The notes beneath the pieces were generated by a model, which saw only the letters and a list, made by a program, of their open reading frames with translations, was not told the DNA's origin and made no database searches. A DNA stretch of 46,096 nt from Candidatus Micrarchaeota archaeon. Its GTDB lineage: Archaea; Micrarchaeota; Micrarchaeia; Anstonellales; Anstonellaceae. Numbering within the stretch: position 1 is the first letter of the stretch; each line of letters starts with the position of its first letter. Below, one piece after another: positions 1 to 46,096 of this stretch. The position numbers and the translations under genes are program-made. The stretch covers positions 1 to 46,096 of the forward strand of contig CAZYTZ010000003.1 of NCBI GenBank assembly GCA_964650545.1, read 5' to 3'.

Positions 1-741
1 GCATTCTATCCGCGCCCAGTGGTCTACCGCGCAACAGATTTCAAGACAAACGAGTACCGCAACCTCAAGGGCGGCGAGGAGTTTGAGCCGCAGGAGGCAA
101 ACCCAATGATGGGCTATCGCGGCTGCGGAAGGTACATAACCGAGCCGGACGTGTTCTCTTTAGAGCTTCAAGCCATAAAGAAGGTGCGCGAGGAATTCGG
201 CATGAAGAACCTGTGGCTCATGCTTCCATTCGTAAGGAGGATAGGCGAAATACGCGCAATAAAGGAGCTTCTGCATGCGCACGGCATATACCGCACGCTT
301 GACTTCAAGCTCTGGATAATGGTGGAAGTGCCTTCCACTGTCTTCCTGATAGACCAGTTCTGCGACGAGGGGATTGACGGGGTGTCAATCGGCTCAAACG
401 ACCTGACGCAGCTCATACTCGGCATAGACCGCGACAACGCCACGCTTGCGGAAGGGTTTGACGAGCGCAACCACGCAGTGCAGCGCGCAATCGAGCGCGT
501 GGTAAAGGTGTGCAACGAGCGAGGCGTGACCTGCTCGATTTGCGGCCAGGCGCCATCAGTCTACCCGGAATTCGCGGAAAAGCTTGTGGAAATGGGAATC
601 ACCAGCATGTCGGTGAACCCTGATGCTGTTGAGCGCACCAAGCGCAACGTCGCCTCGGCTGAAATGAAGGTGATGCTCCGCAGGCTTGCCAAGCTCTCAA
701 GCGAGCCGATAAAGGAAACCAAGAGCGAGACTGGCGACTGA
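1..741 (+). CDS. ppsA: Phosphoenolpyruvate synthase, C-terminal part (5' end outside window)
   Basis: EANPMMGYRG, MVEVPS, SIGSNDLTQL and SICGQAPS motifs of the PEP-utilising C-terminal domain; frame open from base 1. Confidence 0.92.
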   Translation, partial: AFYPRPVVYRATDFKTNEYRNLKGGEEFEPQEANPMMGYRGCGRYITEPDVFSLELQAIKKVREEFGMKNLWLMLPFVRRIGEIRAIKELLHAHGIYRTLDFKLWIMVEVPSTVFLIDQFCDEGIDGVSIGSNDLTQLILGIDRDNATLAEGFDERNHAVQRAIERVVKVCNERGVTCSICGQAPSVYPEFAEKLVEMGITSMSVNPDAVERTKRNVASAEMKVMLRRLAKLSSEPIKETKSETGD

Positions 742-751
742 GGTGATTTGC

Positions 752-1381
752 ATGAAGACCAACCCCATTTTCGCCGCCGCTTCCCTTTTTATTCTCTTTG
801 CCGCCCTTTTTGGCTGCGCCTCGCAAAGCAAAGGAGCGCAAACCCCGGCGCCAGCAACAGGCGCGCCGCTGGTTGAACTGGAAAACAAAACAGTGATTGG
901 TGATCTCGTGAACAAGAACATTGCTGCAGCAAACGGCGACACAGTGGGCGTGTACTACACAGGCAAGCTCACAAACGGCACGCTTTTCGACACGAACGTA
1001 AAGGAAGAGGCGCAAAAGGCAGGGCTGCCCCTTCGTGACAGCTACCCGCTCCTCACATTCACAGTATCTGCAGGCCAGATGATTCCAGGCTTTGACGCAG
1101 CAGTGGTTGGCATGAAGAAAGGCGAGGAAAAAACAGTGACCATTGCGCCTGCGCAGGCATATGGGGAGAAGCGCGAGGACGCGGTGATCTCAGTGCCTGT
1201 GGCAAACATAGGCAACGCGGAGAGCGTAAAGCCAGGCGCACTCCTTTACGCGCAGAACGGCGCGACAGGCAAGGTGGTTGAGGTCAACGGCACGCACGCA
1301 AAGGTGGATTTCAACCCCGAACTTGCAGGCCAGACGCTGGTGTTCACAATAAAAATGGTGAACATAACAAAGGCAAAGTGA
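752..1381 (+). CDS. FKBP-type (SlyD-like) peptidyl-prolyl isomerase with lipoprotein-type signal peptide
   Basis: YTGKL..G..FDT, GQMIPGFD, AYGE, DFNPELAG motifs; hydrophobic N-terminus ending LFGC; GAGGTGA SD before ATG 752. Confidence 0.88.
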   Translation: MKTNPIFAAASLFILFAALFGCASQSKGAQTPAPATGAPLVELENKTVIGDLVNKNIAAANGDTVGVYYTGKLTNGTLFDTNVKEEAQKAGLPLRDSYPLLTFTVSAGQMIPGFDAAVVGMKKGEEKTVTIAPAQAYGEKREDAVISVPVANIGNAESVKPGALLYAQNGATGKVVEVNGTHAKVDFNPELAGQTLVFTIKMVNITKAK

Positions 1382-1390
1382 GGTGTTTTG

Positions 1391-1936
1391 ATGGAATGGA
1401 TAAAACTTTTTGCAGTTGCATTGGCAGCGTTCCTGCTTGCGGGGTGTGTGGCAAGCCCGCAGCAACAAGCCCCTGCTGCGCCCGAAAGCGGCACAATGCC
1501 GATAGCGCCAGGGAATGACGCAACTCCCCCCGCGCCTCCGGCAGAGCCTGAGGGGCAGCCAGAGCAGCAAAGCCCGCCCGCAGCGCCTGAAATCCCAGCC
1601 GCGCCGCAGGGCAAGCCGGACTTGCAGCTGCAGTCGATGGCGCTTGCCACGCCTGTCACGCTTTACCAGATGATGAACGGGACCATAACCAACTACAACT
1701 CAGGCACTGCCGAAAGCCCTGCGACAAAGACCGCCTACTACATTGACGGCGAGTTTATCGGCACTGTGGACGTGCCGCCAATCGCGCCTGGTGACACAAA
1801 CATAGCGCGCATAACGGTCATCTGCCAAAGCGTCGGCCAGCACACGCTGAGCGGGAAAATCGACTACGAGGGCTTGATTGAGGAGAGCGACGAGCAAAAC
1901 AACGGCGCGGCGCTGAGCTTCACCTGCACCGGATGA
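1391..1936 (+). CDS. Lipoprotein with Pro-rich linker and CARDB-like Ig domain
   Basis: LLAGC lipobox, P/A/E-rich linker, KPDL start and IEESDEQNN end typical of CARDB. Confidence 0.75.
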   Translation: MEWIKLFAVALAAFLLAGCVASPQQQAPAAPESGTMPIAPGNDATPPAPPAEPEGQPEQQSPPAAPEIPAAPQGKPDLQLQSMALATPVTLYQMMNGTITNYNSGTAESPATKTAYYIDGEFIGTVDVPPIAPGDTNIARITVICQSVGQHTLSGKIDYEGLIEESDEQNNGAALSFTCTG

Positions 1937-1946
1937 GGCGAGTCTT

Positions 1947-2870
1947 GTGAGAGTGCTGCTGCAGTTCCCGGAAGGCCTCAAGCAGGAGGCGCTGCAGCAT
2001 GCCGCACGCCTCTCCTCGCAGGGGCACGAAGTGTTCCTTTCAGCATCAGCCTGCTATGGCGCGTGCGACCTGGCTCTTGACGAGGCGCGCCACATAAAGG
2101 CGCAAAAACTCATCCATTATGGGCATGCGGAATTCTCGCGCGTGCGCGCGCAGGGCCTGAAGGTAGAATACATTCCCTACTTTGCAGTGCTTGACTGGAA
2201 GGCAACAGGCGCCATGCTGAAAAAAGCAGCCGCGCTTCTCCACGAATCAGGCGCAAAAAAGCTCGCCCTTGTTTTCCCAGTGCAGCACGTGCGCAACGCA
2301 AGCAGGGTGAAGGAGCATTTGAAGTCAGAAGGCTTTTCGGTATTGATTGGCAAGGGCGGCAGCCACGCTGCGCACGCTGGGCAGGTGCTTGGCTGCGACG
2401 GAAGCGCTGCCTTCTCGGGCAAGGCGCGCAGCGCAGACACCGTAGTCTACTTTGGCGGCGGCAAATTCCACCCCACAGGCATTTCCGCAGGAAAGCCAGT
2501 ATTGTGCGCAGACCCGCACCTTCAGGACGCTTATTGGATAACTGATGAAATCGCAAAGCAGGAAAAGCGCAAGAACGGCGCGCTTTTGGCAGCCTCGCAG
2601 GCGCGCACATTCGGCATCCTCCTCTCAACAAAGAACGGCCAGCTCAACCTTCCCGGCGCAAGGCTTGCAAAAAAGCTTCTGGAAAAGAAAGGCAGGCGCG
2701 CGGAAATACTGGTGGCAAACGAATTCTCCCCGCTCGCGCTTGCAAACTTCCTGAAGTTCGGCGCCTACATAAACACCGCCTGCCCGCGCATTTCCGACGA
2801 CCGCGAGGCATTTGGCAAGCCGGTTGTGAATGTGGCTGACATAAAGCGGCTGCTTGAGATAATGGTGTGA
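1947..2870 (+). CDS. dph2: Diphthamide biosynthesis protein Dph2
   Basis: LQFPEGLK, GACDL, QVLGCD, TACPR (three Fe-S cysteines). Confidence 0.92.
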   Translation: MRVLLQFPEGLKQEALQHAARLSSQGHEVFLSASACYGACDLALDEARHIKAQKLIHYGHAEFSRVRAQGLKVEYIPYFAVLDWKATGAMLKKAAALLHESGAKKLALVFPVQHVRNASRVKEHLKSEGFSVLIGKGGSHAAHAGQVLGCDGSAAFSGKARSADTVVYFGGGKFHPTGISAGKPVLCADPHLQDAYWITDEIAKQEKRKNGALLAASQARTFGILLSTKNGQLNLPGARLAKKLLEKKGRRAEILVANEFSPLALANFLKFGAYINTACPRISDDREAFGKPVVNVADIKRLLEIMV

Positions 2871-2923
2871 CTGGGAAGATGAATTTAAATGTTATTACCA
2901 ATAGATTAATGCTGGTGGTTTAA

Positions 2924-3328
2924 ATGATGGTTTTCCAAGTAACATTCATTAACAAGAAGACTGTGCCAACAAAAACTGCAGTGGAAGCCACATCAACATC
3001 ACTGAAGAATGACATTGAGACGCTTTGCAGCTCGAAAAAAGCCGATGGCAGCGCATACAATAAAGTCCTACATACGCTTCTTGATGCCCTTAAAAACAGC
3101 AGCCGGGCTGATATGCAAGAGGTGCCCAAGCGGGCAAGGCTGGCTTATTGGACAATTGCCAATTTTGCGAGAACCGAGAAGCCCGACGAATACATAGCAA
3201 ACATAACGACCGGGGGGGCAGTCAGCGACAACAGGATTCGCTTCCGGGTGAACGGCGACAATACTTTCACTGCGCTTGCTTTGACTGAGATGGACTTTCA
3301 GGGAGGCGCAGTCAACAGGAAAAAGTAG
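2924..3328 (+). CDS. Hypothetical orphan protein
   Basis: 134-aa ORF filling the gap, AT-rich upstream region with GGTGG; no family recognised. Confidence 0.6.
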   Translation: MMVFQVTFINKKTVPTKTAVEATSTSLKNDIETLCSSKKADGSAYNKVLHTLLDALKNSSRADMQEVPKRARLAYWTIANFARTEKPDEYIANITTGGAVSDNRIRFRVNGDNTFTALALTEMDFQGGAVNRKK

Positions 3329-3384
3329 CTATCCGCTATTCTTTTATTCCTTCCTCGGCACAGAATGCGCGGGAGGTCATTTTC

Positions 3385-4407
3385 ATGGCTATCATCATAG
3401 GCTTGACAGGCGAGAACTGCGCGGGAAAGGGCACGGTTGCCGACTACCTGGTGCAAAAGGGATTCTACTACTACTCACTGTCTGACGCCATACGCGAGGA
3501 ATTGGCAAACGAGGGCAAGGAAATCACGCGCGAGGCGCTTATTGCAAAGGGCAACGAGCTTCGCCGCAACTTCGGCGCTGATGTGCTTGCAAAAAGGACG
3601 ATTGCCAAGCTGCTGCCTGACAGGAACTATGTCATTGACTCCATCCGCAACCCTGCTGAAGCAAAGGCGCTTTTGGCAACCGGCAAGACCACGCTTGTCT
3701 ACATCACAGCGTCGCAAAAGATGCGCTTTGAGCGCATGAAGCAGCGCAGGCGCGAGGGCGACCCGAAGAGCTTCGAGGCATTCCAGATAATCGACAAGGT
3801 GGAAATGGCAAGCAAGGACGAGTTCGGCCAGTCGCTTTCCGAAGTGTTCGTGCTTTCCACGAAAAAGGTGGAAAACGAAACAAGCTTCAAGGAGCTTTAT
3901 GCAGCGGCCGACGAGCTTCTCTCAGGAATTTCAGCAGACTTCAAGTCAAAGCGGCCTGGCTGGGACGAGTACTTCATGTCAATCGCGCGCGTGGTTGCAA
4001 CCAGGAGCAACTGCCTCAAGCGCCATGTGGCTGCAGTGATTGTGAAGGACAAGAGGATAATCTCAACGGGCTACAACGGTACGCCGCGCGGCATCAAGAA
4101 CTGCGACGAGGGCGGCTGCCCGCGCTGCAACTCCTTTGCTGACAGCGGCACCAAGCTTGACGAGTGCGTGTGCTCGCACGGCGAGGAGAACGCAATCGTG
4201 CAGGCATCCTACCACGGCATTAGCATTAAGGACGCAACAATCTACACCACGTTCTCACCCTGCCTGTTCTGCACCAAGCTCATCATAAACTCAGGCATGC
4301 GCGAGGTAGTATACAACGCCGACTACCCAATGGGGGAAGTGCCGTTCTCGCTTCTGCGCGAGGCAGGGATAATCGTAAGGCAGGTCAAGATGAAGAACGA
4401 GAAGTAA
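3385..4407 (+). CDS. P-loop nucleotide kinase-like domain fused to dCMP/dCTP deaminase
   Basis: N-terminal GLTGENCAGKGT and IDSIRNPAE; C-terminal RP.WDEYFM, TGYNGTP, HGEEN and PCLFC zinc-deaminase motifs; GGAGGT SD. Confidence 0.88.
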   Translation: MAIIIGLTGENCAGKGTVADYLVQKGFYYYSLSDAIREELANEGKEITREALIAKGNELRRNFGADVLAKRTIAKLLPDRNYVIDSIRNPAEAKALLATGKTTLVYITASQKMRFERMKQRRREGDPKSFEAFQIIDKVEMASKDEFGQSLSEVFVLSTKKVENETSFKELYAAADELLSGISADFKSKRPGWDEYFMSIARVVATRSNCLKRHVAAVIVKDKRIISTGYNGTPRGIKNCDEGGCPRCNSFADSGTKLDECVCSHGEENAIVQASYHGISIKDATIYTTFSPCLFCTKLIINSGMREVVYNADYPMGEVPFSLLREAGIIVRQVKMKNEK

Positions 4408-4410
4408 ATA

Positions 4411-5067
4411 TTAAAGCGTCTTAACCAGAAAATTGAGCACGTCCAAAAGCACGGTGGCGAAAAGCAGCCCGCCGGTTGCTACCAGCACAATGGTCGGCAC
4501 GAGCCAGGTGGCAACCGACTTTGGCTTCCCGAACCTGTAAAGCGCGCTGATGGAAAGCGTGAGCAGGTAAAAGCCATAAAGCATAACCGAGATTGCGACC
4601 GTATCGCCTGCAAGCTGCAGTATGCCTGTTACTGCAAGCGGGAATGACATTTCCGCCATAATCGACTTTAGCAGCATGACTGCAATGTTGATTACAATTG
4701 TAAAGACAAAAGTGGGCGCGGCTGCAAGGCTCACCATGTAATACAGCCTGCCAAGCGTTGCCTTGCCTCCAAGCATCCTTGCCACAACGTATGCCATGAG
4801 CGTGAACGGGAACGAGAATATGAATATGCCAATCGCGGTGGCAGCCAGGCTGAAAAGCACGGCAGCAAGGTAGATGGGCTCAAAGTTGCCTGATAGTGCA
4901 AGCACAAGAAGGGCAAGCGGCACGTAAGCCATCAAAATCGGCGTGCCGAAATTCTCAAGCCCGTCTGTGAAGCCAAGCTCCTTTCTCTTCGCATGCTCTG
5001 ATGAGGTTTTGCCTGGCGCAAGCATCATATTATTCCACGAAGTAGTGCGCTCCTTGAATTTGAGCAT
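4411..5067 (-). CDS. Yip1-like multi-pass membrane protein
   Basis: About five hydrophobic segments and A..LGGKA pattern of prokaryotic Yip1 domains. Confidence 0.65.
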   Translation of the reverse strand: MLKFKERTTSWNNMMLAPGKTSSEHAKRKELGFTDGLENFGTPILMAYVPLALLVLALSGNFEPIYLAAVLFSLAATAIGIFIFSFPFTLMAYVVARMLGGKATLGRLYYMVSLAAAPTFVFTIVINIAVMLLKSIMAEMSFPLAVTGILQLAGDTVAISVMLYGFYLLTLSISALYRFGKPKSVATWLVPTIVLVATGGLLFATVLLDVLNFLVKTL

Positions 5068-5750
5068 TATTTCACGACCGTCCCGCCGTGCTGATGGCCC
5101 TCTGCCGCTTTTCTTACGTCAAGCAGGTTCTTGCCGTGCACGAAGTGCGTCTCTATCCCTGAGCGCGCGATGAGCTTGCACGCAATGAAGTCGAAAACAA
5201 AGTGCGTGCCTGCTTTCCTCATGTCGTTCTTTCCGGCAAGCTCAATGAGCTGCTCGTACTTCATCCTGCGGAACTTCTTTGCATTATGGTTTCTCACCGG
5301 ATTGTCATTGTAAATGCCATCTATGTTGGACAGGTTAAGCACTCTTTTTGCACCAAGGCACTCAGCCAAAAGCACCGCGTCAGAGTCAGTTGTGATGCCT
5401 GGGATGGTGCCGCCCATTACGACGAACTTGTGCCTTGCAGCCTGCTTGCGAGCCTCGTCAAACGTATTGCACACTTTGGCATTCACGTTCTTCTTGATGA
5501 TATCAATCACGAACTGCGCGTTTTTCTTTGTCGCCTTTATCGCGGCCTCGTCGGCCTCAAATTCATTCCCGCCTTTCTTCCTAGCGGCTTCAGCCCACTG
5601 CCTCGCAAGCCTGCCCCCTCCCACTACTATGCCGAACTTGTACTTCATGCCGCGCAGCAGGCGCACCAAGGAAGCAACGTATTGCGCATCAGGCGTGCCT
5701 GGGTTTACCAGCGAGCCGCCAAGGGAGAGAACTACGGTGTCCATGAGCAT
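5067..5750 (-). CDS. pyrH: UMP kinase (archaeal type)
   Basis: VLSLGGS, VVGGG, GGTIPGITTD, NIDGIY motifs. Confidence 0.93.
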   Translation of the reverse strand: MLMDTVVLSLGGSLVNPGTPDAQYVASLVRLLRGMKYKFGIVVGGGRLARQWAEAARKKGGNEFEADEAAIKATKKNAQFVIDIIKKNVNAKVCNTFDEARKQAARHKFVVMGGTIPGITTDSDAVLLAECLGAKRVLNLSNIDGIYNDNPVRNHNAKKFRRMKYEQLIELAGKNDMRKAGTHFVFDFIACKLIARSGIETHFVHGKNLLDVRKAAEGHQHGGTVVK

Positions 5751-5796
5751 ATCTTCTCCTTAGGTATTTTTAAATCCCATTTCCCCCATTCATGGC

Positions 5797-6369
5797 ATGG
5801 CAAAAACAAGGATAAGCGCGGAAATCTCGCTCATTGTCTCCGAGCTGTCGCGCAGGGAAAAAGAGCAGGACAGGATACTTGGCAGCACGCGCGAAATAGT
5901 GCGCCACTGCGCCACTGGCATAAAGATGCTCCATGCCGGCGAAATAAAGCAGGCAAAATCAGAGATTGCAGCCGCGCGCAGGAAAATCGCGCCGTTTGCA
6001 AAGACAAAGCAGTTTGAATACCTGCTCGAGCAGCCATACCAGGAAATCGCCGAGGCAACGCTGCTTTTGGCGGCTGTCGAAAAGCGCGCGCTTCCTGGCT
6101 GGAAGGAGCTTGGCATGCCGTTCGAGCCATACCTGCTTGGGCTTTGCGATTTTGTGGGCGAGCTTAGGCGCGAAATGCTCGAATGCCTCAAGCGCGGCGA
6201 CAAGAAGCAGTCCGCGCGCTACTTTGACCTGATGAGCGGGATTTACGACGAGCTCTCGCCAATACGCTTCTCAAACTCATTGCTTCCGAACTTCAGGAAA
6301 AAGCAGGATGTTGCGCGAATGCAAGTGGAGCAGGCAAGGTCAGAGCTGGTGCGCGCCACCTCGAAGTAA
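5797..6369 (+). CDS. Translin/TRAX-family protein
   Basis: QEIAEA, YLLGLCDFVGELRRE and FRKKQDVAR match archaeal translin-like proteins. Confidence 0.82.
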   Translation: MAKTRISAEISLIVSELSRREKEQDRILGSTREIVRHCATGIKMLHAGEIKQAKSEIAAARRKIAPFAKTKQFEYLLEQPYQEIAEATLLLAAVEKRALPGWKELGMPFEPYLLGLCDFVGELRREMLECLKRGDKKQSARYFDLMSGIYDELSPIRFSNSLLPNFRKKQDVARMQVEQARSELVRATSK

Positions 6370-6417
6370 TCGTTTTTTAAAATGTTGTCATGAGAATGCT
6401 ACTGCAAGGTGCAGCTA

Positions 6418-6495
6418 ATGAAGAACGAAAATTGCATACACGGCTTTTCGCTCCCAGTTAGCATAATCCTCGGCCTTATTCTCATCCTTGGCTGA
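6418..6495 (+). CDS. Possible 25-aa membrane peptide MKNENCIHGFSLPVSIILGLILILG
   Basis: ATG preceded by AAGGTG; hydrophobic C-terminal half; below ORF-track cutoff. Confidence 0.35.
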   Translation: MKNENCIHGFSLPVSIILGLILILG

Positions 6496-6597
6496 TTTTT
6501 GGCATCCGTGGCTTGGCAAGTGCGGGCGCCTCCGGAAAAATTTTGCAAGCGCAAGCGCTATGCAAGCAGAATAAAAAAATCATTTGAGGTGTTAATT

Positions 6598-6849
6598 ATG
6601 TCAACAATGGTTGCAGAAAGAAAAACAGCGGAAAAAAAGCCAGGAGGCATTGCCAAAAGCAATGGCACTTTCTCCTCGAAATGGACGCATCTTCCAATAG
6701 GCATGCCATACTGGAACGAAGGATGGGCTGGGGGCCAGCCGCAGCTCTTCAAACCCAAATCTCCCTTCTTCAGGGTTGGCGAGCCGCCGCCAGTTGCGGC
6801 AAAGGAGGCAAAAAAATACGACCCATCCTCTAACAGGGTGATGTTCTAG
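6598..6849 (+). CDS. Hypothetical small protein
   Basis: GAGGTG SD before ATG 6598; followed by T-rich tract. Confidence 0.6.
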   Translation: MSTMVAERKTAEKKPGGIAKSNGTFSSKWTHLPIGMPYWNEGWAGGQPQLFKPKSPFFRVGEPPPVAAKEAKKYDPSSNRVMF

Positions 6850-6851
6850 CC

Positions 6852-6871
6852 CTTCTTCTTTTTCTTTTTTT
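6852..6871 (+). terminator. Oligo-T terminator-like tract
   Basis: cttcttctttttcttttttt directly after the stop, between convergent genes. Confidence 0.5.
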
Positions 6872-7316
6872 AAACGGCTTCAAACTCCCATTGCTCCTTC
6901 AGGGTTTTGAGTATGACCTGCGTGTTGGTATGCTCAATGTGGGGAAGCGCGAGGAAGGACTTTATGGTGCGCGAGAACGACTCGCGGCTTTTCGCAGCGA
7001 TTATCGCAACGCTGTCATACTCGCCAGTCACGTCGTAAACCGCCACCACTCCGCGCAGGCGGCTGAGCTTCTCCTGCGCCTCAAGCAATTTCCCTTTTGC
7101 TATCTTTATCTGCACCATTCCCATGAATTCATAGCCCAGCTTTCCCAGGTCAACATTTGCGCCGTAGCCTTTCACCACGCCGGTCTTTTCCAGCTTCTGC
7201 ATGCGCGAAATGAGGGTGGTAGGGTGCAGCTTCAGGCGGGAGGCGATTTCACGGTAGGAGCCGCGGCAGTTCTTCAGTAACTCGTGCAATATTTCCTCGT
7301 CTGTTTTGTCAATCAT
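6870..7316 (-). CDS. Lrp/AsnC family transcriptional regulator
   Basis: N-terminal HTH (IDKTDEEIL..SYREIA) and RAM domain (VYDVTGEYD). Confidence 0.93.
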   Translation of the reverse strand: MIDKTDEEILHELLKNCRGSYREIASRLKLHPTTLISRMQKLEKTGVVKGYGANVDLGKLGYEFMGMVQIKIAKGKLLEAQEKLSRLRGVVAVYDVTGEYDSVAIIAAKSRESFSRTIKSFLALPHIEHTNTQVILKTLKEQWEFEAV

Positions 7317-7336
7317 TTGTCCACCCTTTGGCTATT

Positions 7337-7397
7337 TTTGAGCAATTTATCTATACATTTGCTCAAAGCTTTTAAAAAGGCTTTGATTATTCAAAGC
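7337..7397. promoter_or_regulatory. Two inverted repeats in the divergent lrp/glnA promoter region
   Basis: tttgagcaa-N13-ttgctcaaa (7337-7367) and gctttga-N4-tcaaagc (7380-7397); TATA-like tatatataa nearby. Confidence 0.5.
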
Positions 7398-7463
7398 GAA
7401 AAACCACCGTGAGGTATATATATAACCTATTGCCTACTCCCGCCATCAAAAGGGGTAGATCAA

Positions 7464-8816
7464 ATGCTTGGCGAGATTTCAAAGGAAGAGAAAAACAGGA
7501 TAATTGCGGATGCAAAGGAAAAGGGCGTGCGCTTCGTGGACCTGGAGTTCGTGGACATTTTGGGCACGCCGAAAATGTGCGAGGTGACAGTGGAGAGATT
7601 GAACGATGTGCTGGAAGACGGCACGTGGTTTGACGGTTCCTCTGTCGAGGGCTTTTCGCGCATTGCCGAGTCCGACATGTTTTTGGTGCCAGACACTCAG
7701 ACATGGGCAGTGCTTCCCTGGACTGGCAACAAGACCGCGCGCCTGATTTGCAACGTCTACGTGGACGAGAAAACACCATTTGTGGGCGACCCGCGCTCAG
7801 TCCTCAAGCGCCAGCTTGCGCGCGCCAAGGCAATGGGCTTTGACTACAAGGTGGGGCCAGAGCTTGAGTTTTTCCTTTTCAAGGGCGGCAACGGCGACTT
7901 AGACCCTGAAAAGATGCAGGTGCACGACAATGCAGGCTACTTTGACCTCTCAACGCGCGACGCGGCTTTTGACCTGCGCCAGGAAATAGTCCCTGCGCTT
8001 GAGGCAATGGGGTTGAAAATCGAGCGCTCCCACCACGAAGTCGCGCAGGGGCAGCACGAAATCGGCTTTTTCTACGGCGACGCGCTTTCCATTGCCGACT
8101 CGGTGATGACTTACAAAACAACGGTGAAAACCCTTAGCAAAAAATACGGGCTTTACGCATCTTTCATGCCAAAGCCTGTGTTTGGCATAAACGGCTCGGG
8201 AATGCATGTGCACCAGTCGCTGTGGAAGGATGGCGTGAATGCTTTTTACGATGCATCAGACCAATACCAGATCTCATCAATGGCAAAGCACTTCATCGCA
8301 GGCATAATGGAGCACGCCCGCGCGCTTGCCGCCATCACCAACCCCACTGTCAACTCGTACAAGCGCCTCGTGCCTGGCTACGAGGCGCCGGTCTACATCT
8401 GCTGGGGCAGGATAAACCGCTCCGCGCTTATCCGGATACCCCGCGCGCTTGGCGGCAGCGGCAAAGGCGCAAGAATAGAGTGCCGCTTCCCTGACCCATC
8501 GTGCAACCCCTATCTTGCATTTGCGGCAATGCTTGCGGCTGGATTGGACGGGATTGAAAGAAAGCTCGAGGCACCAAAGCCCATCGAGGAGCGCGTGTAT
8601 GGCTTTGAGGAGGACAAGCGCAAGTTATTGGGCATTGGCACTCTTCCCGAATCGCTTGAACAGGCAAGCCACGAGCTATCGCAGGACAAGGTGGTGCGCG
8701 AGTCAATGGGAGAGCACGTCAGCCAGATGCTTCTGCGGGTTCAGAATGACGACTGGAGGGCCTACTGCACGCAGGTCACCAAATGGGAAAAGGAAAGGTA
8801 CTTCGGAGTGCTTTGA
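7464..8816 (+). CDS. glnA: Glutamine synthetase type I
   Basis: FDGSS, GPELEFF, HHEVA.GQHE, FMPKP, NGSGMH, NSYKRLVPGYEAP, NRSALIR, E.R.PDPS.NPYL. Confidence 0.97.
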   Translation: MLGEISKEEKNRIIADAKEKGVRFVDLEFVDILGTPKMCEVTVERLNDVLEDGTWFDGSSVEGFSRIAESDMFLVPDTQTWAVLPWTGNKTARLICNVYVDEKTPFVGDPRSVLKRQLARAKAMGFDYKVGPELEFFLFKGGNGDLDPEKMQVHDNAGYFDLSTRDAAFDLRQEIVPALEAMGLKIERSHHEVAQGQHEIGFFYGDALSIADSVMTYKTTVKTLSKKYGLYASFMPKPVFGINGSGMHVHQSLWKDGVNAFYDASDQYQISSMAKHFIAGIMEHARALAAITNPTVNSYKRLVPGYEAPVYICWGRINRSALIRIPRALGGSGKGARIECRFPDPSCNPYLAFAAMLAAGLDGIERKLEAPKPIEERVYGFEEDKRKLLGIGTLPESLEQASHELSQDKVVRESMGEHVSQMLLRVQNDDWRAYCTQVTKWEKERYFGVL

Positions 8817-8839
8817 AGGCTGTCGCACATGCGTTTCTG

Positions 8840-9547
8840 CTATTGCTTTGCCATCTGTTCCAGCGCCTTGGCAATGGCAAAGAACACCTGCGCGGTTGCT
8901 TCGTTAAGGCCTTTTTCGATTTCCCTTAATTTCTCAATGCCCAGCTCAGCAAGAGTTACCGGGAAAACCTCCACCGCGACATTGGCTTCCCCGTTGTTAT
9001 CTGCCGTGTGGGAGAATATATTATCGCCGCCGCTCGTAACAAAGGTAAGCGGGGCAATCTTGTGGTTTATGTAGATGTTCAGATTCACATCATTCTCCTG
9101 CAGGATTATTTTTTTGCTGTCCAGAGGATGCTTGCCGATGCCATACTGTGTCTCAAAATTTCCTACGTGCAAATCTGAAATTTCGGCAGGCACATGAATG
9201 CCATTTCTGGCAGAAGGGTCAGGGATCCAATTCGCGTCAATCAATATGGCGATATTTTTCTCCCCACCTCTCCCCCCATGTCCCCTCAGGAGATAATCCC
9301 TCACATATCCCTTCGGGACAGCCAGCAGATTTTTCTTGTCTACAATAAGCCCGTTGCCTTTTGGCCTGCCTCCTTCGAGCGCCACCATAGTGGTGCCTGT
9401 CCAGTAAGAATCTATCAATGGAAGCAGCTTCAAATTGGGGGAGAGGATGGATGGAAGCTGCCCTCCAAGCATTGTAGCTATCCGTTTGGCAGTCGGCCAA
9501 TTTTTCTTTATTCCGAGATTGACTATGGCAGTTCCCCGGGAATTCAT
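8840..9547 (-). CDS. Hypothetical orphan protein
   Basis: GGAGGGAGGTGG SD before ATG 9547; visibly more AT-rich codons than neighbours; no family recognised. Confidence 0.65.
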   Translation of the reverse strand: MNSRGTAIVNLGIKKNWPTAKRIATMLGGQLPSILSPNLKLLPLIDSYWTGTTMVALEGGRPKGNGLIVDKKNLLAVPKGYVRDYLLRGHGGRGGEKNIAILIDANWIPDPSARNGIHVPAEISDLHVGNFETQYGIGKHPLDSKKIILQENDVNLNIYINHKIAPLTFVTSGGDNIFSHTADNNGEANVAVEVFPVTLAELGIEKLREIEKGLNEATAQVFFAIAKALEQMAKQ

Positions 9548-9670
9548 ACTTCCACCTCCCTCCTCCTTTTCGGTATATGTCTTTAAAAAAAGGTGTGCTG
9601 CAGCGTGAAAATGTGATTTAACGCGCACTCACGCTTTTAACTTTTCCATTCGATTTTGGTGCGCGATCAG

Positions 9671-10639
9671 ATGTATGATTTCAAGTCGGGCACCCTATCA
9701 GCAGGCGGGCTCTCGCTTTCGCTTGACAATGCCGCAGGCGAGCTTTGCTTTGTTTCCCATGCGCACTCAGACCACACGTCAGCATTCGGCAAGGGCAAGC
9801 CCATAATAGCCTCGGACGAGACTTTCGCGATTGCAGGCCAGCGCGCGCAAAAGGCAGAGCTCCCCGAAGGCATGTCGCTTCACCACGCAGGGCACATGTT
9901 CGGCGCGCGCCAGCTTCTCGCGCAATTCGACGGAGGCACATTTGCCTACACCGGCGACTTTTCGCTGCACGACTCCTACACCGCGCGCGCTGCGGAAATC
10001 CTAAAGTGCGACACGCTCATGATCGACTCCACCTACTGCCTGCCTCAGATGCGCTTCCCCAAGCGCTATGAAGTGCTTTCAAAGATGGAAAAGTTCGTGA
10101 AGGCAAACAGCAGCGCAATACTAATGTTCGGCGCTTACTCAACAGGCAAGGCGCAGGAGATTGTCTCATTCCTGAACAGGGAATGCGGGGTTGCGCCAGT
10201 GGTGGGCCCACGAGCTGCGCGCGTGTGCGCTGCTTATGAAAAGTGCGGGGTCAGGCTGGACTACTTGGCAGCGGGAAGCGAGGAGGCGGAAGAGGCATCA
10301 AGGCACGCGCATTCTGCCATACTGCCGCCGCCAGAGGTGAATTTTGCTGCAGGCGCACGATTGGCGGCAGAGCGCGGACGGCATGTAAAGACCGCGGTGG
10401 CAACTGGCTGGGCTGCAAGCAGCCGCTTCCCGGTGGACGAGGCGTTCGCGCTTTCAGACCATGCTGACTTTGCAGACACCATGCGCTACATCTACGAATC
10501 CGAAGCAAAGGCAGTGATATGCGCAAACAGCAACTCTGCCTCTGCAGCGCATTATCTTAGGAGCATTGGCATCAACGCGGTTGAGAAGGGCGAGCCAAAC
10601 CCTGGCGTGCAGACCAAGCTTGCCGGAATGGAAGCATAA
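9671..10639 (+). CDS. MBL-fold beta-CASP-like nuclease
   Basis: SHAHSDH, AGHMFGA, YTGDF, DSTY, GKAQE, LSDHADF motifs; C-terminal QTKL may be a PCNA-binding motif. Confidence 0.85.
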   Translation: MYDFKSGTLSAGGLSLSLDNAAGELCFVSHAHSDHTSAFGKGKPIIASDETFAIAGQRAQKAELPEGMSLHHAGHMFGARQLLAQFDGGTFAYTGDFSLHDSYTARAAEILKCDTLMIDSTYCLPQMRFPKRYEVLSKMEKFVKANSSAILMFGAYSTGKAQEIVSFLNRECGVAPVVGPRAARVCAAYEKCGVRLDYLAAGSEEAEEASRHAHSAILPPPEVNFAAGARLAAERGRHVKTAVATGWAASSRFPVDEAFALSDHADFADTMRYIYESEAKAVICANSNSASAAHYLRSIGINAVEKGEPNPGVQTKLAGMEA

Positions 10640-10685
10640 TAATCATAAATTCATCCCGCGTAAAGCGGGCAGAGAGGGGGATCGC

Positions 10686-10991
10686 ATGGCAAAGGAAATG
10701 AAGGACGATGTGCTTGGCACCATAAAGGGCAAGATGCCTGTCTACAAAAACGGGCTTGACTCGTCAGGCGAGATAATACTTTGCGAAAGCGGCATAATAG
10801 TCCACACAGAAGGCAATACGCTTCGCGTGCCATTCAGCCACGTCAAAATCCTGGGAACGTCTGGCGACATGCCGCTTGGCAAGGTGGGCGTGGAGATGGA
10901 TGTTTTTGACCAGATGGGCGACAAGCACTATTTCCACTTCGGGATGTCCGACATGCACCTCAACACGCTCAAGCGCGCGTGCGAGAAGTGA
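10686..10991 (+). CDS. Hypothetical protein (beta-rich, possibly PH-like)
   Basis: GAGGGGGA SD, host-like codon usage; fold guess from alternating beta pattern and C-terminal helix. Confidence 0.65.
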   Translation: MAKEMKDDVLGTIKGKMPVYKNGLDSSGEIILCESGIIVHTEGNTLRVPFSHVKILGTSGDMPLGKVGVEMDVFDQMGDKHYFHFGMSDMHLNTLKRACEK

Positions 10992-11022
10992 GTGGGTATT
11001 ATATTCCCTTTCTGAGGAGAGA

Positions 11023-11526
11023 ATGAATATGGGGCAAGAACGCTTTCGCATCGGTCAAGCCGCCATGGAGTACTTGGTAACCTATGGATGGGCTCTGCTC
11101 GCGCTTTTTGTGGTGGTTGCCTACCTTATCTCATCAGGCGTGTTCTCAGCGAATTCGTTTGCCTCGCAGGAATGCGTCTTCCAGCCCGATCTCCCATGCT
11201 CATCATCCATACTTTACAAGTCAGGAAGCGACACCAAGCTTGAGTTCTCGCTCACAAACGGCCTGGGCTTTCCCATAGATGTGGAAAGCGTGGTCTACTC
11301 TCTGCCGGGTTTTGCGCCGCAGACTGGCCTGCCCAAGGTTGACCGGGAGTATGCGTCTGGGGAAAAAATAGAGTTCTCACACGTGTTTACTGGAGGCAGC
11401 CAGCCCCAGCCGCGCGACTTTAGGACAGTGACAGCCACGCTCAAATACTTGAACTGCCGCAACTCGCCTTGCAGCGGCCCCTACATGACCTCGGGCAGGA
11501 TTTCAGCAATCGTCGAGGAAGGCTGA
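11023..11526 (+). CDS. Class III signal peptide (type IV pilin-like) protein
   Basis: RIG|QAAMEYLVTYGWALL prepilin cleavage site and hydrophobic stretch; Cys pairs in the globular domain. Confidence 0.85.
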   Translation: MNMGQERFRIGQAAMEYLVTYGWALLALFVVVAYLISSGVFSANSFASQECVFQPDLPCSSSILYKSGSDTKLEFSLTNGLGFPIDVESVVYSLPGFAPQTGLPKVDREYASGEKIEFSHVFTGGSQPQPRDFRTVTATLKYLNCRNSPCSGPYMTSGRISAIVEEG

Positions 11527-11537
11527 GATGCGCCTTT
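11518..11537 (+). repeat. Direct repeat copy 1 (includes pilin-like gene stop codon)
   Basis: gaaggctgagatgcgccttt, 19/20 identical to 12414-12433. Confidence 0.85.
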
Positions 11538-11585
11538 GCTCCCTCTCAAACAAACATTTATATATTCTTTATACCACATTCTTAT

Positions 11586-12404
11586 ATGAACAAACAAGTG
11601 CCTTCAAGCGGACGCCATGCACCTGTTCTTGACTCAAGGATATTCAAAACCGGCAACCCGCAGGCTGACTTCATCCAGATGAAAGTGCTGACTGACCTTG
11701 GTACCTCGCTTGGTGACGTCAAGGCGGACAAGACAAGACAAAACAGGAGAAAATACTGTGCTGCACAGCTGCGGAAAAGGCCTGCCAACAAAAGCGGGCA
11801 GGATTTCACCAATGCCTATGTCACCTGGTTCTTCAAAAGCGTGAAGGAAAACCACGCCTTGCGCGATTTCCTGGCGGGCAAGCTTTCGGGGCAGACAGTT
11901 GTGGATTTGGGCTGCGGCAGTTCCTCTTCAGTCGAAATTGCACTGAAGATGATGGAGATGTTTGGGGCTTCAAAATATGTCGCAGTCGACCTTTCTCCCA
12001 GTGTCTGGTCTGCAAAACTCATAGAAAAGGCGAACATGAAAGGCGAAATAGAAGCCGCCCTTGTGCGGGAGGACATGGTGCTTTTTGCAGCCTCGCTCAA
12101 GGACAGCTCAGTCAATTTCCTGATAAGCGGAATAGATGATTCAACATTGTGTGACAAAGAGCCCCGCACAGTGTCGAGGCGCGATTGGTACGGGATAGAG
12201 CACATTCACTGGCGCTGGAAAGCACTTGCCAGCGACATCGCAAGAGCGACAGTGCAAGGTGGCATAGTGTTCGGCAATGATAGGTCTGCGATTGGGAATT
12301 ACATTGAGAAGCTGCGCCAGCCGTTCGCCAATTTCTTCCCAAGCAAAGACAAAGACCTATGCGCCGACATCTGCATCGACCCCTACTCCTATGTCAAGGC
12401 ATAA
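11586..12404 (+). CDS. Divergent SAM-dependent methyltransferase-like orphan
   Basis: VVDLGCG motif I and YVAVD motif II; TATA tttatata at 11557-11564 suggests a leaderless start at 11586. Confidence 0.65.
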   Translation: MNKQVPSSGRHAPVLDSRIFKTGNPQADFIQMKVLTDLGTSLGDVKADKTRQNRRKYCAAQLRKRPANKSGQDFTNAYVTWFFKSVKENHALRDFLAGKLSGQTVVDLGCGSSSSVEIALKMMEMFGASKYVAVDLSPSVWSAKLIEKANMKGEIEAALVREDMVLFAASLKDSSVNFLISGIDDSTLCDKEPRTVSRRDWYGIEHIHWRWKALASDIARATVQGGIVFGNDRSAIGNYIEKLRQPFANFFPSKDKDLCADICIDPYSYVKA

Positions 12405-12413
12405 GCCCCGTCT

Positions 12414-12433
12414 GAAGCCTGAGATGCGCCTTT
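12414..12433 (+). repeat. Direct repeat copy 2
   Basis: gaagcctgagatgcgccttt, 19/20 identical to 11518-11537. Confidence 0.85.
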
Positions 12434-12480
12434 TTAAAATTTAGCGCCCAATTTCCAACCAGCGACCAGAGGGAAGAGAA

Positions 12481-15400
12481 ATGGTTTACATAAAGGGTTT
12501 GAAATTCCGCGGCTTCAAGTCTTTCAGGCGTGCAGAGGCAAGCTTTGCCAATGGCTATGTGTGCCTCGCAGGCCCAAACGGCTCGGGCAAATCAAACGTT
12601 ACCGACGGCATACGCTTTGCGCTGGGCGAGGGCAGCCTAAAGGCGCTTCGCGCGAAAAAAGTTGCAGAGCTTGTCAACACTTCCTGCAAGTATGCGGAAG
12701 TCACGCTTTTCATAGACGGCGAGCGCAAGTACGAGATAAAGCGCGCCATAAATTCCGAGGGCAAGACCCTTTACAGGATAAACGGCAAGCGCTCCACGCG
12801 CACGCTGGTGATGGAGGAACTGCGCCAGTGCGGCATGGAGGCTGGCAGCCACAACATAATCGCGCAGGGCCAGGTGCAAAAAATAGTGGAGATGAGCGCA
12901 AAGGAGCGCCGCCAGATAATAGACTCAGTGGCAGGAATTGCGGAGTTCGACCAGAAAAAGCAGGAGGCCTTAGGCGAGCTTTCCAAAGTGGAGCAGAAAA
13001 TCACAGAGGCCGCAATCGTGCTTGGCGAGCGCGAGGCAAACCTGTCCATGCTTGAGCGCGAGAAGGACGACGCGCTTGCCTACACCGATGCGCAGACCAG
13101 CTTCAAGCGCGCAAAGGCATCGGTGGCAAACACAGAGCACTCAAAGCTTTCAAAATCATTCACGGACGCAGTGCAGAAGCACGCGGCTGCAAAGGCGGCG
13201 CTTGAGGAAATAGAAAAGCAGTCATCAGTGCTCTCAGGGCGCATAAGCGAGCTTGAGGTTGCCAAAAAGCCCATAATGGACAAGATAGGCTCGTCCTCCA
13301 GCCGCGAAGCAGCGCTTCAGGAAATACAGGAAATAAAAGTCTCCATAGGAAGCGACAATACCATGTTTTCCGAGCGCAAGCGCGAGGCTGGAAAGCTCGA
13401 GTTCTCGCAAAAAACATTCGACAAGCAGCTGTCTGCAATCAAAAAGTCGCAGAAGGACAACGAGGCTAGGGAAAAGGAAATTTCGGCAGAGCTTGAAAAA
13501 CTCGGCTCGCAGATTGCGGAGCTTGAGAAAAAGATGGGTGTGCAGTCAGACTCTGCCGCGCAGGAAATCGCGCAAAAGCTCGAGTTTCTCTCATCGGAAA
13601 TAATGTCCCTCAAAGAGCAGAAAGCAAGCGTGGACTCAGCTCTTTCGGAAAAGGAAAAGTCCCTTTCAGGCAGGCGCGAGGAAAAGGAAAGGCTGGCCTC
13701 CATGCTTGGCGAGGACAAGGCTGCAAAGCAGGAGGGCGAGCGGGGCGTGCTTGAAAAGGAGGCGCTCTCGCACCAAAAAGCGCTTGACGCTCTTTTCGAG
13801 CAGGAGAAGCAGCTAAACCGCCAGCTTCCGGAGCTTGACAGGAAGCTGCTTTCAACGAAGGAAAAGGCAGCCACGCTTCGCGCATCAATCTCGCCCTCGG
13901 CAGGGAGCATGGCGATTCGCGCGGTCGAGGAGATGAAGCAAAAGGGAATGCGCGGGATTTTCGGCACAGTCTCCTCTCTCATCTCATGCGACCACAAGCA
14001 CACTGTCGCAATAGAGGCGTCCGCAGGGCAGCGGCTCAACTACGTGGTGGTCGACGATATGAACACCGCCATGAAGGCAATCGAGAAGCTCAAGTCGCAA
14101 AAGGCGGGCAGGTGCACTTTCATCCCAATCGGGGACATGCCCTCCCGGGCTGGGGGCGACTTGCCAAAGTCTGCCAAGAACGCAGATGGCTGCTTGGGCG
14201 AGCTGATTGACTTTGTGAAGTACGACGCAATCTACAAGCACGCAATGGAATACGCGTTTTCAGGCACGCTGCTTTTCGACACAGTGCAAAACGCGAAAAA
14301 AGCTGGCGTGGGCAAAGCGCGCATGGTGACAATGGGCGGCGAGCTTCTTGAGCGCTCGGGAATAATCACTGGCGGCGCGCAAAGAGGCTCCATACTCTCT
14401 AAAGGCTCGCTTGACAAGCTGGAAGCAGAGGCAGCTTCCATTGAGGCCGAGCGCAAGGAAATCTATTCCACTCTTTACTCGCTGCGCGAGGAAATGTCCG
14501 CAAAGCGCAAGGAAAAGGCGGACGCGGAAGTTGCGCTTCGCGGGCTTGAGATAGAGATGGAATCCGCTTTGGCGCGGCGCGAGAGCGCGCAAAAGGCGCG
14601 CGAGGCAATGGAAAGCATAGATTCATTGATTGCGGCAGCCGGAAAGGAGATTGCCGCAATGAAAAAGCGCGCAGGCGAGCTTTCAGGCAATCTCGAGTTT
14701 GCGCTTAAGCAGCATGCGGCTGAAAAGCAAAGGCAGGCATCTGTGCAGGAAAATGCGAAAAAGGCGGATTCAGAGGCGCAAAAAAGTCTCCAGGCGCTTC
14801 TCAGCCAGCGTTCTTCTCTCGAGGCTCAATTTGCGGCAAAGAAAGAGGAAGCAGGGCGATTGTTGCAGGAGCTTGCGGCAAAGCAATCGGAGGCCGAGGG
14901 GGCAAAATCAGCGCTTGCAATCTGCAAAAAGGAAATATCATCGCTCTCAGACGGGGTAGCAAAGTCGCAAAAAACTCTCAGGGAAAAGGAACAGCGGCTC
15001 GAGGAAATAAGCACGGCTTCCAAGAGGCTGCTCGCCAAGCTCACCGAGCTTGAGGGGCAGATAAAGGACGTGGCTGCGCAGCTTGGCAAGGTCAAAGCTG
15101 ACGAGGAAAAGAAGAACCGCGAAATGGTCTCGCTTGAGGCAAGCAGGCAGGTGACTGAGCAGAGGCTGTCTGACCTCAAGGCAGAGCTTGAGCAATACTC
15201 CGGGGTGCCCACGATAGACGCGCCGCGCACAGAGCTTGAGGAGCTTGCGCGCACAAGCCAGGCGAAAATGGACGCGCTTGGCAGCGTGAACCTGCGCGCA
15301 CCTGAGATTTACGGGCAGAAGAAAAAGGAAATCGACGATGTCAAAAGCCGCGTGGAGTCGCTTTCCAGCGAAAAGAACGCAGTGCTTCTCATGATGGACG

Positions 15401-15894
15401 AGATTGACGCGAGGAAGCGCGCAATCTTCATCTCAACGTTCACTTCAGTGAATGACAACTTCCGCCGCCTGTTCGGATTCACCTTCAAAGGCGAAGGCAC
15501 ACTTTTGCTTGAAAAGCCATCCTCTCCCTTCGAGGGCGGGCTGCACGTGAAGGTGCGCGAGGAAAACCGCGACAAGTACCTGGACTCAATGTCTGGCGGC
15601 GAAAAGTCGCTCATTGCTCTCATGTTCATCTTTGCCATACAGATGCACAAGGCCGCGCCGTTTTACATACTTGACGAGGCTGACGCCGCGCTTGACAAGG
15701 AGAACTCGCGCAAGCTTGCCGACCTGATAAAGCAGCTTGCAGGAAAGACGCAGTTCATCGTGGTCACGCACAACGACACGATTCTGCAGAACGCGGATGT
15801 CGCGCTTGGCGTGACGCGCACAGAGGACGGAAGCAAGATAGTGGGCGTGCAGCTCACCGCGGCTGCAACCGTGGCGCGCGTGAAAAAAGCCTAG
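12481..15894 (+). CDS. smc: Chromosome segregation protein SMC
   Basis: Walker A GPNGSGKSN, Q-loop IAQG, hinge (GIFG, GRCTFIP, GIITGG), signature MSGGEKS, Walker B ILDEADAALD, long coiled coils. Confidence 0.97.
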   Translation: MVYIKGLKFRGFKSFRRAEASFANGYVCLAGPNGSGKSNVTDGIRFALGEGSLKALRAKKVAELVNTSCKYAEVTLFIDGERKYEIKRAINSEGKTLYRINGKRSTRTLVMEELRQCGMEAGSHNIIAQGQVQKIVEMSAKERRQIIDSVAGIAEFDQKKQEALGELSKVEQKITEAAIVLGEREANLSMLEREKDDALAYTDAQTSFKRAKASVANTEHSKLSKSFTDAVQKHAAAKAALEEIEKQSSVLSGRISELEVAKKPIMDKIGSSSSREAALQEIQEIKVSIGSDNTMFSERKREAGKLEFSQKTFDKQLSAIKKSQKDNEAREKEISAELEKLGSQIAELEKKMGVQSDSAAQEIAQKLEFLSSEIMSLKEQKASVDSALSEKEKSLSGRREEKERLASMLGEDKAAKQEGERGVLEKEALSHQKALDALFEQEKQLNRQLPELDRKLLSTKEKAATLRASISPSAGSMAIRAVEEMKQKGMRGIFGTVSSLISCDHKHTVAIEASAGQRLNYVVVDDMNTAMKAIEKLKSQKAGRCTFIPIGDMPSRAGGDLPKSAKNADGCLGELIDFVKYDAIYKHAMEYAFSGTLLFDTVQNAKKAGVGKARMVTMGGELLERSGIITGGAQRGSILSKGSLDKLEAEAASIEAERKEIYSTLYSLREEMSAKRKEKADAEVALRGLEIEMESALARRESAQKAREAMESIDSLIAAAGKEIAAMKKRAGELSGNLEFALKQHAAEKQRQASVQENAKKADSEAQKSLQALLSQRSSLEAQFAAKKEEAGRLLQELAAKQSEAEGAKSALAICKKEISSLSDGVAKSQKTLREKEQRLEEISTASKRLLAKLTELEGQIKDVAAQLGKVKADEEKKNREMVSLEASRQVTEQRLSDLKAELEQYSGVPTIDAPRTELEELARTSQAKMDALGSVNLRAPEIYGQKKKEIDDVKSRVESLSSEKNAVLLMMDEIDARKRAIFISTFTSVNDNFRRLFGFTFKGEGTLLLEKPSSPFEGGLHVKVREENRDKYLDSMSGGEKSLIALMFIFAIQMHKAAPFYILDEADAALDKENSRKLADLIKQLAGKTQFIVVTHNDTILQNADVALGVTRTEDGSKIVGVQLTAAATVARVKKA

Positions 15895-15899
15895 CTTTC

Positions 15900-17000
15900 C
15901 TAAGAAGACCTGACCGTTCCCTCAATCGCGGGCGCGTTGGGGTCGTACTTTGATACCTGGTAGCTGCCCACCCAGTCAGCGTAGATGTCCACTGTGCCGT
16001 TCAAGTCCGTTCTCCACACATTGTAGTTCTTCAGCCTAAGCCGCGTGAGCGTGGTGTCGGAAGGCAGGCCATTGCTGTTCTCCCCGACTGAGATTATCAC
16101 GTCCGTAAGCGACGGGTTGCCCTCTATGAGCAGCGAGGAGACAGGCCGTCCCTCTCCGTGCTTGAAGAAAGTGGCAACAGGGCAGGAAGTCTTAAGCCCC
16201 CTGCCTATGAAGGCATTCTCCCTTTCCTGCACGGTCGGGTTCAGGAGCATGGCGCAGAACTTGCCAGAGCCAAGCCGCATCACGATTGCATCTGTGTCTG
16301 GGTTGTCATTCATCCTCTGCTTTGCAGGATTGAGTATCCTTATGTCCAGCCCATTCACAGCGAGGCTGTCCCCTTCTTGGGGATGCTTGACGGTTATGCC
16401 CTTGCCCTCCACCGCCGACATCAGCGCTGAATATTGCTGGGACTTTTGCGTTGTTGCCTTGTTGTCCCAAAACTCGCCAACCTTATACATGTAAATCACG
16501 TCTTCCATGCCGCCAATCGCACCCGAGTAGTCGCGCGTGGCAACAAGCACGTCTATTTTAGCAATGTCAAGCCCGTCAAGCATGTCTCTTACCGGGCCGA
16601 AAGTGCCGGCATCAACAAGCATCACAAACGAGCCTTTCTTCACAAGCACGGAATCCGCATGCGAGTCGTTTATCACGTAGATGTGCAGCGGCTCAAAAGG
16701 GGTTTTCTTGATGTCAAACACGCCTTCGCCTATCTTGTCAGACACGCTTCTGGCAAGTTCGGGCTCCTTCACTGGCGCTTCTGTCTGGTTTTCCTGCGTG
16801 ACGTTTGTCACATTCTCAGCAATGTTGATGTTTTCAGAAGGTAGCGTGTAGTTTGTCTGGTTTCCCCATGCAACAGGCACGTCAGGCACAACCGGCAGGC
16901 TGGACGGCGGGGTTGGGGGGGCAGGCGGCGCCTCGGCGCTGCAGCCGAAAACAAGCAGAAGCGCGCACAATGCAGCCAGAAACGCATGGGTGTTTGCCAT
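15900..17000 (-). CDS. ComEC/Rec2-type MBL-fold lipoprotein, metal motif degenerate
   Basis: LVFGC lipobox, MLVDAG, IISVGENS.G.PS, WRTDLNGTV typical of ComEC-like MBL; HxHxDH replaced by TRDYSGA. Confidence 0.75.
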   Translation of the reverse strand: MANTHAFLAALCALLLVFGCSAEAPPAPPTPPSSLPVVPDVPVAWGNQTNYTLPSENINIAENVTNVTQENQTEAPVKEPELARSVSDKIGEGVFDIKKTPFEPLHIYVINDSHADSVLVKKGSFVMLVDAGTFGPVRDMLDGLDIAKIDVLVATRDYSGAIGGMEDVIYMYKVGEFWDNKATTQKSQQYSALMSAVEGKGITVKHPQEGDSLAVNGLDIRILNPAKQRMNDNPDTDAIVMRLGSGKFCAMLLNPTVQERENAFIGRGLKTSCPVATFFKHGEGRPVSSLLIEGNPSLTDVIISVGENSNGLPSDTTLTRLRLKNYNVWRTDLNGTVDIYADWVGSYQVSKYDPNAPAIEGTVRSS

Positions 17001-17042
17001 ATCTTACGCTATGGCACGAAATATTAAAACCATGTGGGCTGC

Positions 17043-17543
17043 TCAGTCATCGCCGTGGCTGGTAAGCTCCCTTTCCAGCTTGTCAAGCTGGCGGCTTACG
17101 CGCTCCATGGTCTGGCGTATGCCTGCAATCTCGAACTTGATGGACTGCAGGTACACCTTGTCAAACACTATGGTGGGCTTTGGAAGCACCACTTCGTGCG
17201 CAGGTGCTGCTGGCGCGCTTTCATTCTTTATGAAGTTCACGCTGTCCTCTATCTTGCGCGACACCACTGGCGCAATGAACTCTGCCTCGCGCTCCTTCTT
17301 TGGCGCCTTGCCCTTTGGCTTGGCTGCCTTTGAAGGCTTGGCAGGTGCCTTTTTCTCCTGGGCCTTCATATGGCTCCTTGCAGCCTTCACCCACTTTTTC
17401 ACGTTGGCAAATGAGGCGAACTTGTTGGTTTTTGTCGCCTTGTAAACATCCCCGCGTATTTCCGTGAGCTTTCCGGCGTTTATTGGCTGGTCGCCGTAGC
17501 GCCTCAGCCTCGCAGCCACTATTTTGACTACTTTTTCGTCCAT
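17043..17543 (-). CDS. Hypothetical protein with Lys/Ala/Pro-rich linker and C-terminal coiled coil
   Basis: 166-aa ORF, GGTGGT SD, host-like codon usage. Confidence 0.7.
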   Translation of the reverse strand: MDEKVVKIVAARLRRYGDQPINAGKLTEIRGDVYKATKTNKFASFANVKKWVKAARSHMKAQEKKAPAKPSKAAKPKGKAPKKEREAEFIAPVVSRKIEDSVNFIKNESAPAAPAHEVVLPKPTIVFDKVYLQSIKFEIAGIRQTMERVSRQLDKLERELTSHGDD

Positions 17544-17617
17544 TTTACCACCTGCTTCAGAACCATAATTAGGATTGCCTGCCTTTCATGCCTTCAAAGT
17601 TTATATTACGCACGGTT

Positions 17618-18280
17618 TTAGCCTTCCCTTCCGGGCTTGTACCTTGTGGAAAGCAGCTTCCGCAGATCAGCAGCCTTTTTCTTGCCTATTTTGCCCACTT
17701 GCTGCAACTCGCTTTCAGGCGCGCTTGCCACGTTTTCCACGGTGTCAAAGTACTTTAGCAGAGCCGAAGCAAGCGTGGGGCCGACGTTGGGGAGCGCCTC
17801 CACCACCGCGCGCTGCTGGTCTGCCATTGTCCTTGCCTTGCGCTTGGCATAGACTGGCTGCGCGCGCGACTTTGCCACCTGCTCGTGGTGAGCAAGGGAA
17901 TAGAGCATCTCCGCGGTGGCAGACGGCGAGCGTGTGAAGAAAAGCGCACAGCCAAAGTCGGCAATAAGCGAGGCGTAAGCGCCAAGCAGCGCTTTTCTTG
18001 AAAGCCGGCTCTCAGCCTGCGCTTCACCCTCAACAATCACCACCACGCGCGGCACTGCGGCGCACAAATCCGACACCTGGGAAAATAGCCTGCCGTCGAA
18101 AATTGAGGACTCAAAGTCAGCCCTGGTCTTCCTTTCCGCAACCAGCCTGTCTGACAAAAGATAGTCGCCTATCTCAAGCTGGCGCACCTCTATTTCCGCG
18201 CCCTGCGCCTCAAGCGCGTCGCAAACAGAGTCAGGCTCGCGCACGTCAGCGACGATTTTTGGCTGTTTCTTCTCAGGCAC
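17618..18280 (-). CDS. xpf: XPF/ERCC4 structure-specific endonuclease (short form without helicase)
   Basis: ADVRE, GDY, ERKT..DF..SI.DGRL..Q, tandem HhH (LPNVGP, VGKIG). Confidence 0.9.
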   Translation of the reverse strand: MPEKKQPKIVADVREPDSVCDALEAQGAEIEVRQLEIGDYLLSDRLVAERKTRADFESSIFDGRLFSQVSDLCAAVPRVVVIVEGEAQAESRLSRKALLGAYASLIADFGCALFFTRSPSATAEMLYSLAHHEQVAKSRAQPVYAKRKARTMADQQRAVVEALPNVGPTLASALLKYFDTVENVASAPESELQQVGKIGKKKAADLRKLLSTRYKPGREG

Positions 18281-18288
18281 GCTTTCAC

Positions 18289-18981
18289 CTACTCCCGCAC
18301 GTGCTTGCGCACATACTCCTCAATCTCTCCAAATCCTATTGCGCAGCCAGAGTACTTGAGCTTGTAAAGCGAAGCCTCAACAGCGTCGCGCTCAAGCCCC
18401 TTGTAATCGGAAAAATAGCCCTTTTCATAGGCAAGAAGCGCAAGCTCGCCTGAGCGGAAGAACCTCAGCCTCTTGGTTGCGCGGGAAAAAAGCGACAAGT
18501 TCTTCTCATTGATGTCAACCGGCTTTCCCAGCTCGTGCTCGACGTGCTGCCTCAGCGACTCAGGATCCTCGACAAGCATGCGGCATGTTCTCTCATCCAT
18601 GAGCAAATTGTCCACGCCAATCTCAAGCGCAAGGGAAATCACGTCCGACTCCCCTCTGTGCAGCAGCCTTATGGGCGTGCCGCCTGAGAAAAACAGGTTG
18701 TTTGCAGCAAACATCAGCTCCTCTGCCTTCTTTTCCTGCTTTCCTTCCACGACGTCAATCATGCCCTCGGCAATGGCCCGCTTCAGGCGTATGGCGTGAA
18801 GCGCGTAGTTTTTCATGTGCAGCGGCCGCTCTACGCACTCTTTCTCCACCGAGGGGGGGATTATGAAGCGGCCGCTGTACTTTTTCTTCAGGAAATAAAT
18901 GACATGGACAAAGCACGAGTCCGTAAGCGAGATTAGCGAGGAAGCATCGCACACGATGGATTGCCCTGATAGCTTTGCCAC
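18289..18981 (-). CDS. PIN-domain protein (COG2405/DUF3368-like)
   Basis: CDASSLI, PPSVEKE, LHRGESDVISLA and LLMDERT PIN acidic motifs. Confidence 0.78.
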   Translation of the reverse strand: MAKLSGQSIVCDASSLISLTDSCFVHVIYFLKKKYSGRFIIPPSVEKECVERPLHMKNYALHAIRLKRAIAEGMIDVVEGKQEKKAEELMFAANNLFFSGGTPIRLLHRGESDVISLALEIGVDNLLMDERTCRMLVEDPESLRQHVEHELGKPVDINEKNLSLFSRATKRLRFFRSGELALLAYEKGYFSDYKGLERDAVEASLYKLKYSGCAIGFGEIEEYVRKHVRE

Positions 18982-18996
18982 AAAATCACAACGTTG

Positions 18997-19548
18997 TCAC
19001 GTGAATATCTCGCGCAATTCCTTCATTCTCCCCTCTATGCTTTTCTTCTCGTGCAATCTATCAAACATCATGGTCTGCCCTGCGTAAAGCATGAGCTCGC
19101 GCTTGTCAGAGCCGGTTATCTCCGACGCATTGCCAAGCGATATTCCCTGCGCGTAGAGGGTGGAGGCGATTTTCAGGCGCGCTTTTTGCAGTATGCCCTT
19201 CACAAACCGCCTGTCCTGGTCATCCACCCTTTCCATTGCCGACAGTATCCTGCCCTGCGTCAGGACGAGTGTATCATATTCTGCAGCTTTTGCCTGCGCC
19301 TCGCAGCTGCGCAGCAGATTGTTCACTGCAACAAGCGAGCTTCTCGCTTTTTCATGCTTGAGGTAGCGGGGCTTGGAAAGTATTTTGGCAAGGACATATG
19401 TCACAAGCGCATAGTTGTACGTCGGCTGCTGGAAGCGCAGCGCAGTCTCTGCAATGCACCGTTCGTTGATTTTCCTCATGGCGCGCACGTCGTGGTTGCG
19501 CAGTGCCGAGCCTATCAGCACCGCGGTTTCTGAGAGCGACAATGCCAT
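18997..19548 (-). CDS. Helical protein with C-terminal UPF0175-like HTH
   Basis: ASTLYAQGISLGNASEITG resembles the UPF0175 LY..G.ISLG.AAEL.G motif; directly upstream of the PIN gene. Confidence 0.6.
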   Translation of the reverse strand: MALSLSETAVLIGSALRNHDVRAMRKINERCIAETALRFQQPTYNYALVTYVLAKILSKPRYLKHEKARSSLVAVNNLLRSCEAQAKAAEYDTLVLTQGRILSAMERVDDQDRRFVKGILQKARLKIASTLYAQGISLGNASEITGSDKRELMLYAGQTMMFDRLHEKKSIEGRMKELREIFT

Positions 19549-19628
19549 GCAAATGCACCATTTTGTTTCAAAAAAAGAGTTTTCGCGTCATTTTTTTGCC
19601 CCTTTTTCACGCCGGAGAAGCGTAGGGC

Positions 19629-19679
19629 TTTATATACATTATCATGATAAGGTCATGACAACAACAAAGCAATGTCATG
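19629..19679. promoter_or_regulatory. TATA box with clustered TCATGA/TGTCA palindromes (candidate operator)
   Basis: tttatata 19629-36; ttatcatgataa 19639-50; gtcatgac 19652-59; catgaca-N12-tgtcatg 19654-79. Confidence 0.55.
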
Positions 19680-19738
19680 TGCCTGTCAAGATTGGCAAGC
19701 GAATGAAAGGAACGCAATTGTTCCAGGCAGATGATGAC

Positions 19739-20284
19739 ATGAAACGCGAGGAAAATTATAAAGGTATCGATGATGCGCGTTCTGAGCGTCAGAACGCATC
19801 GCGCAACTCCGGCGGAGTTGGCGAAGGGTCGGGAAAGCAGGCAATCGAAGAGCTAAGACACGAGGTGCTCTCGCCGCTGGAGAACGACATTGCAAAGCTT
19901 CGCGACCCTGTAGTGCTTGCGGCGCTCATGCACACTGCGGCAACAGAGCGGGAAAACACCAACAGGCTGCTCAAAACGCTGATAGAGAAACTGGACATGA
20001 AGTTCACAGAAGTGGAAGACAAGATAAATGCCCTCGAGGCGGCGCAAAAGGCGGCGCAGAAGCCGACCGCCGCGCCCCGCGGGGATGAAGTGCTCCTCCC
20101 GTCTGTGGACGAGGGGATATTGAAGTTCGTGCGCGAGAAGCGACACGTGTCCGCCGAGCAAGTTCGCAGGCGCTTTGGCTACAAGGGAAGAAACGCGGCA
20201 TCCGCGCGCCTATCCCGCATGTATGACCTGGGCCTGCTTGAGAAAAAGCAGGTTGGCAGGGCAGTATTGTACTGCGTCAGGTAA
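19739..20284 (+). CDS. Coiled-coil plus C-terminal winged-HTH protein
   Basis: Heptad region then ILKFV..SAEQV..NAASARLSRMYDLGLLEKKQVGRAVLY wHTH; start uncertain (19655, 19703 or 19739). Confidence 0.75.
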   Translation: MKREENYKGIDDARSERQNASRNSGGVGEGSGKQAIEELRHEVLSPLENDIAKLRDPVVLAALMHTAATERENTNRLLKTLIEKLDMKFTEVEDKINALEAAQKAAQKPTAAPRGDEVLLPSVDEGILKFVREKRHVSAEQVRRRFGYKGRNAASARLSRMYDLGLLEKKQVGRAVLYCVR

Positions 20285-20297
20285 TTCACAAATCACG

Positions 20298-20476
20298 CTT
20301 GCTAAGAAGCAAGGCGACCAATTGTCCGGATTCTTGCAAATCCGGACCAAAAATGAGCGGCGGCGTCTCAGGCGCTCACGCGCCCGCATTCGCCGCTTTC
20401 ATATTTTTGGAGAACTCATGGGGGCGCCGTTATTCACCTCCCACACCCTACTTTTTTGCGCCCCCGTTCTCCAAAA
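20298..20476. ncRNA. Candidate structured RNA or palindromic element (four consecutive hairpins)
   Basis: Perfect stems cttgct/agcaag, gtccggatt/aatccggac, agcggcg/cgccgct, ttttggagaac/gttctccaaaa with gggggcgc/gcgccccc. Confidence 0.4.
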
Positions 20477-20532
20477 TCCATGCCCGTCAGCGCGCGCCTC
20501 AAATTATAAATCTTGCCCGAGAAGTTGGCAGC

Positions 20533-21432
20533 ATGGACGACCGCACAGTAATCATCTCCAGCCAGGAACTTGTGGACCACACCGTCCTTACGAGGAAAAA
20601 AAACGAGCTTGCCTTCAAGCGCGACGTTCTTCTCCGCTCAGGCGCAAAAGCCGGTGACCTGCACCTGCGAACTGTTGAGGGCGAGCTTGCGCTGGTGGGC
20701 GACAAGCTCTCCCCATTGGAGGGCAAGCTGTCAGAGCTTGACATGATAACAGTATTGCCGCACCGCAAGGAAATCGGCGAGTACACGTCGCAGATAAACC
20801 AGTTCTCGCGCCCCGAGCTTGACATCGCCGTGAAAAACAAGAGCGGCACTGCTTATGACCTCATGCGCAAGCGCGCGTTTCTGGTGAAAGGGAATTTTGA
20901 GCGCCGCGAGGACATTGCGCGGCTCACAATCATGCTCAACAGCATGCCGCGCAAGGACGCGGAGTCCATCCGCTCACTCATAGAAGAAGGGGCAGGGGAC
21001 GACGCTGATGTCTCGTTTTTGCCGAAGGAAAAGCAGCAAGAGCTCCTCAATCTCTCCTCGCGCATCGGCAGGCAGTGCTGCGTGTTTGCCGGGAGCTTTT
21101 CCCTGGATAAAAAAAAAGCTGAATCTTCCGAGCTGAAGCCAACTGACGAGGTCTCGCGCACAATTGCCAACGGCAGGTCAGTGTGGGTCGACGCCCCAAA
21201 GGCATTTGAGTTTGACGCGAACGAAAAGGAACTGGCATTGCTCCTTGCAAAAATGCAGGCGAAAAACGCGGAAAAGCAGGCGCGCAGCCTGAATGAGGAA
21301 GAGCTGGTCTACCTCGACAAGCTGCAGGCCGACTATTTGGCAGCGCGCAACCGCCGTGCCACGCTCGTGAAGGGGATGGAGCTTGGCGAAACCGCGAAGG
21401 TGTACAGGAAAAGGCTGCATGGAGAGTTCTAG
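20533..21432 (+). CDS. Hypothetical helical protein with host-like codon usage
   Basis: TATA ttataaa at 20504-10 puts the probable start at ATG 20533. Confidence 0.75.
   Translation: MDDRTVIISSQELVDHTVLTRKKNELAFKRDVLLRSGAKAGDLHLRTVEGELALVGDKLSPLEGKLSELDMITVLPHRKEIGEYTSQINQFSRPELDIAVKNKSGTAYDLMRKRAFLVKGNFERREDIARLTIMLNSMPRKDAESIRSLIEEGAGDDADVSFLPKEKQQELLNLSSRIGRQCCVFAGSFSLDKKKAESSELKPTDEVSRTIANGRSVWVDAPKAFEFDANEKELALLLAKMQAKNAEKQARSLNEEELVYLDKLQADYLAARNRRATLVKGMELGETAKVYRKRLHGEF
21381..21432 (+). repeat. Gene 3' end, repeat copy 1
   Basis: 42/52 ungapped identity to 22589-22640. Confidence 0.9.
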
Positions 21433-21488
21433 TTTTCCCAGGCAGTTATGGTAGCAGTTTTTATATCTTTGTGGATATATTTTTTAGC

Positions 21489-22580
21489 ATGTTGACGTTT
21501 ACACGCAAGCATGCGCCACACTTCTCTCCTGAAAAAACCGCAAGGAATAAGCTTCGCAATATCTTTCGAAGCAAACATGTGCTTTACGAGGACAGGCTGA
21601 TTTGCGTCGCATCTTACGTATCCACAACTACCAACCTTCCGGCGGGTCACCGCGGCATCACGATTGTCGAGATTGCAGACCTTCATCTCCGGGAGCCAAT
21701 GTACAAGGAGCCTTCCAAGCCCTACTCCCCGGACAGGCTGGATAAGCTTCTTGGCTGGCGCGGCAATGACGGTAAAAACCGGCTTGACAGACTGCTTGGA
21801 AGGAATGGCAAGCCGGAACTTCGCAACACCAACCACTTTGACAGGCTCATAAAAAAACAGCTTGAGCATACCATCGCAATGCTGCAAAAGCTCCCGGCGC
21901 TTCTGCAGGAAAATGGCAAATCCCCCGACGTCGTGCTTCTTACCGGGGATTTTATCTCCCGCAACTCAAAGGACATCACGCCGCAAGCGCAGGTCGCACT
22001 CTCCAATCTTTTCACCGCTGCGTCCATCCGAGCATACGTCCTTGGCAATACCGACTATGCGAAGGGCAGCACTCTGGAAGAGCGTGCACGCGAAACCGGA
22101 AATATAATTCAAAAGATTGATTCCGCGGGGTTTGCCAACCTCACAAATGCGCTTTTGCAGGTGAAGGTGGGCGGTGCATCTGTCAGCGTAGTCGGCGTGG
22201 ATGACTACAACAAAGGCAAGCCGCGCCAGCCCGCAATTCCCAGCACAAGCGAACCAAACCTTGTGCTTGTAGCACTCCACAACCTCGACGCACTCACAAA
22301 GGAATGCCTCAAGAATGCATCTGCCATTTTCTCGGGCCACACGCACGGGGGTGAGTTCCGTCTGCTCTTCGGTCTTTTTACCGGGTTTCCCCTCCTGCGC
22401 AAGAAAGGAACATACAAGAACCTCAACGGGCAGACAAACGAGCTAAAGATTTTCCCTGAAGGGCATTTTCCCCTCTCGTTGATGTCATGGGGCGTTGGCA
22501 GGTACCTTTTCTGGCGCACCGGGGTGGCCAAGGGGCACATAAACGTCGTAACGCTCGTCCCTGAGGGGCAGCGCCCATAA
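21489..22580 (+). CDS. Divergent calcineurin-like metallophosphoesterase (YkuE-like) orphan
   Basis: ADLH, LTGDF, LGNTD (usually GNHD), GVDD, LHN, SGHTHGG; TATA tttatat at 21460-66. Confidence 0.8.
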   Translation: MLTFTRKHAPHFSPEKTARNKLRNIFRSKHVLYEDRLICVASYVSTTTNLPAGHRGITIVEIADLHLREPMYKEPSKPYSPDRLDKLLGWRGNDGKNRLDRLLGRNGKPELRNTNHFDRLIKKQLEHTIAMLQKLPALLQENGKSPDVVLLTGDFISRNSKDITPQAQVALSNLFTAASIRAYVLGNTDYAKGSTLEERARETGNIIQKIDSAGFANLTNALLQVKVGGASVSVVGVDDYNKGKPRQPAIPSTSEPNLVLVALHNLDALTKECLKNASAIFSGHTHGGEFRLLFGLFTGFPLLRKKGTYKNLNGQTNELKIFPEGHFPLSLMSWGVGRYLFWRTGVAKGHINVVTLVPEGQRP

Positions 22581-22588
22581 AATTGCGG

Positions 22589-22640
22589 GCTTGCCGAAAC
22601 CGTGAAAGTCTACAAGAAAAGGCCACCGGCAGAGTTCTAG
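22589..22640 (+). pseudogene. Displaced degenerate copy of the 3' end of gene 20533-21432
   Basis: Translates LAETVKVYKKRPPAEF* versus LGETAKVYRKRLHGEF*; 42/52 nt identical, same TAG stop. Confidence 0.85.
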
Positions 22641-22714
22641 CTTTTGCCTCTCCACCTCTGCCATCTTTTTATAACCTTCGCAGCAGACTTTGCCTATCAG
22701 AAAGGGGTGTGAAA

Positions 22715-23524
22715 ATGGGCAAGCAGCTTTTTGCAGAGCCACTCGGGATCAAACCGCCAAGCAGGCAACAGAGGCTCCACCGCCGAATATGGTCAAGAGA
22801 GATTCTGCCTTTTTCTTCCCCTGAAAATGAGGGGCTTAACGCGATTGGTCGGCACCCGGGAAACAAGTGGCCACAGAAGGCATCGCTTTCCCGTGCTTTG
22901 GCAGCGCGCATGCTTACGGAAAAATACATGCAGGATTTCAATGCCCAGAAGAATTTCCTTACAAAAGAGGAAAAGGACAAACTTGCAGCAAAAACTGTGG
23001 GCGCTGCTTTCACCACCGTGTCATATTTCAATGAAGCTGCCCGGAGCGGCAGGTTTGCCGGCGCGCTTTTCAGGCAGGCAAGGGGCCGTGCATATTACGC
23101 GCTGTACAAGGCGTTTGCACACTGCCTTGGCACTCCTTTTGGGACGATGGAGCCGCTGGACGTTGCAATAAGGCTCGCCTCTCCCAAAGACAGGCAGGAA
23201 TGGCTCTTGGAGCGCGGAGCCATCTACTTCAGGCACTGGCAATACAATGAAGCCATTGCCGACTACGAACGTGCGCTTTCTATAAAAGGGGAGCTTGACA
23301 GCAGCGTGATTCGCCTTTTGCTTGGTGTGTGCCACGTGCAGTCGTGCAGTCTGCAAAAAGGAGCTTCAATCATTGAAGAGGCGTTTTCAGCCAAGTTAAA
23401 GGACAAAAAGATGGCGGGCGATGCATACCTGCCATTCCTAAAGGCGCTTCAAACATTGTCTGAGCGGGGCTTGACTGGAAAAGCCGAGGAACTGATGGCA
23501 AGATGGCATGGGTGGAAGCCCTGA
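22715..23524 (+). CDS. TPR-containing orphan protein
   Basis: LERGAIYF...QYNEAIADYERALSI TPR consensus; GGGGTG SD and tttttataa TATA upstream. Confidence 0.7.
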   Translation: MGKQLFAEPLGIKPPSRQQRLHRRIWSREILPFSSPENEGLNAIGRHPGNKWPQKASLSRALAARMLTEKYMQDFNAQKNFLTKEEKDKLAAKTVGAAFTTVSYFNEAARSGRFAGALFRQARGRAYYALYKAFAHCLGTPFGTMEPLDVAIRLASPKDRQEWLLERGAIYFRHWQYNEAIADYERALSIKGELDSSVIRLLLGVCHVQSCSLQKGASIIEEAFSAKLKDKKMAGDAYLPFLKALQTLSERGLTGKAEELMARWHGWKP

Positions 23525-23589
23525 TGCAAATGTTTGCACGCCGTTCCTCCGGGAAGGAACGTTTATAAACCCTTGTCTCAGTAATAGAG

Positions 23590-23814
23590 CCCACTTCTTC
23601 CTTTCTCAGAAAGGCAAGATGACACTCACTGCCCCGCCGTTGGATTGGAGCTTCGCTCCAATGCTGAAAAAATCGCCCGTGCGATTTTTCCATGGCACCG
23701 CGTAGTGAATCATTGCTGGCAGCATTGTTCGGCAAGCATCAAGTTAGATATTAGACAGGGATTTTGATCGCCGCCTCGCAAGAGGCGGTGATAATTTCCC
23801 AACGGGGAAATAAC
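23590..23814 (+). promoter_or_regulatory. Long structured 5' leader of the ribosomal protein operon
   Basis: TATA tttataaa 23562-69; multibranch stem 23619-23713 enclosing two hairpins; GCAA-tetraloop hairpin 23767-23792. Confidence 0.55.
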
Positions 23815-24759
23815 ATGGGAAAGAGAACAGCGCACAGGCACGGATCGATTGCATTCCGCCCCCGCAAGCGCGCGCTTTCGCAAGTGGCAACAGTGCGGTG
23901 CTGGCCGGAGCTATCCGACAAAAAGCTGTGCGGGTTTGCAGGCTACAAGGCAGGCATGACCCATATTACATATATAGATGACACCGAGTCGCCATCCAAG
24001 GGCAGCGAAGTGTACGCATCAACAACCGTGGTGGAGTGCCCGCCCATGACTATTTTTGGCGTGCGCGGGTACAAGAAAGGCCGCAATGTCCCCGACATGA
24101 TAACTCCTGATGAAAAAATCCTGAAGATGCTTGGAATTTCAAAGAAAAAGGATGGAAAGTTTTCTGCTTCTGATGTTGACGATGTTTTTGTTCTCGCTTT
24201 CACCCGCCCTGAAATGACCGGGATGGGAAAGAAAACCCCTGAGAGGATGGAAATCTCCGTTGGCGGCAAGGACATTGCCGAAAAGCTTGAGTACGCGCTA
24301 ACGCTCCTCGGAAAGGAAGTCAAGGCATCAGAGGTTTTCAAGCCAGGCGAATTCCTCGACGCAATCGCAATCACAAAAGGCAAGGGCTGGCAGGGAACTG
24401 TCAAGAAGTTCGGCACTGCGGTGCAGCGCCGCAAGGCAACAGGCAAGCGCAGGCACATCGGAACGCTTGGCGCCTGGAGCCCAGGCTATGTGATGTACAC
24501 AGTTCCAAGGCCCGGCCAGATGGGCTACCACAAGAGGACTGAGGTTAACAAGAGGATAATGAAGATGGGTGAAGCTGGCGAGATAAACCCGGCAGGCGGC
24601 TTCACGCACTATGGAGTGCTCAAGAACGAATACATATTGGTCAAAGGCTCGCTCGCAGGCCCGCAAAAGCGCCTGATCCGCTTCAGGCGCGCAGTGCGCA
24701 TAAGCGCAGCGCCCAAGGTGCCAGAGATAAAGTACGTTTCTATGGAGTCAAAGCAGTAA
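23815..24759 (+). CDS. rpl3: 50S ribosomal protein L3 (uL3)
   Basis: RHGSIAFRPRKRA, GYKAGMTH, TKGKGWQG, GQMGYHKRTE. Confidence 0.96.
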   Translation: MGKRTAHRHGSIAFRPRKRALSQVATVRCWPELSDKKLCGFAGYKAGMTHITYIDDTESPSKGSEVYASTTVVECPPMTIFGVRGYKKGRNVPDMITPDEKILKMLGISKKKDGKFSASDVDDVFVLAFTRPEMTGMGKKTPERMEISVGGKDIAEKLEYALTLLGKEVKASEVFKPGEFLDAIAITKGKGWQGTVKKFGTAVQRRKATGKRRHIGTLGAWSPGYVMYTVPRPGQMGYHKRTEVNKRIMKMGEAGEINPAGGFTHYGVLKNEYILVKGSLAGPQKRLIRFRRAVRISAAPKVPEIKYVSMESKQ

Positions 24760-24768
24760 GTGATTTTC

Positions 24769-25551
24769 ATGAAAGCTCAAATCTACGCAACGGACGGGAA
24801 AGCATCAGGCGAAGTGGAGCTGCCCTCCCAATTCTCGGCAGACGTCAGGCCTGACCTTATTGCCCGCGCGGCAATCTCAGACCAGACCAAGCGCTACCAG
24901 CCCAAGGGAAACGACCCGCGCGCAGGAATGGAAACATCCGCGCGCTACAGGGGCAGGAAGGAGGATTTTGGCTCTGGAAAGAACAAGGGAACCGCCATCC
25001 GCCCGCGCGAAGTCCTTCCCAAGGGAAGATTGGGGAAAGTAAAAAGGATTCCGTCTGCAGTGAAGGGAAGGCGCGCGCACCCGCCGCACGTGAACAAGAT
25101 CATAATCGAGCAGATAAACAAGAAGGAATACCGCGTCGCCCTCATCTCGGCAATCGCGGCAACCGCGCACAAGTCCTATGTGGAGGCGCGCGGCCACAAG
25201 GTGGCAATCGCGCTCCCAATCGTGCTTGACAATTCATTCGAGGCGGTGTCAAAAACGGCAGACGTGCACAAAACGCTCTCAATGCTCATCAAAGACGATC
25301 TCGCCCGCTGCCTCAAGCCAAAGCTCCGCACAGGAGTGCGCAAGCGCAAGGGCGGCAGGACATACCCGCGCTCCGCGATAATTGCAGTCTCGGCAGACGC
25401 TCCGGTGCTTCGCGCGGCAAGGAACATTCCGGGCATTGAAGTGGTAAAAGTATCAGACCTCACGGTTGAAAGGCTCGCGCCTGGCGCAAAGGCAGGAAGG
25501 CTTGCAATCTACACAAAAGCGGCGCTTGAGCAAATCGCAAAACTAAAGTGA
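24769..25551 (+). CDS. rpl4: 50S ribosomal protein L4 (uL4)
   Basis: VRPDLI, AGMETSA, GRRAHPP, INKKE, LAPG..AGRL. Confidence 0.96.
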   Translation: MKAQIYATDGKASGEVELPSQFSADVRPDLIARAAISDQTKRYQPKGNDPRAGMETSARYRGRKEDFGSGKNKGTAIRPREVLPKGRLGKVKRIPSAVKGRRAHPPHVNKIIIEQINKKEYRVALISAIAATAHKSYVEARGHKVAIALPIVLDNSFEAVSKTADVHKTLSMLIKDDLARCLKPKLRTGVRKRKGGRTYPRSAIIAVSADAPVLRAARNIPGIEVVKVSDLTVERLAPGAKAGRLAIYTKAALEQIAKLK

Positions 25552-25556
25552 TATCC

Positions 25557-25808
25557 ATGGCAATCCTCCAATACCCTGTGACAAACGAGAAGGCGATAGG
25601 CCTGATTGAGCTTAAGAACACGATCACGTTCGTGGTGGACAACAAGGCCACCAAGCCTGAGATAAAAAAGGAAGTGGAGCTGCTGTTCGAGGTGAAAGTC
25701 GCCTCGGTGAACACGCTCATCACGCCGACAGGCAAGAAGCGCGCGTTTGTCAAGCTGAAGGAAGGCTTCAAGGCTGACGACGTTGCAGCGAAACTCAAGA
25801 TTGTATAG
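25557..25808 (+). CDS. rpl23: 50S ribosomal protein L23 (uL23)
   Basis: YPVTNEKA, VNTLIT..GKKRAFVKL. Confidence 0.95.
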   Translation: MAILQYPVTNEKAIGLIELKNTITFVVDNKATKPEIKKEVELLFEVKVASVNTLITPTGKKRAFVKLKEGFKADDVAAKLKIV

Positions 25809-25817
25809 GGTGCGAAA

Positions 25818-26585
25818 ATGGGAAAAATGCTCAAGCAGCAAAGGCGCGGAAAGGGTTCGGTCTCATACCATGCCCCTTCACACCGCTACAAGCACAAGCT
25901 TGCGCTCCGCAAGTATGAGGGTATTGAGAGGGACGGCTCGCTTCGCGGGCAGATCATACGGTTCATAGACGACCCGGCGCGCGGGGCGCTGCTCATGGAA
26001 GTGCTTTTCACCGATGGCAGCAAGACAGCGTTCATCGCGCCCGAAGGCGCGCGCATAGGCGGCGAAATGTACTCTGGCTCACAGGCGCCGGTGGGGCTTG
26101 GCAACTGCCTCCCGCTGTCAAAGATGCCTGAAGGCGCGCCAATATTCAACATCGAGCTTGACCCAGGCGACGGCGGCAAGCTTGTCCGCACGCCCGGCTC
26201 GTACGCAACTCTCGTGTCGCGCGAAAAGAGCAAGGTATATATCAAGCTTCCAAGCAAGCACCAGCTCACGCTTTTCGGGACCTGCCGCGCGCAGCTCGGG
26301 ATAGTGTGCGGCGGGGGCAGGCTTGAAAAGCCCCTCCTCAAGGCAGGGACGAACTTCTACAAGAAGCACGCGCAGAACCGCAAGTGGCCGGTCAACCGCG
26401 GCGTTCACATGTGCCCATACTCCCATCCGTTCGGCGGCAAGCAGCACCACAAGGGCCGCAGCAGCATGACGAACCGCAACGCGCCTCCGGGCAGGAAGGT
26501 GGGCCACATTGCAGCGCGCAGCGTGGGCAGGAAGAAAGCGCATGTTGAGGAAAGCAAGCTCAACGCAGCGAACAAGAGAAAGTGA
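25818..26585 (+). CDS. rpl2: 50S ribosomal protein L2 (uL2)
   Basis: QRRGKGS, DPARGA, HPFGG, PPGRKVGHIAAR. Confidence 0.97.
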   Translation: MGKMLKQQRRGKGSVSYHAPSHRYKHKLALRKYEGIERDGSLRGQIIRFIDDPARGALLMEVLFTDGSKTAFIAPEGARIGGEMYSGSQAPVGLGNCLPLSKMPEGAPIFNIELDPGDGGKLVRTPGSYATLVSREKSKVYIKLPSKHQLTLFGTCRAQLGIVCGGGRLEKPLLKAGTNFYKKHAQNRKWPVNRGVHMCPYSHPFGGKQHHKGRSSMTNRNAPPGRKVGHIAARSVGRKKAHVEESKLNAANKRK

Positions 26586-26598
26586 TTGAGGTTATGCC

Positions 26599-27003
26599 AT
26601 GCCGAGGATTGACAAATATCGCGGGAAGGAAAAGGAAGAGGCTTCCAAGATTACCGCAAGTGAAATGCTTCCCCACCTGACTTCGCGCTCAAGGCGCACG
26701 CTGAAGAGGGCATTGTCAAACAAGTCCATCACGGTCAGGAAGCTCATGAGGAAAGTCACAAAGATAATTGCTGCAGACCCCTCAAAGGTCATCCGCACGC
26801 AGGTGCGCGAGGCGGTCATCATCCCCGAGTGGATGGGCCTGACATTCGCAGTGCACAACGGCAAGGAATGGAAAAACGTCCACATCTCGATTGACAAGCT
26901 GGGCTACAGGCTCGGCGATTTCTCCCACACGACTGGAAGGGTGCTGCACTCAGGTCCTGGAGTGGGGGCAACAAGGGGATCCAAGTTCATCCCGCTCAAG
27001 TAA
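26599..27003 (+). CDS. rps19: 30S ribosomal protein S19 (uS19)
   Basis: VHNGKEW, GPGVGATRGSKFIPLK. Confidence 0.95.
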   Translation: MPRIDKYRGKEKEEASKITASEMLPHLTSRSRRTLKRALSNKSITVRKLMRKVTKIIAADPSKVIRTQVREAVIIPEWMGLTFAVHNGKEWKNVHISIDKLGYRLGDFSHTTGRVLHSGPGVGATRGSKFIPLK

Positions 27004-27012
27004 GTGGTATTC

Positions 27013-27789
27013 ATGGAGTACTCGTACAACAAAAAACCGGTTGGGCGCACTGCACGCGCAAGGGTCTCGCGGGTCAACTGCTCGTGGAAGGACCTGGGCG
27101 AGGTGTGCCGCAACGTCCGCGGAAAGGACACGGAGCACGCACTCGGGTTCCTCGGCGCAGCCGCGGAGGGAAAGCAGGCAATACACTTCAGGCGCCATGC
27201 AAAGAGCAAGGGCCACCGCAGGGAGCTTGGCGGCAAGCAGGGCGGATTCCCAGTCAAGTCTGTGCGCGCGGTCCTCAATGTTCTGCAAAGCGCGAATGCG
27301 AACGCGAACAAGCTCGGGCTTGGCGCAACCAGGATAGCGCATCTGGTCTCGAACAAGCACGCGACCTACCCGCGCATGTCCCCCAAGGGAAGGCGCATAC
27401 GCCATGACTACGAGGTTGCATTCATCGAAATCGTGCTTGAGGAACTCCAGCAGAAGGCGGAGAAAAAAGAGGAAGTGAAAAAGCCTGAAGTGAAGAAAGC
27501 TGACGTTCCGAAGAAAGCAGAGGCTCCTAAGAAAGAGGAAGTGAAGAAAGAAGAAAAGAAAGTTGAAGAGGAAAAAAAGCCTGAAGCAAAAAAAGAGGAA
27601 GCACCCAAGCCGGCTGAAAAGAAAGTTGACGCTCCCAAGAAAGTTGAAGAGGCAAAGAAGCCGGAAGTTCCCAAAAAAGTTGACGTTCCAAAAAAAGCAG
27701 AGGCTCCTATGAAAGAGGAAGCGAAGAAACCAGAAGCGGCTCCCAAAAAGCCAGAGCCCAAAAAGCAGGACGACATAATCATGGCATGA
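27013..27789 (+). CDS. rpl22: 50S ribosomal protein L22 (uL22) with about 110-aa K/E/A/P repetitive C-terminal tail
   Basis: GGFPVKS..VL.VLQSA.ANA core and operon position; tail from about 27451. Confidence 0.92.
   Translation: MEYSYNKKPVGRTARARVSRVNCSWKDLGEVCRNVRGKDTEHALGFLGAAAEGKQAIHFRRHAKSKGHRRELGGKQGGFPVKSVRAVLNVLQSANANANKLGLGATRIAHLVSNKHATYPRMSPKGRRIRHDYEVAFIEIVLEELQQKAEKKEEVKKPEVKKADVPKKAEAPKKEEVKKEEKKVEEEKKPEAKKEEAPKPAEKKVDAPKKVEEAKKPEVPKKVDVPKKAEAPMKEEAKKPEAAPKKPEPKKQDDIIMA
27501..27729 (+). repeat. Internal duplication in the uL22 tail
   Basis: 27501-27549 vs 27681-27729, 45/49 identical (DVPKKAEAP[K/M]KEE[V/A]KK). Confidence 0.85.
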
Positions 27790-27806
27790 ACGCAGGATGT
27801 GGATGA

Positions 27807-28538
27807 ATGGCAGACAAAAACAAGGCCGAAGGGAAATTCATCGAGGACGCAATCACGCGCTACCGCGTGAGCAAGTACCTTGAGACGGAGCTTGACCGCG
27901 CTGGCTTTTCGCGCGTGGACATACAGCGCACGCCAATGGTGACCCGCATTGCAGTGGAAGTGACAAACCCCGGGCGCGTTATCGGCAAGCGAGGCAAGAG
28001 CATACAGGACCTCACGGACGCAATCAACCGCGAATTCAAGATTGACAATCCGCAAATATCCGTCGTGGAGTCCACGAACCAGAATCTCGAGCCGCGCCTC
28101 GTGGCAAAGAAAATATGCCGCTTCATAGAGATGGGCAAGAAAATCCGCGCAATACTTCACGCGTCGCTGCGCGACATCATGGGGTCAGACGCGCTTGGCG
28201 CGGAAATCGTCGCATCCGGCAAGATTGCGGCAAAGGGCGGCAGGAGCAGGACCTTCCGCGTGATGGCGGGCTACATCCCCAAGGCCGGCGAGCCTGCAAG
28301 GCAGGTGGCAGTGAGCCACGTTACCGCTTACCCCAAGTCCGGCGCAATCGGTGTGCTGGTAAGGATAGTGCTTCCAGGAACAGTGTTCCCGGACAAGGTG
28401 GCGGGCTCCAAGCCTGAGCTGCCAAAGATAGTGATGGCTGCCGACGACGTGACTGCGGCAACCCCCATGGAGGTCGCGCCAAAAGTCGTGCCGGCCCAGC
28501 TGAAAAAGCGCAAGCCAATGCAGAGGCGCAGGCGCTAA
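27807..28538 (+). CDS. rps3: 30S ribosomal protein S3 (uS3)
   Basis: KH motif PGRVIGKRG, GAEIVASGK, GYIPKAG. Confidence 0.96.
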   Translation: MADKNKAEGKFIEDAITRYRVSKYLETELDRAGFSRVDIQRTPMVTRIAVEVTNPGRVIGKRGKSIQDLTDAINREFKIDNPQISVVESTNQNLEPRLVAKKICRFIEMGKKIRAILHASLRDIMGSDALGAEIVASGKIAAKGGRSRTFRVMAGYIPKAGEPARQVAVSHVTAYPKSGAIGVLVRIVLPGTVFPDKVAGSKPELPKIVMAADDVTAATPMEVAPKVVPAQLKKRKPMQRRRR

Positions 28539-28553
28539 GCAAGAGGAAATAAC

Positions 28554-28808
28554 ATGGCAATCATAAAGAAAAGCAAGCTGAGGGAATTGTCCGATACGGA
28601 GCTTTCAGCCAAGCTGTTTGAGTACCAGAAGGAACTCAACACCGAGCGCGGCATGCTCGCATCAGGCGGCAGGACGTCGAACCCCGGGAAGATAAGGGAG
28701 CTGCGCCGCACGCTTGCGCGCACGCTTACCATACAGCATGAAAGGAAACTTGGAATTCGCGCTGTCAAGCCTCCCAAAAAAGAGGCAAAGAAGGAAGAAA
28801 AAAAGTGA
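28554..28808 (+). CDS. rpl29: 50S ribosomal protein L29 (uL29)
   Basis: LRELS..EL, NPGKIRELRRTLARTLTI. Confidence 0.94.
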   Translation: MAIIKKSKLRELSDTELSAKLFEYQKELNTERGMLASGGRTSNPGKIRELRRTLARTLTIQHERKLGIRAVKPPKKEAKKEEKK

Positions 28809-28819
28809 GGTGAAATTGG

Positions 28820-29137
28820 TTGGTCGAAATATGCCAAAAATGCGGATTGATGAAGGAACTGTGCGCGTGCGACATCCTTGAAAAGGAGGAAACACAGCGC
28901 ATACGCGTCTATGTCACCAAGAAAAAATTCCGCAAGCTCATGACCGTTGTCGAGGGAATCGACAAGGGCAAGCTTGATGGGACCGGCCGCGAGCTGAAGC
29001 AGAAGCTTGCCTGCGGCGGGACGGTGAAGGAAGGCGTGATAATCCTTCAGGGGGACCACAGGCGGAAGATGAGAAAGCTTCTGTCCAACATCGGGTACCC
29101 GTCTGGAAGCATCACCGTGCTGGACGGAATCCAGTAA
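28820..29137 (+). CDS. sui1: Translation initiation factor aIF1 (SUI1)
   Basis: CGL..ELC.C, LKQKLACGGTVK, LQGDHR; TTG start after GAGGTGA. Confidence 0.95.
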   Translation: MVEICQKCGLMKELCACDILEKEETQRIRVYVTKKKFRKLMTVVEGIDKGKLDGTGRELKQKLACGGTVKEGVIILQGDHRRKMRKLLSNIGYPSGSITVLDGIQ

Positions 29138-29148
29138 GGTAGATTCGC

Positions 29149-29418
29149 ATGATAACCGCGCAGAACCTGATGCTCCACGAGCTTATCGGGCTTCACGCAA
29201 AAGTGGCAGAGAGCACGTCTCGTCCCCACAAGGGACTGAGCGGGCTCGTAGTCGACGAAACCAAGAACACGCTGGTGCTTCGCACGGGGCAAGGGGAAAA
29301 GACGGTGCCGAAAAAAGGGCGCGTTTTCCTCTTCACGCTTCCAGGCGGAAAAAAGGCAAGGCTGGAAGGCGACAAAATCGCGTTCCGCCCCTATGACAGG
29401 CCGAAGAAACTGAGGTAA
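29149..29418 (+). CDS. rnp1: Ribonuclease P protein component 1 (Rpp29)
   Basis: HELIGL, G.VVDETKNTL, RP.DR; conserved operon position. Confidence 0.93.
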   Translation: MITAQNLMLHELIGLHAKVAESTSRPHKGLSGLVVDETKNTLVLRTGQGEKTVPKKGRVFLFTLPGGKKARLEGDKIAFRPYDRPKKLR

Positions 29419-29423
29419 TGATT

Positions 29424-29834
29424 ATGGCTATCGAAACAGGAAGGAAAGGCGCGATTTCAGCCCGCGGCCACATCAAGCAAGGCCTCGTGGTCTCTGACCG
29501 CTCGAAAAAGACAGTGGTGGTCGAGTTTGACACGCTGGATTACTTCCCGAAATACCGCCGCTCTGCAAGAAGCAAAAGCCGCCTGCAAGCCCACAACCCG
29601 GAATCAATGGGGGCAAAGGCAGGTGACATCGTGGAGGTTGCGGAATGCCGCAAGATCTCCAAGACAAAGGCGTGGATAGTGACCAAGATAATCACAAAGG
29701 CAACGGGCACGGTCGTGATAGAGAGCAAGGGCGGCCGCGCGCTTGACGTGGAGGCTGACCGCCTCAAGAAGGCCGAGGTGAAGCGCGCAGCGCTCCCGCC
29801 AAAGACGCCTCCGAAGTCAGAGGAAAAAGAGTAA
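29424..29834 (+). CDS. rps17: 30S ribosomal protein S17 (uS17) with C-terminal extension
   Basis: GLVVSDR.KKTVVV, AHNP, ECRKISKTK. Confidence 0.94.
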   Translation: MAIETGRKGAISARGHIKQGLVVSDRSKKTVVVEFDTLDYFPKYRRSARSKSRLQAHNPESMGAKAGDIVEVAECRKISKTKAWIVTKIITKATGTVVIESKGGRALDVEADRLKKAEVKRAALPPKTPPKSEEKE

Positions 29835-29846
29835 ACGGATGATAAC

Positions 29847-30245
29847 ATGAAGGGACTTGGTGGAAGCATAACAAAGGGGCTGCAGGTTGGCTCGCGCATG
29901 GTCTGCAATGACAATTCTGGCGCAAAGATAGTGCAGATGATAGGCGTGAAGGGCGCAAAGGGAAAGCGCGCCATGAATCCCAAGGCAGGCATTTCCGACA
30001 TCATCACGGTCTCAGTGAAGAAGGGCAGCGCAGCAATGAAGAAGAAGATACTCAAGGCTGTGATAGTGCGCCAGAGGCATGTATTCCGCCGCCCGAGCGG
30101 GGTGCGCATAGGCTTTGAGGACAATGCATGCGTGATAATTGACGACGCCGGCCTGCCGGTCGGAACGGAAATCAAGGGCGTGATAGCCCGCGAAGTGGCA
30201 ACCCGCTTCCCAAAAGTGGCGGCAATTGCATCATCAGTGGTCTGA
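29847..30245 (+). CDS. rpl14: 50S ribosomal protein L14 (uL14)
   Basis: DNSGAK, AVIVRQR, FEDNA, GTEIKG. Confidence 0.96.
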   Translation: MKGLGGSITKGLQVGSRMVCNDNSGAKIVQMIGVKGAKGKRAMNPKAGISDIITVSVKKGSAAMKKKILKAVIVRQRHVFRRPSGVRIGFEDNACVIIDDAGLPVGTEIKGVIAREVATRFPKVAAIASSVV

Positions 30246-30258
30246 AAACGTGATATTT

Positions 30259-30666
30259 ATGGCAACATACAGCAAATCCGTGCAAGCAAGGCGCCAGCGC
30301 AAGTTCCGCTACAATGCGCCCAATCATGCGCGCCGCAAGATGGTGTTCGTGCACCTTTCCAAGGAGCTTCGCGCAAAGCTTGGCACTGCCAGGCGCAGCA
30401 CCCAGCCCCACAAGGGCGACAAGGTAAAGGTGGTGCGCGGAGACCACAAGGGCCACACCGGAAAAATTTTCGAGGTGGATCTCCCAACGCTCAAAGTTTA
30501 CGTTGAGGGCGCGCACACGCGCACTGCAAAAGGAGTGGAAAAGCTGGTGCCGCTCGACCCCTCCAACATCGTGATTCTGGACGGGGAATTCGTGAAAGAC
30601 AGGCTCGCGGCGCTCAACAGGTCGCCAAAGGGCAAGGCATTGCAGCAGAAGAAACAAATGAGTTGA
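30259..30666 (+). CDS. rpl24: 50S ribosomal protein L24 (uL24)
   Basis: RQRK.RYNAP.H, LSKELR, KGDKVKVVRG. Confidence 0.95.
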   Translation: MATYSKSVQARRQRKFRYNAPNHARRKMVFVHLSKELRAKLGTARRSTQPHKGDKVKVVRGDHKGHTGKIFEVDLPTLKVYVEGAHTRTAKGVEKLVPLDPSNIVILDGEFVKDRLAALNRSPKGKALQQKKQMS

Positions 30667-30670
30667 TATT

Positions 30671-31369
30671 ATGTCCAAAAAGGGTGGCTCAAGGCATTTC
30701 GTCCGCATGCGCGCAAGCAAGGACGTCGGCGTGGTCAGCAGAAAGAAGGTAACGTGGCTGCTCTCACCGGAGCCAGGCACGCACAAGAAGGAGGAGAGCA
30801 TTTCGGCAGGCGTGCTCCTGCGCGACGTGCTTGGCCAGGCAGGCTCAATGCACGAGGCCAAGAAAATCCTCAACAGCGGCGGATTGATAGTTGACGGCAA
30901 GAAAATCACCGAGACAAAGTACCCAATCGGCCTCATGGACATCGTTTCAGAGCCTGCGGAAAAGAAAACATACCGCATGTCGCTTTCCGGCCCCCGGCTT
31001 GTGCCGCGCGAGGTAAAAGCAGAGGCAGCATCCCTCAAGTACCTCAAGGTGACCGGCAAGAGCACTGTGAAGGGCGGAAAGACATCAATCGCATTCCACG
31101 ATGGCAGGAACTACCTGGGCGACAAGCACATCAGCACAGGGGACACCTGCGTGTTTAGCGTCCCTGGCTTCAAGCTCATCTCGCACATAAAGCTCGCGCC
31201 AGGCGTCCAGTGCATTGTGGTGAAAGGCAAGCACAAGGGCGAGGTGGCAAAGCTTGACAAGATAATAGCCCGCCCCGGGTCGCACGACACCGAGGCGATG
31301 CTTTCAGGGCCCCAGGGTGAATTCATCACAGTGGTGAAATACCTGTTCGCAATAGACGGCAATTACTGA
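30671..31369 (+). CDS. rps4e: 30S ribosomal protein S4e (eS4)
   Basis: PGTH, LLRDVLG, YPIGLMD, HDGRN, G.H.GEV. Confidence 0.94.
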   Translation: MSKKGGSRHFVRMRASKDVGVVSRKKVTWLLSPEPGTHKKEESISAGVLLRDVLGQAGSMHEAKKILNSGGLIVDGKKITETKYPIGLMDIVSEPAEKKTYRMSLSGPRLVPREVKAEAASLKYLKVTGKSTVKGGKTSIAFHDGRNYLGDKHISTGDTCVFSVPGFKLISHIKLAPGVQCIVVKGKHKGEVAKLDKIIARPGSHDTEAMLSGPQGEFITVVKYLFAIDGNY

Positions 31370-31395
31370 CATCATATTTGACTAGGTGAAAAGGA

Positions 31396-31908
31396 ATGGA
31401 AGAAAACAAGATGAAGGAAATCGTGGTCGACAAGGTCACGCTCAACATCGGCGTCGGCAAGGCAGGCCAGGAGCTGGAGAATGCCAAGACGCTGCTGCAG
31501 CGCCTGTCAGGCGCAAAGGCAGTGCCAACGCATGCCAAGGTGAGAAACCCAGTTTTCCGCATAAGGAAGGGGGACACTATCGGCACCAAGGCAACGCTTC
31601 GCGGCCCATCCGCAATAGAGTTTGTGAAAAAAGCGCTCAAGGTGAAGGGCTTCACGCTTCCTGCAAAGTCGTTTGACAAGGAGGGCAATTTCTCCTTCGG
31701 CGTGCCGGAGTACATCGAGTTCCCGGGCGCAAAATACGACCCGCAGATAGGCATGCTTGGCTTTGACGTGTGCGTAACTCTGCGCCGCCGCGGCTTCCGC
31801 GTGGCAAGGCGCCGCCGCGCAAGGGCAAGGCTCAGCCCCCGCCACCGCCTGAAAAAAGAGGAAGGGATTGCATTCGCAAAGGAAACATTCTCAATGAACG
31901 TGGAATAA
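31396..31908 (+). CDS. rpl5: 50S ribosomal protein L5 (uL5)
   Basis: KVTLNIGVG, FRIRKG..IG.K.TLRG, YDP.IG..G. Confidence 0.96.
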   Translation: MEENKMKEIVVDKVTLNIGVGKAGQELENAKTLLQRLSGAKAVPTHAKVRNPVFRIRKGDTIGTKATLRGPSAIEFVKKALKVKGFTLPAKSFDKEGNFSFGVPEYIEFPGAKYDPQIGMLGFDVCVTLRRRGFRVARRRRARARLSPRHRLKKEEGIAFAKETFSMNVE

Positions 31909-31928
31909 CGCGATAAAGAGGTAATGAA

Positions 31929-32114
31929 TTGGCTGAAAAAGAGAAAAAGAAAGGGAAGAAGGGCATGCCGCTGGAGCACAAGTTCCAGGGCAAGGGTATG
32001 CGCAAGTGCCGCTTCTGCGGCTCAGCGCGCGCGCTCATACGCTCATTTGGCCTGCGCATCTGCAGGCGCTGCTTCCGCGAAGTCGGCGAAGAGGTCGGCT
32101 TCAGGAAATACTGA
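31929..32114 (+). CDS. rps14: 30S ribosomal protein S14 (uS14, zinc type)
   Basis: CRFCG and ICRRCFRE..GFRKY; TTG start after GAGGT. Confidence 0.94.
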   Translation: MAEKEKKKGKKGMPLEHKFQGKGMRKCRFCGSARALIRSFGLRICRRCFREVGEEVGFRKY

Positions 32115-32123
32115 GGGATATTT

Positions 32124-32510
32124 ATGGCTAACGACCCACTCGCAGACGCGCTGAATTCAATCAAGACACACGAGATGTTCAGCAAACAGTCGTGCGAAGT
32201 CAAGCCCAGCAAGCTCGTGCGCGAGACTCTTAGGATTCTCCAGCGCAAGGGCTTCATCGGCGACTTTGAATTCGTGGACGACGACAGGAACGGATACTTC
32301 CGCGTAAAGCTCCTGGGCCGCGTGAACCAGTGCGGCGCGGTCAAGCCCCGCTTTGCCGTGAAGAACGCGGAATGGAACGAGTGGGAGCAGAAGTACCTGC
32401 CGGGCGCGGGCTTCGGAATGTTCATAGTTTCCACGCCCTCCGGCCTCATGACGAACGAGGAGGCAAAGGAGCGCGGCTTGGGCGGACGGCTCATCGCATT
32501 CGTGTATTAG
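32124..32510 (+). CDS. rps8: 30S ribosomal protein S8 (uS8)
   Basis: DPLADAL, CGAVKPRF, GGRLIAFVY. Confidence 0.96.
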   Translation: MANDPLADALNSIKTHEMFSKQSCEVKPSKLVRETLRILQRKGFIGDFEFVDDDRNGYFRVKLLGRVNQCGAVKPRFAVKNAEWNEWEQKYLPGAGFGMFIVSTPSGLMTNEEAKERGLGGRLIAFVY

Positions 32511-32526
32511 TTGCAAGGTTGATGGA

Positions 32527-33009
32527 ATGAAAATGCCACAAGGAGCGAAAATTTCAGCAGAGGCCAACAAGCTCACAGTGAGCGGCGCCAAGGGCACAAT
32601 AGTGCGCGACTTTAGCCACCCGGACGTGAAAATCACGGTGAAGGGCGACGAGGTCGAGGTGAGCGGGCCGCTTGAAATGGTCAACACCATCGAGTCGCAC
32701 CTGCGCAACATGGCTAAGGGCACAACCGAGGGCTACACCAAGAAGCTCAAAATCCTGTTTTCCCACTTCCCGGTCGCAGTGGAGGTAAAGGACAGGGAGA
32801 TGCTCATCAAGAACTTCCTTGGCGAAAAGCAGCCCCGCCACGCAAAGATAATGGGTGTGACCAAGGTTGAGGCAAAAGGCACGGAAGTCAACCTATCCGG
32901 CCCGTCCAAGGACGACGTGGGCCAGACGTTTGCAAACATCAGGTCGGCAACCAAAATAAGGAACCGCGACTCGCGCGTGTTCCAGGACGGCTTTTACCAG
33001 GTTGAGTGA
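32527..33009 (+). CDS. rpl6: 50S ribosomal protein L6 (uL6)
   Basis: SHFP, NFLGEK.PR, DSRVFQDG.Y. Confidence 0.95.
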   Translation: MKMPQGAKISAEANKLTVSGAKGTIVRDFSHPDVKITVKGDEVEVSGPLEMVNTIESHLRNMAKGTTEGYTKKLKILFSHFPVAVEVKDREMLIKNFLGEKQPRHAKIMGVTKVEAKGTEVNLSGPSKDDVGQTFANIRSATKIRNRDSRVFQDGFYQVE

Positions 33010-33014
33010 TTATT

Positions 33015-33620
33015 ATGGCAATCAAAAAGAGAAAGCACCCCAAATTCCTGCGCCCGAACTACGGGAGAAGCAGCAGGAGCAGGATAAAGAAGAACTGGCG
33101 CCGCCCGCGCGGCATTGACAACAAGAAGCGCCTCAAGATAAAGTACATGGGCGCCTCGCCGTCAATCGGCTATGGCCAGCCTGCAGCAATCAGGGGCTTC
33201 CACCCTCGCGGCAAGCCCGAGGTGCTGGTGCAGACGCCAGCCGACCTCGAAGGGCTGAAAGACGTGGTCATCCGCATAGCAGGCGGCGTGGGCCGCCTCA
33301 AGCGCGCTGCAATAGAGAAGCTTGCAGCCTCAAAGGGGCTTCATGTGCTTTTTGTCAAGAAGTACCCGGAGAAAGTCAAGAGGGTGAAAAAGGACAAGTC
33401 AAGAAAATCCGTGCCAAAGGTGTTGCCTGACGGCAACAAATCGCCTGCCGAGCAGGCGAAGCCTGATGAAAAGAAGCCTGCCGACGAGAAGAAGTCAGAG
33501 CCCGCCGAGGAGAAAAAGGACGTAGGCTCCCCGACCGTGCGGTCTTCCGCCAAGCTCTCTTCACAGGCCGCCTCGCAATCGCAATCAGCGCAGCAGCACA
33601 GGCATGACAAGCAGATTTGA
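33015..33620 (+). CDS. rpl32e: 50S ribosomal protein L32e with long charged C-terminal extension
   Basis: WRRPRGIDNK.R, P.IGYG, RGFHP.G. Confidence 0.93.
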   Translation: MAIKKRKHPKFLRPNYGRSSRSRIKKNWRRPRGIDNKKRLKIKYMGASPSIGYGQPAAIRGFHPRGKPEVLVQTPADLEGLKDVVIRIAGGVGRLKRAAIEKLAASKGLHVLFVKKYPEKVKRVKKDKSRKSVPKVLPDGNKSPAEQAKPDEKKPADEKKSEPAEEKKDVGSPTVRSSAKLSSQAASQSQSAQQHRHDKQI

Positions 33621-33630
33621 TGTGATATTG

Positions 33631-34080
33631 ATGGCAACCAACACAGTGAGAAGAATTGCATCCGAAGTCCTCAAAGTGGGCAAATGCAAGGTTCGCTTCA
33701 AGACGGACTCGATAAAGAAAATCAAGGACGCGCTTACTCGCGAGGATGTGCGCTCGCTCATAAAGGAAGGAACGATCTACGCAATTGCCAGGCGCGGAGT
33801 CTCTCGCGTACGCGGCAAGCTCAAGCGCCACAAGCTCAAAAAGGGCAGGCGCGGAGGCATGGGAAGCCGCAGGGGCACGCCATCCGCCAGGCTTGACAGC
33901 AAGGAGGCCTGGATAGCAAAAGTGCGCGCGCAGCGCCGCTTCCTCTCAATGCTCGTGGAGGGCAAGAGGATTGCGCCCGAATCCGTGCGCAAGATTTACC
34001 TCATGATAAAAGGCAACGCTTTCAAGAGCGTGAAGATCCTGGAGATTTACCTCCGCGACAACAAGCTTCTGATAAAGTAA
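33631..34080 (+). CDS. rpl19e: 50S ribosomal protein L19e
   Basis: TREDVRSLI, GVSR.R, GSRRG..SAR, KGNAF. Confidence 0.95.
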   Translation: MATNTVRRIASEVLKVGKCKVRFKTDSIKKIKDALTREDVRSLIKEGTIYAIARRGVSRVRGKLKRHKLKKGRRGGMGSRRGTPSARLDSKEAWIAKVRAQRRFLSMLVEGKRIAPESVRKIYLMIKGNAFKSVKILEIYLRDNKLLIK

Positions 34081-34099
34081 GCATTTGCGATGTGATATT

Positions 34100-34684
34100 G
34101 TGAGCAAAGCAACAGGACCGGTATACAAGGTGGCATTCCGCCGCAGGCGCAAGAACCTGACCAACTACGCAAAGCGCCTGGCGCTTGTGAAAGGCAACGT
34201 GCCGCGCCTGGTGGTGCGCAAGTCCTCAAAAGGCATACTCGTGCAGTTCATGGAGTTCACGGACAAGGGCGATCGCGTGCTTGCATCCGTCCACTCGCGC
34301 GCGCTTGCGAAATACGGCTGGGCGCCGCGCTGCAATGCCCCGACAGCATACCTTTGCGGGCTTCTGGCGGGCAAGGCGGCAGGCAAGAAAGGAGCCACCA
34401 GCTTCATACTTGACGTGGGAATGCAGACGCCCTCCAAGGGCTCGACCATTTTCGCGGCACTGCGCGGCGCGCAGGACGCCAAGCTGGCCACGAACTATAC
34501 ACACGAGATGATTTCCGAGGAAAGGCTGACCGGCGCTGCCATTGAGGCGTACGCCAAGAAGCTGAAAAGCGAGGATGCCGCAAAATACGGCAAGCTTTTT
34601 TCCTCGTACGCCAAGCAGGGCTTTGCGCCCGAGAACATGGTGGCTGCATTCAAGGCCGCAAAGGGGAAGATAGAAAGCGAATAA
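34100..34684 (+). CDS. rpl18: 50S ribosomal protein L18 (uL18)
   Basis: FRRRR...TNY.KRL.L, RLVVRKS, AYLCGLL; GTG start. Confidence 0.95.
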   Translation: MSKATGPVYKVAFRRRRKNLTNYAKRLALVKGNVPRLVVRKSSKGILVQFMEFTDKGDRVLASVHSRALAKYGWAPRCNAPTAYLCGLLAGKAAGKKGATSFILDVGMQTPSKGSTIFAALRGAQDAKLATNYTHEMISEERLTGAAIEAYAKKLKSEDAAKYGKLFSSYAKQGFAPENMVAAFKAAKGKIESE

Positions 34685-34703
34685 CGAACTTGATGGTGGA
34701 TGG

Positions 34704-35447
34704 ATGGCAAGATTTAACAGGGGCAGGCGCCGCTCAAGGCGCGATGACGAGCAAAAGCCTGAGTGGGTGCCAAAGTCGGACATCGGCAGGCTGGTGAAAT
34801 CCGGCCAGGTAACGTCAGTCGAGGAAATATTCTCCATGGGCAAGAAAATCCTGGAGCACGGCATAGTGGACCACCTCTACCCCGACATGGTGGATGAGAC
34901 GCTCGAGGTGAAAAGCACCCAGCGCATGACTGACAACGGCAGGAAGATGCAGTTCCGCGCAGTGGTGCTGGTGGGCGACAAGAAGGGCCACTTTGGCATT
35001 GGCGCGGGCAAGTCAGAGGAGGTAAAGCCGGCCATAGAATCAGCCATCAAGAACGCAAAGCGCAACATAATTTCCGTTCCGCTGGGCTGCGGCTCATGGG
35101 AGTCTGGACCTGGCTTCAAGAATTCCATTCCAATCGCCGTCCATGGCCGCGCAGGAAGCGTGCGCGTGCTCCTAAAGCCTGCGCCTCGCGGAGTGGGCCT
35201 GGCGGCAAACGACGTGGTGAAAAAAGTGCTCGCGGCTGCAGGCGTCAAGGACATATGGAGCTTTTCGCGAGGGCACACGCGCAACATCTACAACACCGCA
35301 ATGGCAACCGCCGATGCGCTGGATCATCTCTCCAACATGAAGCTGCCCCATGGCTTTGAAAGCTCAGCGCCATCGTCCGGAAAGCAGGAGCCAAAGGAAG
35401 AGGAGAAGGAGTCTGCTGACGCAGACAAACAGCAGGTGTCTTCATGA
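34704..35447 (+). CDS. rps5: 30S ribosomal protein S5 (uS5)
   Basis: WVPKS.IGRLV, QRMTDNGR, GCGSWE, PAPRGVGL. Confidence 0.96.
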   Translation: MARFNRGRRRSRRDDEQKPEWVPKSDIGRLVKSGQVTSVEEIFSMGKKILEHGIVDHLYPDMVDETLEVKSTQRMTDNGRKMQFRAVVLVGDKKGHFGIGAGKSEEVKPAIESAIKNAKRNIISVPLGCGSWESGPGFKNSIPIAVHGRAGSVRVLLKPAPRGVGLAANDVVKKVLAAAGVKDIWSFSRGHTRNIYNTAMATADALDHLSNMKLPHGFESSAPSSGKQEPKEEEKESADADKQQVSS

Positions 35448-35887
35448 TGATAGCAGTAATACGCCTCAAGGGAAAGCTCGGGCTTGCGCCCAGGGTAGTT
35501 TCCACTTTCGTGTCGCTCAACCTCAACAGGCTTTACACCTGCACGCTCATTCCCGACAATGAGGTGTCCCGCGGCATGCTGCGGGTTTGCAAGGACTGGT
35601 CGTCGTTCGGCACAGTGGACGAGCCTACAATTGAAAAGCTCCTGCTGCTCCGCGGCAGCACTCGCGACGGCAAGAAACTGCGCGATATAAAAAAGCCAGA
35701 GGAGATTGCAACGCTTGCCAAGGAGATTGCGACAGGCGACAAGCCCCTCTCCCAGTACGGAATACTCCCGATATTCTTCCTGGCCCCCCCGCGCGGCGGG
35801 TTTGACGGCAACAAGAAGGCCCCCTCGCCCTTTGGGCCGCTGGGCAAGAATCCGAAAATCTGCAAGCTGATAGCCCAGATGGCGTAA
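35444..35887 (+). CDS. rpl30: 50S ribosomal protein L30 (uL30, archaeal long form)
   Basis: AVIRLKG, GML, F.L.PPRGGF. Confidence 0.92.
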   Translation: MMIAVIRLKGKLGLAPRVVSTFVSLNLNRLYTCTLIPDNEVSRGMLRVCKDWSSFGTVDEPTIEKLLLLRGSTRDGKKLRDIKKPEEIATLAKEIATGDKPLSQYGILPIFFLAPPRGGFDGNKKAPSPFGPLGKNPKICKLIAQMA

Positions 35888-35903
35888 ATTGATGGTGTTT
35901 CAC

Positions 35904-36356
35904 ATGGCAAACCGCAAAGGAAAAAGGAACCGCAAATTCAACGGAAGCCGCAACCACGGCAAGGGCAATACCAAGAACCGCCGAGGCAAGGGCGGCAAGG
36001 GCGGCTGGGGCCGTGCAGGCATGCACAAGCACCGATTCTCCTACATCACGCGCTATGAAAGGCACTGGATGCGCCACGGCGGCAGGCACGGATTTTCCAA
36101 CCAAAACGCAACCAAGGTCATGCCCACCATCAACCTCTACGAAATCGACCAGCTCGCGCGCGCAGGCAAAATCGAGACGCGCGAGGGCAAGCTTGCATTC
36201 GACTTTAAGGGCAAGGTGCTGGGCTCCGGCTCAATCACGGTGCCCATCACGGTGCGCGCACTTGCTTTCTCCGAAAAGGCAAAGGAAAAGCTCAAAGCCT
36301 GCGGCGGCAGCGCGGTAACGCCTGAGCCTAAAGCCGAGCCTGCGAAGGCAGAATGA
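35904..36356 (+). CDS. rpl15: 50S ribosomal protein L15 (uL15)
   Basis: GSRNHG.G..KNRRG.G.KGG.GRAG..KH, KVLGSG, FSEKAKEK. Confidence 0.95.
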   Translation: MANRKGKRNRKFNGSRNHGKGNTKNRRGKGGKGGWGRAGMHKHRFSYITRYERHWMRHGGRHGFSNQNATKVMPTINLYEIDQLARAGKIETREGKLAFDFKGKVLGSGSITVPITVRALAFSEKAKEKLKACGGSAVTPEPKAEPAKAE

Positions 36357-36379
36357 AAAAGTTGCCTGCAACTTTTTCA
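36354..36379. terminator. Near-perfect palindrome overlapping the rpl15 stop codon
   Basis: tgaaaaagttgc-ct-gcaactttttca (12-bp arms). Confidence 0.55.
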
Positions 36380-36467
36380 GCATTGGAACGAGCGCATGGC
36401 GATTTCCAATCCAATAAAAAGCCTTTTTAATGCGTCGCAGCAATTACACACAGTCCAATCAGAATGT

Positions 36468-36629
36468 GGGCCGGTAATGGCACCTGAACCTCGTTCAATT
36501 GCCAACGGAAGCTTAGCCTGGTTGGAGCGTTCGACTGATAGACTGTCGGTGGAAAGGGCGCAGGATGCGTCGAAACCCGCCGGTGGTTTCGACATCGAAA
36601 GGTCGAGAGTTCAAATCTCTTCCGGCCCA
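36468..36629 (+). tRNA. tRNA-Ile(GAU) with two introns: 36477-36510 (position 9/10) and 36541-36593 (37/38)
   Basis: Exons 36468-76, 36511-40, 36594-629 join into a 75-nt cloverleaf: GGGCCGG/CCGGCCC acceptor, GCTT/GAGC D stem, TTCGA-CTGATAA-TCGAA anticodon arm, GAGAG-TTCAAAT-CTCTT T arm; both introns form relaxed BHB motifs; CCA not encoded. Confidence 0.9.
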
Positions 36630-36733
36630 CTCATTTTTTCCAAAAGCCTTAATCTCTATGCAGGCTTTTTCCAACCATACCTTTTTAAACACATTATACA
36701 ACATAATAACACAGGCGAATATAGGCGATATGC

Positions 36734-37549
36734 ATGCACATTTACCCTGACATCATGGTTGCTAAGAGGGGTGCAATGCTTGCGGCAAAACAGGGCTTGC
36801 TTGCAACAGCCAACAAGTTCATAGGGTCGAAACTGCTTGAGGAAAAGATAGAAAGGGCTGGTGCCGAGCGCACCGACCTTAGGATAATGCGCCATCTGAA
36901 AAAGACCGTGAAACTCGCCAAAAAAATCGGCCTGGCAGGAAGGCTCGAGGACAAACATTCGATGGCCTATCTTAAGAGCAACAAAAGGTGGTCTCCGGAC
37001 ATTAGGTCGGAACGGCTCCGAAGCGGCAAGCTTCCAAATTACGGCATAGAAGACAATCTTCTCGAAATGCATCATCTTTACATGAAACTGGCCGATCATC
37101 ACGCAAAGCTTGCCGGGGGCAATGGCGGCACTTCTGGAAAGATCGAGCGCATCATTGCCGAGGCGTATTATTCTAAAGCAATTTCCACATCCAGGAAACT
37201 GATAGCTCAATACGGAAAGCATCTTAGTGCAGCATGCGACGAACTGAAAGCTGTGGCGGAAAAGTACCCGCGCACTCATCCTGTTTATGAAACGGCTTTG
37301 GGCTATCTTATGGGCGTTTATGACAGCATAACCTACTATGGGGTTGAAATGAACGAATTGGAGGGAACGATTGGAAACTTCAAAGGCAGCAGGGGGCTTT
37401 CACTTCTGAAAGAGAGCGTGATGAAGGAATACGCGGATGGGCTTCAAGAAAAAGCCTATGGGATATTCGGGCTGCCGTTTGTTCATTACCACTTTAGCGG
37501 CCCAAAATACCAAACTGTTTTTGCAAGTGGCGCGCTGCATGGAAACTAG
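36734..37549 (+). CDS. Hypothetical helical orphan protein downstream of the tRNA
   Basis: 271-aa ORF, basic N-terminus, atypical codon usage; start could be 36755. Confidence 0.65.
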   Translation: MHIYPDIMVAKRGAMLAAKQGLLATANKFIGSKLLEEKIERAGAERTDLRIMRHLKKTVKLAKKIGLAGRLEDKHSMAYLKSNKRWSPDIRSERLRSGKLPNYGIEDNLLEMHHLYMKLADHHAKLAGGNGGTSGKIERIIAEAYYSKAISTSRKLIAQYGKHLSAACDELKAVAEKYPRTHPVYETALGYLMGVYDSITYYGVEMNELEGTIGNFKGSRGLSLLKESVMKEYADGLQEKAYGIFGLPFVHYHFSGPKYQTVFASGALHGN

Positions 37550-37614
37550 ATTTTGAATAGCACTTCTTTTTCCAGTTCCGTCATCTTTATTTACCTTAAT
37601 CCCGTTTCCATCCC

Positions 37615-39288
37615 ATGAACATCCGTTTACTTGCGATTCTAACCCTTCTGCTCATCCTCCCTCTTGCATCCGCGCGCGATTATTCCATCACAAGCGCGCA
37701 GGTGGACTACTATCTCCATTCGGACGGCACAGTTGGCGTGCAGGAAAGGCTGACATACTCACTGTCCGGCAGCTTTCGCGAGCTTTACCTGCAAAAGCCA
37801 ATGGGCCTCTCCATCAGCAATGCGTCGGGCTATTGCGTGGGGCGGGAAAGCTGCACTTTTAGCATGCAGAACAACGAGGGCTACCAGGAGCTGGTGCTTG
37901 CGGACAGCTACAACTCAGGCACAGTGGCGGTGGTATTCGACTACACCCTTAACGGCGAAATACTGTCGCAAAAAGACACAGCGCAGTTCTTCTACAAGCT
38001 TTGGGGCGACACCTGGGAAAAAGAAGTAGGAACATTGAAGGCAAGCGTGCACCTTCCAGCGGGCATGTCTCCGACAGAATATTTCATCCACGCCCCTGCG
38101 GGCAGCCAGGAAATCACGACAGCCGACGGCATCTCCATAATCTCGCAGAACCACCCGGCAAAAACCTACCTGGAAGTGAACATGCTCCTTCCGCAATCAG
38201 GCTTTTCCGGCTTGCGCCAGGCGCCAAAATACCTCTTCAGCCAGGAAATAATCCAGGGCGAGAAGAATTATGCCGAGCAGCAGAAGTCAAACGAGCAGCT
38301 CATGGCACTGCTCTCGTACGCCGTCCTTATCTTCCCGCTTGCAGGCATTGCGCTTTTCATCTACTTGTACTACACGCACGGCCGCGAGCTGCCTCTTGAC
38401 TATGCAGGCACATACGAGCGCGAGCCGCCCTCTCCACTGACGCCATCCGAGGCAGGCTACCTTCTCACAAAAGGCATGCGCACTGACTTTGTCAGCGCGG
38501 AGATGCTATGGCTTTCGCACAAGGGCTACGTAAAACTCGAGGAGCGCGAGGTAATCGACGACCTGCTGATAATCAAGCGCAAGACAAAAGCATGGTTCAT
38601 CATCCTTCTCAAGAAGATGGACGAATGCATATCCCTTGCGCCCCACCAGCGAAAGCTTATGGGGTTCGTCTGGTCCATCGCGACAAACAACGAGCTTCGC
38701 CTCTCCTCCCTGCAGTCGCACAGGTACGCACTCAGAAAGTTCCTTGCCGCTTTTTCCAAGCAGCTCGATGACGGCTTTTACGCGCGCTTCATGGACAAGA
38801 AAGCCAACAACATCATGAACATTTACCTCGTTTTCTCTCTCTTCGTTTGCACCGTTTCCTTTGTCATGCTCGAGATCGGCATGGCACTGCTTTCCACGCT
38901 CGTCCTGGCAGCGCTGCTCATCCTCACAGCCGCCCAGCCCCAGATACTTGGCAGATGGACGCCTGAGGGCAGGCTGGCAGAGAAAAAATGGGCTGCCTTC
39001 AAGAAATACATGCAGGACTTTGGAAGGCTTCAGGAAAAGGAAGTCCCCTCGCTCATCCTCTGGGAAGAATACCTCATCTACGCAACCGCGTTCGGAATCG
39101 CATCAGAGGTGATAAAATCCCTCAAGGTGCGCTTCCCATCAGAGCAGGCCAAAAACGCCGCTTTCATAGGAAGCTACGCAGCATTCCACTCATCGTTCTC
39201 GTCCGTGGCAGCCGCATCCGGCGGCAGCAGCGGAGGCGGGTTTGGCGGCGGTGGCGGAGGAGGGGGCGGCGGAGGCGGCGCCAGATAG
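37615..39288 (+). CDS. DUF2207 family membrane protein
   Basis: Signal peptide, DGT..V.E.LTY, WE.YLIYATAFG and Gly-rich GGGFGGGGGG tail. Confidence 0.88.
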   Translation: MNIRLLAILTLLLILPLASARDYSITSAQVDYYLHSDGTVGVQERLTYSLSGSFRELYLQKPMGLSISNASGYCVGRESCTFSMQNNEGYQELVLADSYNSGTVAVVFDYTLNGEILSQKDTAQFFYKLWGDTWEKEVGTLKASVHLPAGMSPTEYFIHAPAGSQEITTADGISIISQNHPAKTYLEVNMLLPQSGFSGLRQAPKYLFSQEIIQGEKNYAEQQKSNEQLMALLSYAVLIFPLAGIALFIYLYYTHGRELPLDYAGTYEREPPSPLTPSEAGYLLTKGMRTDFVSAEMLWLSHKGYVKLEEREVIDDLLIIKRKTKAWFIILLKKMDECISLAPHQRKLMGFVWSIATNNELRLSSLQSHRYALRKFLAAFSKQLDDGFYARFMDKKANNIMNIYLVFSLFVCTVSFVMLEIGMALLSTLVLAALLILTAAQPQILGRWTPEGRLAEKKWAAFKKYMQDFGRLQEKEVPSLILWEEYLIYATAFGIASEVIKSLKVRFPSEQAKNAAFIGSYAAFHSSFSSVAAASGGSSGGGFGGGGGGGGGGGGAR

Positions 39289-39292
39289 ACGG

Positions 39293-39841
39293 CTAAGCCC
39301 AGTGCCACCATCCGTACGCAACCTCGCCGGCATAAGCAAGGAGCACATAGCGCAGCGTCTTTCCTGCAATCGTGGCAAGCGCGAACTTCCAAAGAGGCAT
39401 CCTTATCGCGCCAGCCGCAATGCCTGCCACGTCAAAAACAGGATTGGGCACAAAGGCAAGCGCGAAAATGGCAAGCGGCCCATACTTCCCAATGCCCTCC
39501 TTGTGCTGCCTGAAGAGGCGCGTGCGCGAAACCGCGTCATGGCCTGCAAAGCCTGCCAAATAGCCCGATATTTCGCCAATGCCCGAGCCCAAGCCCGCCG
39601 CCATGCCCACCAAAAGCGGATTCAAAAAAGCGCCCATGGCAAAAACAACCGCAAAGCCCGGAAGCGGCACGAAAATGGTGGCCGAGGAGAGAAGCGAGAT
39701 GACAAACACGCCCGCATAGCCCCAGTCCTGCAACCCCTGCACTTGCGAAAACAGGTAAATGGCAAGCAGGCTGATGCATATTGCGCCGGCGAGTGCCAGG
39801 GCGTCCTTGCGGCTAAAAAGTGGCTTTCCCTTTGCCATCAA
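39293..39841 (-). CDS. DedA/VTT (SNARE-associated) membrane protein
   Basis: P.PG, G..IGE..GY..G, PNPVFD..GIAAG, GK.LRY. Confidence 0.88.
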   Translation of the reverse strand: MMAKGKPLFSRKDALALAGAICISLLAIYLFSQVQGLQDWGYAGVFVISLLSSATIFVPLPGFAVVFAMGAFLNPLLVGMAAGLGSGIGEISGYLAGFAGHDAVSRTRLFRQHKEGIGKYGPLAIFALAFVPNPVFDVAGIAAGAIRMPLWKFALATIAGKTLRYVLLAYAGEVAYGWWHWA

Positions 39842-39851
39842 AGCACCAAAA

Positions 39852-40361
39852 CTAGTTCCACACTGTCACGCGCGTGCGGGTCATGAAAAGCGAGTTGGTG
39901 TTGTAAATGTCGCTTTCCCTTACGTTCTTGTCCGTGAGCCTGCTGTCAATCCCGGAAATCGCATACGCCCTCTTGAGCGCCTCCACCTTGAACATGGAAA
40001 ACCAGTTGTTTGTAATTATCCTTATGCCACCCTTGTCAATGGCTTCAAGTATGCCCATTGACCTGTTCTCAATCCTTTCAGCGGCATCGTCGCTCACGAT
40101 TATCACAATGCTCGGGCTTGAAAGCGGCTCATACTCAAACGAGCTCAGCTCGCCCCTTTTCACCCCAAGGCCAATCACCGACTGGCCAATGTAGGCGTTC
40201 ACGCGCTCGTCTCCCACCAGCATGCGCGCGCTTTTCGGTATTTTCTGGTCCACGTAGGCGTAATACTTGGCAAGCAGCTGCTCGCGGCTCTGCTCTATCT
40301 GGTAAGAATGCGCAAGGCAGAGAAGGAGCGATATTGACAAAACAAACAATGCAGTCTTCAT
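39852..40361 (-). CDS. Hypothetical secreted protein
   Basis: Sec-type signal peptide MKTALFVLSISLLLCLAHS. Confidence 0.7.
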   Translation of the reverse strand: MKTALFVLSISLLLCLAHSYQIEQSREQLLAKYYAYVDQKIPKSARMLVGDERVNAYIGQSVIGLGVKRGELSSFEYEPLSSPSIVIIVSDDAAERIENRSMGILEAIDKGGIRIITNNWFSMFKVEALKRAYAISGIDSRLTDKNVRESDIYNTNSLFMTRTRVTVWN

Positions 40362-40570
40362 GGGAATATTTTTCCCAAGCCTTAATAAAAAGCAATCGGT
40401 CTTGGCTCGCGCTGAAGAAAAAGAAAAAAGAAAAACAAAGCTGTCAAGCGTAAGTCTAGAAACAACTAGAACTTATTGCCTTGGTTGGCTTCACGCTTTT
40501 TCGCCAGAGCGAAAAAGGTGCCCTTTTTTGCGGAGCAAAAAATGGGCGCCAACCGTCCAAAAAATTCCTG

Positions 40571-40798
40571 TTAGAATTTTTTGTGCTTGGGGAAGCAGTC
40601 CCTGCAGTAAACAGGCCTTCCTTCTGTTGGCTTGAACGGCACTTCGCACTCCTGCCCGCAGTCTGAGCAGACTGCCTTGTGCATGTCGCGAGGTCCGCCG
40701 TATCCGCCGCCGCCTCCGCGACCAAAGCCACCGCGTCCGCCACCGCGTCCGCCGCCTCTTCCGCCGTATCCGCCGCTGTCGTCATCTCCAAATCCCAT
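40571..40798 (-). CDS. CxxC-x17-CxxC zinc-binding protein with RGG-rich N-terminus
   Basis: MHKAVCSDCGQECEVPFKPTEGRPVYCRDCF; AGGTGA SD. Confidence 0.92.
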   Translation of the reverse strand: MGFGDDDSGGYGGRGGGRGGGRGGFGRGGGGGYGGPRDMHKAVCSDCGQECEVPFKPTEGRPVYCRDCFPKHKKF

Positions 40799-41030
40799 TT
40801 ATATTCACCTATTTTTTTCCAGGAAGCGCCGCCCACTTTTGCGTGCAAGCCGGCCTTTCATTGCCGAAAGCCCCCTGGTGGATATATTCGAAATGCAATG
40901 GTTTATAAGTTAGGGGGTAAGGTGGGAGGTTAAGCTAGGAAAAGAAGATGTGCTTTTTGCTGTGCAAAAAGCATCAGACACCGAGCGACGTTCGCTCGAT
41001 GCTGAAAAAAAGAAAGAAAAAGAAGGAAAC

Positions 41031-41312
41031 CTACAGCTCTGGAATCAGCGGCGGCCTCTCGTCAGTGGAGAGCAGGCAGTAGAAGTACAGCTGCGTCATG
41101 CCCTTGTACCAGTTGGTCACGAACTTCGCAAGCGCAGGGTGCCTCTTGCCGAGTATGAGAATGTGTAGCCACTGCACCATCAGCGCGATGTAGGCAAATA
41201 TCCCGATAATGCACAGGATAATTCCAACAATCGTGCCCCAAATCCACCTTACGAAAAGCTCAAGCCTGCTGGCCTTCTCTGCGCTTGTCACCGTTATCTT
41301 GACCGTATTCAT
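41031..41312 (-). CDS. DUF4389-like small membrane protein
   Basis: SRLELFVR, QWLHILILGKR, TDERPP; GGAGGG SD. Confidence 0.78.
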   Translation of the reverse strand: MNTVKITVTSAEKASRLELFVRWIWGTIVGIILCIIGIFAYIALMVQWLHILILGKRHPALAKFVTNWYKGMTQLYFYCLLSTDERPPLIPEL

Positions 41313-41387
41313 ACAGTCCCTCCGCGCTATCAATTGATAGGCACTCCGTAATTCCAGCTTTAGCTTTTTATAGCTGCTCCCCTGTGC

Positions 41388-41798
41388 CTACTCTCCGAAC
41401 ACTTTTACAATCACCCTCTTCCTGCGCTGCCCGTCCCACTCGCCGTAGAACACCTGCTCCCAGGACCCCAAGTCAAGCTTGCCATCAGTTATCGGCAGCA
41501 TCACCTGGTGGCCCATCACCAGCCTCTTCAGGTGCGCATCAGCATTGGACTCGCCGGTGTGGTGGTGGCGGTAATCCCCTTCTGGCGCCACCTTTTCCAG
41601 CCATCCCATTATGTCTTCCCACAATCCAGGCTCATAATCATTGACAAAAACAGAGGCAGTGATGTGCATTGCGGAGACGAACGCAAACCCCTCGCGCACG
41701 CCAGACTCCAAAACCGCGGACTGCACGGCATCAGTCATGGGGACTATTTCCTTTCTCTTCTTGGTATTGAACCATACATATTCTGTGTGAAACTTCAT
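41388..41798 (-). CDS. yjbQ: YjbQ/UPF0047 family protein
   Basis: [34 protein letters not shown]. Confidence 0.9.
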
Positions 41799-41859
41799 CT
41801 TCCCACCACCACTAACATCAAGGATGCCGCTTATATTCCTTTTCGTGGATTTTAGGGGC

Positions 41860-42855
41860 ATGGACATGATATACTATGGCTACCTTGCAGCGGCTTTTGC
41901 AGCCTCAGTTGTCGTGGGCCGCATTGCAGGCCCGATAGTGGTGGCATTGCTCGAATACCTCACGCGCAAGACAAAAAGCACGCTTGACGACAGGGTGATT
42001 GCGGCGGTGAAGGTGCCGCTCGAGTCCTTTTTCTTCCTGGTGGTGTTCTACCTGCTCCTCAACAGCTTCCCAGTGCTTGAGGCCGCGGCAAGCTTCCTTG
42101 ACGAGTACACAGCAGCCATAATCATCCTGATAGCAGCTTTCATGGCCTCCGAGGCATCAGGCGCTGCGATACGCTGGTACTATGACGAGGGATACAAGGG
42201 CGCGCGCCTGGTGAAAATGGACCTTTCGCTGCTCCCGCTGTTGCGCAAGGTGACCAAGGTGGCAATCTACCTGATTGGCATCACGATTGCGCTTTCCACC
42301 ACGGGCTTTGACGTCACAGGCATAATAGCAGTCACCAGCGTGGCCGGCTTGATACTCGGGCTTGCCTCGCAGGAAACGCTTGCCAACATATTCGCAGGGC
42401 TCGCGCTGCAGCTTGACAGGCCCTACCATTACGGAGACTACCTCTCGCTTCCGTTCGGAGGCGGAACCGCCAGGCTTGAGAAGATCGGCATGAGGACAAC
42501 GCGCCTGACAGACATGCTGCACAACACAATAATAGTGTCAAACTCAGAGTTTGCCAAACTGCGCGTGGTGAACCTGTCCATGCCCGACGGGATGAGCATA
42601 ATCCCTGTAACAGCCGAGCTTCCGCTCTCAGCCGACCTTGCCGCACTCAAGAAGCGCATCGTCGCCTCCCTTTCGCGCGAAAAGCCCAACGGGCTCATGC
42701 CTGAGCGCGGCTACGAGCTTTCCATAGACGCCGTAAAGCCCGCCTCCCTAGGGGTATCATTCTCATTCTGGGTGAAGGGCTATCAGCATGCCGGCAAAAT
42801 AAGCGGAATTGTGAACCGAGAAATCCTCTCGTTCTCAAAGGGGGAGAAGAAGTAG
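41860..42855 (+). CDS. mscS: Small-conductance mechanosensitive channel
   Basis: [15 protein letters not shown]...DRPY..GD, IGMRTT, NSE..K..VVN.S. Confidence 0.9.
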
Positions 42856-43884
42856 CTACCCGGGCCGCACAACCGCAAAATCGGACACGTCGCCAGGCAC
42901 GCTTCCCATGGAGGCGACAAACCACTTCACCAGCCTCTCGTTGTTCGTGCCCCACATTCCCGACTTTGCCACGATGTCGTGCACGCGGTCGCGCGTTATC
43001 TTCACCTTCTTGCCAGAGTCGAAAACATCAGCGTTGTCCATGCACTTCACGTAGCTCTCTATTGCCATGAACAGCGGTATGAGGCAAAACATCCTCACGC
43101 GAAGCGCTTTTTTCGGAAGGAGCAAAATGTACTGCATTGCCGCGTCAATGTACCTGCGCGCGTCGTCTATCTGCTCGCGCAGCACGGAGAGCGCCTTTTC
43201 CCTGTTCTCAGCAGAGCAGATGTTTGAGTAGCATAGACCGTACTTTGCAAGAAGCTTCTTGGGCCAGTAATACCTGTGAGATGCCACGTCGTCTGCAATG
43301 TCGCGCAGTATGTTCACCTTCTGAAGTGCCAGGCCGAACTCGCGCGCGTATTTTGCGAGCTGGCGCTTGAGCCGCGCGGTGATTATCCTGTTGAAGTGCA
43401 GCAGGTCGTTGAAAAGATGCCCTATGATGCCTGCGACGTAGTAGCTGTACCTGTCCTGGTCAGAAAAAGTCTCAATGGGCTTTCTCTGGAATTCGCACAT
43501 GCCGCGCGCCATCACGCGCGCGCGCTTTGCTATCGCCTTGCGCGCGCCTGCAGGCAGCGAGAAACACGCGCGCACAAGCGCAGGCAATGATGCCAGCAAT
43601 TCCTTTTCGTAAGTGTAATTGAGGCTTGCAAGCATTTTCCTTGCGCATGTCTCTGCAGCGACATCATTTGCCTTCCTTCTTGAAAGAAGCGACAAAAATT
43701 CGGAGAACAATTCCTTTTTCAGCGCAAGCGACGCGCTCGAGTCCTCCACAGTGTCAATCACGCGAAAAACAAGGTAGGAGACCATCATCTGCTCGTTTAA
43801 GGGCTTTGGCAGTATCCTTATGCAAAGCGCAAAGCTCCTGGATACATTGGGGAGTATTCTCCAGCATTTCCGAATATCTTTCAT
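42856..43884 (-). CDS. Squalene/phytoene synthase family (squalene synthase-like)
   Basis: VSRSFA, YLVFRVIDTVED, Y.YYVAG.IG, FGLALQKVNILRD..DD, FCLIP. Confidence 0.9.
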   Translation of the reverse strand: MKDIRKCWRILPNVSRSFALCIRILPKPLNEQMMVSYLVFRVIDTVEDSSASLALKKELFSEFLSLLSRRKANDVAAETCARKMLASLNYTYEKELLASLPALVRACFSLPAGARKAIAKRARVMARGMCEFQRKPIETFSDQDRYSYYVAGIIGHLFNDLLHFNRIITARLKRQLAKYAREFGLALQKVNILRDIADDVASHRYYWPKKLLAKYGLCYSNICSAENREKALSVLREQIDDARRYIDAAMQYILLLPKKALRVRMFCLIPLFMAIESYVKCMDNADVFDSGKKVKITRDRVHDIVAKSGMWGTNNERLVKWFVASMGSVPGDVSDFAVVRPG

Positions 43885-43981
43885 TCCATCAGCCGCCCAG
43901 CAAAAACCGGTGCCGGAATTTGCGCGCCATTGTTTATAACGCTTATTAGCACGCTCACTTTATATTTTCTAGCCGAGAAAA

Positions 43982-45313
43982 ATGCGCATGAGCACCGCGC
44001 CCAACGGCAACGGGGCAACAACCGAGGAGAAAAAACCCAGAAAATTCCTATTCGTCTCAATAGAGGCTCTCATAGGCGACCTTGCCTACCAGATAAAAAA
44101 GGAGGGCAACGAGGTGCGCTACCACATCTACGACAAGACGGAGCGCGACGTGTGCGACGGGTTTGTGGAAAAGTGCAGCGACTGGAAGGAGCATGTTGAC
44201 TGGGCAGACACCATAATCTTTGACGACGTTGGCTTTGGTGCGGCTGCAGACGACCTGCGGAAAAAGGGCAAGGCGGTCGTGGGCGGCTCTGCATACACCG
44301 ACAAGCTCGAGGACGACAGGCTCTTCGGGCAGGACGAGCTGGCCTCAGCAGGCGTGAACGTGCTTCCGCACTCGGACTTTGAGGACTTTGACTCTGCAAT
44401 AGACTTTGTGCAGAAAAACCCAGGCAGATACGTGCTCAAGCCCAACGGCAGCGCGCAAAACGAGAAGGAGCTTCTTTTCATAGGCAAGGAGGACGACGGG
44501 GCGGACATGCTCAATGTCCTGACGCACTACAAGCGCAGCTGGGCAAAAAAACTCAACTCCTTCCAGCTGCAGAAGTTCGCGCAGGGCGTGGAGGTTGCCG
44601 TGGGCGCATTCTTCAACGGGCGCGAATTCTGCGGGCCAATAAACGTGAACTTCGAGCACAAGCGGATGTTCGCAGGCGACTTAGGCCCCAACACAGGCGA
44701 GATGGGCACATTGATGTTCTGGTCGCAGCAAAGCAAGATATTCAACGAAACGCTTGGCAAGATGAAGGAGAAGCTTGCCGCCTGCGGCTACGTGGGCTAC
44801 ATAGACCTCAACTGCATAGTGAATGCGCGCGGTATCTACCCGCTTGAGTTCACCTCCCGCTTCGGCTATCCCACGATTTCCATACAGATGGAAGGGGTCT
44901 CCTCGCACTGGGGCGACTTTTTCCACGCGCTCGCGCGAGGCGAGCACGCGGACCTTAAGACCAAGAAGGGCTTCCAGATAGGCGTAGTGGTGGCAGTGCC
45001 CCCGTTTCCGTTCACCGACCTTCAGGCATTCCGCCGCTATTCGGAGGACGCCACCATAATCTTCAAGAAGCCCAACATCGACGGCGTGCACCTTGGCGAC
45101 GTCAAGCTTGTGGAGGGCGACTGGCGGCTTGCAGGCCAGTCAGGCTACGCAGTGATAGTGACTGGCTCGGGCATCACTGTCGACGACTCGCAAAAGCAGG
45201 TGTACAAGCGCGTGGAGAACATTCTCATCCCCAACATGTTCTACAGGACAGACATAGGCAACCGCTGGGTGCACGACTCCGACATGCTCCACTCATGGGA
45301 GTATCTCCATTAA
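43982..45313 (+). CDS. PurD-like ATP-grasp ligase (divergent phosphoribosylamine-glycine ligase family)
   Basis: LEDDR, EHKR...GDLGPNTGEMG, LEFTSRFGYP, YRTDIG; lacks canonical N-terminal G.GGRE. Confidence 0.75.
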   Translation: MRMSTAPNGNGATTEEKKPRKFLFVSIEALIGDLAYQIKKEGNEVRYHIYDKTERDVCDGFVEKCSDWKEHVDWADTIIFDDVGFGAAADDLRKKGKAVVGGSAYTDKLEDDRLFGQDELASAGVNVLPHSDFEDFDSAIDFVQKNPGRYVLKPNGSAQNEKELLFIGKEDDGADMLNVLTHYKRSWAKKLNSFQLQKFAQGVEVAVGAFFNGREFCGPINVNFEHKRMFAGDLGPNTGEMGTLMFWSQQSKIFNETLGKMKEKLAACGYVGYIDLNCIVNARGIYPLEFTSRFGYPTISIQMEGVSSHWGDFFHALARGEHADLKTKKGFQIGVVVAVPPFPFTDLQAFRRYSEDATIIFKKPNIDGVHLGDVKLVEGDWRLAGQSGYAVIVTGSGITVDDSQKQVYKRVENILIPNMFYRTDIGNRWVHDSDMLHSWEYLH

Positions 45314-45344
45314 GGGAAAGAAAAAAAAGGAAAAAAGAAACTTC

Positions 45345-45905
45345 TCAGCCAACTATCTCCTTGATGTTCAAGGCAAGCACTATCAGCACCAAGCCGTAGA
45401 CTATCATGAAGATGGCCACGAGCATGATGAGCGCTATTGCGGAGCCGAGCAGGTTGAACAGCACTATGAAGCCAAGCGCAAGCAGCACAAGGCCAAGCGC
45501 GATTCCCAGCGTTTTGCCTTTCTTTGCCTTGAGCGCATAGGCGATGTGCCCTGCGCCGGACACCAGTGCGACGAGGCCCAGAAGCGCTGCAAGCGCCCCG
45601 AATGCAAGGATGACGCCGCCGGTCACGAATGGCGAGCCGAACAGCATAATCATTCCCACAATCAGGGAAACCGCGCCGCTTGTGGCCAGGTTGCCCGCAT
45701 ACCTTGCGGCGTGCCCGAAGAACAGCGCCTCGCAAAGCTTGAGCACTCCAACCACCGTCAGCACTGCGCCGATGATGAGCACGGCAGTCTCAATGGTCAT
45801 TGCGGGCGTGAAAAACAGTATCAGCCCGAACAGCACCATGAGCAGGCCCGAGATGCCGATAAGCCATCCCGCCTTCTCTATCAGTTTATCATTTCCCTTA
45901 GCCAT
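45345..45905 (-). CDS. HdeD/DUF308 family membrane protein
   Basis: Six Gly-rich TM segments in repeated G...G....P pattern; GGAGGT SD before ATG 45905. Confidence 0.75.
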   Translation of the reverse strand: MAKGNDKLIEKAGWLIGISGLLMVLFGLILFFTPAMTIETAVLIIGAVLTVVGVLKLCEALFFGHAARYAGNLATSGAVSLIVGMIMLFGSPFVTGGVILAFGALAALLGLVALVSGAGHIAYALKAKKGKTLGIALGLVLLALGFIVLFNLLGSAIALIMLVAIFMIVYGLVLIVLALNIKEIVG

Positions 45906-46032
45906 AGGCAATACCTCCAATTCGCGCGCACTCCCCATAGCCGAAAAGCAGCATCTGCCAGGGAGCATTTCCATCGCGCATTGACAGCATTTCTCGCGCG
46001 CAGCTTATAAATATTGGTTCGGCGGCGCTCAG

Positions 46033-46096
46033 GGGGGAATCTTTAGTTGCCTAGGCGCGGGAAACCCAATGCCTTCAGGCATTGGATGAAAGCGCC
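46033..46096 (+). ncRNA. Possible 5' end of a structured RNA, truncated by the window edge
   Basis: ttataaat at 46005-12; hairpin ggcgc..ccaatgcc-ttca-ggcattgg..gcgcc (46054-46096). Confidence 0.25.

Follow-up and report, generated by a model that had tools for sequence, protein, structure and literature searches.

The window analysed here, a stretch of 46,096 nucleotides from a Candidatus Micrarchaeota genome, contains a conserved gene for a 101-aa protein, a pilin-like gene, an orphan gene and smc, all on the forward strand (Table 1). Neither the 101-aa nor the pilin-like gene has a Pfam match; by reading of the sequence, the N-terminus of the pilin-like protein looks like a class III signal/pilin segment of archaea. 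An 876-bp insert, with a GC content of 0.50 (genes average 0.54, sd 0.033), separates the pilin-like gene from smc. As an earlier note on this DNA had described, the insert holds only a TATA box and one divergent gene; we find a single TATA promoter of archaeal type and a single gene of 272 aa. The 13-mer around the TATA-like box is unique in the genome, and the short distance from this box to the ATG suggests that the mRNA may be leaderless. The insert has the make-up of a self-contained transcription unit, inserted in a pilin-smc spacer of ~70 nt.

Table 1 Features of the pilin-smc locus, of the second case in the window and of the six cargo-bearing cases in the genome
Feature	Coordinates	Strand	Description
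101-aa gene, left synteny anchor	10686..10991	+	Conserved; orthologues upstream of pilin gene in relatives
Pilin-like gene	11029..11526	+	Last two codons and TGA within repeat copy 1
Repeat A in pilin 3′ end	11492..11510	+	Partner A′ at 11795-11813, 18/19
Direct repeat copy 1	11518..11537	+	GAA GGC TGA plus 11 nt; last two pilin codons and stop
Insert, 876 bp	11538..12413	+	Missing from the orthologous site in relatives
TATA-like box of the insert's own promoter	11557..11564	+	~22 nt before ATG
Orphan gene, 272 aa	11586..12404	+	Predicted divergent class-I SAM-dependent methyltransferase fold
Repeat A′ inside orphan gene	11795..11813	+	G009 homologue much less similar here
Direct repeat copy 2	12414..12433	+	Pilin-end relic, now also BRE and first T's of smc TATA box
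smc promoter	12424..12439	+	BRE-like GC stretch plus TTTTTAAAA; conserved in relatives
smc, right synteny anchor	12481..15894	+	Pfam SMC_N 1.3e-54, SMC_hinge 5.2e-28
Second case, functional copy	21382..21432	+	3′ end and TAG of upstream 377-aa gene
Second case, cargo	21489..22580	+	Metallophosphoesterase-like, own TATA-like box; Pfam Metallophos 4.7e-07
Second case, relic copy	22590..22640	+	Upstream gene's 3′ end, then the promoter that follows the gene stop in relatives
Case: pilin / methyltransferase-like gene			Repeat 19/20
Case: 377-aa gene / metallophosphoesterase			Repeat 40/50
Case: acylphosphatase / MNT-HEPN pair			Repeat 29/29
Case: pilin-like gene / 392-aa unknown			Repeat 24/26
Case: LeuRS / AAA_14 ATPase			Repeat 67/82
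Case: 236-aa gene / second AAA_14 ATPase			Repeat 21/23

The insert is bracketed by two direct repeat copies that agree at 19 of 20 positions, the sole mismatch being G/C at position 5; with a 2-nt gap allowed, the match extends to 24/27. Copy 2 begins 9 nt past the TAA of the orphan (12402-04), and the earlier note's account of a 20-nt repeat that spans the TGA of the pilin-like gene and returns 9 nt after the orphan stop is confirmed. Its remark that CGTC lies just upstream of both copies was only roughly right: the tetranucleotide is separated from copy 1 by 3 nt (11511-14) and from copy 2 by 1 nt (12409-12). When up to three mismatches were allowed, the 20-mer was found at 2 sites only in the window (0 of 100 shuffles gave two matches) and at the same 2 sites only in the whole genome (1,220,247 bases in 92 contigs). 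A generic terminator or operator recurring at many unrelated gene ends, an explanation that the note itself had raised, is thereby excluded. From its sequence and placement, the 20-bp repeat is the duplicated landing site; it takes in the final two codons and the stop of the pilin gene together with the BRE and the initial T's of the smc TATA box. The pilin gene is kept whole by the left copy and the smc promoter by the right copy, and thus both neighbours are intact.

The left junction is spanned by contigs from 2 of 4 other public runs and the right junction by contigs from 1 of 4, indicating that the locus is not an assembly chimera. The low-depth contigs of 4 lake-water runs showed neither a joint that skips the insert nor a circle junction over 10300-13700 and, given that depth, carry no information on polymorphism. 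A further repeat of 19 nt (A/A′, Table 1) adjoins the junction, and no part of the mechanism favoured below accounts for this pair.

By itself, a 19/20 repeat is only modestly rare: when the genome is shuffled under an order-2 Markov model, there are 1-5 pairs of ~20 nt within 6 kb, and about one pair of at least 18/19 within 1 kb (0-2 in 8 shuffles). The meaning of the repeat comes instead from its position, as the copies lie at the exact borders of similarity to the relatives' pilin end and smc promoter. In alignment A4 the left junction tracks the pilin end of the relatives as far as ...GCGCCTTT and the right junction tracks their smc promoter starting at AGATGCGCCTTTTTAAAATTT; the relatives' spacers are too diverged for base-by-base identity with the repeat. 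In the genus comparison, smc was found in 22 of 23 genomes. In 20 of 23 genus loci a pilin-like orthologue (39-58% identical) immediately precedes smc, and the same number show synteny of the 101-aa gene, pilin-like gene and smc. The single-copy empty site that the note had proposed to look for is present, the pilin-smc gap being under ~200 nt in 17/20 loci compared to 954 nt here. The orphan has no match in the smc loci of the 22 relatives, whereas a pilin match is present in 20 of these loci. In G022 and G006 the pilin-smc spacer holds other cargo, with no repeat or with one of only 5 nt.

Pfam matches of the orphan are limited to weak methyltransferase hits, all under the cut-off, and Methyltransf_25 matches 6 of 40 aligned relatives of the protein. 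There is no DNA-methylase family match and no restriction gene in the unit. In alignment A3 the orphan residues D107 and G109, together with the near-invariant L108 and G111, form a glycine-rich motif I. The AF2 model has a mean pLDDT of 84.5 (a single-sequence AF2 model, with a pLDDT of 34.5, was discarded), and among the matches listed in a Foldseek search of the PDB all 47 are methyltransferases or methyltransferase-fold entries, with TM values of ~0.3-0.45. The orphan is predicted to adopt a divergent class-I SAM-dependent methyltransferase fold (Rossmann-like).

Homologues of the orphan form only 2 clusters among 5.8 billion proteins, and a metagenome contig scan with the orphan gave 56 pattern matches, of which 0 were confirmed. 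The gene is present in 4 of 61 related genomes, in each at another location. Its sole close copy (59% identity) is in G009, in a different context. Between G000 and G009, conservation is confined to the promoter and the ORF, including the promoter stretch of the insert. The flanks of the G009 copy show only a weak T-rich similarity (18 nt, 78%). An empty site for this copy was sought and set aside, its borders not being settable; the TrmB-like neighbour precedes a different gene in G006 and G012.

The insert is not a DNA transposon or MITE, as it has no terminal inverted repeats (the best match is 6 nt, equalled by 73% of shuffles) and the repeat length is not fixed, nor is it an integrative element with a tyrosine recombinase of its own, as no integrase is encoded in the 876 bp. 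No attC-like or palindromic site was found at the insert 3′ end, and neither an integron integrase nor an array. The ends of the inserts in different cases share no common motif, and Pfam searches found no transposase, integrase or recombinase domain in insert cargo and none adjoining the inserts. RadA is present in the genome, and six TnpB-like genes all lie away from the insert. Reverse transcriptase, Cas1, DDE_Tnp_1 and Ku were not found in the assembly, which is 93% complete. The earlier note had suggested searching for a solo tyrosine recombinase or a reverse transcriptase; only the former turned up, as a single Phage_integrase match on contig C7. It belongs to a distinct element of low GC content that carries an MCM fragment and lies at the contig end.

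The geometry of the pilin-smc locus had been likened to that of a region at 21381-22640, and this second case is real. Its two copies (Table 1) match at 40/50 positions in the scored stretch, and in the loci of 21 relatives no metallophosphoesterase-like cargo was found when the 1.5 kb around the end of the orthologous gene were searched. We scanned 1217 ORF ends, taken from a crude longest-ORF caller, against the 5 kb downstream of each at a score of at least 17. The scan returned 18 matches, compared to 2-3 in reverse-complement controls, and 6 of the 18 are relics of a gene 3′ end beyond one or two cargo genes. The repeats in these six cases are 20, 23, 26, 29, 50 and 82 nt long, and the cargo lies in either orientation. 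With six cargo-bearing cases in the genome and more in relatives, the claims that the geometry recurs, that promoter-plus-gene units are inserted directly behind core genes and that the repeat sequences of different cases are unrelated are all borne out.

In the relatives' loci (445 kb), 8 of 567 gene ends match compared to 0 in controls, the relatives being kin and not independent samples. These matches include LeuRS relics in G003 and G012 beyond a HicAB-like pair, identified as HicAB by reading of translations and not by a family search, and in G018 a relic of the end of the 377-aa gene. AAA_14/DUF4143 genes are recurrent cargo, with flanking repeats of 50-155 nt in 9 of 12 loci and of ~55 nt in 6 of 12. 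No AAA_14 cargo adjoins LeuRS in 21 relatives' loci; the cargo family is present in 43 of 176 genomes of the order, and the best match, 61% identical, is from another genus. The focal event is one of several in this genome and genus. A literature search returned nothing relevant on direct repeats in Micrarchaeota, nor on DUF4143 with mobile elements.

The differences between relic and functional copies bear on the origin of the repeats. The LeuRS copies differ by 6 synonymous third-position changes and at 2 codons for variable residues, and the C5 gene relic by 2 synonymous changes and TGA versus TAG. The G012 relic encodes an identical ...PSIMIS and stop, with AGC versus the functional TCC, as in the gene of G021. 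An MNT-HEPN pair occupies the same acylphosphatase end in G022, with dS values of 0.40 and 0.83 compared to 1.84 for the adjacent gene, and the HicAB-like units share 84-89% identity, compared to 74-77% for the LeuRS ends next to them. The dS values of SMC (0.51) and of the 101-aa gene (0.79) overlap those of the cargo, so the shared cassettes could still have descended vertically. Several relics look like coding versions from another lineage, which points to possible short-homology recombination at gene ends. In the six repeat pairs, third codon positions hold 17/31 differences by hand count, which is not different from the ~47% that plain duplication followed by relic decay is roughly estimated to predict; this agreement means that the models are not separated by the third-position share. 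Most copy differences in the second window case are non-synonymous. In the focal copies the single difference, GGC/GCC, is also non-synonymous and the 19 identical bases are uninformative on origin. Compared to relatives, the LeuRS and 377-aa-gene copies have saturated synonymous sites and give mixed polarising signals.

We consider that the locus probably represents an archaeal, non-restriction-modification form of insertion with long target duplication, made by host recombination with no dedicated element, and we infer host recombination, in preference to a dedicated system, as the mechanism of the insertion. Incoming DNA would be attached to the chromosome through two joints, one anchored by homology or microhomology and the other illegitimate, with host recombination or repair doing the joining and no dedicated element or recombinase taking part. 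An illegitimate joint located a few tens of bases upstream of the anchored joint would leave the intervening stretch on both sides of the new DNA. In a compact genome, an event would survive only if both the stop codon and the promoter of the neighbour were duplicated, hence the repeats would span stop codons. Units flanked by repeats of a conserved gene end could then spread among related lineages by homologous recombination at that end. However, the focal repeat includes 11 nt of lineage-specific spacer and homology-anchored import therefore cannot explain the first duplication; a de novo duplication is needed at least once in this lineage.

A bolder proposal, which we offer tentatively and regard as rather unlikely, is that the final tens of bases of conserved genes serve as landing pads for recombinase-free cassette exchange of promoter-gene modules between lineages of this Micrarchaeota genus. 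The modules would carry a copy of the neighbour gene's end and integrate by short-homology recombination, the resident end would be displaced downstream as a relic, and the modules would be swappable or lost via the repeats. The cargo exchanged in this way would comprise toxin-antitoxin pairs, AAA_14/DUF4143 ATPases and methyltransferase-like genes.

The alternatives differ in what they require of the repeats. If the target site was duplicated de novo with no homology anchor, which we think possible if doubtful, the repeats would be identical at birth and the relic would then decay. This could happen by a double-strand break with staggered ends, or a pair of nicks 20-80 nt apart, filled in on both sides of the incoming DNA, or by a replication template switch with re-entry into the chromosome at a backward offset. 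The lineage-specific non-coding spacer within the focal repeat implies copying from the same site and argues for such an origin, as do the perfect acylphosphatase repeat (29/29), the derived states that both copies of the second window case share compared to relatives, and the third-position share near the model's prediction; the CGTC before both copies could be the microhomology used for re-entry. Against it stand the failure to find Ku in the incomplete assembly and the LeuRS, C5 and G012 relics, which retain frame, stop and amino acids via synonymous or codon-family changes. Such retention is unlikely under neutral decay, with rough estimates, taken separately, of ~0.07 for LeuRS and ~0.06 for C5. 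The presence of identical cargo at the same gene end across lineages, with dS below that of the flanking gene, also speaks against it. The earlier note had instead raised a possible undescribed gene-acquisition system, taken here as a dedicated one. A trans-acting recombinase would integrate circular promoter-gene units at gene 3′ ends and the repeats would be attL/attR cores, a scheme that we find improbable. It would fit the 3′-end bias (six 3′-end relics versus no true 5′-end relic), the one tyrosine recombinase encoded in the genome, the recurrence of AAA_14/DUF4143 cargo between long flanking repeats, and the identical 15-nt core of the repeat with its mismatch at the outer left, as if attP and attB differed outside the crossover. 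But the repeats are unrelated between cases and vary from 20 to ~80 nt, the insert ends have no shared motif, inverted repeats or attC-like structure, the cargo lies in either orientation, other inserts in the pilin-smc spacer lack repeats, and no recombinase is local, the sole one being confined to the element on C7. The 3′ bias also follows from selection, as a 5′ duplication is harmless only with the whole promoter. Thus, the recurrent insertion of promoter-gene units that the note recognised stands, while the need for a dedicated system is not supported; nor is the geometry undescribed, having been published as insertion with long target duplication in the parts of PMC2853133 that set out that class.

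Two further explanations carry still less weight. That the orphan is ancestral and was lost from the relatives by repeat-mediated deletion, as proposed for Haloquadratum indels, is very improbable. Direct repeats do promote precise loss, and a portion of PMC3119063 reads 16 indels bounded by 10-19-bp direct repeats as deletions. Yet a 20-bp copy of the pilin stop region lying 9 nt behind another gene's stop would not be there beforehand by chance, so that an insertion-type origin would still be needed. Moreover, the orphan is missing from the smc loci of all 22 relatives, the 4 of 61 genomes that hold it do so elsewhere, and the insert splits an otherwise conserved BRE/TATA unit. A chance match, a shared regulatory site or an assembly artefact is scarcely credible. 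Comparable pairs do arise in shuffled genomes, and the assembly contains artefactual 55-nt repeats beside 100-N gaps; the focal repeat, however, is unique in the genome, sits exactly at both borders defined by the relatives and is shorter than the apparent k of 55, and both of its junctions are bridged by contigs of other runs.

The footprint known from insertion with long target duplication is repeated many times, with unrelated cargo, in this highly compact archaeal genome and among its relatives. It shows how tiny, gene-dense genomes can acquire defence-type genes without damage to overlapping stops and promoters. If the landing-pad exchange were true, it would supply the mechanism that insertion with long target duplication has so far lacked, and the AAA_14/DUF4143 genes would be candidate single-gene mobile elements, given their ~55-nt repeats in 6/12 loci.

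For insertion with long target duplication, long target repeats of variable length have been reported in the absence of other mobile elements (Furuta et al. 2010, PMC2853133, in part of its text). The same parts of that paper concern bacterial restriction-modification genes, set a repeat limit of 30 bp, state that no archaeal system survived the screen, and trace the class in print to 2000 (Nobusato et al. 2000, cited in PMC2853133), without a mechanism. Within the scope of these parts, our locus shares with the class a unit missing from the empty site of a related genome, a direct duplication of variable length of a unique target, the lack of transposase, integrase and inverted repeats, and repeats that often span the start or stop of a flanking gene, which is left intact. 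The class as described there includes an orphan methyltransferase as cargo; here the methyltransferase fold is of non-DNA type. Unlike the cases in those parts of PMC2853133, ours has an archaeal host, a focal repeat of 20 bp, below the 30-bp limit, and cargo that is not restriction-modification, although sister cases in this genome exceed that limit (50 and 82 nt). Compared to the cargo covered in those parts, toxin-antitoxin pairs, AAA ATPases and a phosphoesterase are found here; with such varied non-restriction cargo, breakage by restriction enzymes cannot be the general cause.

Rhs and T6SS loci provide a second parallel. Part of PMC5361080 describes displacement there by homology-facilitated illegitimate recombination, leaving orphan 3′ ends and immunity genes. 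In both settings, as far as that part goes, a new module comes in behind a conserved anchor sequence, the former 3′ end is shifted downstream and persists as a relic, and successive cargo can occupy one site. By contrast, the Rhs and T6SS loci treated in that part are toxin-immunity systems with long conserved 5′ parts, while here the role of anchor would fall to the final tens of bases of ordinary genes, namely LeuRS, acylphosphatase and pilin-like genes. Such displacement alone cannot explain the focal repeat, which includes non-coding spacer. In Haloquadratum walsbyi, a portion of PMC3119063 reports archaeal strain-specific segments between direct repeats of 10-19 bp, of which the other strain has a single copy, a similar arrangement. 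These indels are read as deletions in that portion, whereas here the outgroups polarise the event as an insertion, and our repeats, unlike those of Haloquadratum walsbyi, systematically include the stop codon of the gene.

Integron gene cassettes resemble the present units in being single-gene units that accumulate at a defined site. Unlike these cassettes, the present units have their own promoter and a target-derived repeat, and no attC-like site, integrase or array was found. Phage morons are promoter-gene-terminator units located between conserved genes and are not defined by target duplications. Like a moron, the insert is a self-contained unit between two conserved genes, and the transferred unit, as the comparison of G000 with G009 indicates, consists of promoter and ORF. 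Unlike a moron, it resides in a cellular chromosome and is framed by a target duplication.

The orphan, a methyltransferase-like gene between the pilin-like gene and smc, is bracketed by a direct repeat whose copies, as the earlier note had described, are identical at 19 of 20 positions. A whole-genome search of G000 (the source genome, assembled as 1.22 Mb in 92 contigs, 93% complete) recovered these two copies and no third with ≤3 mismatches. The genes use TATA/BRE-type promoters. Terminal inverted repeats are absent from the insert: its longest terminal inverted match is 6 nt, a length also reached in 73% of shuffles.

Coordinates of the features in G000, with one locus from the relative G022
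Feature	Contig (locus)	Position	Detail
Direct repeat, copy 1	C3 (window)	11518-11537	20 nt
Direct repeat, copy 2	C3	12414-12433	20 nt
Insert between repeat copies	C3		876 bp; one TATA-like box, one ORF
TATA-like box of insert	C3	11557-11564	~22 nt upstream of orphan ATG
Orphan ORF	C3	11586-12404	272 aa
Second repeat, pilin 3' end	C3	11492-11510
Second repeat, within orphan	C3	11795-11813
AAA_14/DUF4143 gene	C40	2728-3912
AAA_14/DUF4143 gene	C5	38833-39993
Tyrosine recombinase	C7 (L064)	35780-37048	422 aa, zinc ribbon
MCM N-terminal/OB fragment	C7	34055-34843
Stretch past acylphosphatase relic	C9 (L060)	1-182	~70 nt
Gene-less 3'-end repeat	C1 (L061)	43200-43375	gene at 42792-43232
Intergenic 19-23-mer	C8 (L062)	31332, 32006, 33508
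Intergenic 45-nt repeat	C43 (L063)	1077, 2647
tRNA-like 27-nt repeat	C6	2905, 3772
55-nt repeat, example	C4	1553/1708
Tandem duplication	C18	17732-19000	631 nt
Split RadA/Rad51 frame	C41	2788-5040	two matches in one 912-aa open frame
Pilin-smc spacer insert	G022:C10 (L145)	9934-11841

Of 23 smc loci in the genus, 20 conserve the order 101-aa gene, pilin-like gene, smc. The gap between the last two genes stays below ~200 nt in 17 of these 20, compared with 954 nt in the window; it is an empty site, for which the earlier note had suggested looking. The nearest relatives, G003, G018 and G006 (SMC head 93-94% identical), have a gap of ~70 nt, composed of the stop, a short spacer, a conserved GC-rich stretch and a TTTTTAA(A/T)ATTT promoter. 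When the junctions were aligned, the window tracked the relatives' pilin end as far as ...GCGCCTTT, diverged, and matched them again starting at AGATGCGCCTTTTTAAAATTT. Because the junctions track the pilin end on the left and the smc promoter on the right, the repeat is a duplicated target. This target takes in two pilin codons and the stop, together with the BRE and the initial T's of the TATA box that serves smc; both neighbouring genes retain one intact copy of the sequence they need. Contigs from other public runs span the left junction in two of four runs and the right junction in one of four, and no contig of those four runs omits the insert.

A second direct repeat (18/19), colinear with the main one and unique in the genome, has one copy at the pilin 3' end and the other in the interior of the orphan. 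The pilin copy is the conserved gene end of the relatives, and the G009 homologue of the orphan is much less similar at the corresponding position. Shuffles give ~1 such pair per genome, anywhere, and a pair beside this junction is therefore unlikely by chance. This second repeat may have been left by pairing in the course of integration, or by a later templated correction.

The orphan protein gave only sub-threshold methyltransferase matches in Pfam, and no match to a DNA-methylase family. A search of 5.8 billion proteins found nothing beyond its own cluster and a single further protein, 57% identical. Its sole named relative is annotated to a Candidatus Micrarchaeota archaeon, and the source organism is therefore probably a member of this DPANN group. 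An all-against-all search yielded 126 remote relatives, and 6 of 40 aligned ones matched Methyltransf_25. The AF2 model built from the relatives' alignment (mean pLDDT 84.5) gave Foldseek matches in the PDB, of which all 47 listed were methyltransferases or methyltransferase-fold entries (TM ~0.3-0.45). The protein is thus predicted to be a divergent class-I SAM-methyltransferase fold. In G009 its close homologue is flanked on one side by a TrmB-like gene and on the other by a gene labelled triosephosphate-isomerase-like by reading its translation. Since the alignment between the two genomes is confined to promoter and ORF, with flanks that do not align, the unit of transfer is promoter plus gene.

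The pilin-smc spacer is an insertion hotspot. A Tsp45I-type restriction gene and an N6_N4 DNA methylase occupy it in G022, where no repeat of at least 8 nt flanks them, and in G012 it has ~95 extra bases. G006 has two versions of the locus (L009 on its contig C16 and L027 on C6; SMC heads 93% and 92% identical to that of the window), one empty and the other with a 178-aa ORF and a 5-nt repeat; the G006 bin probably mixes two strains.

The same geometry recurs across G000. For each of 1217 crude ORF calls, the terminal 48 nt and the 12 nt that follow them were compared with 5 kb downstream on the same strand, and 18 ends scored at least 17, versus 2 and 3 in reverse-complement controls. Six of the 18 are relics, second copies of a gene's 3' end that are separated from it by one or two cargo genes; the repeats are 20 to 82 nt long and unrelated in sequence, and the recurrence that the earlier note proposed from two cases thus extends to six. 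The cargo, found on either strand, comprises, besides the orphan, an MNT-HEPN pair, two AAA_14/DUF4143 ATPases, the metallophosphoesterase beyond the 377-aa gene in the window, and one unknown, and is of accessory or defence type. The remaining matches were 2 gene-less short-range duplications, 7 tandem paralogues or tandem repeats and 3 apparently chance pairs. The corresponding scan for 5' ends gave no genuine relic and returned only paralogues, a thrice-repeated intergenic 22-mer and, via a mis-called start, the metallophosphoesterase case.

In the relatives' loci (445,462 bases), 8 of 567 gene ends scored at least 17, versus 0 in the control. A LeuRS relic lies beyond a HicAB-like pair, so labelled by reading translations, in G003 (36/40) and G012 (24/31); G018 has the pair at LeuRS without a relic. 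In G018 other cargo, a 253-aa gene, separates the 377-aa gene from its relic, and G022 carries the MNT-HEPN pair at the same acylphosphatase end as G000, without a relic.

Other repeats were noted in G000. Past the acylphosphatase relic, a stretch with a GC-rich hairpin is apparently bracketed by an imperfect ~11-nt repeat of the convergent gene's end, which suggests that a second insertion of this kind, one lacking a gene, took place there. On C1 the 3' end and TGA of a gene recur 143 nt downstream (26/33), with no intervening gene and a hairpin-rich piece within the relic. The C8 19-23-mer occurs three times, each 9-30 nt upstream of a gene start and bracketing 1-3 genes, and may represent an operator common to these genes or a further set flanked by repeats. 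On C43 an exact repeat with a T-run and palindrome surrounds three small ORFs. The C6 repeat, which resembles a tRNA 3' half (24/27, 867 nt apart), may be left over from an integration event in a tRNA gene. On C4, C5, C6, C10, C13, C17 and C22, four of which contain runs of 100 or 200 N, exact repeats of 55 nt lie 155 nt apart; they look like a scaffolding artefact (k = 55) that inflates repeat counts. The exact tandem duplication on C18, over a pilin-like gene pair, may be real or an assembly artefact.

Among AAA_14/DUF4143 ATPase loci from 12 genomes of the order (L133-L144), direct repeats 50-155 nt long flank the gene in 9 of 12 cases; scores in the reverse-complement controls were 9-18. 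Three are copies of a neighbour's 3' region; six are ~55-nt repeats that share palindromes of the TTTCC-N7-GGAAA type, with one copy ahead of the start and the other behind the stop. The family is patchy (43/176 genomes) and multi-copy, and the gene with its repeats is possibly a single-gene mobile unit.

No recombinase lies within or beside the inserts. The earlier note had suggested looking for solo tyrosine recombinases or reverse transcriptases elsewhere in the genome. G000 has one tyrosine recombinase, on the separate contig C7; searches of the 93% complete assembly for reverse transcriptase, Cas1, DDE_Tnp_1 and Ku gave nothing. The recombinase and an adjacent MCM fragment are located at one end of C7, which has the lowest GC of the large contigs (0.50), and probably belong to an integrated plasmid or virus. 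Six TnpB-like (Cas12f1-like_TNB) genes, on C9, C25, C29, C33, C45 and C56, are not near the examined repeat-flanked inserts. RadA is present; on C41 a RadA/Rad51 domain gives two separate matches in one open frame, which suggests an intein. The variable length of the repeats, their unrelated sequences and the unconstrained orientation of the cargo argue against a transposase or site-specific system, and a dedicated gene-acquisition system, raised as a possibility in the earlier note, is not required by the evidence and is very improbable.

In some cases the relic resembles a coding version of the gene end and not a decayed copy. The LeuRS relic differs from the functional end by 6 synonymous third-position changes and two codons at residues variable among relatives, and retains a Phe found in G012 and G018. 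The relic of the 236-aa gene upstream of the second AAA_14 ATPase differs at two synonymous positions and in its stop codon, and the G012 relic encodes the same peptide, with AGC in place of the functional copy's TCC, as in the G021 gene. Shared cassettes are 84-89% identical in nucleotides versus 74-77% for adjacent core genes; their dS is 0.40 and 0.83 versus 1.84 for the adjacent gene, values that SMC (0.51) and the 101-aa gene (0.79) overlap. The coding-like relics and more-alike cassettes fit a model in which a homologous crossover within the conserved gene end would be combined with an illegitimate joint immediately 5' of the resident end, as put forward for orphan 3' ends in Rhs/T6SS loci in the available text of PMC5361080. 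Because the focal repeat includes lineage-specific spacer, this model does not explain the first duplication there, which would have arisen de novo, by a staggered break and fill-in or by a template switch with backward re-entry. Since the focal site needs a de novo duplication, we hold crossover and de novo versions as one favoured family, and host recombination in this joint sense is the probable explanation. De novo duplication throughout, the main rival, would suffice for the focal site, fits the coding-like relics less well, and is rather unlikely.

A literature search, with the supplements of the compared papers outside its scope, found no published account of such repeats in Micrarchaeota. 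Repeat-bounded indels in Haloquadratum were interpreted as deletions by their authors (available text of PMC3119063), and an E. coli island without an integrase is described, in the accessible part of PMC5426353, as excised via short repeats independently of RecA. The closest parallel is insertion with long target duplication, defined in the available text of PMC2853133 by restriction-modification genes between long, variable duplications of a unique target; its cases have no other mobile element and their cargo includes an orphan methylase, and by that text no archaeal case passed the screen of the study. The focal case shares all features given there except cargo type and repeat length, 20 bp compared with >30 bp. 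The focal event is a genuine insertion that duplicated its target; events of this kind are known from bacteria, and they recur in this archaeal genus.

Follow-up and report, generated by a model that had tools for sequence, protein, structure and literature searches.

We found that in a member of the Micrarchaeota a single metallophosphoesterase (MPE) gene was inserted at the 3' end of a conserved gene, within its last codons, hereafter gene A, and that the insertion displaced the native 3' end of gene A, which now lies downstream of the inserted gene as a relic. The window, that is, the whole stretch of DNA analysed, covers positions 1-46,096 of the forward strand of contig CAZYTZ010000003.1 from Candidatus Micrarchaeota archaeon GCA_964650545.1, and all features given below are on that strand. 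The assembly is 1.2 Mb in size and 93% complete, and the host is a freshwater (lake-water) Micrarchaeote. Gene A (20533..21432) is an open reading frame of 299 aa with no family match in Pfam, NCBIfam or PADLOC. It is a conserved Micrarchaeota gene; 36 of 41 related genomes have it, this genome has one copy, and the source names of its homologues point to Candidatus Micrarchaeota.

The last 52 nt of gene A belong to a direct repeat of 56 nt (21381-21436 versus 22589-22644), ungapped, 80% identical and spaced 1208 nt from start to start. Copy 1 (21381..21436) is the functional gene A end and comprises 16 codons, the TAG and 4 nt of a T-run, whereas copy 2 (22589..22644) lies outside any credible gene. 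The preliminary description had placed a copy of the gene A tail 8 nt past the stop of the MPE gene, with the reading frame, the TAG and a following T-run retained, and these points were confirmed. The MPE stop occupies 22578-22580, and the 52 nt match the second copy at 42 of 52 positions without a gap, the top ungapped match elsewhere in the window; when the window was shuffled 300 times, the 52-mer matched at best a mean of 27.5 and a maximum of 32 positions. The stop of copy 2 is at 22638-22640, and the T-runs read TAG-TTTT and TAG-CTTTT. The same description called several differences between the copies synonymous or conservative, a point that needs correction: two of the eight differing codons are synonymous and six nonsynonymous, and among the latter L/P and H/P are not conservative.

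Behind copy 2 stands the native downstream flank of gene A (22645..22714), which carries the conserved promoter motif of a TPR gene with a TATA-like box at 22666-22674. In relatives G006 (contig C6) and G018, the gene A stop is followed by 24 nt and then by the TATA-containing motif found behind copy 2 here, and copy 2 with its flank aligns to the gene A tail and flank of both. Since the tail in these relatives joins directly to the flank seen behind copy 2, it is copy 2 that represents the original, displaced end, and gene A is now completed by copy 1. Neither relative has an MPE gene at this place. The displacement of the native end, proposed beforehand, was borne out, and empty sites do exist. 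In relative G003 the promoter motif lies 554 nt past the gene A stop. The first 14 nt past the stop of copy 1 resemble, by eye, the gene A flank of a co-occurring relative, R (12 of 14), and that of G022, which favours the recombination with a relative proposed below.

The insertion lies in a slot of variable content. In G006, gene A is followed by a TPR gene orthologous to 22715-23524 and then by L3, with no MPE gene between. The TPR-repeat gene of the window (22715..23524; TPR_2 and TPR_1 at E 6.7e-5 and 2.4e-4, under Pfam's cut-offs) shares 36% identity over 128 aa (E 2e-20) with the gene at the same place in G006, and it is the older occupant of the slot. The right bound of the slot is the gene for ribosomal protein L3 (23815..24759), the first of a conserved operon whose members we take to be L3 and L4. 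A tblastn search with 23815-24759 as query gave matches of 77-83% past the slot in G006, G003, G022 and G012, with L4 and L2 following. In these four genomes synteny is kept through gene A on the upstream side and from L3 to L2 past the slot. The slot itself is 2379 nt long here and 1040-3645 nt in relatives, with differing contents; G003, G022 and G012 hold other cargo, and no MPE gene occupies the slot in any of the relatives' gene A loci that were read. The G022 slot contains a nucleotidyltransferase and a HepT-like RNase, with no tail relic. Relative R skips both the MPE and TPR genes: its joint leads from 21418 to 23552 with 36 other letters between (one contig each in runs X3 and X6), and its rejoin point is at 23537..23552. 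By eye, part of these 36 letters matches 23537-23552.

The cargo gene (21489..22580) is intact and encodes 363 aa. Its product matches PF00149 with E 4.7e-7 and 30.9 bits, above the Pfam gathering score of 21.5, in agreement with the initial metallophosphoesterase call. In an alignment with its two close homologues, residues D64/H66, G153/D154, G186/N187/D189, H264 and G283/H284/H286 are invariant; these make up the metal-binding motifs DxH, GD, GNxD, H and GHxH. MPEs of the YaeI/LpxG type have the PF00149 fold and metal-binding motifs in common with the cargo, but the cargo matches their models weakly, far under the equivalog cut-offs (47 versus 188 bits and 38 versus 350). A TATA-like box of the cassette's own, which had also been described, was read from the sequence at 21458..21466 (TTTTTATAT), 23 nt upstream of the MPE ATG, and from this position it may serve as the MPE promoter. 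The term orphan likewise suits the gene, as a high-identity match was found only in this genome among the 42 family genomes searched; three other family genomes have MPE relatives at 27-36% identity, at other loci. Among 5.8 billion proteins only two close homologues were found, at 59% and 48%, and both contain a stretch of ~63 residues that the window MPE lacks. The second of these (L029, on a JGI metagenome contig) is the sole close homologue with readable gene context and lies upstream of SecY, not near gene A. We considered a functional link between MPE and TPR proteins and rejected it, as the TPR protein beside the L029 MPE pair is not specifically related to the TPR gene of the window (E 1.3). 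None of 41 relatives and none of 41 other family genomes, a thin sampling, had an MPE gene adjoining gene A. A search of GTDB genome contigs gave no confirmed locus, and in JGI metagenome contigs no gene A-MPE adjacency was found, the one MPE locus, L029, having its other context. The GC content of the MPE gene is 0.538 against 0.537 for the genome, and its tetranucleotide distance is at the 16th percentile, as expected for a donor among relatives.

No mobility gene accompanies the insert, which upholds another point of the preliminary description: a scan of the insert and of 42 (36 + 6) window ORFs gave none, and the single PF00589 recombinase match in the genome lies on contig C7, away from the window contig. 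There is no tRNA in the window and no Rfam family at E below 0.1 within 20000-24000, and an RNA-based explanation was rejected on these grounds. The ends of the insert are not repeated elsewhere in the genome beyond chance matches of 12-19 nt. A transposon, insertion sequence or MITE was rejected, given the unique ends, the repeat of 56 nt and scanned ORFs with no transposase family. An integron cassette is unlikely: there is no integrase nearby, and none of the five inverted repeat pairs reported in 19500-24500 is at the cassette ends.

The same architecture, namely a conserved gene, its tail, a compact cassette, a tail relic and the native neighbour, recurs at the LeuRS and DnaK genes. At LeuRS, the cassette of this genome (contig C40) is an AAA_14 ATPase matching PADLOC PDC-S01, with a repeat of 82 nt at 82% identity, and that of G003 contains HicA, with a repeat of about 45 nt. 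Empty sites exist here too, Trm5 standing directly behind LeuRS in 10 of 13 relatives. The two LeuRS insertions thus differ in repeat length and in cargo, which argues against one fixed att site. At DnaK, G003 and G006 have a common cassette of 386/387 aa, and the relic is followed by the gene that directly follows DnaK in G012. This genome has a further DnaK event (contig C12), in which the repeat is 95% identical over 111 nt and its non-coding half is identical. The amino-acid sequence of the DnaK tail relic is kept across species, and the inserted protein of this genome has the relic as its C-terminus. Relative to the stop codon, the repeat ends at +4 in gene A, +9 on C40 and about +1 in G003; ends at or just past the stop are what a join of two alleles sharing only the gene would give. 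Genome-wide scans also returned repeat pairs that we do not regard as scars: those on C43/C83, C5, C14, C17 and C1 look like paralogous genes, that on C18 is a 631-nt tandem repeat, and exact pairs of 55 nt, spaced by 155 nt, seem to border runs of N and are k-mer-type artefacts of the assembly.

Comparison of tail and relic in four LeuRS and DnaK events gave pN/pS values of 0.27, 0.23, 0.03 and 0.02, with pS of at least 1 at DnaK. When these events were pooled, 9 of 27 differing codons were nonsynonymous, where decay of a single copy would be expected to give ~60% (P about 0.005), which favours a divergence of the copies mostly as functional alleles. Between the DnaK relics of G003 and G006, five codons differ synonymously and one nonsynonymously. 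These relics may therefore be under selection themselves, which would weaken the argument from synonymous bias.

The reading that we favour, and to which we give about an even chance, is homology-anchored recombination with the DNA of a relative, with no recombinase encoded by the element. The donor would be a related Micrarchaeote with the MPE gene directly behind gene A, and its DNA would have borne its own version of the last codons of gene A, the stop and the T-run. One MPE gene with its own promoter would thereby have entered the slot between gene A and the L3 operon, joined 52 nt before the gene A stop codon. Copy 1 would have arrived with it to complete gene A, and the original end would have been pushed 1208 nt downstream, a non-coding relic still joined to the native flank and the TPR promoter. 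One crossover in or near the gene A tail could have been made by the host RadA, which is found in the genome, and the other end would have been joined illegitimately; alternatively, a small circle may have entered by one crossover (Campbell type). Homology-facilitated illegitimate recombination is documented in transformable bacteria (PMC5361080), and we found no report of it in DPANN archaea in the literature. Against the homology-anchored reading stand the tidy right ends of the cassettes (8 nt past the MPE stop, about 5 nt past HicA), which are not what random illegitimate joints would give. No donor arrangement was found, and no mosaic of gene A could be attributed to this genome: sliding identity and maximum chi-square over 15 homologues indicated a break near residue 213 (uncorrected P 6e-4), which we discounted when pairwise matrices gave homologue P0069, not this genome, as the outlier.

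Under the homology-anchored reading the two copies would already have differed on arrival, and at gene A the support for this is indirect, coming from the LeuRS and DnaK events. The preliminary description had likewise taken the two ends for diverged alleles, and it had named a lack of codon-position bias, which gene A does show, among the findings that would speak against this. Taken by themselves, the gene A copies fit the decay of a local duplication equally well. Duplication in place, which we consider a rather doubtful explanation overall, would have MPE DNA caught at a break in the gene A tail, with ~56 nt of the target duplicated in repair by a long staggered cut with fill-in or by template switching. 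The copies would have been identical at first, copy 2 then decaying neutrally and copy 1 remaining under weak selection. Consistent with this, the 10 differences fall 0/6/4 on the three codon positions with no third-position excess, and pN/pS is 0.55, where ~0.5-0.6 is expected for one constrained and one free copy; the test is weak at gene A because the tail varies among functional orthologues. Copy 2 is also the more derived copy. It has 180 of 245 matches to five outgroup tails against 191 for copy 1, and copy 1 is ancestral at six of the eight polarisable sites (all within the left 37 nt) against two for copy 2. Furthermore, copy 2 has a V in the TAKVY motif with loss of the A, the motif being intact in 16 of the 16 closest orthologues listed, and the young C12 repeat at DnaK shows that this genome does form tail duplicates that are nearly identical. 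On the other hand, copy 1 matches copy 2 (39/49) no better than it matches the tails from other species (38-40/49 in four of five), and the LeuRS and DnaK events show a synonymous bias. It is the functional copy 1 that has an H, a two-base change, where the other 15 orthologues among the closest listed have a proline, and copy 2 retains that proline. No match to Ku was found in the 93%-complete genome, which also counts against repair of this kind. To our knowledge, neither break repair nor transposition is known to produce target duplications of 45-115 nt in prokaryotes.

The att repeats of archaeal integrative elements are usually direct repeats 40-110 nt long, and the scar may be thought to be what is left of a virus or plasmid whose att site mimics the gene A 3' end, either pared to one gene or served by a recombinase in trans. 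We judge this improbable. In its favour, mobile elements often escape binning, and the genome is 93% complete. The architecture also matches that of e14 (and phage 21) in the icd gene of E. coli, a housekeeping gene whose 3' end contains the insert: the reading frame of icd runs on into the prophage, the copy on the element side completes it, and the displaced end is the C-terminal pseudogene icdC at the far junction, the two ends differing by a few substitutions (PMC13626634). Here, too, the target 3' end is repeated at both junctions and the upstream copy completes the gene. However, the e14 prophage spans 15 kb, encodes its own site-specific recombinase and is excised upon SOS induction, whereas the gene A insert measures 1.2 kb, has MPE as its only gene, encodes no recombinase and has no excised form in the contigs. 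Neither the insert nor the window contains an integrase, and the genome has a single tyrosine recombinase. A promoter and its gene make up the whole insert, free of gene fragments, and the longest identical run between the gene A copies is 10 nt. The differing repeat boundaries and cargo of the two LeuRS insertions speak against such an element as well, and the five events would need several element families, each cut to a tidy cassette of one or two genes. Finally, the MPE gene might be an old resident and the repeat unrelated to its arrival, arising by chance, as a chimera of two strains in assembly, or by partial duplication of the gene A end (e.g. as a terminator). Contigs of other assemblies do break near the repeat (X3 starts at 21377, X6 ends at 21418), and this assembly does hold the k-mer-type artefacts mentioned above. 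Nevertheless, the old-resident reading is largely refuted and we regard it as highly improbable. A match of 42/52 is well above the shuffle maximum, the flank behind copy 2 is orthologous to the gene A flank in G006 and G018, and the MPE gene is absent from this locus in the relatives read. The tail-MPE-tail arrangement is not an assembly artefact, since its junctions are covered by contigs from three other samples: the left by a contig of run X7 (21333-21610, 0 differences), the right by one of run X3 (21377-23581, 0 differences) and one of run X5 (22019-23504). No contig among four runs skips the 1208 nt as an excised or empty form would, bearing in mind that contigs drop rare variants.

Displacement of this kind in Rhs genes is reportedly the subject of Jackson et al. 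2009, cited by Kirchberger et al. 2017. At Rhs, CDI and T6SS effector-immunity loci, C-terminal displacement was proposed to proceed by homology-facilitated illegitimate recombination, and repeated events build arrays; the homology anchor lies in the conserved upstream gene, the old 3' part is kept downstream as an orphan, and no integrase takes part (Kirchberger et al. 2017, PMC5361080). Likewise, at gene A the displaced 3' part remains beside its old neighbour (copy 2, native flank and promoter, then the TPR gene), and the slot is undisturbed in G006 and G018 and filled with alternative cargo in G003, G022 and G012; among the thinly sampled 41 relatives and 41 other family genomes, none had the module immediately downstream of the anchor gene, as a donor lineage would. 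Those loci are bacterial polymorphic toxin genes, the displaced part being a toxin tip with its immunity gene, whereas the Micrarchaeota scars have archaeal housekeeping anchors (gene A, LeuRS, DnaK), a displaced part of 45-115 nt and cargo unrelated to the anchor. Islands with dusA-targeting integrases similarly insert into a protein-coding gene and restore the end that they interrupt (PMC4482086). They differ in that they target the 5' end, use a dedicated integrase family and are large. On the favoured reading, the gene A scar adds a variant to the known 3'-end displacement scars of e14/icd, Rhs and T6SS. Taken alone, the gene A locus is a well-documented, not an extraordinary, insertion scar.

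DPANN archaea have tiny genomes with few recognisable mobile elements but differ widely in their accessory genes. Little is understood of how these are acquired, and the scars bear on this question: they are dated and polarised footprints of single gene gains at housekeeping genes, recording the site of the joint, the incoming DNA and the prior state. We tentatively propose, as a possibility that may well prove wrong, that accessory and defence genes enter Micrarchaeota, and perhaps other DPANN archaea, without a mobility gene, as small cassettes linked to the last 50-100 nt of an anchor gene that host recombination would deliver to the same slot in related genomes, leaving the old tail as a scar, with some tails reused. 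The cargo (a candidate defence ATPase, a HicA-containing toxin-antitoxin-like cassette and an orphan phosphoesterase), as far as it has been observed, and together with the contents of the G022 slot, suggests that defence islets are supplied in this way. Should the pattern prove general, short displaced tails could serve as a simple genome-wide marker by which acquisitions in uncultured archaea can be counted and ordered, and one that could test whether host recombination alone drives gene gains.

Gene A (20533-21432, plus strand, 299 aa) ends in a TAG at 21430-21432, and the 56 nt separating it from the next ORF contain a TATA-like box (21458-21466). That ORF (MPE, 21489-22580, 363 aa) encodes a metallophosphoesterase, scoring 30.9 bits against PF00149 in a Pfam scan (cut-off 21.5). 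A second version of gene A's final 52 nt, in frame and complete with TAG, begins eight bases past the MPE stop (22589-22640); further downstream come a TPR gene (22715-23524) and the ribosomal operon L3-L4-L2. A repeat search of the window returned the pair as 56 nt, ungapped and 80% identical: copy 1 at gene A's present end (21381-21436) and copy 2 behind MPE (22589-22644). Of the 52 coding positions 42 are identical, against a mean of 27.5 and a maximum of 32 for the best match of this 52-mer in 300 shuffled windows, bearing out the reappearance of the tail noted in the preliminary description.

The stretch is contained in lake-water and freshwater metagenome runs, whose contigs were assembled independently. 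The left junction is covered in run X7 (21333-21610, no differences) and X5 (21139-21453), and the right junction in X3 (21377-23581, no differences), X5 (22019-23504) and X7 (22404-22642). Thus the tail-MPE-tail arrangement is no assembly artefact of this genome (1.22 Mb, 92 contigs, 93% complete, the window being contig C3). Gene A homologues carry the source names Candidatus Micrarchaeota or Micrarchaeia. Elsewhere in the assembly, exact 55-nt repeats 155 nt apart occur on contigs C4, C5, C6, C10, C13, C17 and C22, the C17 pair at a run of N (X in translated ORFs); they appear to be artefacts of scaffold gaps in an assembly made with k=55 and to have no biological meaning. Contig C18 holds a tandem repeat of exact copies with a 631-nt period (~17400-19300).

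MPE is the sole content of the insert. The protein weakly resembles YaeI/LpxG, scoring far under the cut-offs of both models, and its metal-binding residues are invariant across MPE and two close homologues. Its GC content and tetranucleotide usage match those of this genome. Only one other gene context was recovered for the family, on a 367-kb metagenome contig: two tandem paralogues (locus L029, 7055-7858 and 8001-9197) preceded by a TPR-repeat gene and immediately followed by SecY and adenylate kinase. The proposal that the cassette arrived without a mobility gene in the window holds among the ORFs scanned: Pfam detected no integrase or transposase in 42 of them (6 + 36 of the 57 non-nested ORFs of at least 90 aa), a set that takes in all but 15 ORFs of the ribosomal operon and its surroundings (23.8-25.8 and 28.5-37.5 kb). 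This genome has one tyrosine-type PF00589 recombinase, on contig C7, and the insert ends have no repeats elsewhere in it. No tRNA gene or Rfam family was found in the gene A/MPE region; in the window's clade no tRNA lies behind gene A, nor is there one across the whole 46-kb window. In more distant species of the genus (L011, L016, L018, L019, L020) a tRNA-like sequence, recognized by eye, directly follows gene A, within about 50-70 nt of its stop.

Gene A is present in 36 of 41 related genomes. MPE has matches in three of the 41, of which two are 35-36% identical and lie at other loci; a family-wide search (E up to 1e-5) found MPE in 4 of 42 genomes, at high identity in this genome only. Comparison over 9 kb with the four closest relatives (G006, G003, G022 and G012) shows that the order is kept around the slot directly behind gene A, from the upstream genes and gene A to L3, L4 and L2. 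The distance from gene A to L3 is 2379 nt here, 1040 in G006, 1284 in G003, 1094 in G022 and 3645 in G012. On G006 contig C6 and in a further relative, G018, a TATA-containing motif lies 24 nt past the gene A stop, nearly identical to one 25 nt behind copy 2 in the window. In G006 this motif precedes a homologue of the window's TPR gene (36% identity, E 2e-20), which is followed by L3; in G003 it lies 554 nt past the stop, behind an additional minus-strand TPR ORF. The G022 slot holds a nucleotidyltransferase and a HepT-like RNase, and that of G012 an 815-aa TPR protein. Because the native flank and motif stand behind copy 2, copy 2 is gene A's original end in its original setting, the addition being the 1208 nt that hold copy 1's counterpart and MPE. 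Relatives therefore do have empty sites (G006 C6 and G018), and insertion with displacement of the native gene A end, as first suggested, is well supported. Relative R, which co-occurs in runs X3 and X6, is ~93% identical to the window over 21240-21402 and has neither MPE nor the TPR gene; its contigs depart from the window at 21418 and return at 23552, with the sequence upstream of L3 beginning within ~20 nt of the gene A stop. Full-length gene A occurs twice in G006, on contig C6 (80% identity to the window's gene) and on C16 (78%), and the upstream neighbour accompanies both, reflecting either two strains binned together or a real duplication.

For each of the 3085 ORFs of at least 100 aa in this genome we compared the terminal 52 nt with 12 kb on either side, and we ran a per-contig self-comparison (168 hits). 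Two further cases of the tail-cassette-tail architecture emerged. On contig C40 (L031), a minus-strand AAA_14 ATPase (2728-3912) matching the PADLOC candidate system PDC-S01 stands behind LeuRS (88-2718), and the LeuRS end is repeated over 82 nt at 82% identity, TAG included (2646-2727 and 4097-4178), with six of nine differing codons synonymous. On C12 (L032), DnaK's last 17 codons and ~60 nt downstream, containing a hairpin, are repeated 1281 nt further along with 95% identity (26945-27055 and 28226-28336). This second copy forms the 3' end of the next ORF, a predicted 381-aa membrane protein of no known family. The non-coding halves are identical, indicating recent duplication or gene conversion.

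Slots of relatives were then screened for tail copies, requiring identity at 33 or more of the final 48 nt. Such copies were found in this genome only among 25 gene A loci, in this genome and G003 among 14 LeuRS loci, and in this genome, G003 and G006 among 14 DnaK loci. Trm5 lies directly behind LeuRS in 10 of 13 relatives. In G003 (C27, L046) a two-gene HicA-containing cassette directly follows LeuRS, with a displaced tail copy, or relic, of ~45 nt ~520 nt downstream of LeuRS; G012 (C14, L034) carries the same cassette there (82% identical across 634 nt) but no relic. Behind DnaK, G003 and G006 have a common minus-strand 386/387-aa gene and then the relic (G003 C34, L048, 3634-3705; G006 C9, L050, ~1300 nt past the DnaK stop), followed by the gene that directly follows DnaK in G012. 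In total there are five events in three slots and four genomes, the tail copies being those of this genome, G003 and G006. All combine a compact cassette with a relic joined to the native neighbour, except that at LeuRS a further ORF separates the relic from Trm5.

The preliminary description regarded the two gene A ends as diverged alleles; a serious rival at this locus is duplication in place followed by decay of copy 2. The ten differences fall 0/6/4 over the codon positions, two codons differing synonymously and six nonsynonymously (pN/pS 0.55), a pattern that fits such decay equally well. Copy 2 lacks the A of a TAKVY motif kept in all 16 closest orthologues listed, and copy 1 has H for the P of the other 15. 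The selection test has little power here, since the gene A tail varies among functional orthologues. Judged by five outgroup tails (matches 191/245 for copy 1, 180/245 for copy 2), copy 1 is ancestral at six sites confined to the left 37 nt, and copy 2 at two sites just to their right, two further sites being ambiguous. Such sorting would be expected if a normal tail had recombined, within the repeat, with a degenerate tail-like segment; it amounts to about five independent events and could arise by chance roughly once in six. Relative R follows copy 1 to 21418 and then, by eye, resembles copy 2. A whole-protein breakpoint test of gene A gave no mosaic signal that could be assigned to this genome.

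The tails of LeuRS and DnaK have conserved protein sequences, which makes selection visible there. Tail versus relic pN/pS is 0.27 (this genome) and 0.23 (G003) for LeuRS, and 0.03 (G003), 0.02 (G006) and 0.41 (the young pair of this genome) for DnaK, with synonymous sites saturated in G003 and G006 DnaK. Counting the G003/G006 DnaK event once, 9 of 27 differing codons at these sister loci are nonsynonymous, against the ~60% that unconstrained decay of one copy after in-place duplication would give (P about 0.005); adding gene A makes it 15 of 35 (P 0.03). This deficit argues against in-place duplication and favours tails that would have diverged as working alleles in separate lineages and later been united. 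The G003 and G006 DnaK relics differ at five synonymous codons and one nonsynonymous codon, hard to square with dead DNA; they sit in a 23-codon open frame and keep the DnaK C-terminal peptide, suggesting that the relic may be under selection, possibly as a micro-ORF starting at TTG or GTG. If so, the diverged-allele argument weakens. Diverged alleles are backed by the synonymous bias of the sister loci and not by codon positions at gene A; overall we regard this reading as probable but not demonstrated.

The repeats reach to the stop codon or just beyond it and vary in length between events within one gene; there is no recombinase, and no ends are shared. RadA is found in this genome and Ku was not found in its 93% complete assembly. 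Together these features favour recombination with a relative's DNA, anchored in the conserved gene, as the probable route; the other end of the incoming DNA may have been joined illegitimately, or the event may have proceeded via a small circle. The RadA (Rad51 family) match falls in two parts ~1.5 kb apart in one 912-aa frame (C41, 2788-3387 and 4918-5040), suggestive of an intein. Homology-anchored recombination, the route favoured here for gene A, has been proposed to explain 3' gene parts displaced at T6SS and Rhs loci (PMC5361080). The e14 prophage in icd, which leaves an icdC pseudogene, has the same architecture as the gene A scar and is integrase-driven (PMC13626634); here, by contrast, no recombinase is present and the repeat boundaries, compared at LeuRS, are not fixed. 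Titles and abstract openings of open-access papers and preprints yielded no description of scars like these in housekeeping genes of DPANN archaea. The gene A locus by itself is a tidy but ordinary scar; more interesting is that a DPANN lineage bears such scars repeatedly, at several housekeeping genes and with no mobility gene.

Follow-up and report, generated by a model that had tools for sequence, protein, structure and literature searches.

How does a tRNA gene whose first nine nucleotides are separated from the remainder by an insertion give rise to a tRNA? The question is raised by a locus in a 46-kb stretch of the genome of a Candidatus Micrarchaeota archaeon, and the whole of this analysed stretch is called the window below. 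By sequence reading we find one tRNA-Ile(GAU) gene at 36468–36629 on the forward strand, with three exons of 9, 30 and 36 nt. It has two introns, one of 34 nt between tRNA positions 9 and 10 and one of 53 nt at the canonical position 37/38. We consider it very probable that this is a functional gene whose first intron is spliced by proteins at 9/10 and whose second is spliced at 37/38. The elements of the locus are as follows.

36424–36431, forward strand: TATA-like box TTTTTAAT, read from sequence and preceded by an A-rich stretch.
36454–36462, forward strand: leader 'clamp' element UCCAAUCAG, complementary to exon 2 bases 36518–36526.
36468–36476, forward strand: exon 1, GGGCCGGTA, tRNA positions 1–9 (5' acceptor strand, U8 and A9).
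36477–36510, forward strand: intron 1, 34 nt, foldable into a hairpin and closing with the tail ACGGAA, set between tRNA positions 9 and 10.
36511–36540, forward strand: exon 2, opening with GCTTAG, tRNA positions 10–37 (D-arm, 5' anticodon stem, anticodon GAU and A37).
36541–36593, forward strand: intron 2, 53 nt, at the canonical 37/38 position, reported by ARAGORN after removal of intron 1.
36594–36629, forward strand: exon 3, tRNA positions 38–73 (3' anticodon stem, variable loop, T-arm, 3' acceptor strand and discriminator A).
36634–36639, forward strand: run of six T, read from sequence, 3' of the gene.

A sequence-only reading of this DNA had proposed the 9-nt 5' exon and the hairpin of the 34-nt insert, and both are confirmed. 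Exon 1 is GGGCCGGTA at the coordinates listed. In intron 1 a stem of TGGCA (36478–36482) and TGCCA (36500–36504) surrounds an inner hairpin of TGAAC (36485–36489) and GTTCA (36493–36497), and the ACGGAA tail follows at 36505–36510. The end coordinate of that reading, 36540, is the end of exon 2 (A37) and not of the gene, with intron 2 and exon 3 following. Exon 2 carries CUGAUA after the 5' anticodon stem, and its bases 36512–36514 are the partners of G1–G3 in the outer helix of the splice motif described below. Exon 3 carries the strand complementary to GGGCCGG, and CCA is not encoded. The D-arm (36511–36529) has a U13·G22 wobble and a G at position 21, where A is usual, and both features occur in all seven orthologues. 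U12 and U13 of this arm also form both G·U pairs of the outer splice helix.

The TATA-like box TTTTTAAT ends 36 nt before tRNA position 1 and is a putative archaeal promoter of the tRNA gene; a comparable box at comparable spacing is present in three related loci (L003, L004 and L005). The T-run at 36634–36639 is a likely archaeal transcription stop. A scan for sigma-70 promoters and hairpin terminators gave no sites, and such a scan is inapplicable to archaea. Two open frames without a Pfam match lie at 36396–36824 (forward strand, 142 aa) and 36656–37279 (reverse strand, 207 aa). The first of these crosses the tRNA gene and could be taken for a hypothetical protein wherever automatic annotation overlooks the tRNA.

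A long archaeal ribosomal-protein operon reaches its end here, and the tRNA gene is found 111 nt 3' of L15. In the stretch 35889–39288 of the window the last operon genes are L30 and L15, and then come the tRNA gene, a 271-aa ORF without a family match and a gene for a DUF2207 membrane protein. The L15 protein was scanned against species-representative genomes, and 80 loci were returned. The best matches are Candidatus Micrarchaeia/Micrarchaeota MAGs at 80–85% identity, none of them identical. The gene order L15, tRNA-Ile, DUF2207 is common to the window, L002, L005 and L010.

Exons 2 and 3 are present at 100% identity in six of the 80 loci (L001–L005 and L010), and all 75 exon bases are identical in the seven genes made up of the window's and those of the six relatives. 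In L001 and L010 exon 1 is fused directly to the GCTTAG of exon 2. L002–L005 contain an insert of 33–35 nt at the exact insertion point seen in the window. The L004 insert (34 nt) has one base different from the window's and the L005 version is 33 nt long, while L002 and L003 have a clearly diverged 35-nt insert. All five inserts end in ACGGAA, with the last six bases invariant (5/5) compared with 11 of the 28 other positions; as the five interrupted genes share descent, 5/5 does not amount to five independent events. Seven neighbouring ribosomal proteins are 49–85% identical between the window and these relatives. With exons identical at such divergence, the exons are strongly constrained and the insert is free to change. 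Three pairs of the intron 1 hairpin are changed on both sides across the five genes, and in the five-sequence alignment 93.8% of hairpin cells are paired, against 7.5–46.8% when the partners are slid. The outer and central helices of the splice motif never vary, being made with fixed exon bases, and hence provide no covariation support.

The comparison of intron-bearing genes with empty sites is the strongest evidence that an intron would be removed precisely at 9/10, a position equivalent to 8/9 by sequence alone. The core of the sequence-only reading, a bulge-helix-bulge (BHB) intron at 9/10 of a Micrarchaeota tRNA-Ile(GAU), is thus supported by the empty sites of L001 and L010 and by the inserts of L002–L005.

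These data bear on two readings in which no intron is removed. In the first, the 34-nt insertion has inactivated the gene, the BHB is fortuitous, and tRNA-Ile(GAU) comes from another locus. The window covers 46 kb of the genome, which leaves room for a second intact gene; the central helix contains a mismatch, and relaxed motifs are reported to be common by chance (preprint 10.64898/2026.10.13.758758). However, the 75 exon bases are identical in all five insert-bearing genes although their ribosomal proteins differ by 15–50%, and the insert, though variable, has preserved its hairpin and tail. The T-run and the promoter-like box persist as well, and the locus is syntenic between L15 and DUF2207. 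We consider a pseudogene very unlikely. In the second reading the insert stays in place, and the mature tRNA has an extra hairpin arm between positions 9 and 10. The fold predicted for the leaderless transcript does keep four tRNA arms plus the hairpin, but two close relatives lack the insert and have identical exons, and a splice motif, but not an extra arm, accounts for the leader element and for the invariance of the ACGGAA tail. Positions 8–10 of tRNA belong to its tertiary core, which also counts against a retained arm. This outcome seems to us extremely improbable.

Both introns were searched with blastn-short against the 80 loci, and no sign of a repeated mobile element was found. The matches were the orthologous L004 copy and stretches of 13–14 nt with E values of 0.08–0.6. 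A target-site duplication was considered, in which ACGGAA would be a decayed copy of CCGGTA (4/6 match). The match is confounded, as the tail has in any case to pair with the palindromic CCGG, and the idea is speculation.

The sequence-only reading had warned that tRNA finders may miss or truncate this gene, and they do both. ARAGORN reports no tRNA genes in the whole window. When the 34 nt are deleted in silico it calls tRNA-Ile(gat) with a 53-nt anticodon-loop intron, and when both inserts are deleted its output is an ordinary cloverleaf of 75 nt. The Rfam tRNA model has a single match in the window at 36506–36624, which scores 29.7 bits against a threshold of 29, spans model positions 5–66 only, and pairs the CGG of the intron 1 tail with the 3' acceptor strand. 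At E values up to 10 this tRNA match is the sole Rfam match in the whole window. Among the relatives, ARAGORN finds tRNA-Ile in both uninterrupted genes (L001 and L010), and in none of the five interrupted ones when the window is included. Rfam scores are 54.7–55.2 bits over the full length for the two intronless genes, compared with 29.7–31.7 bits and a partial match (model positions 5–66) for all five interrupted genes. Since tRNA-Ile(GAU) is essential, genomes of this clade would be scored as lacking an essential gene; 'incomplete' tRNA sets are described as a known problem in DPANN archaea (PMC5829648). tRNAscan-SE 2.0 extends its candidates by 60 nt to catch introns near the gene ends (PMC8450103).

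We also looked for further hidden interrupted tRNAs in the window and 30 Micrarchaeota loci by scanning for a T-arm with an acceptor complement, a scan that needs a standard T-loop and U8 and can miss others. Its 14 matches are the seven tRNA-Ile genes and other tRNA genes that are contiguous or have a 37/38 intron; these others, most of them also called by ARAGORN, show no insert near the 5' end. In three more distant Micrarchaeota loci, ARAGORN calls tRNA-Ser or tRNA-Pro genes with anticodon-loop introns of 39–56 nt (L013 17784–17908, L014 17056–17197 and L024 19640–19776). In L027 it calls a tRNA-Glu(ttc) with a 567-nt 'intron' at 2534–3201 on the reverse strand, which may be an artefact or a large insertion.

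The splice junctions of intron 1 were scored with the geometry known from solved endonuclease-RNA complexes, in which two 3-nt bulges are set four helix steps apart and each is cut between its second and third base (PMC12397907). In the 9/10 register three of four central pairs form in all five genes (C4-G, C5-G and G6-C, with a G7·A mismatch), and the bulges are TA|A and AA|G. The outer helix consists of G3-C11, G2·U12 and G1·U13, with an additional U(-1)-A14 pair in the window. Across the five genes it has 3–4 bp, and the intron-side helix has 3–6 bp. All parts of the motif named in the sequence-only reading are present, namely the outer GGG/CTT, the central CCGG/ACGG with 3/4 pairs, and the two bulges. 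The cut that it placed after the second bulge base agrees with the ARMAN-2 endonuclease-RNA complex, where the 2'-OH of bulge nucleotide 14 is described as attacking the phosphate of nucleotide 15 (PMC12397907).

The junctions of intron 1 therefore fit a relaxed BHB in all five genes in the 9/10 register only, and the strict hBHBh' motif (the α4, α'2 substrate) in none of them, as each has G7·A. Chance formation was gauged in two ways: of 5000 dinucleotide-shuffled inserts, 36 have three or more central pairs together with three or more in the intron-side helix, and the insert moved to other tRNA positions reaches this threshold at 3 of 62. Relaxed motifs as such are said to be common by chance (preprint 10.64898/2026.10.13.758758). 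With both flanking helices and the exact boundary demanded, as here, the chance rate is about 1–5% by these nulls.

Could the intron instead lie at 8/9? Exon 1 and the intron both end in A, and this one-base ambiguity is present in all five genes, so that the two registers give an identical mature sequence. However, the 8/9 register forms none of the four central pairs in any of the five genes. We rejected this register, and an intron there has a very low probability.

Intron 2 likewise departs from a perfect motif in some genes. In the window its central helix has three of four pairs, the five pairs of the anticodon stem serve as outer helix, and the helix on the intron side is 11 bp long. 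All four central pairs are present in five of the seven 37/38 introns, and three of four in the window and L005. With three of four central pairs also at intron 1 in all five genes, relaxed motifs are the norm at this locus. This fits, by analogy, an endonuclease like that of ARMAN-2, a member of the same phylum whose broad-specificity enzyme is described as accepting relaxed motifs (PMC3239211). The 37/38 introns of the orthologues are 31–39 nt long. By inspection the introns at this position are of three types, found in L003, L004 and L010 (34 nt), in L001 and L002 (39 nt), and in the window (53 nt) and L005 (31 nt), where TTTCGAC is the end of both. Such a grouping agrees neither with the ribosomal-protein tree nor with the types of intron 1, and it points to a mosaic or recombinant gene.

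The BHB of intron 1 and the acceptor stem use the same bases, and in fold predictions the two are mutually exclusive. The sequence-only reading went further and held that the acceptor stem cannot form before the intron is removed. The mutual exclusion stands, but the statement is too strong: when the leader is left out, the lowest-energy fold of all five unspliced transcripts forms the acceptor stem, with the intron as a side hairpin. Forcing the splicing motif on these leaderless transcripts costs 12.8–13.7 kcal/mol. The cost is 2.4–4.2 kcal/mol before the 3' acceptor strand has been transcribed.

The leader contains an element that may change this balance. UCCAAUCAG (36454–36462) can pair with CUGGUUGGA in the D-loop part of exon 2 (36518–36526), giving 9 bp at -13.5 kcal/mol; nine of 1000 leader shuffles reach an energy as low, and the UCCAAUCAG 9-mer occurs once in the window. 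The leader-exon 2 duplex is present in all five interrupted genes, with 8–9 bp and -10.4 to -13.5 kcal/mol (5–32 of 1000 shuffles as low), and in L004 one A-U pair has turned into G·U. The two intronless genes lack it; their energies are -7.4 kcal/mol, a value reached by 265 of 1000 shuffles, and -4.0 kcal/mol, reached by 783 of 1000. With 15–16 nt of leader added, the splicing-competent fold lies 2.4–5.5 kcal/mol above the lowest in the five genes (2.4 in the window), and in four of the five it is still not predicted to be the lowest-energy fold. The clamp would be in the RNA only if transcription starts at or before about 36453, where the start is estimated from the position of the TATA-like box. 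As RNase P would strip off the part of the clamp that lies in the leader, the clamp favours splicing before RNase P. The sequence-only reading had already implied this order without noting the leader pairing, which makes it more plausible, though it is unproven.

The clamp might also be irrelevant to a genuine splicing event. RNase P and tRNase Z would then act first on a cloverleaf-like fold with the intron hairpin protruding, and a broad endonuclease would capture a transient or very relaxed motif. This course would suit the leaderless folds, where the full acceptor stem is present in the lowest-energy structure of all five transcripts, and the folds with leader, where the acceptor-stem form is still preferred by 3.3–5.5 kcal/mol in four of the five genes. 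G1–G3 would remain free for the outer helix after removal of the leader, and endonucleases of this phylum are described as accepting relaxed motifs (PMC3239211). However, the leaderless motif carries the cost of 12.8–13.7 kcal/mol given above. Moreover, a leader element found in five of five interrupted and none of two uninterrupted genes is hard to explain if idle, though shared descent could yield the same pattern. We regard splicing without a role for the clamp as unlikely.

Our preferred reading is that the clamp takes part in splicing. From the observed gene structure, insertion point, conservation and pairing potential, we infer the following cleavage, ligation and order of events. In the primary transcript the 5' acceptor strand would not be paired with its 3' partner. 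G1–G3 would instead pair with C11–U13 of exon 2, and C4–G6 with the CGG of the intron tail, while the third helix would be the intron's own hairpin. With this arrangement U8-A9|N and A-A|G10 would each come to lie in a 3-nt bulge, the two bulges being separated by four helix steps. The leader would pair with the D-loop part of exon 2 and clamp a rod-like fold, in which the order is leader:D-loop helix, outer helix, bulge, central helix, bulge and intron hairpin. The splicing endonuclease would cut after the second base of each bulge, and an RNA ligase would join A9 to G10. The acceptor and D stems would form after ligation, and RNase P would then take off the leader. Intron 2 would be excised at an ordinary anticodon-arm motif.

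Two other kinds of interrupted gene were considered and rejected. In a split or permuted tRNA gene the pieces have separate transcripts or a permuted order, but here the exons are collinear within 162 nt and the 34-nt insert is too short for a promoter. A self-splicing group I or group II intron requires a ribozyme core of hundreds of nucleotides, compared with inserts of 34 and 53 nt, and Rfam identifies only the tRNA.

The distribution of intron 1 does not follow the history of the genomes that contain it. A maximum-likelihood tree was built from the seven concatenated ribosomal proteins. The seven tRNA-Ile genomes group together (100/100), in the order window, L001, L010, L002, (L003, L004, L005). 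The data reject as clades the five intron-bearing genomes (p-AU 7e-6), the carriers of the window-type intron (window, L004 and L005; p-AU 4e-59), L002 with L003 (p-AU 0.003) and the two empty-site genomes (p-AU 0.0004), where the tested groupings were defined by intron type and a quick tree had been seen before the tests. The conflict between intron presence and the ribosomal-protein tree implies at least two gains, losses or transfers. Precise loss, repeated gain, and exchange of segments by recombination across the identical exons would each fit. By inspection of the seven genes, the leader type goes with the intron 1 type.

A more ambitious interpretation, which we put forward tentatively and think less likely to be right than wrong, is that intron 1 and the clamp form a co-inherited cassette that both enforces splicing before RNase P and moves between Micrarchaeia lineages by recombination across the conserved exons. 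The order would be obligatory because RNase P removes the sequence that holds the splicing fold. Transfer between lineages would produce a mosaic of three 5' haplotypes (two intron types and the empty site) and three 37/38 types, none of which follows the species tree. If this is true, the locus captures, in nature, tRNA introns in the course of being gained, lost and exchanged.

Non-canonical tRNA introns, several introns per gene and relaxed motifs are described as established in Crenarchaeota, Nanoarchaeota and ARMAN-2 (PMC4090602, PMC3239211). The positions given in the text of one review are 3/4, 20/21, 22/23, 25/26, 29/30, 30/31, 45/46, 53/54, 56/57, 59/60, 'etc.' (PMC4090602). We found no mention of a tRNA intron at 9/10 in literature text, where position maps sit in figures and supplements, and the present one may be the first described at the junction of the acceptor stem and D stem. 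The closest system is that of Candidatus Micrarchaeum acidiphilum (ARMAN-2, with an ε2 enzyme), from the same phylum, with several introns per gene, relaxed motifs, and both 37/38 and non-canonical positions (PMC3239211; PMC12397907). The non-canonical positions in the ARMAN-2 main text, however, are 53/54 and 59/60 in the T-loop (PMC3239211), whereas the intron described here is at the acceptor/D-stem junction after a 9-nt first exon. Its motif, unlike those of the ARMAN-2 introns, uses the 5' acceptor strand together with leader pairing. The 3/4 intron of Thermoproteales (Sugahara 2008, as cited in PMC4090602) resembles it in being near the 5' end and in having a motif that excludes the acceptor stem, but belongs to another phylum and another position.

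The D-arm introns of Asgard archaea that tRNAscan-SE misses are likewise reported as short inserts within the 5' third of a tRNA; they have BHB-like boundaries and are gained and lost among close relatives (preprint 10.64898/2026.10.13.758758). D-stem and D-loop introns of the red alga Cyanidioschyzon merolae are similarly short, overlooked, gained and lost, with BHB-like boundaries (PMC3728597). In contrast to the intron 1 insertion, both of these sets are mostly inside the D stem or D loop, and their lineages differ. A further parallel is found in split and permuted tRNAs of Nanoarchaeum equitans, Thermofilum pendens and C. merolae, in which sequence outside the mature tRNA is described as stabilising the splicing substrate (PMC4090602). 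There, the leader and trailer pair beside the splice motif, whereas in the gene studied here there is one contiguous transcript whose leader pairs with an exon, in its D-loop region.

The leader element that can pair with the D-loop part of exon 2 is new in this analysis. Besides this element, the locus is notable for a first exon of only 9 nt, for a motif that ties up the acceptor strand, and for a series of intron-present and intron-absent genes in close relatives. Non-canonical tRNA introns have been known in Micrarchaeota since 2011, and the present case is thus an increment and not a surprise, a real but modest addition. Seven close relatives with identical exons, in which the site is empty or holds an intron of one of two diverged types and the clamp leader accompanies interrupted genes only, make a compact and testable system. 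It lends itself to studying how the splicing endonuclease is offered introns whose sites upset the folding of the tRNA, and how such introns are gained and lost.

An intron with a relaxed motif would call for a broad-specificity endonuclease in the host, of the ε2, (αβ)2 or loop-bearing α4 type. Among the 64 window ORFs scanned, no splicing endonuclease family match was found in the 46 kb, and none matches SecY. A gene for the RNase P/MRP p29 subunit lies within the ribosomal-protein operon at 29149–29418 on the forward strand, and the organism therefore has a protein-assisted archaeal RNase P.

In two of the relatives, the gap between L15 and the tRNA gene contains an additional ORF. That of L003 (10479–11327, forward strand) encodes 282 aa, and that of L002 (10544–11347, forward strand) encodes 267 aa with a LAGLIDADG_3 domain (E 8e-8, 32.8 bits). 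We considered whether the same upstream insertion had occurred in both, and rejected this as the two ORFs differ in translation though the intron 1 type is common to them. The L002 LAGLIDADG ORF extends at its 3' end across the leader and exon 1 into the beginning of intron 1, and the ORF may be a free-standing gene, homing-endonuclease-like, beside a locus of allele exchange.
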